Positions 1 to 64,000 of a DNA stretch of 64,000 nt are shown here, piece by piece. The translations under genes and the position numbers were made by a program. A model generated the notes under the pieces. That model was not told the origin of the DNA and did no database searches. It saw nothing but the letters and a program-made list of their open reading frames with translations. The stretch is taken from contig NC_135255.1 in the NCBI RefSeq assembly GCF_964204865.1, forward strand, positions 22,196,001 to 22,260,000, in the 5' to 3' direction. This DNA is from Styela clava. Its lineage: Eukaryota. Position 1 is the first letter of the stretch, and every line of letters begins with the position of its first letter.

Positions 1-94
1 TCAAGAAATTACAATGAAATTAAATGAATGCCAGGAAAGACTGGATGCACCTGAAATGCAGATGTCTCTTCAGGAACAGTTTGATCAAAATCAG
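1..94 (+). CDS. SYNE1: nesprin exon w1 (5' truncated by window)
   Basis: QEITMKLNECQERLDAPEMQMSLQEQFDQNQ, donor CAG|GTGATG, phase 0. Confidence 0.85.
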
Positions 95-3000
95 GTGATG
101 ATTTAGTTAAAGTAATGCCAGAGAATAGTCTTAGTTTTAACACAGATAATTTGGGGAAGGTAAATCTAGATAATAAATAGATAGTATATAATTTTAATTT
201 GAAAAAGTAAGCAAAATTAAACTGACCTAAAAGTGCCCAGTACTGATTGTGAATATGATATCAGCCATCTTTTAACCTTTGGGCATTTGGGACCTGTTGA
301 TAATACTATAGAGAAATCAAAATTTGTTAAGAGGCCTTAAATTACGAAGGTATAGTCTTTCATAAACTACTGATGTGTTATAACAGTGAAGCAAGCAAAA
401 ACATATGGTTCAAATAAATTTTGAGTATGAATTGATAAAATGCTCGGCAGTGTGGTGCTAAGTGTGCTAAGCATTAGGAATACTCTCACAACCGCACCTC
501 TGATTACCCTGGGTTGGTTGGTTCACAGGTTTGAATGCTGTTAGGAATAATTATGTGCGAGAGGATTGTGCTGAAATCCTTTTGAAACAAATAACTGACT
601 AACCAACCCCTATACCCGACATGGACTGGTAAGAGGCCGTGGTTCTCCATATGGTTGAGCCGTATTTTCCCTTTCCCCTCCCCCAGGATGGATATGTAAA
701 TCTTATCTTATCCAATGCATGTAACTCCCTTTTGCAATATATTTTTATGGGATACGGTGTGCCCTGAATCTGTACAATGCTTTAAACCAGTGGTTCTCAT
801 CCTTTTTGTCTTTGCATACCCTTCTTTCTGGTGCTCTCAGAGCGGTCGCGAACCCCTCAAAAGTTTTTTTAATTGAAATTTAGTTTATAGCTTAAACAGC
901 AACCTAATGTACCATACAGATTTAACCAAGTCATAGTGGACATTTTCATTCATTTTGTCAAATCGAATACACTTAATGGGATTTCTGCTCTTGCATATCA
1001 GAAGCAAGTCTTGAAATACGTGGTTGTGTTTTTGATAACAATAGATGCATATCGTTTAGTTGGTTACGAGCCTTGGATTTGATATAAACGAGAGCAGAAA
1101 ATCCATTTTCACAAAGGTAAGTGGAGGCGAATGGAACAATAACGTGAAAAGCTTCCATCGATACTTTAGGGTACGACGGCAAAATGGCGCACCAAAACTG
1201 AGAAAGTGATCACTGTAGCTGCATTCTCGTATTTATCATTGTGATGTCATAACTCGTATTTGTCACAATAGGTCTACGGGAGATGAATCAAAATAGTTTT
1301 TGTAATTTATTGTCACATTATCATAGGCAGCAAATTTTCCAGCGTATTACAAAAAAATGATTAAACTGCAAATAATTTCCTAAAATCCTAATTTAATCGC
1401 GAACCCCCTGGAAATGCTTTGCGGACCACGGACCCCCAGTTGAGAACCACTGCTTTAAACAGACAATATGTTTATATGTATTGATTGGATACCAAGGTTA
1501 AATGACTGGCATGGAGCCAGGCAGGCATCAAGCTATAACCTATGATAGCAGTATAGTTAGTTGGCATACTAATCATCTGGCCACATTATGTTTAGATGCT
1601 GAAAGGAATAGAGAAGTAAATTAATGATATATATTGCATGTTTTAACCTTAGATATATTGCATGTTCCTAGGCTCTGCTGGATGAAATTAACCTGCTTCA
1701 GAGCAAACTGGAATCAGTCGAGAGATGGACTAGTTCTCTAGCTCATGACTATGGAGGAAAAGAAACTCTGAATGCAACAGTCTCTGTATTGTATGATAGA
1801 TGGGACACAATGAGAATGCAGGCAACATCTAAACAGAATGTCATAGAAGTATGTAGTTGTGCTTGTTAACTACTCTTGTTTAGTACTATTAACCAATGAA
1901 AACATGGATTTGAGGAAATGCAAAAAAATGTTAGCAGTCACACAGAATTTACTGTGAACAAGGCTATGCAAGCAAACACTGCTATGCAAATGCCTATTAT
2001 TCCAGAAGGACCAGTATCCTTCTCCTTGGCATTGTTCACTCAATTTATCACAACTTGGTCGAGGTGTGGGTGAGTTTGGAAAATCATCTCATTTCCTACA
2101 TATTAATAGATTAATTGGATATTCCTCATCTAATTATGGTGCAAACCTATAGATCAACGATCAGCAAGCTGCGACTCCGCATTAAGTCAAGTCAATTCTG
2201 ACAAAATTTTTTATTTTCATTTTACAAGTTGTTTTCATTTTGTCATAGACTGAATTATTGCATCATAATTAATTTTACAAAAGTTTTTATAGCCACTGAG
2301 AATTAGTGCACTTTAGCATTGGTGCTATATATCAGGGTGGTCCAAATCCAGACCCCGGGCCACATGTGGCCCGCCGCTTCATTAACTGTGGCCCGCGTCG
2401 CATTTGCGGGAGAGTAAAAAAAATATGAATATGAGAAGGAAAATACCACAATGGTTGCTTGATATATCTTCAAGTTGTGTCGGTGACAATCTAAAACGGC
2501 ATTTTCTCCTTATGACACTTTCTCCTTTATGAAGAGTTTGAAATCTTACACTATGCACGTTTTAGTGAGTTTGTTTTGGTGGTTTTTGGCAAGTTTCAGC
2601 TTGATAAATGACAAATAATGATTAATGTATCTGGACAATAAAGTGTTTGTTTTGTACTGCACTGTTTACGAATTCTTGGCACTATTGTGGCCCGCGAAAA
2701 ATACACAATTAAGAGTGTTGGACCTTGGACCACCCTGCTATAGATGATAGGCGACCTGCAATATTTAGCTAATAGTCTATTGTACCACCAACCTATTGAT
2801 AATTTTATTTTCTCAGATCAAAATGTTGGAAGAAGAGCAATATTGTAGAATGGTTGAGGCCTACAAAGCTGAACTGGAGCAAGTTACTGAGTGGATGGAA
2901 GATGCAAAGAAAATTCAACAGAGAATGACTTCTGGTGGGTTTGAATTATTTTATGTGAAGTATTTTGCACTTCTGTATATCACACACAGTAATGCCTAAG

Positions 3001-6000
3001 CTTTACTCAGCTATGGTAATCTACTATGAAAAGAATGGTTCGATCATTTACATTTATTTCATTTTCATGAATATCTTGTCTGGTACTACATGCTTTAGTG
3101 CAATATTTGTTCAGTGAACACATACGGTAGATAAAAGCATGTCTAGTTGAATATTGTAGACACAATGGCCTGGTTAACATGCTGGGCATAAAAATGCTAG
3201 ACTTTCTGGTTAGTTATTTCTGATATGAGTACTGTGCCCCTCTTCCTCATCCACTCTTCAGTAGATTGAGTTGTACATATTTGCAGCTGCATTTTCAAAG
3301 CCTAGTAGAGAGTAAGAAATTATAAAAAGCCCCACCAAAATTTGCAAAACAAGGTCGTCATGAGCTATTGTATTTTTTCATTACAACAACTGAACCAACC
3401 AAAACATTTGAATTTGACAGAATCAGCAAGCCAGCACCCACCAACAATAGGATCTCTAACAGATGATCTCTCAGCTTTGCAGAAGCATATAAAGGATTGT
3501 GAATCAACGGTGGCTGATGTGGAAAGAAAATTGAGATTGATTTCTGAATTGACAGGTCAGTAGTATAAAGATACCATAGTTTTAAGTGTTTTTCATGTCA
3601 ATGTGCAGATAAAAATTATTAATTATTTCTTCCAAGCAATTATGCAATAAGTGTAATTCTGTAATCAGTTTATTTAATTTTTACAATCATTTTATAACCC
3701 TGGAGGTTACTACATTTGCTTGAAAAAGTTGTCTCTGTTAGGAGATACTTCAGTGAAATTTGATAAGCACAACTAAGGAGCTTGATAATTGGCATAGTGA
3801 GCTATACATTAGAAATCCTCTTGCCATCACTCTACTACTGTTTACCGTGCAGGGGTTTGCAGGTCCTATTTTCCAAACATTTTATAAAGTCGACTCAAAA
3901 TTTGTTATTCATTTTTGCTTACCGAGTGTGACCCTAAGAGATTTTATTTTATTTTAAAATGAGGTGCATCATTTTGTGGACATTGATGATCTTTGTTTCG
4001 TTAATTTTATGTTTTTTCAATTATTCTCATTGAACAATACTGATTTGAAATAATGCTACAGGAGAAAGTTTGCCAGAACCGAGTGCACTGCGTCCTGTTC
4101 CACCATTATCTAGTCGTTCACATCAATCATCAGTTTATAGTATTGTAGTGTCGCCACCATCACCTTCATCATCGAGCACATCTAGTTCTGGTATAATTTG
4201 TTACACTGTGTGGCGTAATGCAGGGATGTTCATTGACTCCTAGAATCTTCATTTGGAAACTCACTGAAAAACTTTTAAAACAAATTAAATGAACATTCCC
4301 AGTATAATGCTCAACATAGATTTGTGACTATTTCTGTGGATGGCAAACTAACATCAATAAAATGAGATGCTTTTCTGTTATTAACAAAAATTAATATTAC
4401 TTTTTGGCAATATTTATGAAAAGTATTGTCAACTTTGTCTTTTACTATTCTAACGATTTTTAGATGTATTCAAAACTAGGAATTTAAAAAAGATCCTAAT
4501 TCAATGATAAATATGCATTTATTGCAGAACTACACATGTTCATTCTATAGTTGGCTTTGAATCATTATGTCATTTAGATTAAGTGCTTAGTTGAGGTTTG
4601 AAAATTATGTGGTTATTCTCTTACTTTTAGCTAAAATTTTGCTATTTATCAACATTTTCAAGTCTTTCAAAAATTTGAATGCTGAACTTTATCCCTTCTT
4701 TGAAAATAATGCTCGGAAGTTGTTTGAATGCCTCTCTGTAACTCTATTTCATCCTTGCGAAGTTTTATAGCATGTTTCTTGCTATCAAAATATGATATCT
4801 CTTGAATTTAAGCTTCTTTTTCCAGGAGCATGCGAAATTAATTAAATCTTGAGTAAACAAAGACAAATATAAAAGTAAAGTAAAAATATACCATGATGAA
4901 TTTAAATGGATGTAATTAAATTACGTATATTTCGATACTAAATATTAATGGTTAGGTGGTGCTGCTCTCAACTGTTCTGAGCGGAAAAAATTCAAATTAT
5001 TTCCACTTTAGTTTTGTTGGCATGTTTTTTCTTTTTCTAATTTTCATCAAGTTTGCTATGAGTCTAATATCAATGCTCTCTTGGTGTCTTTGTTTTTGTT
5101 TTACAACTAATAATTCAACATAGTTACTCCCATTTGTAAAATGGTATGTATATATGAAGCAGAACATTTGTTTCATAGAAACTTTATTTTTCTGACTATC
5201 GAGGGAATTTAAGGACTGAATTTGCTATGATGATCTACAAATTCTGCTAGAAATTATCAGTTACAAAAGCCCATTTTCATATATGAACTAGACAAGATTT
5301 TGAAGATTGGTTAGATGTGCTGTAATAGAAATCTCTACACTAATTATAAGTTTTGTATTTCGTAGTCATGTTTTTTCTACAAATAGGACTTCATTCGAAT
5401 CTTGTTAACAGTGGTGAGCTCTAACTAAAAAATAAACTTGATAAAAATCACAATTCTTTTAAACAATGTGGCCATTTGCCTAGCAGTGGATAATTGCACA
5501 GGGAGTGAAAGGGGGGTCTATAAAATTTCAAGTAAATTAACAATATATTTTAATTTATAGACAAAACCTTGTCACTGTCCAGAGGAGACAAAGAAGGTGC
5601 CGAGTTATTGGAACAACTTGATAGTGTAAAGGATGGATTGGAGGATTTGCAGAAATCTGCTGTTGATAAAGGAAAGCAATACCAGGTATATATTGTAAAT
5701 TATGCTTAAGGGTTGTAGTTTAATGTTAAGAATTTTTATTTATTGGGCAACATTTCTTGGCCGTGTCAAGTCTCTATAATCAAGCAGGTTGGCATTATAT
5801 GTAATAATCTTCAGTTCAAGCATTGAAGCAGTAAAAACTTATCAGTAAAATTGGAAAAATGTTGTTTGATTGATGTTCAATTTGGACAACACCTTTTTGA
5901 ATGTACATGTGTTTTATATATAGTTGTTAATGGTTATTTTGATATTTCATGCAATTCTTTTCTGGACATTCCAATCAGGTAAATATAACAGCATGCAATT

Positions 6001-9000
6001 TGGGTGATGTACTACCAGAAAAATACTGGAATGCGACTGCTAACAAATTACTAATTTACTAAAAATTAAAAAAAAGAGAAATTGAGAGCTTAAAAAAAAT
6101 CCATTGATAGTTATATAACCAGCTACCCACCTGATTTACATGTAATCTTATATGTTTTGACAAAATAGTGTTTCTAATGAGAACAATTTAAAAATATTCA
6201 TGAACTTGAACTATTCAGGATGAACTTGAGGCAAAGCAAGATGAAGCTATTGCGCAATATCAGACCGAAGTATCAAAGATGCAAGATTGGCTATCTGAAG
6301 TCAAGGTACCATCATTTTTTTTTTCTGAGGAGGCTTGTAGGCTATTTCCTTTGCGGGGCCCATCTTCATCAATGGTGTAACTAAATCATGGAGTCAGTCA
6401 TGACAACATAATAGGCTTTTAAAATTGAGTTCCGAGGCTATATATTAGGAGACTGAGCACTTTTTTGTACACAATGTGTCACATTCGCACTTAAATGTTA
6501 TGACTTCAAATTCAAGTCAAATTTTTCAAGGTCTGTGGTGTTAGTTGAATTTTATGAAACAGTATTTTATCGTTTTTTTTCTATCCGAAGAAATCAGTAG
6601 TGTAGAAATTAGTAAATTTGGAAATGTCTGATTGCTATCAAGAACTGTACATGATAAAAACATATATATTTCTTAATTACTACTTAATTGATTCCTATTT
6701 TCTAGAGTTCTGAGTCCGAACAAACACTTGACAAAGATTACAAGAAATTCCAGTCTGATCTTCAGCAGCATCAAACATTGCTTGAAGAAGTCGTTAAGCT
6801 TGGAAGAACCATGGCTGCTCAGAGGCTCTCACCATTGCGACGTAAGATAGTTTTCCATTTTCTATATCTAGACTCAAATTTTTTTTACTATTAGCCCCAT
6901 GTTATACTTATTATACTCTGTGCTGGTTAATTATGTGCTGGAAATATGCTGTTGTTCAACTGTTGCTTGGTTGATCACGACGCATTGGTCAAGTATAGCT
7001 TTGACGCATTCAAGCAGTCTTTAATAATATATTGAAAATGGTTGGTCATCTGGAACATTTATTTATTCATAGGTAATTATTTCCATCTTTGTACTGCTCT
7101 TGATTTTTGCTTCATTAGCATATCTTATGGCTTTACCACTCTTTTGGGATAAATATCAATATCCTATCTCGGAAGACTATAAACTACTGCTCTAATCCTG
7201 CAAGTTTCAGTGTCAGACCTACTGGCACCCAGAATGAATGTCCTATATAAGCTTACCTGATTTTGGATAGCGAAGAACTTCATTATTAGATCACCAAATG
7301 GTACTAAGATAACCAAGTTGTCGTTTTTTATCATTGATTAATTTTTTTGTATCATGTTTTGCCAGAATCGACTGATAGTAAAACACCAGTTGAAAGAAAG
7401 AAAAGCTGGGACAAGATGGTGAAGGAATTGCAAGACAAAAATCTGGCAACTGAAGAATTGTTTCTAAACCTACCCAAGACATCAACACCTGTTAAAAAAT
7501 CAACTCTTGGTTCTGATTCACCGCCGGGTGGGAGAGCCACAGTAGAAGATATTAAAGTATGTACAAATAGTTTCATTCAAGAAAGGCCAAATATAAAAAT
7601 TGAAAAAAACTTACAATATGAAACAATGCGGTAAAAATTACTAAAACTTGACAACAAACCTGCAGATGTTGTCTTACTATGAAAATATATTGTTACAAAA
7701 CAAATTCAACGCATTAACAGATGAGTGAGAAATTTTCAGATAATAGATCCCTGGGCTCTGCCTATTTGTGGGATATGCAAGTGAATATATTTATACATTT
7801 AGTTCCTTGGGCTAGCATCAGCTTGGTGGTCCAATACCTACACCTGAATAAATCTTGCAGGCTTTGCCCTCTGTAAAAATTTAGATGAAATTTAGATAAT
7901 ATTACTTTTTTATATATTACGAACTGTTGGCCTAAACTTTTGCCTCAAATAAAAGTAAATGAAAATAGCTTCAAATTTCATTTCAGCAAAGACTTCAAGA
8001 TCTGCAAGATTGTTGGAATGAAATGAAAGAGCAATCTCTTGATAGTCAGGAAGCTTTGGAAAGATTGCAGCAACAAACTCAAAATGCGTTGGAGGTAACT
8101 GTGTATGTTGTAACTTCCATGTTATGATTGCAGTATTTCATGTAGAATTCATATGTATATGTTCATGTAGAATTCATATTTATATATTTTTATTTGTCTT
8201 TATTCAATAATTCATTTTTGTGTTTTCAAAATGGACCCTTTGGCCTGGAGTAAACAAATTGTAAAAATATTGTTTACAAATTATGAAACAATCTTCTACA
8301 AAAGACAATGAAACCTTTGTATTTTATCCACTTTATCACAAACTATTTAGGCTGTTTCTGAATGGATGGACGATGTTGAATCTCATCTGTCTCGACGTGG
8401 TAGCTTGGAAGCAGAACGAAAACTACAAAATATTTTGAAGTCAGAGATGGGAAGTATTCAGAGTCAAATGGGAAAACTGAGGAATGTCAATGATAATGTA
8501 TGTGGAAGTCACCTTAAAATGTATCAATAGATGCCCATGTATATAGCGTAACACAGGGGTGGGCAACAGGACCGGCCCGCTGACTGTACATCAGTACATT
8601 ATGATATTACATTATTACACTTTTAGTACATTATGATAAATTCATTATGTGTTTTTTGGTCTCTATTTTTTTGTAGTTTAACTTTACTTTAAACATGATT
8701 TATAATTTTCTTTTTTGCGTTAGCGAATAAATATGTGATTAAGATATTGAATACTATTCATTTTATAATCCGGCCCGCCAATGACTTCATTTTCCCACAT
8801 CTGGCCCGCCGACTAGAAAAATTGCCCACTCCTGGCGTAACAGCTAATGCACAAGTGACACAGTGATTAATGGGACTCATATAGCCTTCTGCATGTGTCC
8901 AAAAGCTTGTTTAAATCAGGATCGAAGCTGCTTATGGTAATTTCCTGGCCGCTCATAGGTTTGAGTATGTTGGAGAAGATATTTCCAACAGGAATTAATC

Positions 9001-12000
9001 TTCATAAATACTATAGTCACTTTGGTGGGCCAAATCCGGCTGCGTGCTATAGTTTGCCTACCCCTGCTCTAATCACTAGGATTCCATGTCCACTTATGTT
9101 TTTGAAATTAAGATATTTTGACAATACTCCTTAAAATATGTCATTCTAATGAATAGAAAAAATTATGCTTAATCCATGTATTTAAACAGAGTAATTTTAG
9201 TAATTTTAGTTTGTTAAAGCGTTCATAACCATGTTGCAACCACAAGTTGAATTTGCTAAATGCCTAAAAATCATTTTATTCAGATGTCATCGGCAATGGC
9301 AGAACCAGACTTCGCGGAATCACTCAAATCAGCTTTACAGTCACTGAGTGAAAGATTAAGTGCCCTTGAGCGTGAAGCAAAAGAAAGAGAACTCGCTCTT
9401 GCAGAGAAAGATATGGATCAGAAGGAATTCCAGGTTTGTGATTTTTGCCCTGTTAGTAGACAAAGGAGGTAAATATTATATTGTGCTCGTTGAACTAGTA
9501 GAACAATGTACAACATAGACCTGACATGGGCAAACTATGGACACAAATTTTGAGGTTTTAGTCGGGGAATTTGTTGATATTGCGATTGAATTTATTGTTG
9601 GCACAAGGCTTATTGTTTTCCACTTTTGCTTTTGTAAGACTGTAAATAGACTGTTCATAAAATGTAACTTTTTATGTCACACTCACATGGCCCGCCCTTC
9701 TAGGTGGGCAAAATTTTTGGTCCCTGATCCAAAAACCTTGTCCACCCCTGACATAGACAATGCTTGAAAGCATCAAATATTATGTTTACAAAACATCAGC
9801 TACTAGTATTGGACGATTATCCGTTTAGTTGCACGGCGTATTACTGTAGCGTTACAAACCTTCCTCAACATGAAGGCTACAGATGCAAATCTGGTTCTAC
9901 TAATATATTTAAAGATATTTCTTGGCTACTCTACAATGTAGCGTTAGTTATTATTATTTCATGTAACTACTGGTAGTTTACGGTTCCAAATATCTTCTCA
10001 ATAATAAGAAATTCTGCAACTTTGAAATGATTAATTATTTTAATTTCCAACTCCCGACATGGATCGATACCGGTAACCAGACGAGAGGCCCGGGTTCGCC
10101 ATATGATTAAGTCATCTTAGTGGCTTTCCTTTCCCTTGGGATAAATATGTTAATCCTCCTATTTTATGAGGAAGTTTCCAGCTTGAATTAGCTTAATGAT
10201 AATTACTTGTCAATCACCCCGAACATGTCACATTTATCAGTTCATGTCTTACTAATTTCAGTTGCAATATACGTCTAAATAAATTCCTGTCTAGAGGCTT
10301 GTTTGGAGTTGAAACTATGTATCAATCCATTATTTTTATTATCAGGCTGATCTCGCTTTCACATCCAATGAAATATCAGACCTCCTGGACGAGGTCCAAT
10401 CGTTTTCTATTGGTGAATTTGGGGAATTACCTGAATTGGATGAAAGAATGAAGGAAATGAAAGAATCTGCCAGTGAGTGTGAGGAAAAACTGAAAGCACT
10501 GGAAAGAAAAGCAGAAAAGGTACATTTTACCTTGTAAAATGTTTAACGAACACCATGACTAGTAATACAAATACTCATAAGCTTGAGACAGAGCTATAAA
10601 CATCATCTATATGTCAGGAAAACACTATAATTGGCTACATAAATCATTATTTTTGGTAATGAAACAATAACTTTAATCATTGGACTTATTTTTCTAACAT
10701 ATATCATTTGCAATTTCAACCTTGAGACAGAGCTATAAACGTCATCTAATTTGCCCACGAAGTTTATGCGAGCAGTGATTTCTCAGCATTATTATATGCT
10801 ATTTGCATATGTCCTGCGGTAATACAGTAACGAATCTGTTTGAAAAAGCTTTTATCAATTTTTGACTTCAATTAATTTTTAGCTTGAGTTCAAATCCTGG
10901 GGACCTGCTGACACCGAGATGCATCAAGTTTCGAAAACATTTGAAAAACTGAAAAATGATTTGAGTGAGAAATCAAAAACTCTGGATGGGGTTAACCAAG
11001 AAGAAGTACAATTTGCTCAGGTATGACTTGATACTTTGCTAAAATGTTGGAATTATCATTATTTATTATAAACTGGTCAATATTTATTAAGAATTGGTAC
11101 GTTGAAAGCACTTGTTTGATCATCCTATGCAGGACTGGTTCAACTCTCATTAAAGATATGAGTTTGTTCCCCTGCCATTGGCCCATGGCTGCGATCTTGA
11201 CGATTTATTCACATAAATACCAAAAACTATGATTTCTTCTATGAAAAACCTTATATTTGGAATTTTGACTGAGTTAGCCGTAAGTTCAGACTCGAAAATC
11301 TATACAATACAAGTAGTAGTGGTAAAGTGAAAACCGTGTTCGTAATGTAGTAATTAGTAATTTATTTCTTCACCATGCTGATAATACGCACTATATAAAT
11401 ACACAAATCAAAAGAAATATAAAAAAACACATTCCAGGGTGAAAGGAAATGACGCAGACCAATACTGGTTATTGGGCAGTGGCACTGTTTATTGAGCGAC
11501 GGTACCCCGTTTACCACTGCAAATCAAATCAAAATCACTGCTTATCAAAGATAAGCTAAACTTCCAAACACTAAACAATTCACATGATAATTGATGATTT
11601 TTCGACTAAACATATTACTCTTGTATTTCAGATGCTTCTTGATTATTCTGATGCTCTAAATACTGGACAAGAAAAGCTGGAAATGTCAAGAATAGCTATC
11701 AAAGATTTGAATGAGTTGAAATCATATGTGGAAAAATTTAAGGTGAGTTTTTAAATTATATTGCTTTGTTTAATTCTACGTAAATAGTATAGGTCGGATT
11801 TTTGTATCATCTGGTTGAATGGTTCTCAACCTTTTTTTTGAAATATTCTATTCTGATCATAAGAAGGTTTTCATTCCCCACATACAAAAGCCTGCTATGA
11901 AATTTGGTAAAACTTTGTTCAATTGGGTGTAAATATCAAGGCCCTGTCAGTTTGGAGCACTTGTTTTAAAGTAACAACTCTTGAAAAAGCTTGTGGTTAT

Positions 12001-15000
12001 AGGAAAAACATGGACTGCTGCGATGTACTGCTTTGATTAACTGCACATCAAGTTGCGCATCCATAGCTATATGTAACAACACATTTTCAAAAAGTTTCTT
12101 TAAAACCAAGTACTTGCTGGCATCTTGTTGTTATTATTATTTACTTTGTATTATAATATTCATCTATTGTGTTCACTGCGTGCCATTTTTATAAGTTTGT
12201 TTATTCTCCACCAGCTACCCCTCAATTCATCCCACAAGTGAGGAAATACCCACCTGTTTGGAACCTCTGATCTGAAGAGACAGTATTAATCATATTACAA
12301 ACCATTTTCTCATGAAACGGCTTAAATTCTAGCCCAAGTCTGGTCTGGAATAGCAAACCAGTTTAATCATTTCGTGAATGAATGGTTATGGAAGACAGTG
12401 AGTTAGTGAACACCTTCTGTTCTTGAAAATTCCGCTAACAAACCAATGATGTGTAAACTGCCAAGCCAAAGCATAGATTCACAAGGCTCTTATCAGTAAA
12501 AATGTCTATTACATTGCTTTATAGGAATACTTTGACGGCCTTCAGAAGCAGAGATCCATGTGTGTTGAGTTAGCCAGTAAACTCAGCTCCATTGTACTGA
12601 AACTTCATGAACTGACATTCACAGAATTGAAGGCCAAGCATTCAACTTTGGAAAACAGAGCTGTGTCTAAAGAGCAACAACTTGGAAAAGTTGCAAAGGT
12701 AATGAATATATCTTAAAAATGGTTCCTGTCACAATATATATTTGTCCAGCGGTAACTATTACTGCTCTGTGACGAAATTTGAATATTACAGCTGTAGTAT
12801 CACATATATTTCTTTAATGGTTAACTTATTATTAGAGAAGGTTTTTTTAAACTGCAAAATGGTTATGGGAAGTGCTAAACTATTTAATAGAAAAATAAAA
12901 AAAGATTACAGAAATAAACCTAAAATTAAGTTCAAAGCCTAAATTTGTGTTTGCACATTTTAAGCTAATTTGTTTTTTCAACTATTTACCACAATTAAAC
13001 AACTAAATTTTTTATTGCTAGGACTGGAAAAGAGTCTCTTCCATGCTGCAACAGCATCAAAGTACGGTTACAGAACTGGAATGTAAATTTTTGGCAATTG
13101 AACCGAATGAGGAAAGTATCCCTAAATTGAAAGAAGATGTTGAATGTCTGCGCAATATCCAGAAGAAAATGGCTGGACTTGAGACAGGTTTGCTGATTGA
13201 TAATATTTCTTAGTAATTTGGCAAGCCATGGGAATTTTAAGGGTTTGAATATTTCCTTCATGATTACTGGACTTCTCGCACCGCTAAGTGATTTTTGCAA
13301 TCTTCTTACCAAAGGTAGAAAAATACCAGGCGAGCCATAAAAAAGAACTCGTAAATTTCTCATTTCTAGTAAATAGGAAAAAAAGTTTATTGATCACTTG
13401 GAACTTTCGTTTATGTATGATTGTACCCAAAAGTTTCATTAATCTATGACCCTTTGCACAATGTTATGTTCTCTCTAGAATAGAATATGTTTCAAATGAC
13501 GTGGGCACTATTTTTTAGTCACCATGTAATTGGCTGAAGCCATGGTGCCAGATTATATAGCAGTCCCATTTTCCTTTCTTCTTAGAAAATGAGAGAATTT
13601 CTTCAGTATTTGCTTTCCAGGATTCTTCTAAACATATTTCTTCATTTTAGAAATACACCAAGCTGTAGATGAAGCTGACAATATTTTCCTTATTATTAAA
13701 TGTGATGATTTGAAGTCGAACATTAACGAGGCTTCTGAGAGGCTACTCCTTCTGGGGTCGAAGGTTGATCAAGAACTTGAAAGATTAACAGCAATACTAG
13801 AAATGTTGCCAAAGTAAATATTTTGCCTTACTTTTTCTCATATTGAATTATATGTATCATGAATTGTAAACTTTGGTATTCGTGAATGATATTGGTGAAT
13901 AAATTTATAGAAATACAGTTTTAATGAATGCTATCGACAATGATAATAGCAGATTACATAAAGAAAATTACATATCCTTAGGAAGGGAAAGTTATAGTCT
14001 AATCTTCCATCATACATATTATTAAGTGGTAATCATGTGTCATTGCTAGATAAGCTCATTGTCCGTTCTCATCAATTTTAAGGCTTTGAATATTTTTGAG
14101 TATTGTAAGTGAATCATTGCTAAGTTTAAAATTAAATGAATGCTTATTAGTTTTCTTGATAATCAACTGCCCAATGGCCTATGCATAGCTAACTTTAGGC
14201 TTATTGCACTATCTTTCAGTCTTAATTAAGTTTTCTTCCTCTGGGTTTATAATAATCATATTCCTCATTCTGCAGATCCAACACTATATCAACAAACATC
14301 AATGCATGGTTGACAGAGAACTCAGATAAACCTGCAAAGATTGTCCAGGACATTGAAGCATCTGATTTGAGTGAAACAGCTGCGAAAACAAAGTAAGATA
14401 TGTTTTTTGTCAATTTTAATTTTCCTCCAAGTTGGCCCATGAATATGTATATTAAACTAATCTTATCTCCTGTAGTTTTCCAAATATAAATTTGGATAAA
14501 ATCCACCATTTTCCAGGTCGAAAGCTAGAACTCTGTTTGGTATATGATTATAAGTATAAGTATAAGTTTATTTCGACTCCATAATCAGCAAAACAATAAA
14601 ATGAATGGTAAAAATAAATAAATAAAAACTGATTATGAAATCAGGAGAGCGAACAAAACCTTAGATAAGGTTTAAAACGTACAGAATGTATATAAGATGG
14701 AAGGTTTTGCCAAGAAGATGTGGTACGTGTTCACTCACCTAAAATAATTGAAATATTTCACACACGCTCACACGCACCCACACACACAACCATATAGAAG
14801 TTATTAAGTAAAGGGAACATGAAAAATTACATACTGGTAGTTAATGAAAAATAAATAAATAAAAATTACTTGCCACACCATATTAATAAATTTATCATGA
14901 TTGCCACTGCCAAATTGATTAATTTTATAAATGGGAGTGAACAGTAAAGATAAACTTTTATAAAAAAATATATTGTCATAGTCTATTCTATTTGTATATA

Positions 15001-18000
15001 GAGCAGAGAGCAGTTGTTTATTTGGTAGTGGGTTTGAACCTGATGAAATCCTTCCATCGATGCATAAAGTCCATAACTGCTTTATTACATTATGCCCAAT
15101 GTCAAATAAACATTACGTCCCTACTGTTGAAATTTGAGCAATTAAAATCCTGTCAATTTTTTAAATGACTCAAATTTATCATTATAATATCATTAAATAG
15201 CAAAATAAATAGCAGAAAATCAAAAGGTATTGGTCTGAAGTGAATGGATTAAAAAAAATGTTTTTGCATTGCTTAGTTTTAATCTATGCTTAATCGTTAT
15301 ACAATCCGTATTAATGCAGATTATGCTCCAGTGCTTCTCATATACATATTCATTGGTAGCCCCCATTGGTCTGTTACTCAAGCTTGATTGGGTGTTCAAC
15401 TCATAACCTTATAATCTCTAAGTGTGTGGTCAAGAAATACCGGATTATTCATACATAATTAGATGTGGGCTATAGAGGAATTATCTATAGCCTGATTATG
15501 TTTAAAATTCCTAAAATATAAAGACGCCTGTCCCTAGATGTCTATCATTCTTTTTACAGTACAGTAGTTCTGGGTATAACAACAATATTTCTGCTCTATA
15601 AGTAAACTACTATGAACACATAACCATACAAACTTAACTTAATCCAACATAATCTATAGGGCTTTAGATGTCCATTATCCATCCTTGTTCACTGTATAGT
15701 ATAGTCTGTCTATATATAACATGCGTCTTTCTTCCTTATAGACAAACTACTATATGAATATTTAACCTTACAAGCTGATCCAACATAATCTTCTAATAAT
15801 CAGACAATAGTTACGTCATTTATCATGTCGTCAGCATAAATACCTTAAACGAGGCATAACCGGCATTTAAACTTGTTAGTAAATTGATCCATGTGTAACT
15901 ATTTTGCTCTAGGGCATGGTTTGAGGTTACATATTGTGGCATTTAAATTTGGGTTTTAGAGAGTGTATACAATAAGCAGAAGCAATAGGTTGATTCAGCT
16001 TATCACAGAGTTATTATAATATACTAATTAGAGATTATGTTACTGTTTTTTATTTGTATATTCATTTGTTTTGATTGTGATTATGAATATATATCATTTT
16101 TCACATAGTCATAAGTTTTGGCTATTTTCAATTAAGCCGATTTTAGCAACCTCGTTTAGAAAGATGTAGAAAAATCAAAATTTAGGAATAAATGAGTTTT
16201 ATTCGATACATAATTGGAAGTACAATACAGATTTAATGAGTGTATTTAAGAAGGTTATTCTGATGAGTGACTGTCATTTGATACATAGGGTATTCCATGT
16301 GATATTTACAGAGAGATAGAGTAATTCTTAATATTATTTAGTACATCTGAGTGAAAAAATTAAAAATAATGGGATAATGGGTTCAAATTGATTTTGAATT
16401 GAAGTTTTAAAAATTATCATTTATAATAAGAGTTTACAATTTTTGACATTTATTAATATTAGCCTTTAATACATAATTTAGCTTTTTTAGTACCAAAATT
16501 TGACATAATTGCACATGACAATGGGATTTACACATGGGATGCTGTAAAAAAATAATAATTAACTACAAGTAGCAATTGTTACCAAACGGTTGTATAAATT
16601 TATGCTCTAAGACTTCTGTATACAAACGTTAGTTGAATAAGTAATTTAACCTTAACTTCCTGCTAAAGTTATAAATATTGTAACTATAATACTCACAGTT
16701 AGTTAGAAATCAGAATATATTACATAATTGTGAGACTATGCGATGGCCCGCCCTGTTCAGTAAATAGACCAATATCAGGAAATTCGACTAAAATTACAGA
16801 TGTATTGATTAGCTTCTGTTACTAATTCCAGTATTACTACAGGTACTATAAACAGTAATTTGTTAATTTAAGTGGAATATGGATGATTTTGAAGAATTAT
16901 TGTAGGATGGGTTGTATTGTAGGGCTCTGGTCAGTCCAGGATTTTGCTGTTGTAGATTAAATGGCGTACTAACCGGTGGTTACATTAAACATCCTACAAT
17001 GTCATATATCTTTAAAATGTTATTCATGTCACTCAAGCTTCCATACTATTCAGTAACTGAAAAGATTTGCTAAAAGACAATAATTAATTTTCGACTCATT
17101 TTCCTATTTGTATGATAATAGTTCATAGATGGATTCTAGATATAAATAACTATTTACTGATAATTAGAGATTTTCATATGCCATTAATTATAGCTTCATC
17201 TTAGAAGACAAATTGTATTCAATTGCAGACAAAAGTTAAACTGTTAATAAATTGTCAAATTACCTTTACAGCAAGTTTGGCCCTTGATTTTGATTTACCT
17301 TGTCTATTAATTTCATATTTGCTTTGTAACAATAACGCTATTTATTCTGTCATACTAGTTTCCTGGCAACATTCAAGAACCCCGCGCTTTGCATAAAATT
17401 ATTTATGAATTAGGTTGAAGTACAGATCATGACTGGCCAAACGTAATGCAGCTTGTGTCTTTGAATAAATATTTCAATATAATTGTTCAAGCTGAGACTT
17501 CAGTGTACATGTTTTTTCTATGAAACATACATGACATTGGATATTTTCAATTTGATATTGCGGAGATATTAGTTGCCAGATTTATAGTGTTTAATTAGCT
17601 CTTACCAAGCAATGATGTACTGAAGTGCTTTATTAAATAGGAATGTTTGTATAGAATGACATGGAATAAGTTATCGAGCTCAAGATGGAATAATACTTTA
17701 TTTTATAACTGGATGGGGACATTGCTAATATAGGCTAAACAACATGGCTAAAAATAGCTTTCTCATCCAGATACTTTATATGAATCTATTTGAAAACTTT
17801 ATAGGTAATATGCATGTGTAGGTACATTTGAATAAATAAAGGAATAAAGCTACGTTTATTTTTCATAATAAATTAATTTTTGTATTAATTGTTGCAAAAA
17901 TATTGTTGATTGATAGTTCAGATAATAATATAAGAAAAGGTTAATTGATACTGGAGAGGAGAGGAAAGCCCAGCTATAGGGCTAACTATAACTTCCCAAC

Positions 18001-21000
18001 AAACTACTAGGTTCGAGGTTATTTATTTCATATTATAAATAATTCAATAATTCTATTTTAAGTAATGCAGAGCCTTGTTTTGTTCAAAAAATATAAAGTA
18101 TTACATAAAAGAGGGCACGTTTTAAGGTTACACTTTGTGGAATTTAAATGTGGATTTCGAGAGTGCATACAATAAGCAGATTCATCTTATCACAGAGTTA
18201 TTGTTATATAGTGATTGGAGATATTTTTAATGTTTTTTCATATTCATTTGTTGTTGAGTATGAATATAATTATATATATTTTTCACATAGTCATTAGTTT
18301 TTGCTAGTTTCAATTCAAATCATATCTAGCAACCTCGTTTAAAAAAAAAGATTATTCAAATCTGATTTCCAGATTTTTACCAACCCTAGTTCTTGTTGAG
18401 CCATCCAAACTGCTTGTATCATTTGTCCTATTTATGGGGAGTGATTCACTTTTTTTTTCTTCCTAAAATTGCATTTATGTTTTACAGAGCCAAGGAATTC
18501 CAGAAAATAGTTCAGGAATTTCAGAAAATAAAGATGTCTGAAAATGAACTTCGAAAATTGGTGGAAAAACTGCATCAACTTAAAAGGAATAATTTGAATA
18601 AAATGAAAGACAGAATGACTGACATTGAAAATGAAACAGCGAAAATGGAGAAGTCATTACCTGAATTGAGTGAAAGATTACATAAGGTTAATTGCTATTA
18701 GATATCAATATTTAATTCTATTTACTTAGTGAAATGGTTATATTTAGAAATTACATGGCCGTGATTGAATCGTGAAACTCATGTGGGCATCGTGGTGACC
18801 GTACATTTGAACCCATGTGTATATCCGCGGGTTCAATCTATATGCGGGTGCTAAAACCCATGGGTTAGGGTTAGTATGGGTTAAATTATCCGTTAAACAA
18901 AAAAAAAATCCATATGTGCAATAGTATGCAGGTGCAATTGTTGTGGGTTCAAATGTACGTGGGTTCAAATGTAATGGAACCGGGCATCGGAGGTAAAAAT
19001 CTCTGGTTTCAATATTATGCCCACCACCTTATCCAGGGTGTAAAAATTGTGTAGGTGATATCAAATAGAAAGATTCCAGTCCAGATTCAGGTTAAAAGCC
19101 ATTTAAAAATGTTGAAGATATATATATATACAATACTAGGGGGGCATATAAATATTCTATATTCATCCAAAAGAAAATGTGGAGCAATAATTTTACCTTT
19201 CTTGCATATGCTTTAGTCATCTGTTAAAGTTTGATACCATTTAATTTTGTTAAATACACAATATATGCATGTGTCATAGTATTAAACTTCCAATCAGTCA
19301 TGACAAGACTTTTGCAAGGGGTTCCTATTGTTGTGTGCACAATTATCAAATTCTACAAATTCTGTGGTTACCCAACTCAACTATTTAATATTTTTTCAGG
19401 CTCAAGTCAATCTGCTTCCAGTTCAACAAGCTATTTCACAAATGGTTTCCTGGGTTGAACAAACAAATGCATCACTAGATGTAATGAAAAGAGATTCTTA
19501 TGAAACAACTGGCTCACAGGCTGTACAAGACCATCTTGCATCCTACAAGGTACTTTCTAACTTGTAATAATTTGGATATTAAAGTAAGTATGAAGACTAC
19601 TCTAACCATTACACCACAGTCAATTTGAATCATTGAATTTATGTGCAGGGAACTGCACCATTGATTATTTATCACCCCGATCAGTTGCTTTATTGGTTAG
19701 GTAAACCCATAGTCAACCTGAATTGGTATCCTGAGGGCAAAGGAAGGTCGATAAGTCGACTTAATTCCATGGTGAACCACGACCTTTCGTCCAGTTACCA
19801 GTCCATGTTGGGAATGGGATTAGTTTAACTGAACTGTTATTTGTTTTCGAAAGCACGGACTTGATGGTGGAAGATGCTGTAGCCCAAGGCTACTCAACTA
19901 TTTTCACTGAAGATCCACATACAAAACTTTAAAATTATTTAGGTCTTTACAGAAATTATATTTCGGCATCCTTAAACGCACACTTCCTCGTCCGGCTAAT
20001 GATTATTAGCTAATCAAGATTGTTTATTATGGTGTTATAGTTCTTTTCATATATATTCAAAACTATAAAAGTCATTTTATAGAAGTGAACTACAAAAGTG
20101 GGGCTAATGATCCAAAATAAAGAATTAAGTACGGTCCGAATCAAATACTCGAAAGGTCTGGATTTGGACCGCGGCCCGCCAGTTGAGTAGCCCTGCTGTA
20201 GCCGACCAGCTGTTACATGAACCACCCTACGGCAGCGAAGAGTCCAGCAATCCTCTCACCCATAACTATCCCCACATCAGTATTTAACACAGGGTAATCA
20301 GAGGTGCATTGGAGAGTGTATTCCTAATTCTTAGCACGATGCACCACTACATAAAAAGACTTGGACTCGTACTGAACTGAGCGACTCCACACTCAGATGG
20401 CCCATTACTTGACTTGACCCGGGATATAAGGATTTCTACTTAACACTGATAATTTTATGTTCACAGGCTTATCATATGGAGATCAGAGTCAAACAAGTCA
20501 CTATCGATTTTATAAATAAATCTTCAGCATCTGCTGATCCATTTTCTCCAAGACAAAGTGAAGTTGAATTTGCTGATAAACTGGGACATATGAACATGGA
20601 ATGGGAAATACTGAAAGCTCGGGTGAGAAATCATAGTCTGGGTTATTTTATGTTGCATTACATATTTTTTTTCAATTTCATTTTTAAAAATTTTTTAAGG
20701 GGAAGTTTGTCGATATGTTATGAATAAATGATTATTAATTCCCATACTAACCTGGCCACGGTTCTCTTTATGATTATTGAATTTACGTCATATCTGTCAA
20801 CATCCTTATTTAGGTACAATACAAATCCACTTAAATTAGAAATCTCTAATTTCCCTTTTGTGTTTATTGTTAAACAAAGCAAAAATGAATTTTTTTAGGT
20901 ACCAGTCACAAAGTACCTCACAAATTACTTTTTCAATCATTCAAATTTATTTTAACTCAGGTTGACAACTGTATAAGCCAACTAGAACCCGAATTAGTGA

Positions 21001-24000
21001 AATGGACAGAACATGAAAAAGCAATAAATAAAATACAACACTGGATTGATGATCATTTGGAGGTGATACTTTTTTTTATTACATTTGCAATCTTTGTAAT
21101 TTGAGACGACTAAAGACTGCGGTAATTTATCTTATTTTAAAAATATAATATCTCAAGTCCTGGCAACTTTACTTAATTCATATGCTTATGTTTATCTTGT
21201 GTATTGTAATAGTATTGTATCATGGCCAAATTCAAAGTTAACCATTATTCATTTATCAGAATCTTCACAAGCCCTAATTTAAAATAATAATTTTCATTAT
21301 TACTATACGTGCAGTTTGCATTTTTCTATATTGTGTTCAATTTTCTGTGAGCATTTAGGGAATTTTATTTCACACTAATTTTTAGACATGTCAACAAAAC
21401 TCAGAACCCGGTAATAAATCTCAAATTCAAAGAGCGCTGTTGAAACTCCAGGGTTTGGAACCAAAATTAAAAAAGAAATATTCAGAAATCAGAAGATTGG
21501 AAAAAGATTATAAAGGTGTTTATTAATTTTACTAAATGACTTATATTTTTCTTCTTTATATTCCAATGTATGCCACCCGTATGTGTATTATACAAAGTTT
21601 GCTCAAAATGGGTGTCCTAGTGTCTTTATGTGGACCAAGTTAGTCTCACACATTGGGTCAATTAGCTATTACAGTATTATGAAAACCTTGTGAGTATGAT
21701 TGAAATTTGTTGCAATAAACAAAGTGCCAGACAAGCAGGAGTTTCTGCATCTTATTACTTTGGCTAAATTATCTGACATAACTCAGTCATCTCTGAATTA
21801 ATTAAATTAATGAATGAAAATGGATGAAAGCATTATTATGTTTTGTTTATGATAAATACAAAATTGAAAATGAAAGAGGCCGAAGGGCTGGAAGTTTCCA
21901 AGATTTCAACTCTTAATCTCTAACAAATAATGCAAATCATTTTTTCAGATCTTGTTGCAACCAAGAACAACAAATTCAGAGCAGAATCACCTGAGCCAGG
22001 GGTCGGCAGTTCAAATCTAGCTCGACTCAATCAAACATGGGTGATTTTAGAACACCATCTCAATCAACAGAAAAGAAATCTAAAAAAAGCTATGGAAGTT
22101 TGGGAAAGGTCAGTAATATACTAAATGTAACATACCGTGTTTTCTTAAAAATAAAACTAGGGCCTATTTTGGGGGGAAGTGTTTTATTTTCATTATCATT
22201 TATTTCATTTTTGTTCAAAATAACGGCCAAACATAGCATTTAAAACGAGTAGGTAAGATTTTTTGCTATCAGCTACGTCAAAAAAAAATTTTTGGGCTAT
22301 CGACTAGGTCTTATTTTTGAGAGAAACATGATATGTTTATTCTGTAAAGCTTTTTATGTTGATGTTACACATGTAAAGATATAAAAAATATGAAATAACA
22401 AAATGATGATGTGATTTCAATTCATTTAAAAGAAGTAGATATTAATTGGATAAACTTTATACTCATTGCTAATATATATTATTCTAATAAGCTTACGATG
22501 TTGACTACTCTTTTTACTTTTAATTGTTTATTACCTTGGGCCAAGTACTTTTAGAGTACAATAATCCGCGCATGTTCACTAAACGCTGTAAGTACTTCTA
22601 GTTGGCGTGACACAGACGTTTTTGCATATGTTATTCTTAACCCCCAACTAACTACGTCATCCAAAAATTACGTCACTACGACATCACAATCACGTCATAG
22701 AGCTCGCTAAAGAAAAGCTACGATTGCCAAAAATGGCAACTCTGCCAACGATAACGAACTCGCTAACGCCAGCGATCTCTCTCATAATCAGTATTGTCAC
22801 GACGAGAAAACGAGAGAAAAGCTTTCTTGATTTCGGGTGATCGTCTGCGCGTTTTGGACGACAATCCGTCTACTTTAACAGGCCTTATTCCGTCACAGTG
22901 ACATTGTGATTAACTAATTTTTAGATGGCATAGTCAGGTGGGGGCTAGAAATGAAATATGGCACCACAACTAGAAGTACTTGACAGTGATGGTGAACTAG
23001 CCCCCAATAATCTGGGTTAAACACAACTAACTAACTAATTCCTTGTTCCTAAATGTGCCATTAATTAGCTTTATTAGATAGATTGTAAGGTATGAAGCCA
23101 TCATTATTGTATTTCAGATTCAATTCTGTTGAGAATGTCACAACCAAACAACTTGATTCCATAGAACATTCATTACTTCAATGCTCTAAAGCTCATGCAT
23201 CTATGGAAGCCGTCGCAGCACAACTTTCCAAGCTTGAAGGTAATCACTTTTGTTGTCTCTCATTTTGATTTCTCATATTTATCTCAGGATTAAGAATTTC
23301 ATCCTGGGGGAGAGGAAAGTCAATGCTATGTCCTAATTATATTCCAACCCTTCAGGCAAAGTATTAGCATAGCTATCCAGACAATAGTTCCAGATACATA
23401 AGTCTGGCAAAGCTGTAATCAACCAACAATTATGTGAACCACTATAGCGATAACTGGGAGTTCAGCAATAGCATAAAATCTTTTCTTATGGGGTACTCAA
23501 GAAAATGTGTACTAAACCGCACAAAGTCAAATTGAAATAACAGCTTCCAAGTGTATAGACAGATATAGTGTAGAAGCCCTAATAGGGCGACAGTTACATG
23601 TTCTGTGATAAAAGTAAATAAAAAACTGTTTTCAATAAGAAGCCTTGTCATTATGGACACAAATGTGAGTGTGTTCCCACATGATAGTCCTTTAGTATCA
23701 ATTATGCATTTTAATGATATATTCTGTAATATATGTCCTCTTCACAGAACTTCAACATGAACTCAGACGACACAGTCTTCAACAACAACTATTTCAAGTT
23801 GAATCAAGCAGTCTCATTGCAATTTGTGATGTCATAACAGCAGATGATGTCAGAGGAAAAATCAACTCATTGGATGCAAGGTACAACGCAATATGTTCAC
23901 TGAGTCATACCTCTCTATGAATTTTGATGGCATTTTTCCTATTTATTCCCTTTATATTTTATTATATAAGTTAATGGGTCAGTCATTAACTGTCAGATTG

Positions 24001-27000
24001 CCAGTTTAATTTGTGTTGTGAAAAGATAGCGAGTTAGGGTGGTCAATGGTTATATTTAGAATACCTCAACATCTATTAATGATAACATTTTAGCATTTAT
24101 TGTTCTATTTTTTTTTTTTCTGTTAGACCAGTATTATATTCAATTAAAGAGTCCAGCTGCACACTAACACAAATGTATTTCTGTAACGTTTAACGATTGT
24201 TGTAAACTGCTTGTCTGAGGAAGTCTGACTCTGGTCGGACGAAACGTTACAGAAATACATTTGTGTTAGTGTGCAGCTGGACTCTTTAATTGAATAGAAT
24301 AGTCATGTTAGTATCCTTGCAGTATACGCATACGGATCCACTAGCATAAAGGCATAGAGAAAAGATAGAAAGTTAGTCTCGCGCAACCCAACTCAAATTT
24401 AGACTAGTAATAATTACCATTAAATTTGATCGCGCATGGTTCCACTCAAATGCCCTTTAATATCTCACTTTACATTCTGTACTTGTAAAATGTATATTTG
24501 TTATTGTAGAAAAATAACCTACCGGTACTATACTATGATAATGTCTATAATTAACCTAGTACCATCCCTAGTCATCGAAGCTTATATATGCTTCCCATAC
24601 ACATCTTAGATTACTCGATTTCTTTCTCAGCTTTAGTACAAGTATAAGTTTATTTTGACTCCGTAATCGGCATACAATAAAATGATTTATAAAAACAGAT
24701 AAATAAAAACTGATTATGAAATCAGGAGAGCGAAATCTCAGATAAAGTTCAAAAAGGTTTTATATTTACAGAATATGAGATGAAAGGTTTTGCCAAGAAG
24801 AAAGTGGTGCATGTTCACACACCTAAAATTATTGAATCATTTCACACATGGTCACACGCACCCACACACGACCACAGAGAAATTAGTAAAAAAAACACGA
24901 TAAACTTATAGTAAACAAAAAATAATAAAAAAATAAACAAAAAACTATTAGCCACACCATTGTAATAATTTTGTAATAGTTGCCACTGGCAAATTAATCG
25001 ATTTTTCTAATCAGGAGTGGACAGTAGTTCATTGGTTTCAATTAACTATTCTTCAATTTTCAGATGGAATGAGCTATCTGCATCTGTTGACGAACTTTTT
25101 TCAAAATATAAGAAAAGTTTAGAAGTTTGGTCAGAATATGAAAACCAATACCAACAAGCTGAAAATAAGTTGTACACTGTAAAATCACAATCAGATTCTA
25201 TTATGACATCACAAACCATGCTGGAAGATCCTCAACAATGTGAAATGAAAGCTCAGGTTTGAATTGAGATTTTTATATTACGAAAAATTTGACTATTTTT
25301 TTACAAATTAATGATTTTAAGTACGGAGTTTGTATAATCATTCGTTGATTTTCTCTGAAAAATCTTAAGTGTCAAACGTTAGCAACTTCGAATCCTGCTG
25401 AGGCTGTGGACTTCTCATTACCAGAGGTCGGTTTTGGTAACTCCCTGACCATCTCTGATTTGTACACTCTGCTGCTATAGGAGTCCATTATATGGAAGTG
25501 CCAAACTATCTGAATATGAATACTCAGATCGCCTGCTTAGACTGATAAGTGGACTAAGTTCATATTTCATTATGTGATCTCTTATTGGATTTCCATTTTT
25601 CAAGAAAAATATGAAATTTCTTATTCTATCTTAATTACCCAATTTTCTATTACTAAAACTTTTACAATTGATTTTAATTCAGGAGCTTTTGCACAGCTGC
25701 TCAGAGCTTGAAACATCTATCGCAGAGTTGTCAACATTTGGTGATGAAATTGGTCAACTGATGACTTCGTCATCAGCTGTTCATATCAATGGACAAAATA
25801 CTAGGTTTGTGTGAATTTTTTGCAAGTTCTGCTGTGTGATGTTTTAAATTTGTTTGAAATCTAGTCTCTTGACAAGCAGGTGAGAAAGAGTCTTCTCAAT
25901 TTAGAATTGCCTACCAAATTCGATATATTTAGTATAGGTGTCTGGTCAAGTAGTTCCGACATTGCAGCTTAGATATTCTAGTTTTTTGTCCGCCTGTTTA
26001 AAGTAGTACATGATATACATTATACATGATATATCTGCACTTCAAATCCTATTTGCTTTATGACTAAATAAGTGATTACTTATATAGATTCCAGAATGAG
26101 TTGTTGAGTGCCTTGTAGAAGTAGGGCAACAATTAGAACTTAATTGAGGATTAAAATGGGAATCCCATACTCACATTGAAACTTTTTATACTTTTAGGAT
26201 CGAACAAGCACTGACAGACACAAATCATCATTTACAAAACACAATTCACCATTTGAAGAATGAAAAATCAAAGATTATGGATTTCAAAGAAAAATATGGA
26301 TTTCTTGAAACCTGGTTGAATGAGGCTGAATCTGCTGTAGAACAGAACGACACATCCATTGATGAAAAAGTTATTCAGGTTTGATTGTTTTAGTATTTTG
26401 GTTGGGCAATTGAGGCATCATGTACTGAATTATGTGAGTTTCCTGATTAAAGTTCCATGAAAACTGAATAGTCAAAAAGATGTGTACTGAACACCTTTTA
26501 CTTCATAGGAAGTTTCATGCAAACAAATGTCAGTCACTAAATGTTGGTCATGGATGACGAGGTCAAGCATACCAAAAATTAAATAGTTGGCAATCCTTCT
26601 CAGCAATTTCTTCCTGAAAATCGATCTAATGAGTGCTTAATCTTTATCATACTTTTTAAACCAGCAAATGCTAAATTGGTATCATAAGCAAGTGTTTTTA
26701 AAAATATAAAAACCAACAAACATTTTGGTATCCCTCAAAGAAACAAAATCGACTTAAGCTTGGGTTATGTTCCACAGCCACAAGTTTAAAAACAAAGTGT
26801 TATGCTGAAAAGTAATTTTGGATCTCAGGGTTGTTAGCTTTTTTATCCATCAAGAATGAAAACATTTTCATAATTATTTTGGAATCCATAAAAACAAATT
26901 CTTCTGCTGAGTATGCATTATATTATAAATATGTGTGCCTGTATAACTATGTTCATTTAAAGTGATTGGCTACTTTGCTGCTTTCATACCTGACTTTGAT

Positions 27001-30000
27001 TAGACCGTAACTTGTCATATTTTTATCTGTGTTTTGTCGTTTTTCCTACCTCCAATCCAATCAATCCTTAAATTGTTTTTTAGTCTCGTATGGAAGAACT
27101 CAAGATTCAACTCCAAGCCTTCAAGACATATTCAACCTTACTTGATGAGTTAAACTCTCTTGGATATCAACTACCTTTGCAAGATGTTCATGTAACCAAA
27201 CTGCAACATCTCAACGCAAGATGGAATGAAATATCAAAGAAAACTGCTGAAATGTAAGTAGAAAATCCACTCAATTACATTTTATTTAACATCCACCACC
27301 AACAAGATCTTTAAATAGAACTTTGTGCTGATTATTAATTTCAGTATCTGACTCAGTCTAGTTTGGTTTACCACCTATTTGTTATTGTTTTCTTTTTAAT
27401 AAGCATGAATATGTAATATTGTAGTAATTTGCTTGAAGGAAAGCTTCTTGTATGTTTATGATAAATCAAAAACATTGAACACCTTTATCGAAGGAATCAG
27501 TAACTGGCATGCAGTAAGTGCAATAATGTGACAGTTAATATTCTTATAAGATTGAAGGTGTAGAGCAATGATTCCCAACCTTTTATGACTTGTGGCCCCC
27601 TTGCAGAGGCTTTCAGCACTCATACCCCCTACACATCATCTCAGTGAAATTTATAGTGTTATTTTGATTGCTAGATTTAAAATCCCATAATGTTTAAAAT
27701 ATTCATGCTTAAAAAGTAAACACCCTGTTAAAAAACCTCAAGCACAGAAACTTGGAAGAATGGGCATCGTGTCCCCCTCTGACAGCTCTGTAACCCCGGT
27801 TGCAAACCGCTGGTGTAGAGCAATGCAATGGCAAATGTGTTTTCAAAGCTTAGAACCATGCATTAGCCTTCATCTAACTACTCATCTTCATACTCAATAT
27901 TTTTCAAGGTTCCAACATCTGCAGTCTCTGCATTTACGGCATCTCAACTTCACTGAGAAATGCGAATCATGGATGCTGTTTATTGCACAAATGGAATCCA
28001 GCCTGACAAATGATGTTGCTTCTACTTATGAAGGATTATTGGAGCAGTCAAGGTAATATTTTAGGATCGAATAGGATTTGAATAATTATCTCAGTGTAGA
28101 GGGAAGCCGCATAAGGCAAACCATAGGCTCATGTCAGATTACCAGTCCATATTGGGTATGGGACTAGTTAGCCAGTTATTGTTTTAGATGCATGGACTTG
28201 ATGCTGGATAAAGCAGTAACCGACCAGTGCTTCTTTATCTTAGTCAACAGCAGGAGTAAATTACTCAAGTTTTGATGTTTTTTAATGAGACTTTGCTCTA
28301 AGCTCAAGAATGAGAAACAAAAATGAGATACCGGAAGCTGCTGTTAAACTGTGCGTAAAAGGGGTGTCATAGGCGCCAAAACTATTATTTAGCGAGAGAC
28401 TTGAGGCAGTTCAATTCAAACTGCTCAATAGTAAGAATGTGTACATAGTGCCCATATCACATAATCATGACATTTATTGATAGACCATGCTTGACAAGTT
28501 AATGATTTACTTAAACATTGCACCTGCAATTACAAAACATTTTTGTAATTGTATTAGGTTGTAACAGACGCTGATGACCCGAAACGATTGTCATTATCAC
28601 CCAGTCAATTACTTATTTCCTATTTACTTTATTCCTTATCATTCCATATCAATATCATCCATGTATTTCAAGTATATATAAATAAAATTCGTTCACAAAC
28701 CTTCAAAACATTTATCCTTTTTTTAGAACACTTGAATTATTCACTATCGAAATGATGGGACGCCAACTAATACTTCAAGCAATCATCTCAGATGGAGAAA
28801 AATTATTAGAAAATGGATCTGATGAAGAAAGGTGAAAATCATAATTGCAATAACTTTTTTCATAAGTAACAGTTGATGCAGCGAATTATTTTATTCTCAT
28901 TTTGTGCTGTATAAATGTGTGTGTTCTCCATTGAATTATACCTCCAAAAGCTAGCGCTATTTTTATAATGGGCATTATATAACCTTTTTTATAAATATAT
29001 TTATTAGGAAATGCATTTATATCTACCGGTATTTCTAATTTCAGAAGTGAATTCAAAACCAAACTTGATGAACTGAGTAGTCAATGGCAGATGGTAATGA
29101 AGAGAATGCAACAAAGAAAATTCACAATAGATGAAGGAATTAAGTTGTGGGTTTCCTACAATCAACAAAAACATCGGTTTGTTTCGTGGATGGAGTCGGC
29201 AAAAAAACAGATTCGAGAGTTGGATTGTGAGAAACGTATACATCAAACTGTTCATGGAATGAAAAGCGACTTAGAGAAATTAAATGTGAGATTATTCAAG
29301 GGATTTTTATTCTTTCTCTCTGAGCAGGACTCTGGATGATCAGTTATGGATATCTAAAGCTCTACAATATTTTTACACATAACATGAGAAAATATTCTAA
29401 CCAAGGTTTTAATCTACTATTTCAACTAACTAGTTAGGCTTGACCTTTTGACCATGGGGTCATTGTATCCTAATTACTTAAGACAGATTATGTATTATTT
29501 TCTTATGAATAATTCAAGGGCTGAAGATGTTCATTTTATCTAAAATGTTACCTTACTCCCCAGCGAGCATACTATTATATTTGGCCGGCCATTCTCAGTA
29601 TATGTATCTATATACCTGAACCATATGTCAAGTACTTGTCTGCTTATGAGGATGACTAGGGTCAAATTTCTGAGTGTTTCATGTCACTTCGGGTTAGTTT
29701 TGCTCTCCTTCTTCATCCAAGTCTGTCTATTCTGAACCAGAAGCTCATACCTAGTAATGTAATTAAATTACTTTATCATTTTTCTCTCCATCTAAATAAA
29801 CATGAAAACAACCCCAAACGATACAATAAGTAATATTTTTAATATAATGCTTGACTTGTTTATCACAGGCTCTGGAGAAATCAGCTTCTTTGAATGAAGT
29901 TCAATGCAGTTCTACATTGGAAGCAGGCAAAGATGTTGTTCCAATTACTCATGACTTCAGCACAACTGATCTAAAGAAAGAGCTCTCTTCTCTACATAAT

Positions 30001-33000
30001 GACTGGCTAGCAATCAATAAAACCATTCAACAGAAAAAGTAAGCTTTCATTCATAATAGTAATAATAAGCTGATAGTTAGGGATATGCGGGGTAGCTACC
30101 TTTCTGTGCTCTATGACTTCGAGCTAGTGAATACGAATGCATTTAATGCAAGGATGCTGTAGCAAGAATAAAAATCATTATTCTATTTAATTTAAGAATC
30201 ATGGTGCACACTGTTGTATTTCTGGGGTAATGCATTTGTGTTAGTATGCAGCGAGGCGTACCAGTCAAATTAAATAAAAAGTTTTCAATGCCGGTATCCC
30301 ATTTGGTTTAATATTGTATCAACTACTGAAAATTCCCTCAAATTTGGTTATGCACAAGTATATTGAATTTTTTATGATTAACCAACAGATGGCTCACAGT
30401 TCCCAATTCTGACAGTGCGAGGGGTTTGCTGAATACAAGTTCATTCATATAAATGCTATATGATTGGCAAACCTCTAAATGAACAAAACAAATAGCAAAT
30501 ATAAGATAATATATTCACATTTATAATGGTTTAATCATGTGACCATATTTGACAGAGTTCGGTAATAGCTGGACATAAAATAATTCCAGAAAGTTGCTGA
30601 ATACAAGTTCATTCATATGAATTTGAAATTTGAAGTTTTTGGTATTAATTTGAAACTTTCAACTCTCTGAATCAGGGGTTCTCAACCTGGGGTGCGCGAA
30701 CCCCCAGGGGTTCACGAAAAGAATTTCAGGGGTACTTGAATGACAGTCGAGTTTTCGTGTGTTGCTTTTTTTAATATCCTTTAACAAAGAAATAAATACA
30801 AGAGAAAAATAAGTGCCTATTGAAACTCAGCGTACATTTTCCCTGATCTTGCGTTGTTGCGATTGTGACGCAACAATGTGAAATGCACGGATTGGCAGTC
30901 GTTGTAGCAAATTGTTAGTCAATAAATCACAATTTAGTTTGGTGGCTGATTACTGGGGGTTCCCGTTGATTGTTTCGTGACTCGGGGGATACTTAACAGA
31001 GAAAAGGTTGAGAACCCCTGCTCTAAATGAACAAAAGAAATAGCAAATAAAAGATAATATTTTCACATTTATAATGGTTTAATCATGTGGCCATATTTGA
31101 CCTAGTTCGGTAATAGCTGGACATAAAATAATTCCAGACCTGAACTATAAATTACATGAACTATATATTACACGAAATATTGTTAGAGTAACCATTGAAC
31201 AATCTATCTATCTCAGGCGAGACCTGCAGTCACTACTCTGTCGCTGGAACGACTGTGAACACAAAATCACAGAGATGTTGGGATGGCTTCGAGATACAAA
31301 GAAGGTTCTGGCACAATCTGACTCTGTTGATCATGATGAAATACATTCAGCTATGATAAAATGCAGAGACCGAGAGATTATGTTTGATATGACTGGTGAT
31401 AAGCTAAGGTAAGTGCCATTACCGGAGCTCTGACTTGATTTTGATAAAAAGGCTTGGTTCGACTAGAAAACTATAACTGATTGTTTTATATTCATTCTTG
31501 GCATGTACATCAATAATTTCAAATCCTATAAACGATATTGAATATTAAAAAAATCATATCTTTCAAAACTGTGACATTTCTTTTTTGTTCTTTCAGGGCT
31601 TTAGAGGTCAGTGTGGAAGAATTATGCAGCGACATCTCTCGGGCAGATATTGCCCTCTTGCGCCAACGAGCAGTACTTGTTCGCAATCAATGGGAGGAGT
31701 TGAGAGAACAAACTCAGCAAAGGAAAAGTTTGATTGAAGCAAGGTTGGCCATTTAATAGAAAAATTGTGATAATTATGTCAAATTTGACTTTTCCGTCTC
31801 AACTCTTGCTCAGTCGTAAAAGTTTCTCCCCTGATAACTTACTCTGCACTGACTGGAGGTTGGGCGCTTCTTGTTAAAGAAACCGCATATATGACTACAC
31901 ACTGCGTTGGTATTGGAACATATTTCCGTTTCTCTCGGATCTTCTTTCTTACCATCGTGTAGATTTTTGACTAGAGGTTAAAAATAATCAGAATAATCGG
32001 ACAATTACTCTTTGTCCCATGTTGTTAATTATTGGGTTACTAGAAAAAACTAGATTCAAATTCATATTAAATATTGATAATAAATTTATTATGAAAAATA
32101 TATTTGAATTTATGATGGAGGTTTTTCTATCTCGCAAAATTTTTATGCTATAAATCTTTTTCAAAAACTTTCTGTTTGGTGGGATTCTCCTCCAGCTATC
32201 TATTGGTTCTAGACCAGTTTTCAAACTTTGTAATTCGCGCCCCCTTTTTTAGCATTTGTCAAGTCTTTCACCCACCTCGAAAATAACTACGGTAGCAAAT
32301 AACAAGCTACAAATAACAGACAGTAAGGCGAAAGTATGTTGGCGCGGCGGTGTGGCTCATTGTGCTAAGCGTTAGGAATACGCTTGCCACCGCATCTCTG
32401 ATTACCCTGCGTGGGTTCGCAGGTTCGAATCCCATGCGGGGTAGTTATGTGCGAGAGGATTACTGGACTCCTCGCCTTAGTAGGGTGGTTCACGTAACCG
32501 CTGGTCGGTTACGGCTTCCTCTACCATCAAGTCCATGCTTCCGAAAAACAAATAACTAAAACTAATCCCATACTCGACATGGACTGATAACTGGACGAGA
32601 GGCCGTAGTTTGCCATATGGTTAAGCCGTCTTGTCGGCTTTCCTCTCACCCGGGATAAACATGTAAATCCTATCCTATCCAAAAAACTTGTTGAAAATAC
32701 ATGGATGGAAAGTTTTGAAATGTAAATATCCAAAATAAGGCGGGCGAAAACAAATCTAACAAACATTTTTATTTTCAATTAGCTTCACACCCCCTCGAAA
32801 AATTGTCTATGCCCCCTCCCCTTGTGACGAGCCCACCATTTAAAAAACACTGTTCTAGACAGTGTAGACTCTAGTTTTTCTTTACATCCTAAGTATTAAG
32901 ACTGGCTTTGAAAAACTTTTATATAAAACAAAACTGACTGTGAGTTTCGACTCTCTAAATTATTATTCTTTAAATATTTGGTTTAATTATATTGCTTCAA

Positions 33001-36000
33001 TATTAACTCAGACTTGGTGAATGGGATGATTTTGATGAAAAATATCGAGAACTCTGTGAATGGCTGAATGATATGGAAGAAAAAATATCACAAAATCCAG
33101 AATTGCCAATCGAAGATTTGATGGAAAAGCTTGAAAAGGTTAGATTATTGCTTTACTCTGGTATTTGTTGTCTTGATAAATTTTTAGGATTAAATTTATA
33201 TGAATATATTTACAATCTCTTACACAAAATTGCTACTTTTATGATATTCTATCAACTTTAAACTCTTCATTAGTTTAAAATTTGTTAGCGCATTTGCAGG
33301 GTTCATGAGATAGCTCACAAGTAATTTTGAATAGATAAATCATTCTTTTTTTACAACAAAAATTTAATATTTCTGAGCAGTCCCAAATAGTATTATATTG
33401 TCCAATAATGACATATTTCCAAATATTAGATTGAATTTCGTATTTGAGGCTAAAACACGTATTTTCTTGATTCAATTCGTATTAGACTTTTTTTAGTAAA
33501 ATAAATATATTCTTAGGTTTTTAAAACATATATTTATATGAGATATATTAATATTCATAATTTATTTAATCTACAGCAATATCAAAATGAAATGTTTGGG
33601 GCTGAAGATAGAAAAGCAGAGCTCCAGAGCCTGGGTGAAAAACTCATTGGTGGGCACAGGGGTCATAGGTCACAGGAAGTAGAATATAAACTCAACAAGC
33701 TAGTAGATCGGTGGAAGAATCTGGAAAAAATGAATAAAACAAGGTTTGTCATTGTTTTGTGATAGATGATATCACATATGGTATACTATTTTGTGGTCTT
33801 TTTTTCCTTCTTGTTAATTTGATACTGGGTGAGGTGATAGAGCATCCTGGGATCTTTACGCAAATATAGTCAGATCCATATGAATCTGCGAAATATTTTT
33901 CCATGTGAGCTGCCTGACCAACAGCTTCCCAACACAATCCTAATTCGGATTTTATTCAGTATGGATTATATCAGTACCTAACATTAATATTTAATAAATG
34001 TGTAAGAATTATAGTTTAGATAAAAAGAGAGATGAAATACACAGAAAGTTTGCTTATCAGTCAAAAATAAGCTAGAAAACATTGCTAACTGCAGAAAAAA
34101 CTCTTCAACATGGGTTCATTTAAAAAGTGAATTTATGTCTTAACAGCAGTGCTGCTTCTGTAAATGCAGGCAAAACTTGAGCGACTACCAAGGCCCGCGG
34201 GCCACATGTGGCTCGCCGCTTCATTATCTGTGGCCCGCTTCACATTCGGAGAGAAATTTAAAAATCGCATTTTGTTTTGTTTCGTCATAAAATTAAACAA
34301 AAAATCTTCTTACATATTGCCTATCGCGAACAATGCAAAAGTAATTTTGTGGCCCGCGGAGCTGCCAATCTTGGACTACCCTGGCTAGCCCTTCCTGGGC
34401 AACTAAGGCATTTGTGCATTTGTATCAAGAAGTGTGGCACCTAAATATATATCCTTTGTGTTGGCAATTTATTTAAAAAAGATGTGTCTAAATACAATAT
34501 GTAGCTAACAAAGTATAAAAAAGATTTGTATATTTTGTTCATATATTTTTTATGAGTCTAGTGATTTAACCATCGCAGTCACCGATTATAAACGTTAGAT
34601 AATCCGCCCAAGTCTTTTGACCTAAAGTTACCTTGCCTCATTGAGCAACGTGTTTACCATGACGTAATGCTTGGCGCGAAATCAAATTCATATTATTCTC
34701 TCGATTTCAAATTACGTCATATCCATTGGAATGTGTAGAATTCTCTCGTTTCTGTTGCTAATCTCCCTTTGGTTATGGGCACAAGTTTTGCAAAAGAAAT
34801 AAATTTACACTCGTACAATTTGGCGTTTATAAGTAAACTTCGGCCATACTTGAATTAGAATGAATTTTGAACATTTCTCTTGGATAGGTCGTGGAATTCC
34901 GTGGGTATATTTAATGGTAAAATATTTGTTGTTTTTACGCTTTATTAAACATGTTAAAAAAGCAGCAAGGTTTTCACTTTATGTCGCTATGGTATCCCGT
35001 TAACGCCAAAGGGCAAAATATAAAATGTTTTGATATAAGTTGAAAGCTGTCATTTCAGCATGAAAGTGTTTTTGTAGAGAAAGTAATGTGCCTTGTGAGC
35101 ATACATTATAGCGTGTTGAGAAATATCTTTCAGCAATGAACAGAGTAGTACATTAGCATTAGTAGTTTGATTTGAAATTATATTTTCAATTTTGAAGTAT
35201 GCAGGTAGACATAGGTCATATTATGTGATAAATTAAACTTTAAAAATCATAGAAGTGTCACAAAATTGTAAAATTTAACGTTTGCCATGACTACGTGGAT
35301 TAAATTTGTAGAGCTATTATTCTCAACTCAACTGAGATCCTAATATTATCAATTGTACAAAAAGGGTTGCGTCCCGATCATTACCATAACTCATCACAGA
35401 TGACGCCATCAAAATGGCGATTGAGACCATATATCCACCTCTATTCCTGACCTACTGTTTATATGTCAGCCCAATAGCCCTGTATGAAGGAGGTCATTCA
35501 AATGGTGATTGGGGCCATATATCCATCCCTATTTCTAACCTGTTGTTTATATGTCAGCCCAATAGCCTTGTATTGGGAAGACCATTCAAATGGTGATTGG
35601 GACCATATATCCACCTCTATTCCTAACCAACTGTCTATACAGCAGCCAAATAGCCTTCTGCGAAGGAGGCTATTCAAATGGCGATAGGTGCATATAACCA
35701 CTCAGAGACAGGGCGATATCTAAAATATTTTTGCATCATGTTCAAATACCCATTTATTTTTTCATTGCTGGATTCGCATTTACTTAATTGACAATTCTAT
35801 GAAATGACACGTTTAATCGTAAAAATACCAATCTGTTTTGCCTATAAATCTACCCGTCTGTTCGGATTTTCCCGTAATCAGATTATTGCATGAAGATTTT
35901 GCATTTCTGAATAATCGATAAACCTGCCACAAGCTGCTTCCACGTTTCGTTTCTGACGTCATTTAATATTCTATTTCTTCGAAATTTAATAAAATTCTTC

Positions 36001-39000
36001 TGGACGCGTCCATATTTTACGACTTTTACTCTAAGAAAGAAATACTTTGTGAAAATGTCAGGAGAACACTAAACATCATAAGTCCCAAATTTTAATTATA
36101 AAGCCCTGTCAAGAACATTTAATATTCATATATAATATGAATGTATAACCCATGTATTTGAAAATCCAATTTGACCATTATACTTATGAGCTCTACCTGT
36201 ACCTGCTCGCCGTCCATGTTCTAGCCTCTGCATTAAACTGTTTTGATAGTTGTGAAGTAATTACGAATATGGGCGCAATCGCTTACAATTGTTAGGTTTA
36301 ACCTGCTAGTTATTTAGAACGACAAATTCAGGCTATTATGCTCGTAATTCAGATTCAATGGAGCCCTCAAAACAATCCGTTCCGCCAATTTAACTAACTT
36401 AACACAAATGGTTGATTATTAGAATGCATATGAATTGTATTTTTGTGTATGCGAGTAAGCCATGCTTTTGAGTAATGTTGTCAATATTGCCGCGAAAAAA
36501 ATATTGTCGCATTTTCGCCGAGTTGCGATCCGGGTCCAAGTTAACGTGGAATCGAATTTTGTGTGACTGATTTTTTATTTAGTCAAAGTTGTCGTTAAAT
36601 TAATTTACCACAAATGGCAGAATAAATTGACACTGTACAATGCGGATTTAAGACACCTCATCTGACATGTACTTTTGAGTGAGTGCTTGTGTATCTCTGT
36701 AAGCCGATATCAGGCTATAAGTCAATTTTATAATAATGTAGCACGAAACGATGCTTGTCCGTGGTGCCTCAACAAGCCTGAGACCGAGGTACGCCTATTT
36801 GCTGAATGCGATATAACAAATAAATTAATGGCAACAGCAATTTGGACATGGTCACACAAAAGCCCAAATAAAACACTACCTGCTACGAAAGATATAACAA
36901 TAAATTATAGATTTGGACAAAGTATAGAAAAGGACGAAGCGAACATATTAATCTTTTCATTGACAACAATGAAACAAGCTATATGGCAAGCAAGAAACAG
37001 GAAAATATTCGGCAACCACAAACTAAGCTCCAAGCAAACATTCAACAGCTTTAAAAGACAGATAATATGGCGATATAATGTTGAACAACAGAGGCGAAAG
37101 GGGGGTAATGACCTCAAGCTCGAAAGAATAATGAGGACAATTGAACTACTCGGGGAAAAACAACTACGAGACGTGGGAATAACGTAACGGAGACGATACC
37201 GCACAAGATGTATTAAAAACCCGAATTCGATTTGAAAATACGTATGTCAAAAATGTAAAAAAAAACGTAAAAGTTACCAAAGTGAACTAAAATATGTTAC
37301 TGTTAATCAACGTGACGTATTCCCCATGAATCGATACTTTTTCTCATACTGTAGAATTGCAGAAACTTTGCTAGTCATAGCAGACGACGATGTAACTTGT
37401 AGAATTGTATTTAAACGTTTTTACGTACTGTAAACAAACTCGCAAGCACCCCATTCAAACAACATAACGTAGTCTGCACACCGATATCGTATATAATTGA
37501 TTCCAGTGTCTAGATATTTTTCCCATACCGTAGTATTACCGAGCTACAACTAGGCTCGGAGTATAGATACGTATACATTGTGATTAGCATAGAGACATGT
37601 GTGCGTGGATCTAAACTGTAATTTGAAAATGATTCCCCATGCAATGTCGACAACCGAAATCCCAACTGTTTTTGGTCTAGTATTTTATATATGTTTTTCT
37701 TCTCCTTTCTCTATGCGGTAGTATTACCAAACTACAAAGAGGCCTCCCGTGTAGATACGTATATATTGTATATTGTATGGATATATGAGTGCATGAATCA
37801 AACCCCAGAACCAAAAGAGAATCCCATGTCCTTCCTTATACATGTGCGAAAATCACATGAGATTTCGAAATATACCACAAACGGTAGAATAGAAAAACGC
37901 GCTGGTATATAAGTCCAAATGACATAATACTACCTTGAATGGATCGTGGATATAATTCGGCTCATATAAGTAACCATAGAATCACGTAGTAGAAATAGTA
38001 AAAACTATCCTCAACCTTGACGTAACCATTGATGAATATTATAAACATCAACCCCGCCCCAAAGTATATCATGTATATTCACCTAACATGAGTCTAACCA
38101 AGAGTTGCAACCCGTAATCGATTCATATATATTAATCCCTAAAGCTTAAATGCTGAAAACTGTCACGAATTAACCATAAATGCCCAAAAATGCTGAAATG
38201 AACTATGTGCAAGTAACAGCCATATAACCCGGCTGGCACGAACGACGTATTAAACGACTTGTAACCAGAATCTCAAACTGTCTAAAAGGGCAGATAATTA
38301 CTGCGTATTACTGTTACACCACTGATACACAAAAAGCGAAGGCCTACAGTTGTAACTATAACACCTGGTTGTATGACTTGCAACCAGGCTTCAGAATATA
38401 CACCCAAGACAAATACGACCTCTGAGAAGTTCGACGAACCCAGTTAAGAAGCACACTCTAACGTAGAGTAATACTCAGTGTAAATCATTTAAAAGTATAT
38501 GTTCTTTTTCTTTGTTTTTTCATGTATATACTCTGTTTGTAAAACTAATAAATATCCAGGCTATAAGTCAATTTTATTTGTTACGTTTTGATATTCTCCT
38601 GCGAGAATGGCTGCTATGGTTGGTAGATTACTGCAATAAGGCTGTGCGTCAAGCGTTTAGGTGGTTTTCGTGTCTGAGGCGTGTTTTATTATGTCTCTGT
38701 TTCATTAATGGCCAATATTTTGTTCATCGAATTCGACCATCTGCGAACCCAAAAATGAATTCCTACAGCACAATCCCAAACAGATTGGGACACCACCACC
38801 ACGAAGACTAACAATAGCTGGTCATTAACCAGCTTGCAAATAATAAGCACTCACTCAAAAGTAAAGACGAATAAACGATTGCGTTGTTCTGCCATAAGCA
38901 ATTCATTTAAGCTACCATTTATGGTGAATACGATTATAAATTTGTTTTGCATTGGAATACCTCGAATGGCTGCAGAGATAAATGAGGAGGTGAGCTGTGA

Positions 39001-42000
39001 AAACCAACGGACTCTACTCTGCAGCCACGGGAAGTTCATTAATCCGCACGTAGCAACCACGTAGAAACTATCGTCTGAATCCATATGCTGTTTCAAGTGT
39101 GTGAATGACGGTGTGTAAGACGGCGATCTCAAACTTGGAATACGCACCCCATTTTATAATCAAATAATGTGTCCAGGGTGTTATCTTACATATACCGAAT
39201 CGACCGCCTCACAAGAAGATTGCTTTGTCACCTTCTCTGGTGCTGTTGCGTTTTCGTCCATGGACCGAGATGACTATAACACGCGAGTTTTGGCAACCGG
39301 TCGGCCCTGTTTCTATGAGGGCCAATACAATACATGGTAAATTAGATAAATTCCTTTGCAATTTTGAAAAATTCCATGGGAATCTTATACAATTAGATGT
39401 AAGGTTATTCCATACTGGCGTAACTTATCACCCAATTTAACTTTTATCCAATTCGGATGATTGCTAGACGCTAGTGAATTTGCGTAATATTTTCATCGCG
39501 CGAAACTGTTGCTTGCAATTGCAATAGAAAGGCTTTACAGCAGAAGCACATTATTCTGTTTCGTGATCGATGATCAAACGGCCCTGTTGAACATAAATTA
39601 AAGTCATTTTTCAAATTGCGGTGCGTTCTGATTAAGATTCCCATGGGTGCCAAGCTCAGCCAAGCAATATTTTTCGACTACATTTCAGCCTTGTATCATG
39701 CATGGTTCGATCAAATTGTGTTTGGTGCTTAAATTAGTATTGATTTTTGAAGTCGACGGAAGGTTGTATTGTTGGCAAACCATCAAAAACATTTGCAATA
39801 TGAGGCTCCAGCATTATGCATATATTAGTAATGATAGAAATAGTGCGATATCTAGTTATTAGAAATATAAATAAATATACGTTATTCATCCATGGAAGCG
39901 TTGTGAGGATCAGTAATTTATTTTTCCACTAATGTTGAAAATACGTAACGTACATATACGGTATGGAATTGAATAAGAATAGCATTTCAGGGTGGATAGG
40001 GACGAACAGTACTGTTGCGCTTAGATTATATTAGCAGAATCGAATATGATTCAGAAAAAACAGGTACCGCTGTATACGAGGTTTGGGGTGAATGGCAATG
40101 GGTTAATATATGAAAATTAATGCAGAAAAATAAAGCATTAAGACAATGTTAGATGTTGCTTGTCAGCCCAAAGTTGAATACTTTGGCAAGTAAATTGTTA
40201 TTCTTTGTGAAGAAGGAGTAAGAGCAAAGGCCAGCAAATTTCGACAACCCTTTTGAAAAAGGAGTTGGGGGGAGGGGCATTTTTGAGTAGTACCTATGAC
40301 ATCATCATTGTAGTAAGTTACTTGTGAGATATTCTGAAGCTTTTTATAACTAAATTCAGTTATATTTGAAGGCATGATCTGGCTAATTGCAAATATACTT
40401 GGAACGTTGATTATTCTAATTCAAATTGGAGTAGCCACAAATATTTGGTTAAATGTTAATTTTCTTTTTTTCTGTACTGGTTCTGAGTTCCAAGCTTTTA
40501 TTTGATAATTAAAACTAAGTTTGTATTTATTGATACTGAGTTATAGGACTCGTTACCATTTTTTGTTTAGGATTCCCTTTTCTATTAATTAACCAACCCT
40601 GTTGTTATCACAAATACTGGGTAGTATCAGTATTTGACTTTATCATATACGTTTCACGCTCGTTTTACGGTTTCATAGTCACATGGGCAAGCTTATTCAC
40701 TTCTGAACTCAATAGAGAAATAATTAAAACCGTATTTAATATGCTTTAGTTGTGAATTCTATTAATTCGTATCCCTCTGTTTGTTATTTCGTGGTCAATG
40801 TCTTGCATTTTCTTGCTCACAGATCTAAAAAATTGAAAGAAACACTTCAAGCAGTTGCGCAACTGGAGAAAAGTATGGAAGACCTGAGAACATGGTTGAA
40901 AGACGTTGAAGACGGCCTGACAGACCCGGTTGTATATCGAGATTCTAACGACAGAGAAATCGTGGAAAGACTCACCCAACAACAGGTTTGTTGCGTCATT
41001 ATGACTTTTCCTAGTGTAGTATTGTTCACACCAGGCAGGGGATTTGTCACTATAGCGTGACCGGTTTTAACATACAGTCATGATATCTTCACAGTTAGTA
41101 AAGCTATGCTGCTCATGATACTAGGATTTGTGAGTAACGTGTCTCGGATGTTAGTGAGGCACGATGGCCTAGTGGTTAAGGCGTTCGTAAGCGTCTTTGT
41201 TTGTATAAAACAATGGTTCCCAGCCATCCTTTTATGAATCGTGGCCCCTTTTGGCACTCATGGCCTCCTGTTTACATTCCATTGGTATTTTGATTGGTAG
41301 ATTCCAAATCCCAATATGTTCAAACAATTCATGCTCAACAAAGGGAAAATGTGTGAAACCGTGCTGTGAAATAACCATTTCAAGCAACGAAATTAGGTAA
41401 AATAAATAGTTTTCTTGTGAAGTATAAAGTTAAATCAGGTTTGCGCCTAGCATTGTGGCCGATAAAAAAAAATATTAGCGTATCAGATACCATGCCCACC
41501 CAATGGGTGATAAATTGGATAGGCAATGCCGAACCGGAACTTCCAAATAAAAGAAGCTCATTATGCATTATCAGATATTAGTGCTTATACAGAGTCTAGT
41601 TCGGGGCGAAATGCGTAAGTTAGCTCCGTATAAAAATTAAAGTTAAGTTTCTTGGATCGGAATACGAGTTCCTTATTTTCAAGTATTTGAATTAAATGTG
41701 AGAGTGTGGATAAAACTATACAGTTAGAATTCGTTTTTTACATGATTTTAGCCATCCGTTTTACCATACAGGTATACTATATGGACGCCGATGCTCGATA
41801 ACCAGTATTGGTTTTCCGCGTCTTCCCAAACCCTGAAATACAATTTCTTTATATATATTTTATTATAATTTGTATATCGTGTGTGCTTCTTCAGCTTGGC
41901 GAAAACATAAACTAATGATAACATACGGCATAACGTTATTGAAATGCTGTTTTGATCAGCTCCGTTGACAGCAAAGTTGAAAACCATCGCGCATCACAAA

Positions 42001-45000
42001 TTCGAAAAAATGAGTTACAGCAAGACGTGTTGTGAAACCCGATATCTCAGTCGCACCGCGCCCCGTTAAAACCTTTTTATCCACAACCACCATATTGTGG
42101 AGATTACTTTTGTTGTACCCCTATCTATTTGAATCGAACGTCACTATTCGTTGAGGGTGTCCGAGGTAGCCGGTCCAGCGCCGTTTTAATCCATAAACTT
42201 GACTAGAAGCTCAACTCAAGCTGATCGACTACATGCCAGACACCCTCTTTCTTTAGGAAAGTTTTTCCGGGGTCACGAGCAAAGGTCATGGGTGATTGCG
42301 AAATTTCGAATTGCCAAGTTAGACCGTAACAGCTAGCGAGTCTTGTGGGTCTGAAAAGCGATTCAAGCTACGATAAATTGCTATATATGGGCTCACAGAA
42401 AAATGCTTTTCCGCAGACTTTGTACATGGAAAACGTCCCATGGGATGGGACGGCACACATTTGTATTTCCTGTGTGACACGGAAACCGTATGATTTTCGG
42501 GGAAGTGATGATAAAACATTTCGTTATGGGCTTCGTGTTCATATATTTGAGCATAGCTCTCTTGTTAGTTCTAAAAAGAGAATATAAATTCAGCATTAAC
42601 AATATACTTCGTGAAATGGCTGATGGACATATGTATAATAGTTATAAATATAAAGTTAATAACTCCGTAAATTTTGTTGTTTTGCATGTCTCTATGTACA
42701 TGTAGTCCCATTTAGCAGACGCTAAACCCAAATTTTACAATTTTTATCGAATTTTATCCCATGGATGGGATGGGAATGGGACAGATAAAATATGTCCCAT
42801 GGACAAGCCTGCTTCTGCGGCATTGTTGACCCAATTTAATACACCCTGCGACTGCTAATAGAAGTTGTGTGCAAGGTATTTTATTCTTGGACAAATAACC
42901 TGCGATGTCAACTCGGTTGAGTCTAACGCTTCAATCAGTAGGCCGCCACTGGTGTGAATTAACCAATGACATGACTCATTTACATGTGCATACTCAATGG
43001 CCCCTATATCACTTCCTTGTGTGACGTCACATACGCAGTAAGACACCGGCAGACAATCTGTCGTTAGAGATGTTGCTAGATGCTAGATAGACTGATAAGT
43101 ACAGTGTATTTTTATTGTAATTTTGTGTGACTGAACGTGACTATTAAGGCTGAGTAGCAGTGCTCCCATTTAATTAATACTTTTATTTAAAGTAGAGGCT
43201 TAAACAGGAAAAAGTTCATAAAAGTAATCACTGTGATCTAATGCCACCATTGGCAAAAGATATATACCCAGTTCAGCAGGTTGGAATTTTCTGCTTTGCT
43301 GAATTCGAGAGTTGAGAGTCGGCAAGTCATGGTGGCGAAAATTGAGAGGATCAGCTGTAAAATAGGATACTATCCCCAGTGTTGGTGGTCCTTATCAAAT
43401 TGGGGAGATACAATTTTTCTTAGCACTATTTCTGCTGCAGTGGATGGAGACTGGCGGGGCAAATAATTAAAATATTTTCATTAATGAAATAACATGACGA
43501 TTGGGAAAAAATTGTTTGGATGTGATTTTATCCTTTTTAAATAATATTCAGTGGCTAAGGGGGAATCAATAGTCTTGCCGGACACTTGCACAAATATATT
43601 TCTGTAACGTTTCGTCTGACTTCAGTCAGACTTTTTCAGGCATACGTATTTCATTTATCAGCGAAAAAAAGGAATTGCATGTGCAGTGTGGATACTATAA
43701 AATATCAACCAACTTTGTGTATTTTTAACAGTATGTCCAACGTGTGACGAGTCAGATTTCCGCCAAATTCACTTAAAATTACTTCAAAAATTCGTAAATT
43801 TAAACGACTTTTTATGTTATACCCATACGTCCCGTCCAACGTAATCATTCAGTTGTTGCCAACAACATTCCTCCTTAACTATATATGCAGACATAACTCA
43901 AAATGAATGATCAACTAATCCACCAAGATTGGAAAAAAGCTGGAATAAATGACAGTTGCATGCGAGTGAATTTAGTGACATTTTCAACAGTCTTTGTGGC
44001 CGGTGTAAGTGAATAATGCGAACTGAGAGTTGGGAATTGAGCTTGGTTAATGCGGGGCCAAATATAGATTGATTGTAATTTGTAAGCTTCAGTTGTGATA
44101 CATACTCGATTATGCCTGATCAAACACTTATAAACGACATACAGAGGTAGTGTTTCATTTAACTGCTTGTGCCATATGGCTAATGGTTTTATTCGCAGTT
44201 TGTTTTATCATAATGCATGTAGACATCCTTTTGACTTCGTCGGGATATCATGCTCGTCGAATGAGTTTATAAAAATGATAGGATGTGAAAGGAAGATATG
44301 AGAATGAGGATTTTTAGCGAGTCGGTATGAAAGATTGTTATGTTGAACTATCATGGTGATTTACTGTACTAATCTGCCAAGATTCATTGCCAATCGTATT
44401 GTAGCAGAAATTACATTCTCAAGATAATAAGTTCAACATTTTGCAGTGTTTATAATTTTAAATCCAAGGAAAAGTGAGCTATTAAGTTATGTGTATCACG
44501 TGCTAAGTACTTTCGAGCCAACAGGGGCGATATATCTTCGTTTTACTAAAACATACCAATTCAAAAATGTATTGGTAGCGGATATTATATCGGAATCAAA
44601 TTACATATCTAGTTTAGACACGTCAGAAGTGTTATGATGACGAGAGTTTCTTTATGGTAAATTAAAATTCGGATGATTAACATAAGTACCTATATTTAAT
44701 CCTATATTTCGCTCCGAAAAGGGTAGCGAGAAAAGCCTAAAAATAATAAAAAGCACAAAGATGGTATAATAGAAAAGACTATAAGTTTAATTTTATTTCA
44801 ATTGTCATCCTATTGCATATAATGTGTGACTAATAGTGACTAATATCAAATATTCAACGACTTTATCGTGACCGTTCCGATTTTTATTTCGGATTGTCAG
44901 TCCAGCCTATATAAGCAAGTTTGACCATAGGCATGTTGGCCATAATGAGTTTCAAATCTACCAATTAAGATGAAATAATTGATTTGCAAATATGTCACAA

Positions 45001-48000
45001 GCCTTCAATCAAGTCGCAGCACAATGTCTCGAATCAATAGCCAGCTGTGTTGGCAACGTAATGTGGTGCAAGGTAAAGTTTATAGCAGTCATGAATGTTG
45101 GGAGAGCGGTTTGGTAAATAAATGAGAAACAATATTGGTATCATGTTCATAACAAAAAAATTCAAGGAAGGGTTAGTGTGACTGAATGTGTAAAATTTCG
45201 TTTCATGGTAGATTCAGATAAGGTTCGATTCGAGTAATTTTCTTCAATATCTGATAAACAACCTTATATTAATTCCATGGTAGCCGTCATGGACTTGGCA
45301 GAGTTTTATATTTATTATCTGATTTTAACCTTGCTTTGGGTTTCTTCAAATAGTAATACATACCTGGATTATTCGTAATCTTAGGTTTTATGGTGAAATA
45401 TCGAGACAAAGATTTATCAAAATTAGAGGCCTAGATTATTTTTGCTGCTACCTGTCCCTATTGGTAAAAATAGGATTTTCAAACCCAATGGTGTTCTTGT
45501 AGACATAAAAGATTAGTAAATATTATATGTATATATATGAGTTTAACTTATTTCGGGCATAATTAAAATATATATATTAGGACTATTATTGGTTTCACTA
45601 ACATGAAATGGCATTTACAACAAACGTCAATCCGTTAATTTCATAATGTGTCGAAATCTCAATAATGAGTTGTCGTATTGCTTCCTAATCGATATATTAT
45701 TACATTGCATTCTTAGTATATTGTGGTCGTTGCTTATTGGAAACCGTAAGTGGTATGTGATGGAAGGTATTGTGAATTTAGCAAGCTGATAATATAGTTT
45801 TGTAGCAATATTTTAAATAACTTTATCTGAATGTTCATTGAACTTTCACTTTAGAATTCTAAATATCGTAATTTGACGTAGTTAAATTCTGGAGATAGGT
45901 AAGAAAACGAGTATACGCAGTAGGTTTTATAAACGAGCTATGAGAGTGTGATTTTTGGGGCCTCCCGAGATGGCGCACAACCTGAACATAGTAGTTGTAC
46001 CAGGTTAGGTTTCAGGTTGTGCGCCATCTTGGTGCACATACTTCTGGAGGCCCATTTTTGGCTATGCTATGGTAGTCATCGTGCTTAATAAGTAGAGATG
46101 AATTAAAGCATTTTACATGGTGAAAGGCTGGTAATTTTTGTGACCGTATACTTGGTATTTAAAAAATGATTGCGTATAAAGTATTACCGGTAGCTCAAAT
46201 ATCGGAATCTTGTTGAAAAGTGTTGCCAGAAACATTAGCTAAGGCAAATTTATCGACCGTTCGAATCTATCATGATCGACATTATATCAAGTTTGACTCA
46301 ATGAGATTGATGGCGATAAATGGAACAAACGTCGAATTTAGTACGCGTTCGACCTTTATCTCTGAGGTAACCAAGTATTAAGCAAATCATTATAACTGTG
46401 TAACTTTTTATATGAGGTCTAGATCGATCGTCGCTATTTGTTCCAGTACATGCACGCTGTCCAAAGATGTTTTTTTCGAAAAAAGGTCGATCAATTAGCT
46501 TGTTTAGCTTCATTTATTGGTTTAAAGAAGTAACAGTCATCAAGTATTATCAGTTTTGATTAATTGCTGAGAAGTTGACTGACAGTGAACGAGTAAATGA
46601 GCACTACAATGAATTGAATAAAAAAAAAATTCCTGGTATGAATTTGCAAAAAATCGAGATAGCTTTATAAATTGAGCGAACATGTTCAAGTCTTTATTTT
46701 TTTTAATTTTTCCGAAAAGCTGGAGCTAGTTGTTTGTAGCTAATAATTCGTATGCAATATTGGATTCGTACAAGCTATTCGAGCTATTCCCAATCAATTT
46801 CAAACTATTGTCGATTTCCTAAATCCCAATTTGCAAAGCAATGGCACATAACTGTTGAGATAAAACACCGAACTGCTTAGTAACAAAACTTCACATCTTG
46901 AAGTGATTCTTATTCCGTTTGGTACACACGAACAAACACCAGTTTTGTTTATTTACATCGTTTTATTCGACGTATATTTGACATATTCATTTGGCCCCGA
47001 GCGTTGACTAACACATGTTGCAAAACTGAATGCAGAACTTTCGCATTGCCACTTGCTTTCTAGATGACTTCAATATTGATATTGGGAAATTGCTTATTTA
47101 AGTTGGAAATTAGACCAGGGGATTTGGGTCTGAACTAAAATTACGCATGACTATGCAGAAATATCAAATAGGCATGAAATATTATCGCGAGCTCTTTTAA
47201 TTGAGTATTACACTTTTCCACTGAACAAGACACTGATATGTGCGAGGCTTATTATAGTTTCTAGAAGGGTAAGATTTAGTCTTAGCATAATCTGTAAATA
47301 TCTTCAATCTGTTTAAATACAGCATGGTAATTTGTGCATCCAAGCAAACGGAAATACATGGATCGCGGAGATCATTCTTTGTACAGTTTCGAAACCAGCT
47401 GGCTACATGAGGTTTGGCAAGTCTTACTGTCAGTATCTTATTTATGGCGGAGTCGACGACGTGAAAGTAAAACAAAACATTTTAATTATTCATAAATTTG
47501 CGAATTCAAAATATTGCCCATCGGAACTCACCTTTGACCTTCGCAGTACAGCTGATCTTCTTGAATGATTTGATTATTGGGTAATAATAGCTGCTTGAGA
47601 ACGCTTCAAGGGCTTTTAAAACTTTCGCTGAGGCTTAAAATCAGTTAGCTAAGTGGGAGTAAAGCAACCATAATAAGAGTCGGAAATGTGGCTCCATCTT
47701 GACTACTAGGTTGAATTTTTTGCCAATTCAATATGTCGCATTTAAAATAATTTGCTATGCAGCAGCGAATTTAGGATTTTTGTGATTTTTGTTTTAGGTC
47801 TAAAATTCGTTTGCTCGTATTTGGAGTAAATTTGCCTTGACGATACCTCGCGTGTTGTTTTTTCATCACTTCGCCGAATAAGGATCAAAAAGTTATGAAA
47901 TATAACCAAGCATTACTCGCCTGAGGCATTGCGTATCAAAGCCTTAACGTAGCGTAGTTTGAACTAAAATTGGCGGGGTTTCACGCATGATTGCCGCTGC

Positions 48001-51000
48001 GGAACTCGAGTATTTTGTTAGTATTTCCTCAACGAGACGTCGATTGGCCTACATTTCATATTAAAAAAACATCATGCGACGACGACGGTCGTGTGTGAAT
48101 GTTAGTCGGAACGACCTTCAAATTAGAATAAGCTTTGTTGAAAGCGCGGTTAAATCAGTTCAGATTTCTCAGTAGTCGTAGTTTGAATAAATTGCTTCCA
48201 AAAAGCACTATTATTGGCTAATAAGCTGTAACAAGTACTGGGTTTCCGTGTTGATTAACTTGATTTTAAATTATAGCGGTTTAGAAACTTCGGCCCAAGT
48301 GAAATGTTAGGTGTCAGATGCATTAGCAAAAATTTAGGCAGAAAAGGTAAAGTTCTGAAAAGATAGGTGTCAGCTATAAGAAGGTAGAGAAATGCTCAAG
48401 TTGATGAGTTGCTATTCATAGATAAATTCCCTTCCCTTTTGTCAGCGATACTTTCATTTTTATTCCTTTAATTTTAGTGCATATACCTTCATATTTCATC
48501 GATCGAATGTTGCCCATTCTGCGTGTATGATTAGAGTGGCCCGATAATTTACACTATATAGCTGAGTGTGATAATTCCAAATACGTGTTAAAAAGATTGA
48601 ATCGAAACAGTAAACATTTAGCTAAGGATAGATCAAAATTTGGAGTAGGGATGGTCGCTAAATTAGTCGTTTCTAAGTTTTTCGATGATGTTGTCAAGAT
48701 TCTGGAATGTACATATGTTTTAGCGAGCGACTCATTTATTCCCTTAAGGTGGCGCCAAATGAACGTTTTCGTCCACAGCGAATTTAGTAGCGTGCTTAAA
48801 TACAGTCAAATTACCAAAATTTCAATATTATTTTGGGGTAATTATTCTAAATTGTATTTGTATGCATGTCAGATTGTACATCTAGCACAACGAGCATTAT
48901 ATAATTGCCCAAAAGCCCAAATTATTATCTGATTAACGAAAGCATTTATCTTTGCATGCAGGCTTTAGTAAATGATTCATATGCTTTCATAATTTTGCAT
49001 AACACTTATTTTTGAAAAAATTTCACATCTTTGTTTATATCAACAAAAGATCACCTGATCTTGGTTGACGGTAAAAGCATCGATATTTTGGGTAAAAAAA
49101 CACGCGATTGTAGTCTGGTATGTCTCATTCGTTGAGTCATGGCGTTCAGAAGCAACATTGTTATTCTATTTTGAGGTTCACAAAAATGCGACGATAAGCG
49201 ATAACTTGTAAGTACATTTGAACAACGGATTCAACAGCTATAGTTATTAGTTTCTTATATTTCGTGACACACAGTTTCAGGTCAGTATAGGGCGTTAAAT
49301 ACGAGCAGATAAACTTAGTGATAAAGGCATTTAAAATGTCAGTACAATATGTCAAAATTGTATAGATTTTATTGAGACATTATTTACCATAATTTTACTT
49401 GTTGGGGATACCTAGTTACCGTGATCATGTCGAAAGCAATTGTCAAACGTTTATCGCAACAGGTTTCATGCGTACAGCTTTGGCATTAACTTGTTGGCAT
49501 TCGAAAGGGCTATTGACTTATACATGAAGCATATAACCTGTTTGAACAAGCCTTCTTATAATTGGCGCCATTTTTGAAGTATTCGCGAGCATTTTCAAAT
49601 TCTCAATAGATTAGGTCAGAAATTCCCATTCACTTCCATTAATAGTTTGTATTCAAATCACCATTAAGTAACTATTCTGAATCTTTGTGAAAGAAGTTCA
49701 TGGGAGCCTGTGACACTGCCTTGGCATTTTTGAAATTCTTGTGGAAAAGATCCTTTGTTGAGTTGTAAAAATCGGTTCAAATTTACTCCTAAATAATCAC
49801 GCAAACGAATCAACAATACATTTTCGGCGCAATGTAGATTGGCGGATCGTGTAAAGGGAGAATAAATCACAGCGCGTGAACTTTTTGTAGCCTTTGTAAC
49901 TAACGTTTGGGTCTGAAAACAAGGTGCCCCGGTAGTATGTACACCAAGATGGCCCACAACCTGAACATAATATGTGTACCAGGTTAGGCTTCAGGTTGTG
50001 CGCCATCTTGGTTCGCATACTACGGGAGCGCCAAAAACAATATGGTAATCCAAAAATATATCACTGCGAAATAATTGATTTAGCATGCCAAGACTATCAG
50101 TTCAATGAACTGCTTGTCATCTCTCGAGTATTGCATTATATTACTACGTCATATATAGAAATCCCAAGTTGACGACAGACGAGACATGCGCGAGTGCTGG
50201 GTGGTGTCGAATTTCATTTTGGCCGACTTTTCTTAAATGTGTGGTTTCACATACTGTAGTATTATAAAGAACAAACTTAATAATGTGCGCCTGGAAATAG
50301 CAATATGCATCTGCTGAGCAGATGTAGCGAAGCTTTTGTTTGCAAAGAAGTACAGTAGTGCGGATATATTTAAACACCATCCCATGTATAATAGAGACTT
50401 TTTGAAAAATATGGCCAAGCAACTAAAATTACATTGTAATGGCAAGATATAACTATTACCGATCACGCACTCCAGGTATGGCTGTTCGCGCGTCTCTATG
50501 CAAATGCCGTAAATAATGAATTTCGTAGCTATAGCACACTAACTGTTGTTGCAATGTGCATTTCCCGTGTCATGATTTGTGTGATTTAAATAAATTTTGT
50601 TAGCATACTATCTTAAATGCGCGACTTCGCAGCAAATCATGATTTGTGTTAAAACATCCAAGATATATATACAATGGTAGATATACAATCATAGACATCA
50701 ATTTGCGCCTAAAATTCTGTACATTAATATTTTTAAAACGTTGAATAGTATGATATAAAAACAAGTTTGAAATTGTTCGTTTCCATTTTCAAAGGAACCC
50801 ATGTTAGGCATTGGTTTTGTATATTTATGTCGAAAAAGAGATGTTGTTTAGCCCGGTGTATCTAGAGAAATTGGACTCTTATATCGATTGTTTGGATCAC
50901 GCTGCGGAACTTGCATATCAACATGCTGTGGAAATAGGATTGGATGCTGAAGACTCCCCAGACTTTACTCCAATTTGTACGAAATGTATGAAAAGACGGA

Positions 51001-54000
51001 GATTAGATTTTGATAAATCACTATCGGGGATACAAGATGATGTTTTCGGGCGAAATAACGAATCTAAGGGGACAAGTGAAGTTGATAATTCGTCGAGCTA
51101 TCAGAATGAAAGCGCTTTATCATCCGCGAATTCATCTCGATTATCAGTGTCGTCTTCCAACCTGACTAATCCGTATGACGTCACAAAACCTATTGGACGT
51201 ACTGGAAGTTTGAAACGAGACAAAAATAAGGTTGATAGTACGTTTATGTCGGTGATGCTTAAGACATTAGTAACGCTGAATTCCTCGTCGGAATCGCTAA
51301 ATGCCGCTGACTCAAGGCTCAACCGAGGCATGAATGAAAATTTACGGTCAAAGAAGAAGGCTTACTTACAGCGAAGACATACTACAATATTAGACGAAAA
51401 TGCTTTAATGCTGTCTGCTAACGCTAATGCAGCTGTCAGCAGCAGAAAAACCGACACACAGGCGGGAATAGTAAACAGTGCGGTCAGCGACGTATCCGAG
51501 AAAAAGGAAGACGCCTCCGCTGTGTTGCGTTCTAAAGTCACGCGGAAACCTAGGCCGTATAGTTACCCTAATCAGCGTTATCTACAAAGACAGGCGACAG
51601 CGCCAAATCTACAAGATAACAAAAACAATTTGTCGCGTGTAAGTGCGAAAGGCAGACGCGACCTTCAAGCGAAAAAAGGAAAAGCTGTCTTATCAGGAGA
51701 AAATATGGATAACGCTGGGTGTTCGAAAGTTATAAGGGACAGCCATGACAAATCACACAGCAGTGACGAAAAATTGAGCAAGAGCAAACCTATCAATATC
51801 AAAGTTGGTGCAACTGACACTGAGGGAAAAGCCCATCATATGTACTACAGTCTATCACCAGCAATGTTAGATGCACCGTTAAGAGTTGAGGATCTCGGAT
51901 CATCAGAAAGGGTTGCCGGCGATATAAATATTACCAAAGAAGGCAGGTTGAGTATGGATGATTTAAAGACTGCTGGAGAAGAATCGATTACTTCTCACGA
52001 TTCCAGCTTTTCGTCAAATCCTGAATACTTTTCAGTCATTTCAAAAAGAAAGAAAAGGAGACAAACGAAACTCGGTGCAGACAAATTAGACACCGGATTT
52101 GGAAGTCATTCTCTTCCCGCCAACATTTCAAACGCCACCGATATGGCTATTATCTTGAGTAACAAAAATAGCACGAGGAAAGCGGGAGATGAAGCCCAGA
52201 CTATCGACCTGCAGAGCCGGCTTGATGGTCATTCTTTCAGTCATTCATTGGATGATCTGTCACGCAGTCGGAAAAATATATCTAAGTGCAGACAATTTAA
52301 GGATGAAAATTTGTTCAACGAAACAGATGATACATTAGATGAGGGAAATACATCATATCTTCACGGGGACGGATTACTATACACGAGTAGTTTTGGAATA
52401 GGAGATCATTCGTGGTGCACTAACCTGGCTGAAAGTGATTTAGTAACAGACGGATACTGTAAATGCAGCTTTTGTAACCACGATATGATTTTTACTCCGA
52501 TGAAGAGCGAGACCCACGTCGTCCCACCCAAGACTGACGCATACGAAAAAGATTTTTCATCTATCCACGAGGAATTGCTACAGCTACGAAGTTTCAGCAC
52601 CAGTGACAATTCAGTTACGTCATTCAGAACAATACGTCACGAACCAAAGTCCGATTTGCAAACAGATCATTTCCCTTACCCGCGCCTACCTAAGGAATTT
52701 ATGACGTCACATTTAGAGGACAGTATGGCGTCACAATTGGATATATCAATGGATGTAGCTTGCGGTGATGACGAAAATTCATCAGTTCGATCTAGTCCCG
52801 TACAAAAGGTATCACAAACAAGTCTGTTAATATCACCTCTAATTATCCGACCTCGATTGCTCTGGATATGGCTGTCCAGACATTAGGCCGGACTAGTATA
52901 ATTGCAACAAAGTAAATGCTTAGTAAATATGTGCCAAATAGCACATATTTCGATTCGGAAACTCGCGCTTAAAAAGCAGATCGCTAGTGTTTTATACGTT
53001 TCGTTCTCATACGCGATTGGCTGGCATTTGGATGTTCCGATAGTACAATCTTATTTATACAATTTGGTTCAGGTAAAGCATTTGCATAAAAAACTAACTC
53101 GTTGTTTAATTTTCAGGCTCTCCAACGAGACATCGAGAAGCACAGTTCAGGAGTAGCATCAGTGCTGAATCTATGCGAAGTTCTACTTCACGACGGTGAT
53201 GCTTGTTCCAATGAATCAGAGAAAGATTCCATCGAACAAGCTACGAATAGTCTTGACAGAAGATGGAGAAATATTTGTTCGTTGTCAATGGAAAGAAAAT
53301 TGAAGTGAGTATTATAAACACGTTCTATCAGCTTTAAAAATTTTCAATTTGCTGATACCGATATATACCGATATGTACCAGGTTAGGCCATAAGTTTATT
53401 CCGATTTTCTTTTATTTTAGTCTATTACGAGTTCGAGGACCGTCTGTATTAGCCAAGTGAATATTCCCCTGCTCATCATTCATATCGGGCGAGTGGCCCG
53501 GACCGATTTTTGATTTCAGTTACTTTACACGATTCGATGTAAAATAGCCGAACTTTATTTTGGTACATGTACTTATGGAGCAACTAACAAAAACAAACAA
53601 CCTGGCAGAAATTCCTGCTCCTATTTAAATTGCAATTTCGGACCCCCTTTTACCTATGCGGGGGATGATATGGGGACACACAAAATTTACACGCACGCTT
53701 ACTGGAATAAAACCCTACCATGATATGAGACAAACGTTTCGATATTTGAACGTAAAAAAATAAGACGCAACCAATTGTTATATTTTTTGTACCAAAATGC
53801 GTCCAGCTTGCATAGTATAGCAATTTTAGAAAAATTCTGATCTCCCCGAATGTGCGGTCTTCTTGCATCGAGATTTGCCTTTGTAAATCTTTTTGCATTC
53901 CTATTCCACTTGACTAGTTACGCTTTCGCCGATCTTTACCCATTTGTTGCCAAACAAAAGACTTATAAACACAATCGAACGCTTTCAAAATTGTCTGCAA

Positions 54001-57000
54001 AAACAAATTGAAAATTATGTGAAACTAATGGAATATGCTAACTATTTATTTTTGTATTCGTGGGAGTAGTGAATTACAAATATTTCAAAATATTTCTTTT
54101 CAGAATTGAAGAGACTCAACGATTATGGAAGAAATTTTTTGAAGATTATTCTCGGTTCGGTGATTGGTTGAAATCAGCAGAGCGTGTAGTTTCTCGACCA
54201 AACACATTCATGATTTCATACCAGGTTGCAAGAGAAGAATTGAAGCGTTTCGAGGTACACTCAAAGTTGATGATTCAAAGTTGTAATATGGCTCCCACAA
54301 CATCTAATACTTTTTCACTCATTTATACTAATAATCATTAATTGCGATTTTGGTTGTTAAATCATTAATTCTCTTTGTTATAAATCAGCAACGTTTAATA
54401 TGATACCACAAAAGATAAAATTTTCATTATGTTTGTCTTGCTTATAAGGTAGAATATCATATTTATTGATGTAATTTGTTTCTACAGTCCTTCCAGCGAC
54501 AAGTACACGAGAGTCTGACACAACTTGAATTAATAAATAAACAATACCGACGACTTGCAAGAGAGAACAGGACTGATGCTTCTAACAAGCTCAAACACAT
54601 GGTGAGTTTCAAGTTATGAATATGGAAAAATAACTGTAAGTTAAAGAAAGTTATGAATATGGAAAAATAAAAGTAATTTAATTTTTCCATTATTATGCAT
54701 TAAGTTTGTTTATCATTGTCTTCCCATAAATACATTTGCATTACGAATGACGGTCGCCAAAATTTGATTTGGGTTTCACAATAAAAAAAAAATTTGAATA
54801 AATCGCCTTATTAAACGTTTGAAACATTCAATTATCAAACAATAACTCGTGTTAATGTTGTTTTAGATTCACGATGGGAACTCAAGATGGGACGCGATAT
54901 CTCACAGAGTTGCTAGCATCTTAAGACGGCTCAAGTACGCCATCCAGAGGAGAGAAGGATTTGAAACGAAACGCGAATCTCTGCTGGTTTGGCTGACGGA
55001 GACTGATTTGAGACTAACCAACGTGGAACATTTCATGCAATCGGAAAACTACGATAAACTTAAGGAAGTCAAGGTACGTACATTTCACCCCGCAAATTTT
55101 TATAAAAATATGGGAATACCCTAACGCGGAAAAATCGATATGATTATCATCGACCATTTATTACTATTGTTTAAACGACAGATTTGGGCACTGTTAAACT
55201 AAACAAGAGAGTATGGCACATTTTTTACAAATATACTTTTTTGATTATTCGTTAATATGCACCAAGGACCATCTTTTGGTCTGGCTTTCGAAGCTGTACC
55301 TGTTCTAGTTTTGATTATAGGTAGCGCCTTATGTCCATTTTTGGGTTTGGCCGTATAGATCCCAAAATGAGAAATATTCTATTTTCTCAAAACCTCAACC
55401 TGTTGTTTTACTGCGGCGATGTATTTGGAATTACTGTAATAAGCCTCATACCGCATAATAGGAGATTTGCATTTGAATATATTATTAGGTTTATTATAAA
55501 CGGACGTTTTAATCAAGTCAAATCGACCAAATTGTTAAAATTATTTTGCAAAGGGAGTATTTAAATGACCATGAGCATTGCTCTTACGAGTTTGATTATC
55601 GTTTAATTATTATGCAGAAACTGTTACATTTTTGAGGAAAATAAACATACATACGAGAAATTCACCATTGAAAACATTATTACTAGTCACTGTGAGTTTA
55701 AAAATGTTTCGCTATTCGCAATAGCTCCGTATACGTCAGACATCTTTGCGATTGAAAAAACGACGAGAATAACAAAGAATTCCTATGACTCGTAGTATGT
55801 CGCTTGTATTACTTGAACCGACCGACACCACTAAAATACAGAGCTCAAGATAAACACAATTTTAGTAGTGCGCGGGTATCCTGGTTCATATTTTCACTGT
55901 AAATTATATGTGCTGCGACTGAAAAAAAATTACGCCCCAGCGAATAAGTAATTCCTGTTATGTATTGGATTATCCTATTTACTTTTGCGCGATATTTAGC
56001 CTCATTATTGTGCGTACACTGGGTTAAAGTACTTAAGCGCTCCAGGCGATCGAATTGCGCATTCATTTCCTTTCAAGAATTTGGCGCGTTTCTCTTACAT
56101 TATCACAACACAATGCCTATGCTTTGTCAGACGATAGATTATGTGTAGTATTTAGTGAACATCGCGTAGTAGAAACGTCCATTTCGATAACAGACTACAC
56201 TAAACGGTAAGTACATTTGTGCTTAGATTCTCGATGGACTAATTTTTCAAATAAAACCACCGTATTATTGTTAATTTTTATTCTCTATTGGTATGTTTTC
56301 GAATGCCTAAATTTCACTACGAAATAGCAAATTCGAACAAATACGGTGTCGTACTTGAGTCATTAATACAGAATACTGCTGATAAATAGGTACGTTTTGA
56401 AGCCTCATTTATCGCATTGTACTATTTTGGTAGTTTAGCTACACGTTCTACAATTATACTAGCGTAATGCTTGAATGACAAGAAAGAATGGCGTGTTGTT
56501 TAGTGGTTACTTAAATAGGCATGTGAGTTTCTATTTACTTTTTCGTTTATCGATCAATTCTTCGTGTTTGAACTTTCCTAAAAAAAATTCCCAGGTGTTT
56601 TGCACTGGAAGATTGATATATTTTGAGATACATAGCTTTAGTACAGGTACTCGATTAATCTTTTGTTAGGACTTAGCAAATTTGCAATTTTCAAACAAAC
56701 AAAACTATGCTAGTCTAAATCACGCGTCAGATGTAGATTCCTTAAGCAAGTGGAACGTGAGAAAGGCTTGTCTTAAAGACATGTGGGAATAGAAAAGACT
56801 GCCATTCCTTGCTGAGGCATAATTTGCACCTTAGTTCTGATTAATGATACCGAGCCTGAATAACAAGGATGTATAAACGTGCGACGTTGTGCACCGAATT
56901 TACAAACTGTAAACTGGATATTTAAGTCACGCGCTAATTGTTTTCAATGCAAACATTGGAGCTAATATTTAACTCTTCTATACGTTCTACCAGTTTAACC

Positions 57001-60000
57001 GCACTCGACACGCGTAATGTGCTCCTAATTGCCCCTAATATTGCCGATGGCGATATCGATTTCATTATTATAGGTATTAGCTTGAATACTAGAGTTAATA
57101 GTGATGCGAGCATCTTGGTTTGGAAGTGCGTCCACGTAAAGTATTAAGAGTGTCGCGTTTTCATGAGGTAGTATCGGCATTGTACATCGGCAGTGATAGC
57201 AGGTACCGGTACAACTGAAGTATGAAGTTTTAATTAAATAGGCGTATATTTATGCGGAAAAACTTCATCAGCAGTAAAAAGAAATAATACTAGAAGTGAG
57301 CCCGATAGCAAACCCCTCTCTATCAAATATATTTTTGATTATGACACTAGTCCAGACTGAATTCCACCGTATTCGCACCGTAGGTATAATTTGTAATATA
57401 GCACCCATATTACATAACACCAGATAAAAAAAAATTTGATATTTGTCTCCAACGGGCGAAACGCCAAAATCAATAAGCGGTCGTGGGTTAGGTTGGGTGG
57501 AGGTGCCAGTGCCAGACAGTTGTAAATTATAATTTCACAAACTCCGCGTTTTTATTGCTGTAAATCAAACGATGGGCGTCGCATGCGATATTTTGTTCGT
57601 TCACACCGGTAGTGCATTTGGGTACAATATACGAATAATATCACTATGTGATGCATTGGGAGAGTTTCAATTTGAGTATTTTATATACAGCCGCATTACT
57701 ATTATATCATGTCTATACCACGTTGCTGCACCCTATATTTTTATTACTATTCGTTACACAAAGCGCTCGCGACCCACATAGAATTCATTGAAGCAGTTTG
57801 TCAAAATAAACCAATAAAATTCACTTTTAACGCTTTTTAAAATATACGAAACGTCAATATTTGTGCGTCTTTCATATTGTTCCGCTTGAGTAAACCTTCC
57901 GCCAAAGTACATTCAAACGCCTTCAACCACGTGACCACACTCCATTGTACCTCGTTTACTCCTATGTTTATCTAACGCTAAGTACGAGTGTTATAGTTGA
58001 TATGTATCACAATCTATCAAGTCTAGAGGCAATAAAATTACGAGTTACGTATTGGAACTCTTGTTTGTGAAATGGTATATGACAGTAAAGGCTGCGTTTT
58101 GAATTTAGGTTTGCCTGGCGCTTTGTTATATTCCAGATACGGAAAATATTTGAGATAGTGAAGAGAATTTCGATAAATGATCTTTTTTCGCGAAATTGCA
58201 AGTATATTTGTGAGCTTTCGTTAGATCACAGACTGACGTTTACAAGATATAACTTGTTCGAACAGCGAATAATATAAAAACAGCGAATGGATTTTTTGAT
58301 ATAAAGTGTAAAATAAAACGATTGTTTGACTATGTTAGAGGAAATAAAAAATAACCGAACTTTCTATGCGCACATATGATTTGCCGCATATATATTACTT
58401 CGTCAGATTGAGATTCAGATATTTATTTTCGTCGTGCAAAAATATTGTACATTTAAACAAATGGTAAAAATTAAATAAATGCATTGAAAGAAAAAAGTAC
58501 AATATTTGAACTGCAATGGACGTCATGCATTGTCCATACGCAATGGGAGAGGCCTGATGGTATTGACTTCCGCAGTAAACATGAGTTAAAATCGAATGCT
58601 GTATTTTTCTTGTTAAACACGACCTATTTGTTCCGCACACGTTGTTATTTTCACACCATGTTTCTTTATAAAAGATCGCTATACATGCACAGCATGCAGA
58701 ACGCCTGCAGCCCATACAAGTATACAAACGATTTCGGATTAAACTATTCTGAAGAACACTCGAATATGCCACGTCGATTATCCTGTCGTTGGTTAGTAAC
58801 ACGGAATACAATTTGGTACCAATATACTGATGAAATTAGAATGGCGATATGCTTCCCGACGGTGCGTCTCCATTCAAAGGCTTGAATTGGACTCATATAT
58901 ACAAGTAGTTGGTAGTAGAATCAAGCAAGACAAGTGATCAAGCGTCATTCGCAGTACCCAATAATTATTATATTGTTTTTATGTTTGGTTTGATAAATAT
59001 AACCAACTATTTGCGGGATGAGCATTATTAGATAAAATGGCAATATCATAGTACAATATGTTAAATTATAAGCTTTGAATGTTAAAACAATCATACAGAT
59101 TTTATATAAAATATGAATTTTAATGAAAATATGGCTGACAATGAACGTGAACTAAGCTTGCATATGGTTCTGGAAAGTATTTCGGTAATTTTTGTCACAT
59201 TTTCTTCTATTTGGGTCTCTAAGCGAATTATGTCGAAATAGCTACAGTGGGTACAGTATGGATTTCTCGAGTTTAGGTTATATTGCCTCTTGAACTGAAG
59301 AGCTAAACTAAAATATGTAATGCGAGTGTCATCATTGATTTCAATGCTAGAGTTATGACGTTAATGCTTGCTGATAGTTTTTATAGATTAACTTAAACTA
59401 ACCCTCCATTTCAGAACTTCCAAGCAACAATTGAAGAACACATACCTCGGATCATAGAACTTGACGCAAGAGGACTATTTCTAATTGAGAAGAGTGAAGA
59501 ATCAGATTGTGTCGTAGTTGAAGAAGAATTATCAGAACTGCATCGCTATTGCCGAGAAGTCATAGCAAGGCTTGATCGATATCACAAAAGGCTTTTGCGT
59601 ATCATGGTAAGGCCATAACAATGTGAAATATCTGATTTTTCGTGATCTGTTAGTATAAAAAGGTGTTCAATTAGTTCAATGGTTAGCTATGTGAATAAAA
59701 CACGCTTCCAAGACACAATTTGCTCTAAGGTGGAATCTAGCTCCGTTGATTCATAATACCTAAACTAATATCTATTCGAAACAACGCTTACAAACAGCAA
59801 CCTATTGGGGAAATGAATTTCAGAGGGGTGAACACTCACCTAACTATTTATATATTTCCAGTTCAATCCAATTTCTAAAGCTGTGTTTGGAGCTATGGTA
59901 TAAAACACTCGATAAGAGAGTTGTCGCTTTCTATTGTTTATTTCCAAAATATTCTCTTGAATTTGAATTAGCTCAATTATGTTTTAATTTGATAAACATT

Positions 60001-63000
60001 TGCAATACACTTATTTTATTTTTCAGAACGAGCCTCCACCTCTTGATTCATCCTTGTTTGAAGATACAGAACTCGCACAAATGAGTTGGTGGGAAAATTA
60101 TATCAGTGGAACAAGTGAGTAACGTCTTAGAGATGATTAGAATGACAAATACTGACTGAAAGTAACCATTACAAATGCATTATAAACATAAACTGTCTGC
60201 TCTAGTGACCTCTAATTATTAACGCAATTTAGTCATAACAGACTTTCAAAAATACTGTGGTATCATCTGAATGTAAACAAACAAACAAATGATTAAATGT
60301 GATTACTGTCAACATATTTTGTAGGTTCTTCCAGGAACAGCAGCCCTTCTTTACAGTCGCCAGACCATGACCGCTTCCTAGCAACACCAAGAAGTCAAGG
60401 AAGTGATAGAAGGTCAGCTACAAGTCACAGCGGAAGGTATAATTGTGGTTATTTTTCTTCATAGATTATAGGAAAATATTTTAGCGTATGGGTTGGGTTT
60501 CAAAATAGTCACAAGCAGCCGTTTTTTTATTCTAGCCCAACCAACAAGATATAAATATTGAGGAAGTACATTTATGCACAAACAGATCTCAAGCAGCCGT
60601 TTGTTTGAAATACAAAAACCCATATTTTAAAATTTTGTTTATTCTGCCATATAAAATAACATTAATGGGGCCCATAACTTATGAAGCAAGAACTATTGTT
60701 TGCTAACGATTTGTTTTCCTTTCCAGAGCTACACCTGAGAGTCTTGAGTGGGACTTATACGATATCAGCCAGTCCGAGCTAGAAACAAAAGATGCGGGTG
60801 CACTAACAGACGATGGTTCAATACCGGGTGAATTTTTTTATTTGTTTCTGAATTACATATGAAATCGGAATTCTCGATTTTTCTCATAAGCATACTTTGG
60901 GTTACTGTTATATTTCTAATTCATATTCAGCGCTCCAGAAGTGTGTGTGCCAATATGGAGGTAACTGATTTTGTTCACCTACTTTACATCAAGTTGTGTA
61001 AAGGGACTGGAGCATATCGGCAGGGGGTATATTCACTTGGTCGAACTCGTAATAGAACTAAAATAAGGAAAATTGGATAAAATCATGGACTAACCTTAAC
61101 CTGGTACACACACTATGGGAGTGCCAAATATTCAACAAACAAATTTACGAAATCATTGCTAATTTATAAAAATTCCTATTTTTTGTTTGACAGCATAATA
61201 CTTGAAATGACAAATTTTCAAAAGTAAAATAGTTCAATTAACACAAATGAGTTTTTTTTTATTGATTATTAAAAATAAATTACCAGTTTTGAAGGCATGT
61301 CCTTGCTTCTTGTATATGATCTAAATATAAATTCCATATTGAGTAAAACATTTATATCCCTTTTATATTTTCAGAAATTTCACCCTTTGAAACAGCAAGT
61401 GACGATATTCCACTTCTTCATGTATCAAGAGACAGTACTGGTACAAGACAGGTATGTATTATTTTCTATAACCTCATGATAACCACTTGATTCCGTTAAT
61501 GCATTATACCAAGTTTTAATGATATGCGTTACACCACAAATTACCCAAGTCCAATTACAACCATATGTGTTTTAATAATTTGTAAGAAAATTGCCCAATT
61601 TGCACCCATGCAAGATGGTTAACAAATATATAAAACCATGCCCATGAAACGATTGACTGGATAGCTGACCGAAAACATCACATGCACTAGACCTAAAAGA
61701 ATACCAAGCTTTGCCAAATTATTGGTGTACTTTCCCCTGGATTATTTTTAGTTTTATATAAAGTACAATAATGACAGAAAAATTAAAATTCAACCATGAT
61801 ATAATTTCATTGCCGGTTTTTTATTCAACAAAATAACTCCATTACAAATTTTTTCTAATATCCCAGAGTAACATAAGCAGAAGAAGTCATGATGTTTCAG
61901 TATCTCATGAACCTGCTGATCTGTCACCTGCAAAAAAGCTTCGTACTTCGCAGGATGAAATGACCCAACAATTCATGAATGACCTCATAGCAACCTTAGC
62001 ATGGCTAGATGCAACTACAAAGGTCACGAACCAGGAAATGAAAAAATCAGAATCAAAATTTGACAAAACAATAAGCGACCTTGATCAACAATCTATAGAG
62101 TTGAAGGTATGTATAGAAGTAAAGTGATAGAATAAATATTTGATTTCGATAGAATTTACAAATACAGTGATTTTTGTAAAAGGAAACTTACTAGTTTGGA
62201 TTTTTTAAATTCATTTCACAGTAAAAGAAAACATAAACTAAGGTGTGATTATTTAAAATGAGCACCATCATATCATTTCTATTAAATTTTATTTTTAGAG
62301 TTTACAAGCTTCCATTGAACAAAGAAAAGCGATTGTTTTGTCAATAAATCTTGTGTCATCATCCTACTCTGGTAATTCTGATGTCACAATAAAACTGTCA
62401 AGCATGAATAACCATTGGGAATCGCTACAACAAAAATCGATGGATTGGAACAAAAGCCTACAAGAAAGCTTATCGAATTCTCAGGTAAAATACAAGTTTG
62501 CCAGAACAGAATAGATTTTTGTTTCAACTAAGAGGCTTTGGTCCATTGTGAGGCATAACGTACTACCAAGTTTATGATTCTGGAGCATTAAACTGGTAAA
62601 ATAACTATTTCATCTGATCTGGACTGGTAACCAAACGGCGCTTCACCTCATGATTGCATTCATATCAACTTTCCTCTTCCACAGGATAAACCGGAAAAAT
62701 CTGATATCTTAGATTGGTAGATACACTACGTAAAAACTGCAGTAATTTTGATTATAGATTAAAATGAACTTTTCCAAATGTAGTTACCGGTACTTCTTTT
62801 ATAATTTCTCCAGCAACTTTGCTGATATAACTCCATACTCTGAAATATAAATTACCTTTAACTTCAATGAACATATATTTTTCAGGAATTTCAATCAGCG
62901 CTTACTGAATTGTCAGCATGGGTTGGTTTACAAAACCATCACCGTGACGACATGAACAAGATTCAGCAAAAAGAAAATGCTGATTCATCGCCAACATCAA

Positions 63001-63695
63001 GAATGCACAGATTAAGGAAAGATCACAAAGTACTAGACCAGATTAGAATCGATACATTAGAAGCAATTTCAAAGGTAGGAATAAAAAAATTTCTATGATC
63101 TATTGTGAAGTGTTAGAGTTTTATATGGCACTCAGTCATGCCCTATGCTCTGAAGGCCATGTACAACCATTCATTAATTAATATTAAACAACATGTAACT
63201 CTTGCTCAAAACACTGGAATTCTCCTGGTGACAACTGATTTGTGGTTGTGTGGTCTAATGACATCATTTCTCGCACATATTTATTTTCCATAAAATCCAT
63301 TCTCAATAAACTGCAGTGTATTCAGCTTTGCAAAGGAAATTGAAAGCATTGAAATTGAAGCATGTTACTAGTGCTTAGCACGATGTGACATTCATGCATG
63401 GTGCATTATGCACAAAAAATAACATGGAAATAGATAGAGGTTTAGTATCAGCTTTAGTTTTGTTTATCTTGATATATTTACAACAATGTTAATGTATTTT
63501 TTATAGGTAACCTCAATGCAAGATATCTGCATCAGACTGACAACACCGGGCGACAAAAATCATCCAGTAGGTGGCACAAGAGCATTATCAGAAAAAGTTC
63601 GCAGCACGAATGGCCGATTGAAGGCTTTGCTCGATGCCGTCAGATCAGATTTGAGAGATATTGAACACAAAATCAAGGCTACAAGAAGAAGAGTG
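1..63695 (+). CDS. SYNE1: Giant nesprin (SYNE1/SYNE2 pro-orthologue), partial; 53 exons, about 2,650 aa of spectrin repeats plus adaptive domain; N-terminus and KASH lie outside the window
   Basis: 53 GT-AG exons with consistent phases give 7,947 coding nt without a stop. Peptides are near-identical to vertebrate nesprin-1 as I recall it: ALQRDIEKHSSGVASVLNLCEVLLHDGDAC, LDRRWRNICSLSMERKLK, FQRQVHESLTQLELINKQYRRLARENRTD, LEWD, RKAIVLSINL. Symbol given by similarity. Confidence 0.95.
441..713 (+). mobile_element. tRNA-derived SINE, degenerate and internally deleted
   Basis: Colinear with the copy at 32341-32680; ends in an (ATCTT)n-like tail. Confidence 0.8.
788..1452 (-). mobile_element. Non-autonomous hAT (Buster/Charlie-like) deletion derivative
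   Basis: TIR CAGTGGTTCTCA...TGAGAACCACTG; perfect 8-bp TSD CTTTAAAC at 780-787 and 1453-1460. Confidence 0.92.
973..1210 (-). pseudogene. hAT transposase C-terminal dimerisation-domain fragment
   Basis: SQFWCAILPSYPKVSMEAFHVIVPFASTYLCENGFSALVYIKSKARNQL matches the FW..YP..PF.STYLCE.GFS..K..RN.L signature of Buster/Charlie/ZBED5-type transposases. Confidence 0.9.
1672..1848 (+). CDS. SYNE1: nesprin exon w2
   Basis: ALLDEINLLQSKL...YDRWDTMRMQATSKQNVIE; phase 0-0. Confidence 0.9.
2333..2737. mobile_element. hAT MITE
   Basis: TIR CAGGGTGGTCCAA/TTGGACCACCCTG; TSD CTATATAT/CTATAGAT; subterminal GGCCCG motifs. Confidence 0.88.
2817..2934 (+). CDS. SYNE1: nesprin exon w3
   Basis: IKMLEEEQYCRMVEAYKAELEQVTEWMEDAK; phase 0-1. 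Confidence 0.9.
3421..3555 (+). CDS. SYNE1: nesprin exon w4
   Basis: SASQHPPTIGSL...DVERKLRLISELT; phase 1-1. Confidence 0.85.
4062..4190 (+). CDS. SYNE1: nesprin exon w5, Ser/Pro-rich symmetric exon
   Basis: ESLPEPSALRPVPPLSSRSHQSSVYSIVVSPPSPSSSSTSSS; 129 nt, phase 1-1, canonical sites. Confidence 0.75.
5561..5685 (+). CDS. SYNE1: nesprin exon w6
   Basis: KTLSLSRGDKEGAELLEQLDSVKDGLEDLQKSAVDKGKQYQ; phase 1-0. Confidence 0.88.
6219..6305 (+). CDS. SYNE1: nesprin exon w7
   Basis: DELEAKQDEAIAQYQTEVSKMQDWLSEVK; phase 0-0. Confidence 0.85.
6706..6841 (+). CDS. SYNE1: nesprin exon w8
   Basis: SSESEQTLDKDYKKFQSDLQQHQTLLEEVVKLGR; phase 0-1. Confidence 0.88.
7366..7556 (+). CDS. SYNE1: nesprin exon w9
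   Basis: STDSKTPVERKKSWDKMVKELQDK...ATVEDIK; phase 1-0. Confidence 0.88.
7987..8094 (+). CDS. SYNE1: nesprin exon w10
   Basis: QRLQDLQDCWNEMKEQ...QNALE; phase 0-0. Confidence 0.88.
8351..8497 (+). CDS. SYNE1: nesprin exon w11
   Basis: AVSEWMDDVESHL (cf. nesprin-1 STWLDDVEERL); phase 0-0. Confidence 0.9.
8554..8834. mobile_element. hAT MITE
   Basis: TIR CAGGGGTGGGCAA/TTGCCCACTCCTG; perfect TSD GCGTAACA. Confidence 0.9.
9284..9433 (+). CDS. SYNE1: nesprin exon w12
   Basis: MSSAMAEPDFAESLKSALQSLSERLSALE...KEFQ; phase 0-0. Confidence 0.9.
9521..9750. mobile_element. hAT MITE, degenerate
   Basis: Perfect TSD ACATAGAC; decayed TIR CTGACATGGGCAA/TTGTCCACCCCTG. Confidence 0.8.
10046..10165 (+). 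mobile_element. SINE 3' fragment
   Basis: Matches the 3' third of the SINE at 32341-32680 (GACATGGA...GACGAGAGGCC...GGGATAAATATG...ATCCT). Confidence 0.78.
10346..10519 (+). CDS. SYNE1: nesprin exon w13
   Basis: ADLAFTSNEISDLL...KLKALERKAEK; phase 0-0. Confidence 0.9.
10883..11020 (+). CDS. SYNE1: nesprin exon w14
   Basis: LEFKSWGPADTEMHQVSKTFEKL...QFAQ; phase 0-0. Confidence 0.88.
11632..11742 (+). CDS. SYNE1: nesprin exon w15
   Basis: MLLDYSDALNTGQEKL (cf. ADLLETGQEKM); phase 0-0. Confidence 0.92.
11817..12269. mobile_element. Old hAT-type MITE, degenerate
   Basis: Ends GAATGGTTCTCAACC / TGTTTGGAACCTCTG resemble the CAGTGGTTCTCAACC TIR family; both flanks begin ATCTG. Confidence 0.5.
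12525..12698 (+). CDS. SYNE1: nesprin exon w16
   Basis: EYFDGLQKQRSM (cf. EYFQGLESHM); phase 0-0. Confidence 0.92.
13022..13187 (+). CDS. SYNE1: nesprin exon w17
   Basis: DWKRVSSMLQQHQ...QKKMAGLET; phase 0-1. Confidence 0.9.
13651..13813 (+). CDS. SYNE1: nesprin exon w18
   Basis: IHQAVDEADNIFLIIKCDDLKSNI...ELERLTAILE; phase 1-2. Confidence 0.92.
14276..14392 (+). CDS. SYNE1: nesprin exon w19
   Basis: SNTISTNINAWLTENSDK...; phase 2-2. Confidence 0.88.
14549..15900 (-). mobile_element. Degenerate CR1/L2-like LINE 3' portion
   Basis: Minus strand ends in AATAAA plus a (CTTATA)n tail; about 380 bp of 3' UTR is shared with 24638-25026; RT-like remnants GIYADDM (YADD at 15827-15838) and VFLDHTL (about 15420-15440). 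The upstream boundary is uncertain. Confidence 0.55.
15921..16160. repeat. Diverged direct repeat, copy 1 (copy 2 at 18121-18340)
   Basis: Shared blocks GAGAGTG.ATACAATAAGCAGA, TTATCACAGAGTTATT, TTTTCACATAGTCAT, TAGCAACCTCGTTTA. Confidence 0.8.
18121..18340. repeat. Diverged direct repeat, copy 2
   Basis: Colinear with 15921-16160. Confidence 0.8.
18488..18686 (+). CDS. SYNE1: nesprin exon w20
   Basis: AKEFQKIVQEFQK...SLPELSERLHK; phase 2-0. Confidence 0.9.
18793..18981. mobile_element. MITE with internal TTAGGG repeats
   Basis: TIR core TACATTTGAACCC/GGGTTCAAATGTA; TSD GGGCATCG on both sides; GGGTTAGGGTTAG inside. Confidence 0.82.
19400..19549 (+). CDS. SYNE1: nesprin exon w21
   Basis: AQVNLLPVQQAISQMVSWV (cf. 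LPSRHAISEVMSWI); phase 0-0. Confidence 0.93.
19722..20350 (-). mobile_element. Full-length SINE interrupted by a hAT MITE
   Basis: Reverse complement of the 32341 SINE on both sides of the insertion at 19885-20195. Confidence 0.85.
19885..20195. mobile_element. hAT MITE nested in SINE
   Basis: TIR CAAGGCTACTCAACT/AGTTGAGTAGCCCTG; perfect TSD CTGTAGCC. Confidence 0.9.
20467..20622 (+). CDS. SYNE1: nesprin exon w22
   Basis: KQVTIDFINKS...EFADKLGHMNMEWEILK (cf. KQLTVDFVNQS...DFAEQLGAMNKSWQIL); phase 0-0. Confidence 0.95.
20961..21062 (+). CDS. SYNE1: nesprin exon w23
   Basis: VDNCISQLEPELVKWTEHEKAINKIQHWIDDHLE; phase 0-0. Confidence 0.9.
21386..21515 (+). CDS. SYNE1: nesprin exon w24
   Basis: TCQQNSEPGNKSQIQRALLKLQGLE; phase 0-1. 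Confidence 0.9.
21949..22108 (+). CDS. SYNE1: nesprin exon w25
   Basis: LARLNQTWVILEHHLNQQKRNLKKAMEVWE; phase 1-2. Confidence 0.92.
22135..22331. mobile_element. Tc1/mariner-pogo type MITE
   Basis: TA flanks; imperfect TIR CCGTGTTTTCTTAAAAATAA / TTATTTTTGAGAGAAACATGA. Confidence 0.7.
22567..23004. mobile_element. Non-autonomous DNA transposon with 8-bp TSD
   Basis: TSD CAATAATC on both sides; imperfect TIRs of about 38 bp with core AAGTACTTCTAGTTG/CAACTAGAAGTACTT. Confidence 0.8.
23118..23239 (+). CDS. SYNE1: nesprin exon w26
   Basis: ...ASMEAVAAQLSKLE (cf. GSLEAVQVQVDNLQ); phase 2-1. Confidence 0.92.
23296..23470 (-). mobile_element. SINE-related fragment
   Basis: GGGGGAGAGGAAAG and GTGAACCAC motifs match the reverse complement of the SINE family. 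Confidence 0.5.
23748..23880 (+). CDS. SYNE1: nesprin exon w27
   Basis: LQHELRRHSLQQQLF...KINSLDA; phase 1-2. Confidence 0.9.
24137..24296. mobile_element. Penelope-like element remnant forming a perfect 55-bp inverted repeat
   Basis: 24137-24191 is the exact reverse complement of 24242-24296; the 50-nt spacer holds the 5' part of a hammerhead core. Confidence 0.75.
24211..24252 (+). ncRNA. Minimal type I hammerhead ribozyme (Penelope-type)
   Basis: UUGU-CUGAGGA-A-[GUCUGAC UCUG GUCGGAC]-GAAA-CG-UU/ACAG: 4-bp stem I, 7-bp stem II, palindromic AACGUU in place of stem III; predicted cut after 24248. Confidence 0.75.
24638..25026 (-). mobile_element. CR1/L2-like LINE 3' UTR fragment
   Basis: Colinear with 14549-14945 and carries the same AATAAA(CTTATA) end. 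Confidence 0.75.
25064..25256 (+). CDS. SYNE1: nesprin exon w28
   Basis: WNELSASVDELFSKYKKSLEVWSEYE; phase 2-0. Confidence 0.92.
25683..25804 (+). CDS. SYNE1: nesprin exon w29
   Basis: ELLHSCSELETSIAELSTFGDEIGQLMTSSSAVHI; phase 0-2. Confidence 0.9.
26198..26378 (+). CDS. SYNE1: nesprin exon w30
   Basis: ...LETWLNEAESAV (cf. LEAWIVEAEEIL); phase 2-0. Confidence 0.92.
27084..27253 (+). CDS. SYNE1: nesprin exon w31
   Basis: SRMEELK...LDELNSLGYQLPL...LQHLNARW; phase 0-2. Confidence 0.95.
27566..27812. mobile_element. hAT MITE
   Basis: Perfect TSD GTGTAGAG; TIR CAATGATTCCCAACC/GGTTGCAAACCGCTG. Confidence 0.85.
27909..28052 (+). CDS. SYNE1: nesprin exon w32
   Basis: FTEKCESWMLFIAQME (cf. FLEKCETWMEFLVQTE); AAG acceptor; phase 2-2. 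Confidence 0.93.
28062..28230 (-). mobile_element. SINE 3' half
   Basis: Reverse complement of the SINE 3' half including the (ATCCT) tail. Confidence 0.78.
28727..28831 (+). CDS. SYNE1: nesprin exon w33
   Basis: ELFTIEMMGRQLILQAIISDGEKLLENG; phase 2-2. Confidence 0.95.
29045..29285 (+). CDS. SYNE1: nesprin exon w34
   Basis: EFKTKLDELSSQWQMVMKRMQQRK; phase 2-0. Confidence 0.94.
29869..30038 (+). CDS. SYNE1: nesprin exon w35
   Basis: ...STLEAGKDVV...ELSSLHNDW; phase 0-2. Confidence 0.92.
30426..31138. repeat. Local tandem duplication of about 165 bp; second copy interrupted by a MITE
   Basis: TTGCTGAATACAAGTTCATTCATAT...CTCTAAATGAACAAAA...GGACATAAAATAATTCCAGA occurs twice. Confidence 0.85.
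30673..31020. mobile_element. hAT MITE
   Basis: Perfect TIR CAGGGGTTCTCAACCT; TSD CTCTGAAT/CTCTAAAT. Confidence 0.92.
31217..31408 (+). CDS. SYNE1: nesprin exon w36
   Basis: LLCRWNDCEHKITEMLGWLRDTKKVLAQS; phase 2-2. Confidence 0.93.
31597..31743 (+). CDS. SYNE1: nesprin exon w37
   Basis: ISRADIALLRQRAVLVRNQWEEL; phase 2-2. Confidence 0.94.
32215..32852. mobile_element. hAT MITE interrupted by a SINE
   Basis: Perfect TSD TTCTAGAC; ends CAGTTTTCAAA / TTAAAAAACACTG. Confidence 0.82.
32341..32680 (+). mobile_element. tRNA-derived SINE, best-preserved copy
   Basis: Pol III A box TGGCTCATTGTG, B box GGTTCGAATCC at 32422-32432, (ATCCT)n tail, CpG-rich; several homologues in the window. Confidence 0.92.
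33012..33138 (+). CDS. SYNE1: nesprin exon w38
   Basis: LGEWDDFDEKYRELCEWLNDMEEKISQN; phase 2-0. Confidence 0.96.
33577..33743 (+). CDS. SYNE1: nesprin exon w39
   Basis: EVEYKLNKLVDRWKNL (cf. EIEYKLGKVNDRWQHL); phase 0-2. Confidence 0.95.
34187..34383. mobile_element. Truncated hAT MITE of the 2333-2737 family
   Basis: Shares GGCCACATGTGGC.CGCCGCTTCATTA and right TIR TTGGACTACCCTG; left TIR missing. Confidence 0.75.
35407..35700. repeat. 88-bp minisatellite, about 3.3 units
   Basis: Units start near 35407, 35495, 35583 and 35671 (CATTCAAATGG.GATTG...CAGCCCAATAGCC). Confidence 0.9.
36732..37187 (+). pseudogene. L1/Tx1 ORF2 C-terminal fragment (zinc-knuckle region)
   Basis: CPWCLNKPETEVRLFAEC (CxxC..E..H/RLF..C) and IWQARNRKIF motifs; still open to TAA at 37185-37187. 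Confidence 0.85.
36732..38556 (+). mobile_element. 5'-truncated L1/Tx1-like non-LTR retrotransposon
   Basis: 21-bp TSD CAGGCTATAAGTCAATTTTAT at 36711-36731 and 38557-38577; AATAAA at 38547-38552; ORF2 C-terminus present. Confidence 0.88.
40823..40985 (+). CDS. SYNE1: nesprin exon w40
   Basis: SKKLKETLQAVAQLEKSMEDLRTWL...PVVY (cf. VKKLKETLVAVQQLDKNMSSLRTWL); phase 2-0. Confidence 0.96.
41158..41190 (+). mobile_element. tRNA-like 5' fragment, probably the head of a second SINE family
   Basis: GGCACGATGGCCTAGTGGTTAAGGCGTT gives an acceptor strand and D-arm with an A box; no anticodon or T arm follows. Confidence 0.5.
41211..41350. mobile_element. hAT MITE left part, 27566 family
   Basis: CAATGGTTCCC...TTTTATGA...GTGGCCCC...ATTTTGATTG.TAGATT colinear with 27566-27720. 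Confidence 0.7.
42414..42811. mobile_element. hAT-like MITE with CCCATGGGA subterminal repeats
   Basis: Ends CAGACTTTGTACATGG / CCATGGACAAGCCTG; degenerate 8-bp TSD CTTTTCCG/CTTCTGCG. Confidence 0.75.
43575..43645 (-). mobile_element. Second Penelope-like remnant with a mutated hammerhead
   Basis: Minus strand reads CTGAAAAA-GTCTGAC TGAA GTCAGAC-GAAACGTTACAGAAATA.ATTTGTG, homologous to 24215-24270. Confidence 0.75.
45959..46053. mobile_element. Short palindromic MITE (GG...CC termini)
   Basis: Internal inverted repeat AGATGGCGCACAACCTGAA; TSD ATTTTTGG. Confidence 0.82.
49923..50032. mobile_element. Short palindromic MITE, same family as 45959
   Basis: 110-bp hairpin; TSD GAAAACAA/AAAAACAA. 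Confidence 0.85.
50841..52808 (+). CDS. Large intronic coding exon (656 aa), probable alternative first exon of a short nesprin isoform
   Basis: Intact 2-kb ORF, S/D/K/N-rich; ATG at 50841 preceded by an in-frame TAG at 50805; donor AAG|GTATCA at 52808 is phase 0, matching the acceptor at 53117; no transposon motifs seen. Confidence 0.8.
53117..53304 (+). CDS. SYNE1: nesprin exon w41
   Basis: ALQRDIEKHSSGVASVLNLCEVLLHDGDAC...LDRRWRNICSLSMERKL; phase 0-2. Confidence 0.98.
53371..53583. mobile_element. MITE, inverted copy of the 60929-61125 family
   Basis: TGTACCAGGTTAG...TATTACGAGTTCGA...CCAAGTGAATAT shared in reverse orientation. Confidence 0.75.
54104..54254 (+). CDS. SYNE1: nesprin exon w42
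   Basis: IEETQRLWKKFFEDYSRFGDWLKSAER; phase 2-0. Confidence 0.97.
54488..54601 (+). CDS. SYNE1: nesprin exon w43
   Basis: SFQRQVHESLTQLELINKQYRRLARENRTDASNKLKHM; phase 0-0. Confidence 0.98.
54867..55073 (+). CDS. SYNE1: nesprin exon w44
   Basis: IHDGNSRWD...SILRRLK...LVWLTETDLRLTNVEHF; phase 0-0. Confidence 0.97.
58658..58861 (+). CDS. Candidate alternative first coding exon (68 aa)
   Basis: ACACCATG start context, open frame to donor ACG|GTGCGT, phase 0 matching the acceptor at 59415. Confidence 0.4.
59415..59606 (+). CDS. SYNE1: nesprin exon w45
   Basis: LIEKSEESDCVVVEEELSELHRYCREVIARLDRYHKRL; phase 0-0. Confidence 0.96.
60027..60114 (+). CDS. SYNE1: nesprin exon w46 (adaptive domain)
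   Basis: NEPPPLDSSLFEDTELAQMSWWENY; phase 0-1. Confidence 0.85.
60325..60436 (+). CDS. SYNE1: nesprin exon w47 (adaptive domain)
   Basis: SSRNSSPSLQSPDHDRFLATPRSQGSDRRSATSHSG; phase 1-2. Confidence 0.85.
60727..60827 (+). CDS. SYNE1: nesprin exon w48 with LEWD kinesin-light-chain motif (60743-60754)
   Basis: (SGR)ATPESLEWDLYDISQ, cf. SGRDTPASVDSIPLEWDHDYDLS; phase 2-1. Confidence 0.93.
60929..61125. mobile_element. MITE with GGCRCTCC-type termini
   Basis: Ends AGCGCTCCAGAAGTG / CACTATGGGAGTGCC; flanks TCATATTC/AAATATTC; shares TIR style and the TGTACCAGGTTA motif with 45959 and 49923. Confidence 0.78.
61375..61451 (+). CDS. SYNE1: nesprin exon w49
   Basis: ISPFETASDDIPLLHVSRDSTGTRQ; phase 1-0, needed to keep the frame. 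Confidence 0.85.
61867..62106 (+). CDS. SYNE1: nesprin exon w50
   Basis: ...SPAKKLRT...QQFMNDLIATLAWLD (cf. QQFNSDLNSIWAWLG); phase 0-0. Confidence 0.92.
62299..62484 (+). CDS. SYNE1: nesprin exon w51
   Basis: SLQASIEQRKAIVLSINL...MNNHW; phase 0-0. Confidence 0.95.
62600..62712 (+). mobile_element. SINE 3' fragment
   Basis: TGGACTGGTAAC...CTTTCCTCT...GGATAAA matches the SINE 3' end. Confidence 0.6.
62886..63074 (+). CDS. SYNE1: nesprin exon w52
   Basis: EFQSALTELSAWV...LRKDHKVLDQIRIDTLE; phase 0-0. Confidence 0.92.
63507..63695 (+). CDS. SYNE1: nesprin exon w53 (last spectrin repeat)
   Basis: VTSMQDIC...EKVRSTNGRLKALL (cf. VASLQDMS...EKVHVIGNRLKLLL); phase 0-0. Confidence 0.93.
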
Positions 63696-64000
63696 GTGAG
63701 ATCTTAGTTTTAACGACTTTAAATCATGCATGGCTGTTTTGGTTAACAGTTTGCAAAAAGATGTTGGCCAATTGGTTGAGCCATGTTCACATTATTGTCT
63801 GCCTTGAACATTAATCAACACAAGCGAGCGATGCTTAGATATATATATATATATCACCACATGGTGGCGTATATTTTAAAATTCAGATAAAAAAATGCTC
63901 TGGGGAGCCCAGAAAGATGGTAGAAAAAATGAAAACTTGTCTCAAGTGACTTGTCCGGTAGTTGAAGATTAAAGTGACAGCATGAAAATAATTTAAATAT

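Follow-up and report, generated by a model that had tools for sequence, protein, structure and literature searches.

Results

A short head-to-head insertion within a probable nesprin intron

Within the window, a stretch of 64,000 nucleotides from Styela clava (NC_135255.1, positions 22,196,001 to 22,260,000), an insertion with two opposed arms is located in a GT..AG intron (23881..25063, plus strand) of a gene that likely encodes a nesprin (SYNE). The intron is delimited by spliced contigs from runs X5 and X6, which stem from two studies and whose RNA status is a tool-based guess. The nesprin assignment is based on Spectrin_SYNE1 matches in the window exons, which fall below the Pfam threshold, together with the genome's only KASH match, found on the plus strand at 22263930-22264100, 3.9 kb beyond the window. 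The initial annotation had placed the element in sense orientation in a nesprin pre-mRNA, and this holds for the orientation and the intron, whereas the identity of the host gene is likely only.

The insertion spans 24132/7-24401 and is bordered on both sides by an 11-bp target-site duplication (TSD). The left copy (24123..24133, plus strand) differs by one mismatch from the right copy (24399..24409, plus strand), which overlaps the last 3 nt of the element; if two mismatches are allowed, the TSD may comprise 14 bp. In the coordinates of the parent element, in which +1 is the first C of the hammerhead core CUGAGGA, the insertion starts with an inverted short arm (24137..24191, minus strand) that runs from +82 (+87 with one mismatch, from 24132) to +28 and terminates at the 'short' 3' end typical of the Penelope-like element (PLE) family described below. 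It is followed by a 4-nt junction (24192..24195; assigned from the sequence and family statistics), whose last base, G, replaces a parental C, and by a sense long arm (24196..24401, plus strand) that corresponds to positions -19 to +199 and contains the end of the pseudo-LTR, the hammerhead, the 5' UTR and a tail of ~112 nt. The complete copy is only ~270 bp long, is non-coding and carries one hammerhead, with its arms arranged head-to-head.

Direct comparison reproduced the perfect 55-bp inverted repeat reported previously: the reverse complement of 24242-24296 matches 24137-24191 at every position (55/55), with a mismatch upon any extension, and at 98% identity the repeat comprises 60 nt (24132-24191/24242-24301). 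Folding of 24130-24305 gave a value of -102.1 kcal/mol (z -16), which was equalled by 0 of 200 shuffles. The hairpin thus lies at 24137..24296, where it had been annotated, but the element itself reaches ~24401, ~105 nt beyond that end. Relative to its nearest copies, the sense arm displays one substitution and a 12-nt deletion near 24310 that is private to the window copy among 238 loci compared. These differences are in keeping with the recent insertion proposed earlier and suggest, at the sequence level, a copy that is young but not brand new.

The contigs that skip the intron come from other individuals, which possibly lack the insertion, so that they provide no proof of normal splicing in its presence. 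Run X1, which probably represents the assembly's own sample, contained no joint skipping the insertion, and run X14 was too shallow, with little power. Normal splicing of the intron is probable, as is neutrality of the window copy. Neighbouring intron sequence contains high-depth repeats at ~22600-22975 and 24668-24761 of the window.

A complete hammerhead motif with a poorly predicted fold

The minimal type I hammerhead motif (24211..24252, plus strand; activity putative) has all the parts originally described. A 4-bp stem I (24211-24214/24249-24252) encloses the core sequence CUGAGGA (24215-24221), a single bulged A, a 7-bp stem II including one G-U pair (24223-24229/24234-24240), GAAA (24241-24244) and the palindrome AACGUU (24243-24248), with cleavage predicted after 24248, in a GUU triplet. 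Core, palindrome and helix lengths agree with the minimal type I class, which in metazoan PLEs has a helix II of 7-8 bp, a helix I of 4-5 bp and a bulged nucleotide, according to the available excerpts of the original report (PMC4209133). A covariance search against Rfam, proposed in the initial annotation, returned no hammerhead family at E<=5. Its top matches were generic miRNA hairpins below threshold, and a miRNA identity was dismissed because these matches merely reflect the hairpin.

The genome contains 94 exact matches to the 38-nt ribozyme. Among 151 family motifs, retrieved with a search pattern that held the core fixed, variation is mostly stem-preserving, the commonest stem II change being U-G to U-A (n = 25), and no real two-sided covariation was found. 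An older relative of the pLTR/hammerhead region, 80% identical and with a decayed core, is situated elsewhere in the window (43568-43642, minus strand).

When the full hairpin was modelled, stem II formed with a probability of 0.83 and stem I with a probability of 0.000, consistent with the idea that the antisense arm blocks the ribozyme. However, the folding model yielded a stem I probability of only ~0.01 even without the arm because another hairpin competes. For a published minimal PLE hammerhead, monomer cleavage was undetectable and dimer cleavage low in the accessible sections of PMC4209133; dimer cleavage is also credited to Lunse et al., as cited in PMC6765202, and the hammerhead of the PLE known as PAc is described as showing no cleavage without protein (PMC11167929). 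Given the near-absent fold without the arm and the undetectable cleavage of the published monomer, the arm probably blocks a motif that is almost inactive anyway, and would change little. Nor is it the special 'cage' that had been envisaged, as insertions of this family routinely carry such an inverted arm as their second end.

The parent element encodes RT and GIY-YIG domains

A search of the S. clava genome yielded 92 matches, with 40 of 1,811 candidates scored, and a downstream 30-mer anchor had 179 exact matches. Paired copies flank ORFs encoding RT and GIY-YIG domains. At locus L023, a 3,713-nt unit contains a 960-aa stop-to-stop ORF with matches to RVT_1 (residues 442-626, 2.4e-10) and GIY-YIG (residues 865-949, 5e-05), both over the cut-off, which substantiates the Penelope-like origin suggested for the window copy. 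The locus comprises, in this order, an inverted short arm, a 5'-truncated copy, the full 3,713-nt copy and a tail; its partial tandem (pseudo-LTR) forms a 1,706-nt direct repeat with a hammerhead core in both copies.

The parent protein features DKG and YIDD motifs, a CX4CxxC linker at 827 and a GIY-YIG domain with an internal CxxC, EH and EHF motifs and CCHH residues. By motif only, it fits the Neptune clade, for which a CX2-5CxxC linker between RT and EN and CCHH in EN are given as defining traits (PMC8557442); a search of NCBIfam gave no match. Multi-kb tandem or inverted copies at L021, L022 and L023 are 94-100% identical to L023 by segment and have long open RT-EN frames. To judge from its sequences, the family looks recently active. 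Another locus of the same family (L024:3570-4662, C3 ~14331570-14332662) harbours three head-to-tail 360-nt hammerhead units, spanning -61 to +304, in a retrozyme-like arrangement. The window additionally contains a 173-aa open frame (36666-37187, plus strand) without a Pfam match at E<=0.05, which, by eye, we take to resemble the terminal part of an ORF from a non-LTR retroelement.

Head-to-head insertions of the family combine a short and a long end

Among the first 100 of 179 listed arms, which cover contigs C1 to part of C10 and include a few duplicates, the 3' ends lie at +75..+98 in 51 cases, at +189..+215 in 41 and elsewhere in eight, and 35 arms start at -22..-15. Both 3' ends (~+85 and +199) are upstream of the first ATG. 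We scored 149 of 234 distinct insertions, a sample partly chosen by likeness to the window, as single-armed and 85 as head-to-head. One end was unclassifiable in 36 of the 85; the 49 head-to-head copies with two classifiable ends comprised 48 short/long combinations, one short/short and no long/long combination. TSDs of 11-17 bp with at most one mismatch were detected in 39 of the 48 short/long copies and not found in the other nine, using a minimum length of 9 bp at which 2.7% of 300 shuffled or mismatched control flank pairs scored positive. For the single-armed insertions, a TSD was seen in only 12 of 149 cases.

Long tandem copies show the short end on their sense side as well, and the ends of short copies likewise bound multi-kb, ORF-bearing copies; the inner junctions vary from copy to copy. 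One whole hammerhead faces an antisense arm in 33 of 65 two-segment copies, with 16 copies containing two whole hammerheads and 16 none. The layout with a short and a long end is thus the default of the family and no special device.

Many truncated copies start 19 nt upstream of the core and often carry an extra G

The 5' ends of the copies accumulate 19 nt upstream of the ribozyme core. We counted by hand the bases preceding -19 in the first 100 of 114 listed junction rows, treating 49 rows with an amplified junction as one, merging three duplicate pairs and dropping seven untruncated-looking rows. The 42 resulting junctions comprised 26 G, 10 T and 6 A (p 1e-8 against 0.21). A scripted recount, whose loci overlap those counted by hand, found G in 20/33 ends at -19 versus 18/93 at other truncation sites (p 2e-5). 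The amplified junction, seen in 49 of the 100 rows, is distributed over C3, C4:2.0-3.4 Mb, C13:0.13-0.98 Mb and C17:18.1-19.8 Mb, with the members of a cluster often spaced 6-40 kb apart, and likely represents a single insertion amplified within a larger repeated unit.

The window copy shares the non-parental G, at 24195. A parental variant was rejected as its source, since, among the 100 untruncated copies listed first out of 172, 98 have C at -20 and none has G; two untruncated-looking copies with G are present among the listed junction rows. A splice acceptor or trans-splicing at -19 was also dismissed, since there is no AG and no shared leader. For full-length L1 insertions, an extra G has been read as a copy of the cap, and Penelope transcription in D. 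virilis is reported to start within the pLTR, from a TATA-less promoter, in the excerpts available of these studies (PMC11702581 and PMC2377424, respectively). Our counts suggest a capped start at -19, such that the G at 24195 is likely a copied mRNA cap and the short copies would correspond to strong-stop-like cDNAs.

Alternatively, the pile-up could result from stalling or slippage of the RT on a TTG repeat, with the G arising by re-copying and no capped start, a scenario that we consider possible but doubtful. TTG or ATTG precedes 10 of the 26 G junctions in the hand count, with T before G in most, and no TATA box is visible by eye ~30 nt upstream. However, the enrichment persists after removal of the TTG-preceded cases (16/32, p 3e-4), G is also enriched at -22 (6/7 cases) and at -16 (3/4 cases), both pyrimidine-purine steps, and the untruncated copies almost invariably have C at -20, as described above. 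Many of the 5' ends at -19 in the family follow short re-copied TTG/ATTG units, perhaps reflecting slippage of a telomerase-like RT.

Whichever reading of -19 holds, the cDNA of the window copy crosses +34/+35, so that its template was uncut. Ribozyme-cut RNA was rejected as a main template because the 5' ends lack the sharp peak at +35 that it would predict: 73 rows counted by hand included ~11 ends at +32, seven at +33, five at +34, three to four at +35 and nine at +40, and the scripted count gave eight at +32 and six each at +28, +29 and +35. A minor fraction of templates may have been cut by the ribozyme.

Discussion

Our results make it highly probable that the locus represents a short head-to-head insertion of an EN-bearing PLE, with the hairpin as a likely by-product of integration that would keep an already weak ribozyme inactive. 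This conclusion is based on the opposed, overlapping arms derived from the parent, the fixed 3' ends at ~+85 and +199, the TSD and a parent encoding both RT and GIY-YIG. In the mechanism that we propose, the GIY-YIG domain would introduce staggered nicks ~11-13 bp apart, and each nicked end would prime reverse transcription at a fixed internal RNA site, at +199 and ~+85. The long cDNA would cross the uncut hammerhead and reach the RNA start, likely capped, at -19, the short cDNA would halt at +28, beside stem II, and the two cDNAs would then be joined 5' end to 5' end. As the host gene is transcribed, the antisense arm would emerge ahead of the ribozyme and base-pair with its 3' half. We infer dual internal priming from the precedent of PAc, whose protein is reported to cut and extend both target strands from two internal RNA start sites that match genomic tail ends, ribozyme cleavage being unnecessary (PMC11167929). 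As to the more specific combination of capped starts 16-22 nt before the core, two fixed priming sites ~112 nt apart and strong-stop-like copies over an uncut ribozyme, we lean towards it with some reserve.

The inverted arm could also originate from fold-back or self-priming of a single cDNA or an antisense template, without priming at a second target end. Self-priming on an antisense template is the explanation of inverted junctions preferred in the accessible text of PMC3846280, and palindromic or re-copied junctions do occur in the family. We nevertheless regard this route as improbable, because the short end is fixed at ~+85, abuts a TSD of 11-17 bp and reappears on the sense side of long tandems, and because fold-back from the window junction predicts mirror starts, whereas the arms actually start at -19 and +28. 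Equally, the many copies of 200-350 bp with inverted ends and the three tandem 360-nt units of L024 might point to a non-autonomous retrozyme or a MITE-like fixed hairpin cassette, but this is very unlikely, given that the inner junctions differ in each copy, that the 12-nt deletion is private among 238 loci and that identical ends bound multi-kb, ORF-bearing copies. Finally, a host-selected switch, in which the hairpin, as a caged ribozyme or as dsRNA, regulates the nesprin pre-mRNA by way of editing, small RNAs or conditional cleavage, would accord with the sense orientation in the intron, the perfect 55-bp duplex and the intact core, yet is scarcely credible for a young copy that is nearly identical to dispersed copies and shares the default layout of its family, including the hammerhead opposite an antisense arm found in 33/65 two-segment copies.

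Under the PLE insertion model, the locus is one among hundreds of similar stubs and of little import by itself, although it serves as a warning that 'caged intronic hammerheads' are what Penelope-type integration produces by default. The family pattern, in turn, bears on the way in which PLEs form inverted ends and on the role of their ribozyme, and a young family with open ORFs provides exact coordinates, with a start at -19 and RT starts at ~+85 and +199. If the proposed capped starts and priming sites are real, the short copies would document the PLE cycle in the genome, map a PLE start site and show in vivo that integration can dispense with hammerhead cleavage. Our search of the open-access literature found no paper linking Penelope and an untemplated cap G and, by title, none on PLE twin priming.

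Comparison with known systems

Both the layout and the minimal hammerheads have been published before, and the locus is an ordinary leftover. The initial annotation had noted that PLEs carry minimal type I hammerheads and often insert with inverted terminal segments; the former was described by Cervera and de la Pena in 2014 (PMC4209133), and the latter is both documented (PMC8557442, PMC3846280, PMC2377424) and the family default here. Like the EN+ PLEs in the available portions of the last three reports, the family has a single ORF with RT followed by a C-terminal GIY-YIG domain, partial (pseudo-LTR) tandems, an inverted 5'-truncated copy at one end, a tail at one end only and a TSD, which is ~10 bp in the published elements. 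It differs from them in its tail of ~112 nt, compared with a published 30-40 nt, and in having both ends upstream of the first ATG, with a window copy of ~270 bp that is non-coding.

The hammerhead itself, known here from its sequence, resembles those in the excerpts of PMC4209133 in its 7-bp helix II with G10.1-C11.1, 4-bp helix I, bulge after A9 and palindromic helix III region, and we found no structural difference from the motifs described there. Pairs on opposite strands, including those in truncated PLEs, are frequent in that report and recur in our truncated copies. PAc Poseidon from the green anole (Frangieh 2024, PMC11167929) belongs to a different clade by its linker motif but, in the part of the study available, also shows two internal RT starts matching genomic ends and the use of uncut RNA as a template. 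Its hammerhead overlaps the start codon and its RT starts lie 111-118 nt into the ORF, whereas core and ATG are ~230 nt apart in our family. Non-LTR retrozymes are defined by head-to-tail units with a complete hammerhead each (bioRxiv 10.64898/2026.07.22.740005, as excerpted), an arrangement that the window copy lacks. L1 twin priming, as outlined in the accessible sections of PMC11702581, likewise produces inversions with a discrete TSD and an extra G at complete 5' ends. However, L1 segments usually abut within 1-10 bp, whereas those of the present family overlap by tens of bases and have two starts that are both fixed and internal.

Follow-up and report, generated by a model that had tools for sequence, protein, structure and literature searches.

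Short nesprin isoforms decide what the nucleus couples to in a given cell type. In vertebrates, SYNE1 and SYNE2 produce short KASH isoforms from internal promoters (nesprin-1-alpha-2 and nesprin-2 alpha, beta and epsilon; PMC3981789, PMC4924313). These isoforms start with a unique first exon, located in an intron near the 3' end of the giant gene, which is spliced to the shared C-terminal spectrin repeats and the KASH domain (PMC3981789, PMC4924313). A locus in Styela clava, found in a 64-kb window (the whole stretch of DNA analysed here), appears to be organized in the same way. Judging from the sequence, a nesprin-like KASH gene probably uses positions 50841-52808 on the plus strand as the initial coding exon of a short isoform, and we put the probability of this reading at roughly 0.6. 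The shared part is similar in size to that of the SYNE1/SYNE2 short isoforms, several hundred residues, whereas the unique part is predicted to comprise 656 aa with its own conserved blocks.

A second group of known proteins also invites comparison. Klarsicht, UNC-83, nesprin-4 and KASH5-type adaptors carry a large N-terminal cytoplasmic region, neither spectrin nor CH in type, that is KASH-tethered to the outer nuclear membrane. The predicted product would share this general architecture, and the comparison with Klarsicht is an analogy only, since phmmer against 1.84e9 proteins and searches of Pfam, PDB and Atlas found no similarity of the head to known KASH adaptors. These adaptors are encoded by separate genes, whereas the head here would be a product of the giant nesprin locus itself.

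The host gene is nesprin-like by its spectrin-type exons, LEWD motif and KASH domain. The N-terminal calponin-homology domains of the giant isoform would be encoded upstream of the window. The LEWD motif, PESLEWDLYD, lies in a downstream shared exon (60743-60754, plus strand), within an exon-like plus-strand frame. The KASH domain, which the initial annotation had presumed alongside the LEWD motif, was located on the same strand past the window, with a PF10541 score of 65.5 bits (cut-off 23). It occupies contig positions 22263930-22264100, equivalent to window positions 67930-68100 and 3.9 kb beyond the window end, and the frame that bears it terminates in TYTNGPPPV and a stop codon. In exon-by-exon Pfam searches, the best match to Spectrin_SYNE1 (PF25034) had an E-value of 3e-7 and 30.7 bits (cut-off 35), and all PF25034 and PF00435 matches stayed below the curated cut-offs, as expected for half-repeat exons. 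The exon at 40816-40985 (plus strand), which belongs to the giant isoform, carries the first half of a spectrin repeat, marked by the helix A signature LRTWLKDVEDGL, and its 3' end is in phase 0; its within-gene match is weak (E 0.018), and a PDB search with it returned noise only. The exon at 53117-53304 (plus strand), beginning ALQRDIEK, carries the second half, helices B-C, of the same repeat. It aligns to positions 46-100 of 105 of Pfam Spectrin (E 0.0019, below the cut-off) and to residues 50-105 of dystrophin/utrophin repeat 1 (E about 0.09). These sub-threshold matches (E 0.002-0.09) therefore place the 40985|53117 junction inside one spectrin repeat.

Between these two exons lies a 12.1-kb intron, from the exon end at 40985 to the exon start at 53117. 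A six-frame scan of the window revealed in it a plus-strand, stop-free frame of 692 codons at 50808-52883, bounded by TAG at 50805-50807 on the 5' side and by a stop at 52884-52886 on the 3' side. The runner-up in all six frames has 173 codons and the longest frame in 50 shuffled windows at most 196, so chance is no explanation for the frame. From ATG 50841 to base 52808 it spans 1968 nt, or 656 codons. The stop-free frame, the ATG, the in-frame stop at 50805, the donor at 52808 and the phase match reported by the initial annotation were all confirmed from the sequence. The head had also been called S/D/K/N-rich and of low complexity; the composition is roughly right (S 14.5%, D 9%, L 8.7%, K 7.5%), but the DNA is not simple-repeat and no tandem repeats were found in the head ORF. 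The long intron also holds repeat-like ORFs, for example at 36666-37184, which would suit a remnant of a transposon or virus, or a frame open by chance. However, a genome copy search placed the head ORF once in the 377-Mb genome, neither the ORF nor its homologues have a Pfam match, and the frame, far past the shuffles in length and free of tandem repeats, has stayed clear of stops for more than 630 codons in three species, at 39% identity. Copy number, shuffles and homologues effectively refute the transposon and chance-ORF readings, to which we give almost no weight, and bear out the lack of transposon character noted originally.

Further evidence for coding comes from relatives of the head protein. 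A phmmer search against 1.84e9 representative proteins returned exactly two, P0001 (635 aa, E 1.5e-65) and P0002 (631 aa, E 7.6e-65), both 39% identical to the window protein and 30% identical to each other. They are ORFs from Logan contigs of 2,883 and 6,312 bp, respectively. A search queried with P0002 retrieved nothing beyond P0002 itself and P0001, no related loci were found in metagenome contigs, and P0001 and P0002, like the window ORF, have no Pfam match. About 110 columns of the three-sequence alignment are invariant and are grouped as blocks, which are present in all three: MFSPxYFEKLDxYIE, TPICSKCLKRRKLDFD, VDSTFMSxMLKTLVTLNS, HMYYSLSPAMLDSPLKVEDL, GDGLLYTSSFGIGDHxW and DGYCKCSFCNHD. 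The first Met of both P0001 and P0002 aligns with ATG 50841 and homology begins right after it, the pattern of a conserved initiator. At the other end, similarity stops at (K/Q)|V in all three sequences, where the final codon may be one ending in AG and the codon after it is GTN, as in AAG|GTA at 52808, and both homologues align from residue 1-2 up to the last residue before the donor. Past this point the frames close after 25, 9 and 15 codons in mutually unrelated sequence, as expected for intron DNA. P0001 and P0002 are ORF calls that read through the donor, so the alignment speaks to conservation, not to splicing. The head proposed in the initial annotation thus proved conserved in two other species, from the shared Met as far as the shared donor position. 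On the sequence evidence, 50841-52808 is genuinely coding, because the frame is longer than chance allows, occurs in a single copy and has two relatives conserved from Met to donor.

The predicted splice sites would connect this coding segment to the nesprin exons. The donor AAG|GTATCA at 52808|52809 is only moderately good. The acceptor TTTTCAG|GCT at 53116|53117 would complete an intron of 308 nt (52809-53116, plus strand) free of AATAAA and ATTAAA, proposed to join the head exon to the shared nesprin exon. The upstream nesprin exon ends at 40985 with CAG|GTTTGT, and phase 0 is common to this exon end, the ORF donor and the exon start at 53117, so the donor does lie, as first annotated, in the right phase for the ALQRDIEK exon 308 bp downstream. 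The exon after 53117-53304 begins in phase 2, which leaves 53117 as the sole nearby in-frame partner for donor 52808. One other consensus-like donor occurs within the ORF, CGT|GTAAGT at 51639 in phase 0; it sits in a gapped, non-conserved region of the alignment and was taken as chance. Neither AATAAA nor ATTAAA was found between 52809 and 53500, and a plus-strand transcript should therefore continue into the nesprin exons.

Alternatively, the segment may belong to a separate gene that sits within the nesprin intron on the same strand, or may be a first exon with a partner other than 53117, so that its product would not be a KASH protein. P0001 and P0002 were called as ORFs in their own right, with similar lengths and no nesprin sequence; the window ORF has an ATG and a stop to itself, with the frame running 25 codons beyond the donor; and a phase agreement with 53117 would arise by accident one time in three. 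On the other hand, similarity in all three sequences ends at a GT-compatible position and gives way to unrelated tails, the 700 nt downstream lack a canonical poly(A) signal, and the nearest strong same-strand acceptor is the nesprin acceptor, 308 nt away. In addition, a terminator in the intron on the same strand would truncate the giant transcript too. We consider this alternative doubtful, with a modest chance of being right.

The sequence upstream of the ATG bears on whether the giant isoform could use the segment. The AG of the in-frame TAG at 50805-50807 (plus strand) is the only acceptor (50807|50808) that permits in-frame internal-exon use. With this acceptor, 50808-52808 would be a cassette exon measuring exactly 2001 nt and in phase 0 at either end. 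It would lie between two phase-0 exons (end at 40985, start at 53117) and add a 667-aa disordered insert to giant nesprin; the upstream TAG would then be merely part of a TAG acceptor. However, AG 50807 lacks a pyrimidine tract: the pyrimidine fraction upstream of it, 0.50, ranks at the 47th percentile among all the window's AGs and looks random. It also lies 13 nt past a strong acceptor-like site (50775-50794, plus strand), a pyrimidine tract followed by AG 50793-50794, which is out of frame with the ORF. The insert would split a spectrin repeat at about profile position 45 of 105, and the exon would be about 10 times as long as the two delimited neighbour exons (170 and 188 nt) and about 6 times any other exon-like plus-strand frame in the window (at most about 360 nt). 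Both homologues, moreover, begin at the same conserved Met. Internal-exon use in the giant isoform is thus unlikely on sequence grounds, and we assign it only a small probability.

KASH-less nesprin isoforms exist in vertebrates, and the frame is open for 25 codons beyond the donor to its own stop. A KASH-less nesprin could arise if exon end 40985 were spliced to 50808 and the segment, as an alternative terminal exon, were read through to the stop at 52884. This arrangement depends on the weak acceptor that the cassette exon would use, a downstream poly(A) signal is absent, and it is the start Met, not the tail after the donor, that is conserved. We regard it as very improbable.

We thus favor a short isoform whose coding sequence opens with this segment, for which several candidate 5' elements can be named. 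The pyrimidine fraction at AG 50794 is 0.72, the 95th percentile and equal to that of the bona fide acceptor at 53116. This AG is out of frame and leads into a stop 23 codons on, so it would suit only cis-splicing within the 5' UTR or trans-splicing of a spliced leader. The genome contains a spliced-leader-like sequence array of at least 70 copies, which makes a trans-splice acceptor upstream of ATG 50841 plausible. A TATAAAA at 50754-50760 (plus strand), 87 nt upstream of the ATG, is a candidate core promoter element, and in AT-rich DNA such as this it is weak evidence. Direct reading shows two out-of-frame upstream ATGs of weak context, 50801 and 50827 (50801-50829, plus strand), within 40 nt of the start ATG; they would be members of the leader if the 5' end lies further upstream. 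In addition, the ORF is included in a CpG-undepleted domain of about 26 kb within the gene (34001-60000; observed/expected 0.86-1.34), flanked by gene body in which CpG is depleted (0.26-0.76 on the upstream side and about 0.55 on the downstream side). This domain is compatible with an internal regulatory region.

The head itself is predicted to be mostly disordered, with conserved blocks and Cys clusters. AlphaFold2, run on the three-sequence alignment, gave a mean pLDDT of 38, with 546 of the 656 residues below 50, in line with the disorder first proposed. The conserved motifs include CxxC and CxCxxCxH clusters as well as RxxSxP. A PDB profile search with the head returned noise only (E > 0.6), and in the ESM Atlas the best score for the whole protein was 0.81 and residues 500-656 had no usable match.

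In the favored model, the transcript would either begin within the 12-kb intron or receive a spliced leader just upstream of the ATG, and translation would initiate at ATG 50841. Splicing of donor 52808 to acceptor 53117 would then carry the reading frame into the last spectrin repeats, the LEWD motif and KASH. Exon-length sums alone would put the product at about 1,400-1,500 aa. It would reside in the outer nuclear membrane, with the 656-aa, mostly disordered head as its cytoplasmic end. Of the internal-promoter short isoform proposed initially, the coding status, the conservation, the reading frame and the host gene with LEWD and KASH stand; we infer the promoter or other 5' end, the 52808-53117 junction, the KASH-bearing product and any function. 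More speculatively, and with a low probability, spliced-leader trans-splicing at 50794 on the giant nesprin pre-mRNA, with no promoter of its own, might yield a lineage-specific adaptor head that is zinc-binding through CxxC and CxCxxCxH, bears RxxSxP and is otherwise disordered. Through such trans-splicing inside the intron, the gene would switch from making the giant actin-binding linker to making a KASH protein whose head is lineage-specific.

The annotated proteins of the searched libraries include none that joins such a head to nesprin, and this large conserved coding exon is contained in no protein of the searched collections, annotated ones included. If the short isoform is confirmed, its conserved short motifs would be available for partner tests, and a chordate lineage would have made a new cargo- or adaptor-type KASH protein through exon birth in a giant gene, not through a separate gene.

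Exon-like frames of spectrin-repeat character run along the + strand through the whole window and, searched exon by exon, give sub-threshold matches to PF25034 (Nesprin-1 spectrin repeats) and PF00435. The LEWD motif lies at 60743 (+), and a KASH domain follows on the + strand 3.9 kb past the window end (65 bits; cut-off 23). By these features the host is a nesprin-like KASH gene. One of its introns (12,131 nt) holds a + strand frame of 692 codons without stops (50808-52883), bounded by a TAG at 50805-50807 and a stop at 52884-52886; 656 codons separate ATG 50841 from base 52808. The longest frame in shuffled DNA was at most 196 codons (50 shuffles), and the runner-up in a six-frame scan of the window has 173. 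That second frame (36666-37184, +), in the preceding 7-kb intron, is Cys/Trp-rich and repeat-like, has no Pfam match, and may be a degraded mobile-element fragment.

The ORF is almost certainly a real, conserved coding exon. A phmmer search of 1.84 billion representative proteins with the window protein found exactly two relatives, P0001 (635 aa, E 1.5e-65) and P0002 (631 aa, E 7.6e-65), both unnamed ORF calls on Logan contigs (2.9 and 6.3 kb) and each 39% identical to the query over the full alignment. The three-sequence alignment has ~110 invariant columns clustered in blocks: MFSPxYFEKLDxYIE ... TPICSKCLKRRKLDFD at the N-terminus, VDSTFMSxMLKTLVTLNS ... RRHTTIL ... NANAAVS, an RxxSxP site at residues 238-243 (window RPYSYP; homologues RPLSYP and RRMSFP), HMYYSLSPAMLDSPLKVEDL, GDGLLYTSSFGIGDHxW ... 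DGYCKCSFCNHD, and HFPYPRLxxEFMTSH. The initial annotation had described the protein as lacking transposon character, which agrees with the single copy of the sequence in the 377-Mb assembly and the blank Pfam search; no tandem repeats were found in the ORF. Transposon, viral and chance readings were rejected on the same grounds and on the more than 630 codons open in three species, which at such divergence are strong evidence for purifying selection on a protein. An artefact or transposon is thus scarcely credible.

Both ends of the exon appear conserved. Similarity extends from the aligned Met up to the donor position at E ~1e-65. In all three sequences it stops at K or Q followed by V, a residue pair whose codons allow AG at the end of the first and have the form GTN for the second; in the window this is AAG/GTA. 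Beyond this point the three tails are unrelated and reach a stop after 25, 9 and 15 codons, close to the expectation for random AT-rich intron DNA. The shared (K/Q)/V endpoint and the unrelated tails support a conserved donor at 52808. The start Met of P0001 and P0002 aligns with ATG 50841, and homology begins with the very next residues. Since an internal exon would not be expected to lead independent ORF calls to the same Met, ATG 50841 is probably a conserved initiator; by our own estimate the likelihood ratio is perhaps 10:1. A consensus-like donor within the ORF (CGT/GTAAGTG, 51636-51645, phase 0), use of which would shorten the head to 266 aa and still join exon 53117 in frame, sits in an alignment stretch without conservation.

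The initial annotation proposed that a short KASH isoform has the ORF as its first exon, spliced from 52808 to 53117, a model to which we give a probability of roughly 0.6. Its frame, ATG, upstream TAG, donor and phase match were all reproduced. The ORF donor (AAG/GTATCA after 52808, +), the upstream nesprin exon end (CAG/GTTTGT at 40985, +) and the exon ALQRDIEK... (53117-53304, +; 3' end AA/GTGAGT) are all in phase 0, and the last opens at acceptor TTTTCAG/GCT (53116/53117, +). The ORF could instead be a cassette exon of the giant isoform, but several features make this unlikely. Exon 53117-53304 matches positions 46-100 of 105 in Pfam Spectrin and residues 50-105 in repeat 1 of dystrophin/utrophin, and a helix-A signature, LRTWLKDVEDGL, is present in the upstream exon; all these matches are weak (E 0.002-0.09). 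These half-repeat matches of both flanking exons would place the 40985/53117 junction inside one repeat, which a 667-aa insert would split, a supportive but not conclusive argument. The sole frame-keeping acceptor, AG 50807, stands at the 47th percentile of window AGs by pyrimidine fraction (0.50). AG 50794, 13 nt upstream, equals the bona fide acceptor 53116 (0.72, 95th percentile) but is out of frame with the ORF, reaching a stop after 23 codons. Under the exon-definition model a length of 2 kb is much easier to reconcile with a first exon than with an internal exon; the delimited neighbouring exons measure 170 and 188 nt, and other + strand exon-like frames in the window at most ~360 nt. 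The conserved start Met also speaks against an internal exon.

An independent gene, or another splice partner for the ORF, is doubtful. AATAAA and ATTAAA are absent from 52809-53500, and the nearest strong same-strand acceptor is the nesprin one, 308 nt from the ORF donor. With the exon after 53117-53304 opening in phase 2, no nearby partner other than 53117 would keep the frame, and the 52808-53117 junction is favoured, though not proven. Use of the ORF as an alternative terminal exon is very improbable.

For the 5' end of the proposed first exon, TATAAAA at 50754 (+) is weak evidence of a promoter in DNA of 35% GC. At least 70 copies of ATTCTATTTGCATAAG lie on the minus strand of the source assembly (G000:C3:24847565-24961794), spaced ~0.5-1.9 kb apart, and most likely make up this tunicate's cluster of spliced-leader RNA genes. 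The repeat is one mismatch from a presumed 16-mer of the ascidian spliced leader; it is the array pattern, rather than that leader, that supports trans-splicing here, so AG 50794, 50807, 50838 or 50840 could serve as a trans-splice acceptor. ATG 50841 has G at -3; out-of-frame ATGs at 50801 and 50827, in weak context, are a mild argument against this start or a hint of translational control. CpG observed/expected, profiled over 1-64000 and window-equivalent 64001-74000, rises sharply from 0.26-0.76 across 1-34 kb to 0.86-1.34 between 34 and 60 kb (~26 kb) and falls back to ~0.55 at 60-66 kb; the 34-60 kb level recurs only past the gene's end (>1.1). In invertebrate chordates with mosaic methylation, such a profile suggests an unmethylated island within a methylated gene body. 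This would suit promoters or regulatory regions inside the gene, but the domain is broad and spans shared exons too.

In human nesprin-1-alpha-2, the unique N-terminus measures 31 aa and is encoded by a first exon of its own ahead of exon 131 (PMC4924313). The same logic is proposed for the window ORF, whose unique part is twenty times larger than the human one and has its own conserved blocks. The suggested likeness to Klarsicht-type adaptors would be one of architecture only; searches of PDB, Atlas and Pfam found no relative of the head protein. AlphaFold2 on the three-sequence alignment gave a mean pLDDT of 38 (546 of 656 residues below 50), with helices at 5-32 (pLDDT 70-82) and 133-200 and a small hairpin across the CKCSFCNHD cluster. 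In our working model the head would most likely be a flexible adaptor on an outer-nuclear-membrane anchor. Its contacts with partners would be made by short conserved motifs: RxxSxP, which fits the mode-1 14-3-3/basophilic-kinase consensus and may be such a site, a basic patch (KRRK), and five invariant Cys with one His that could hold zinc.
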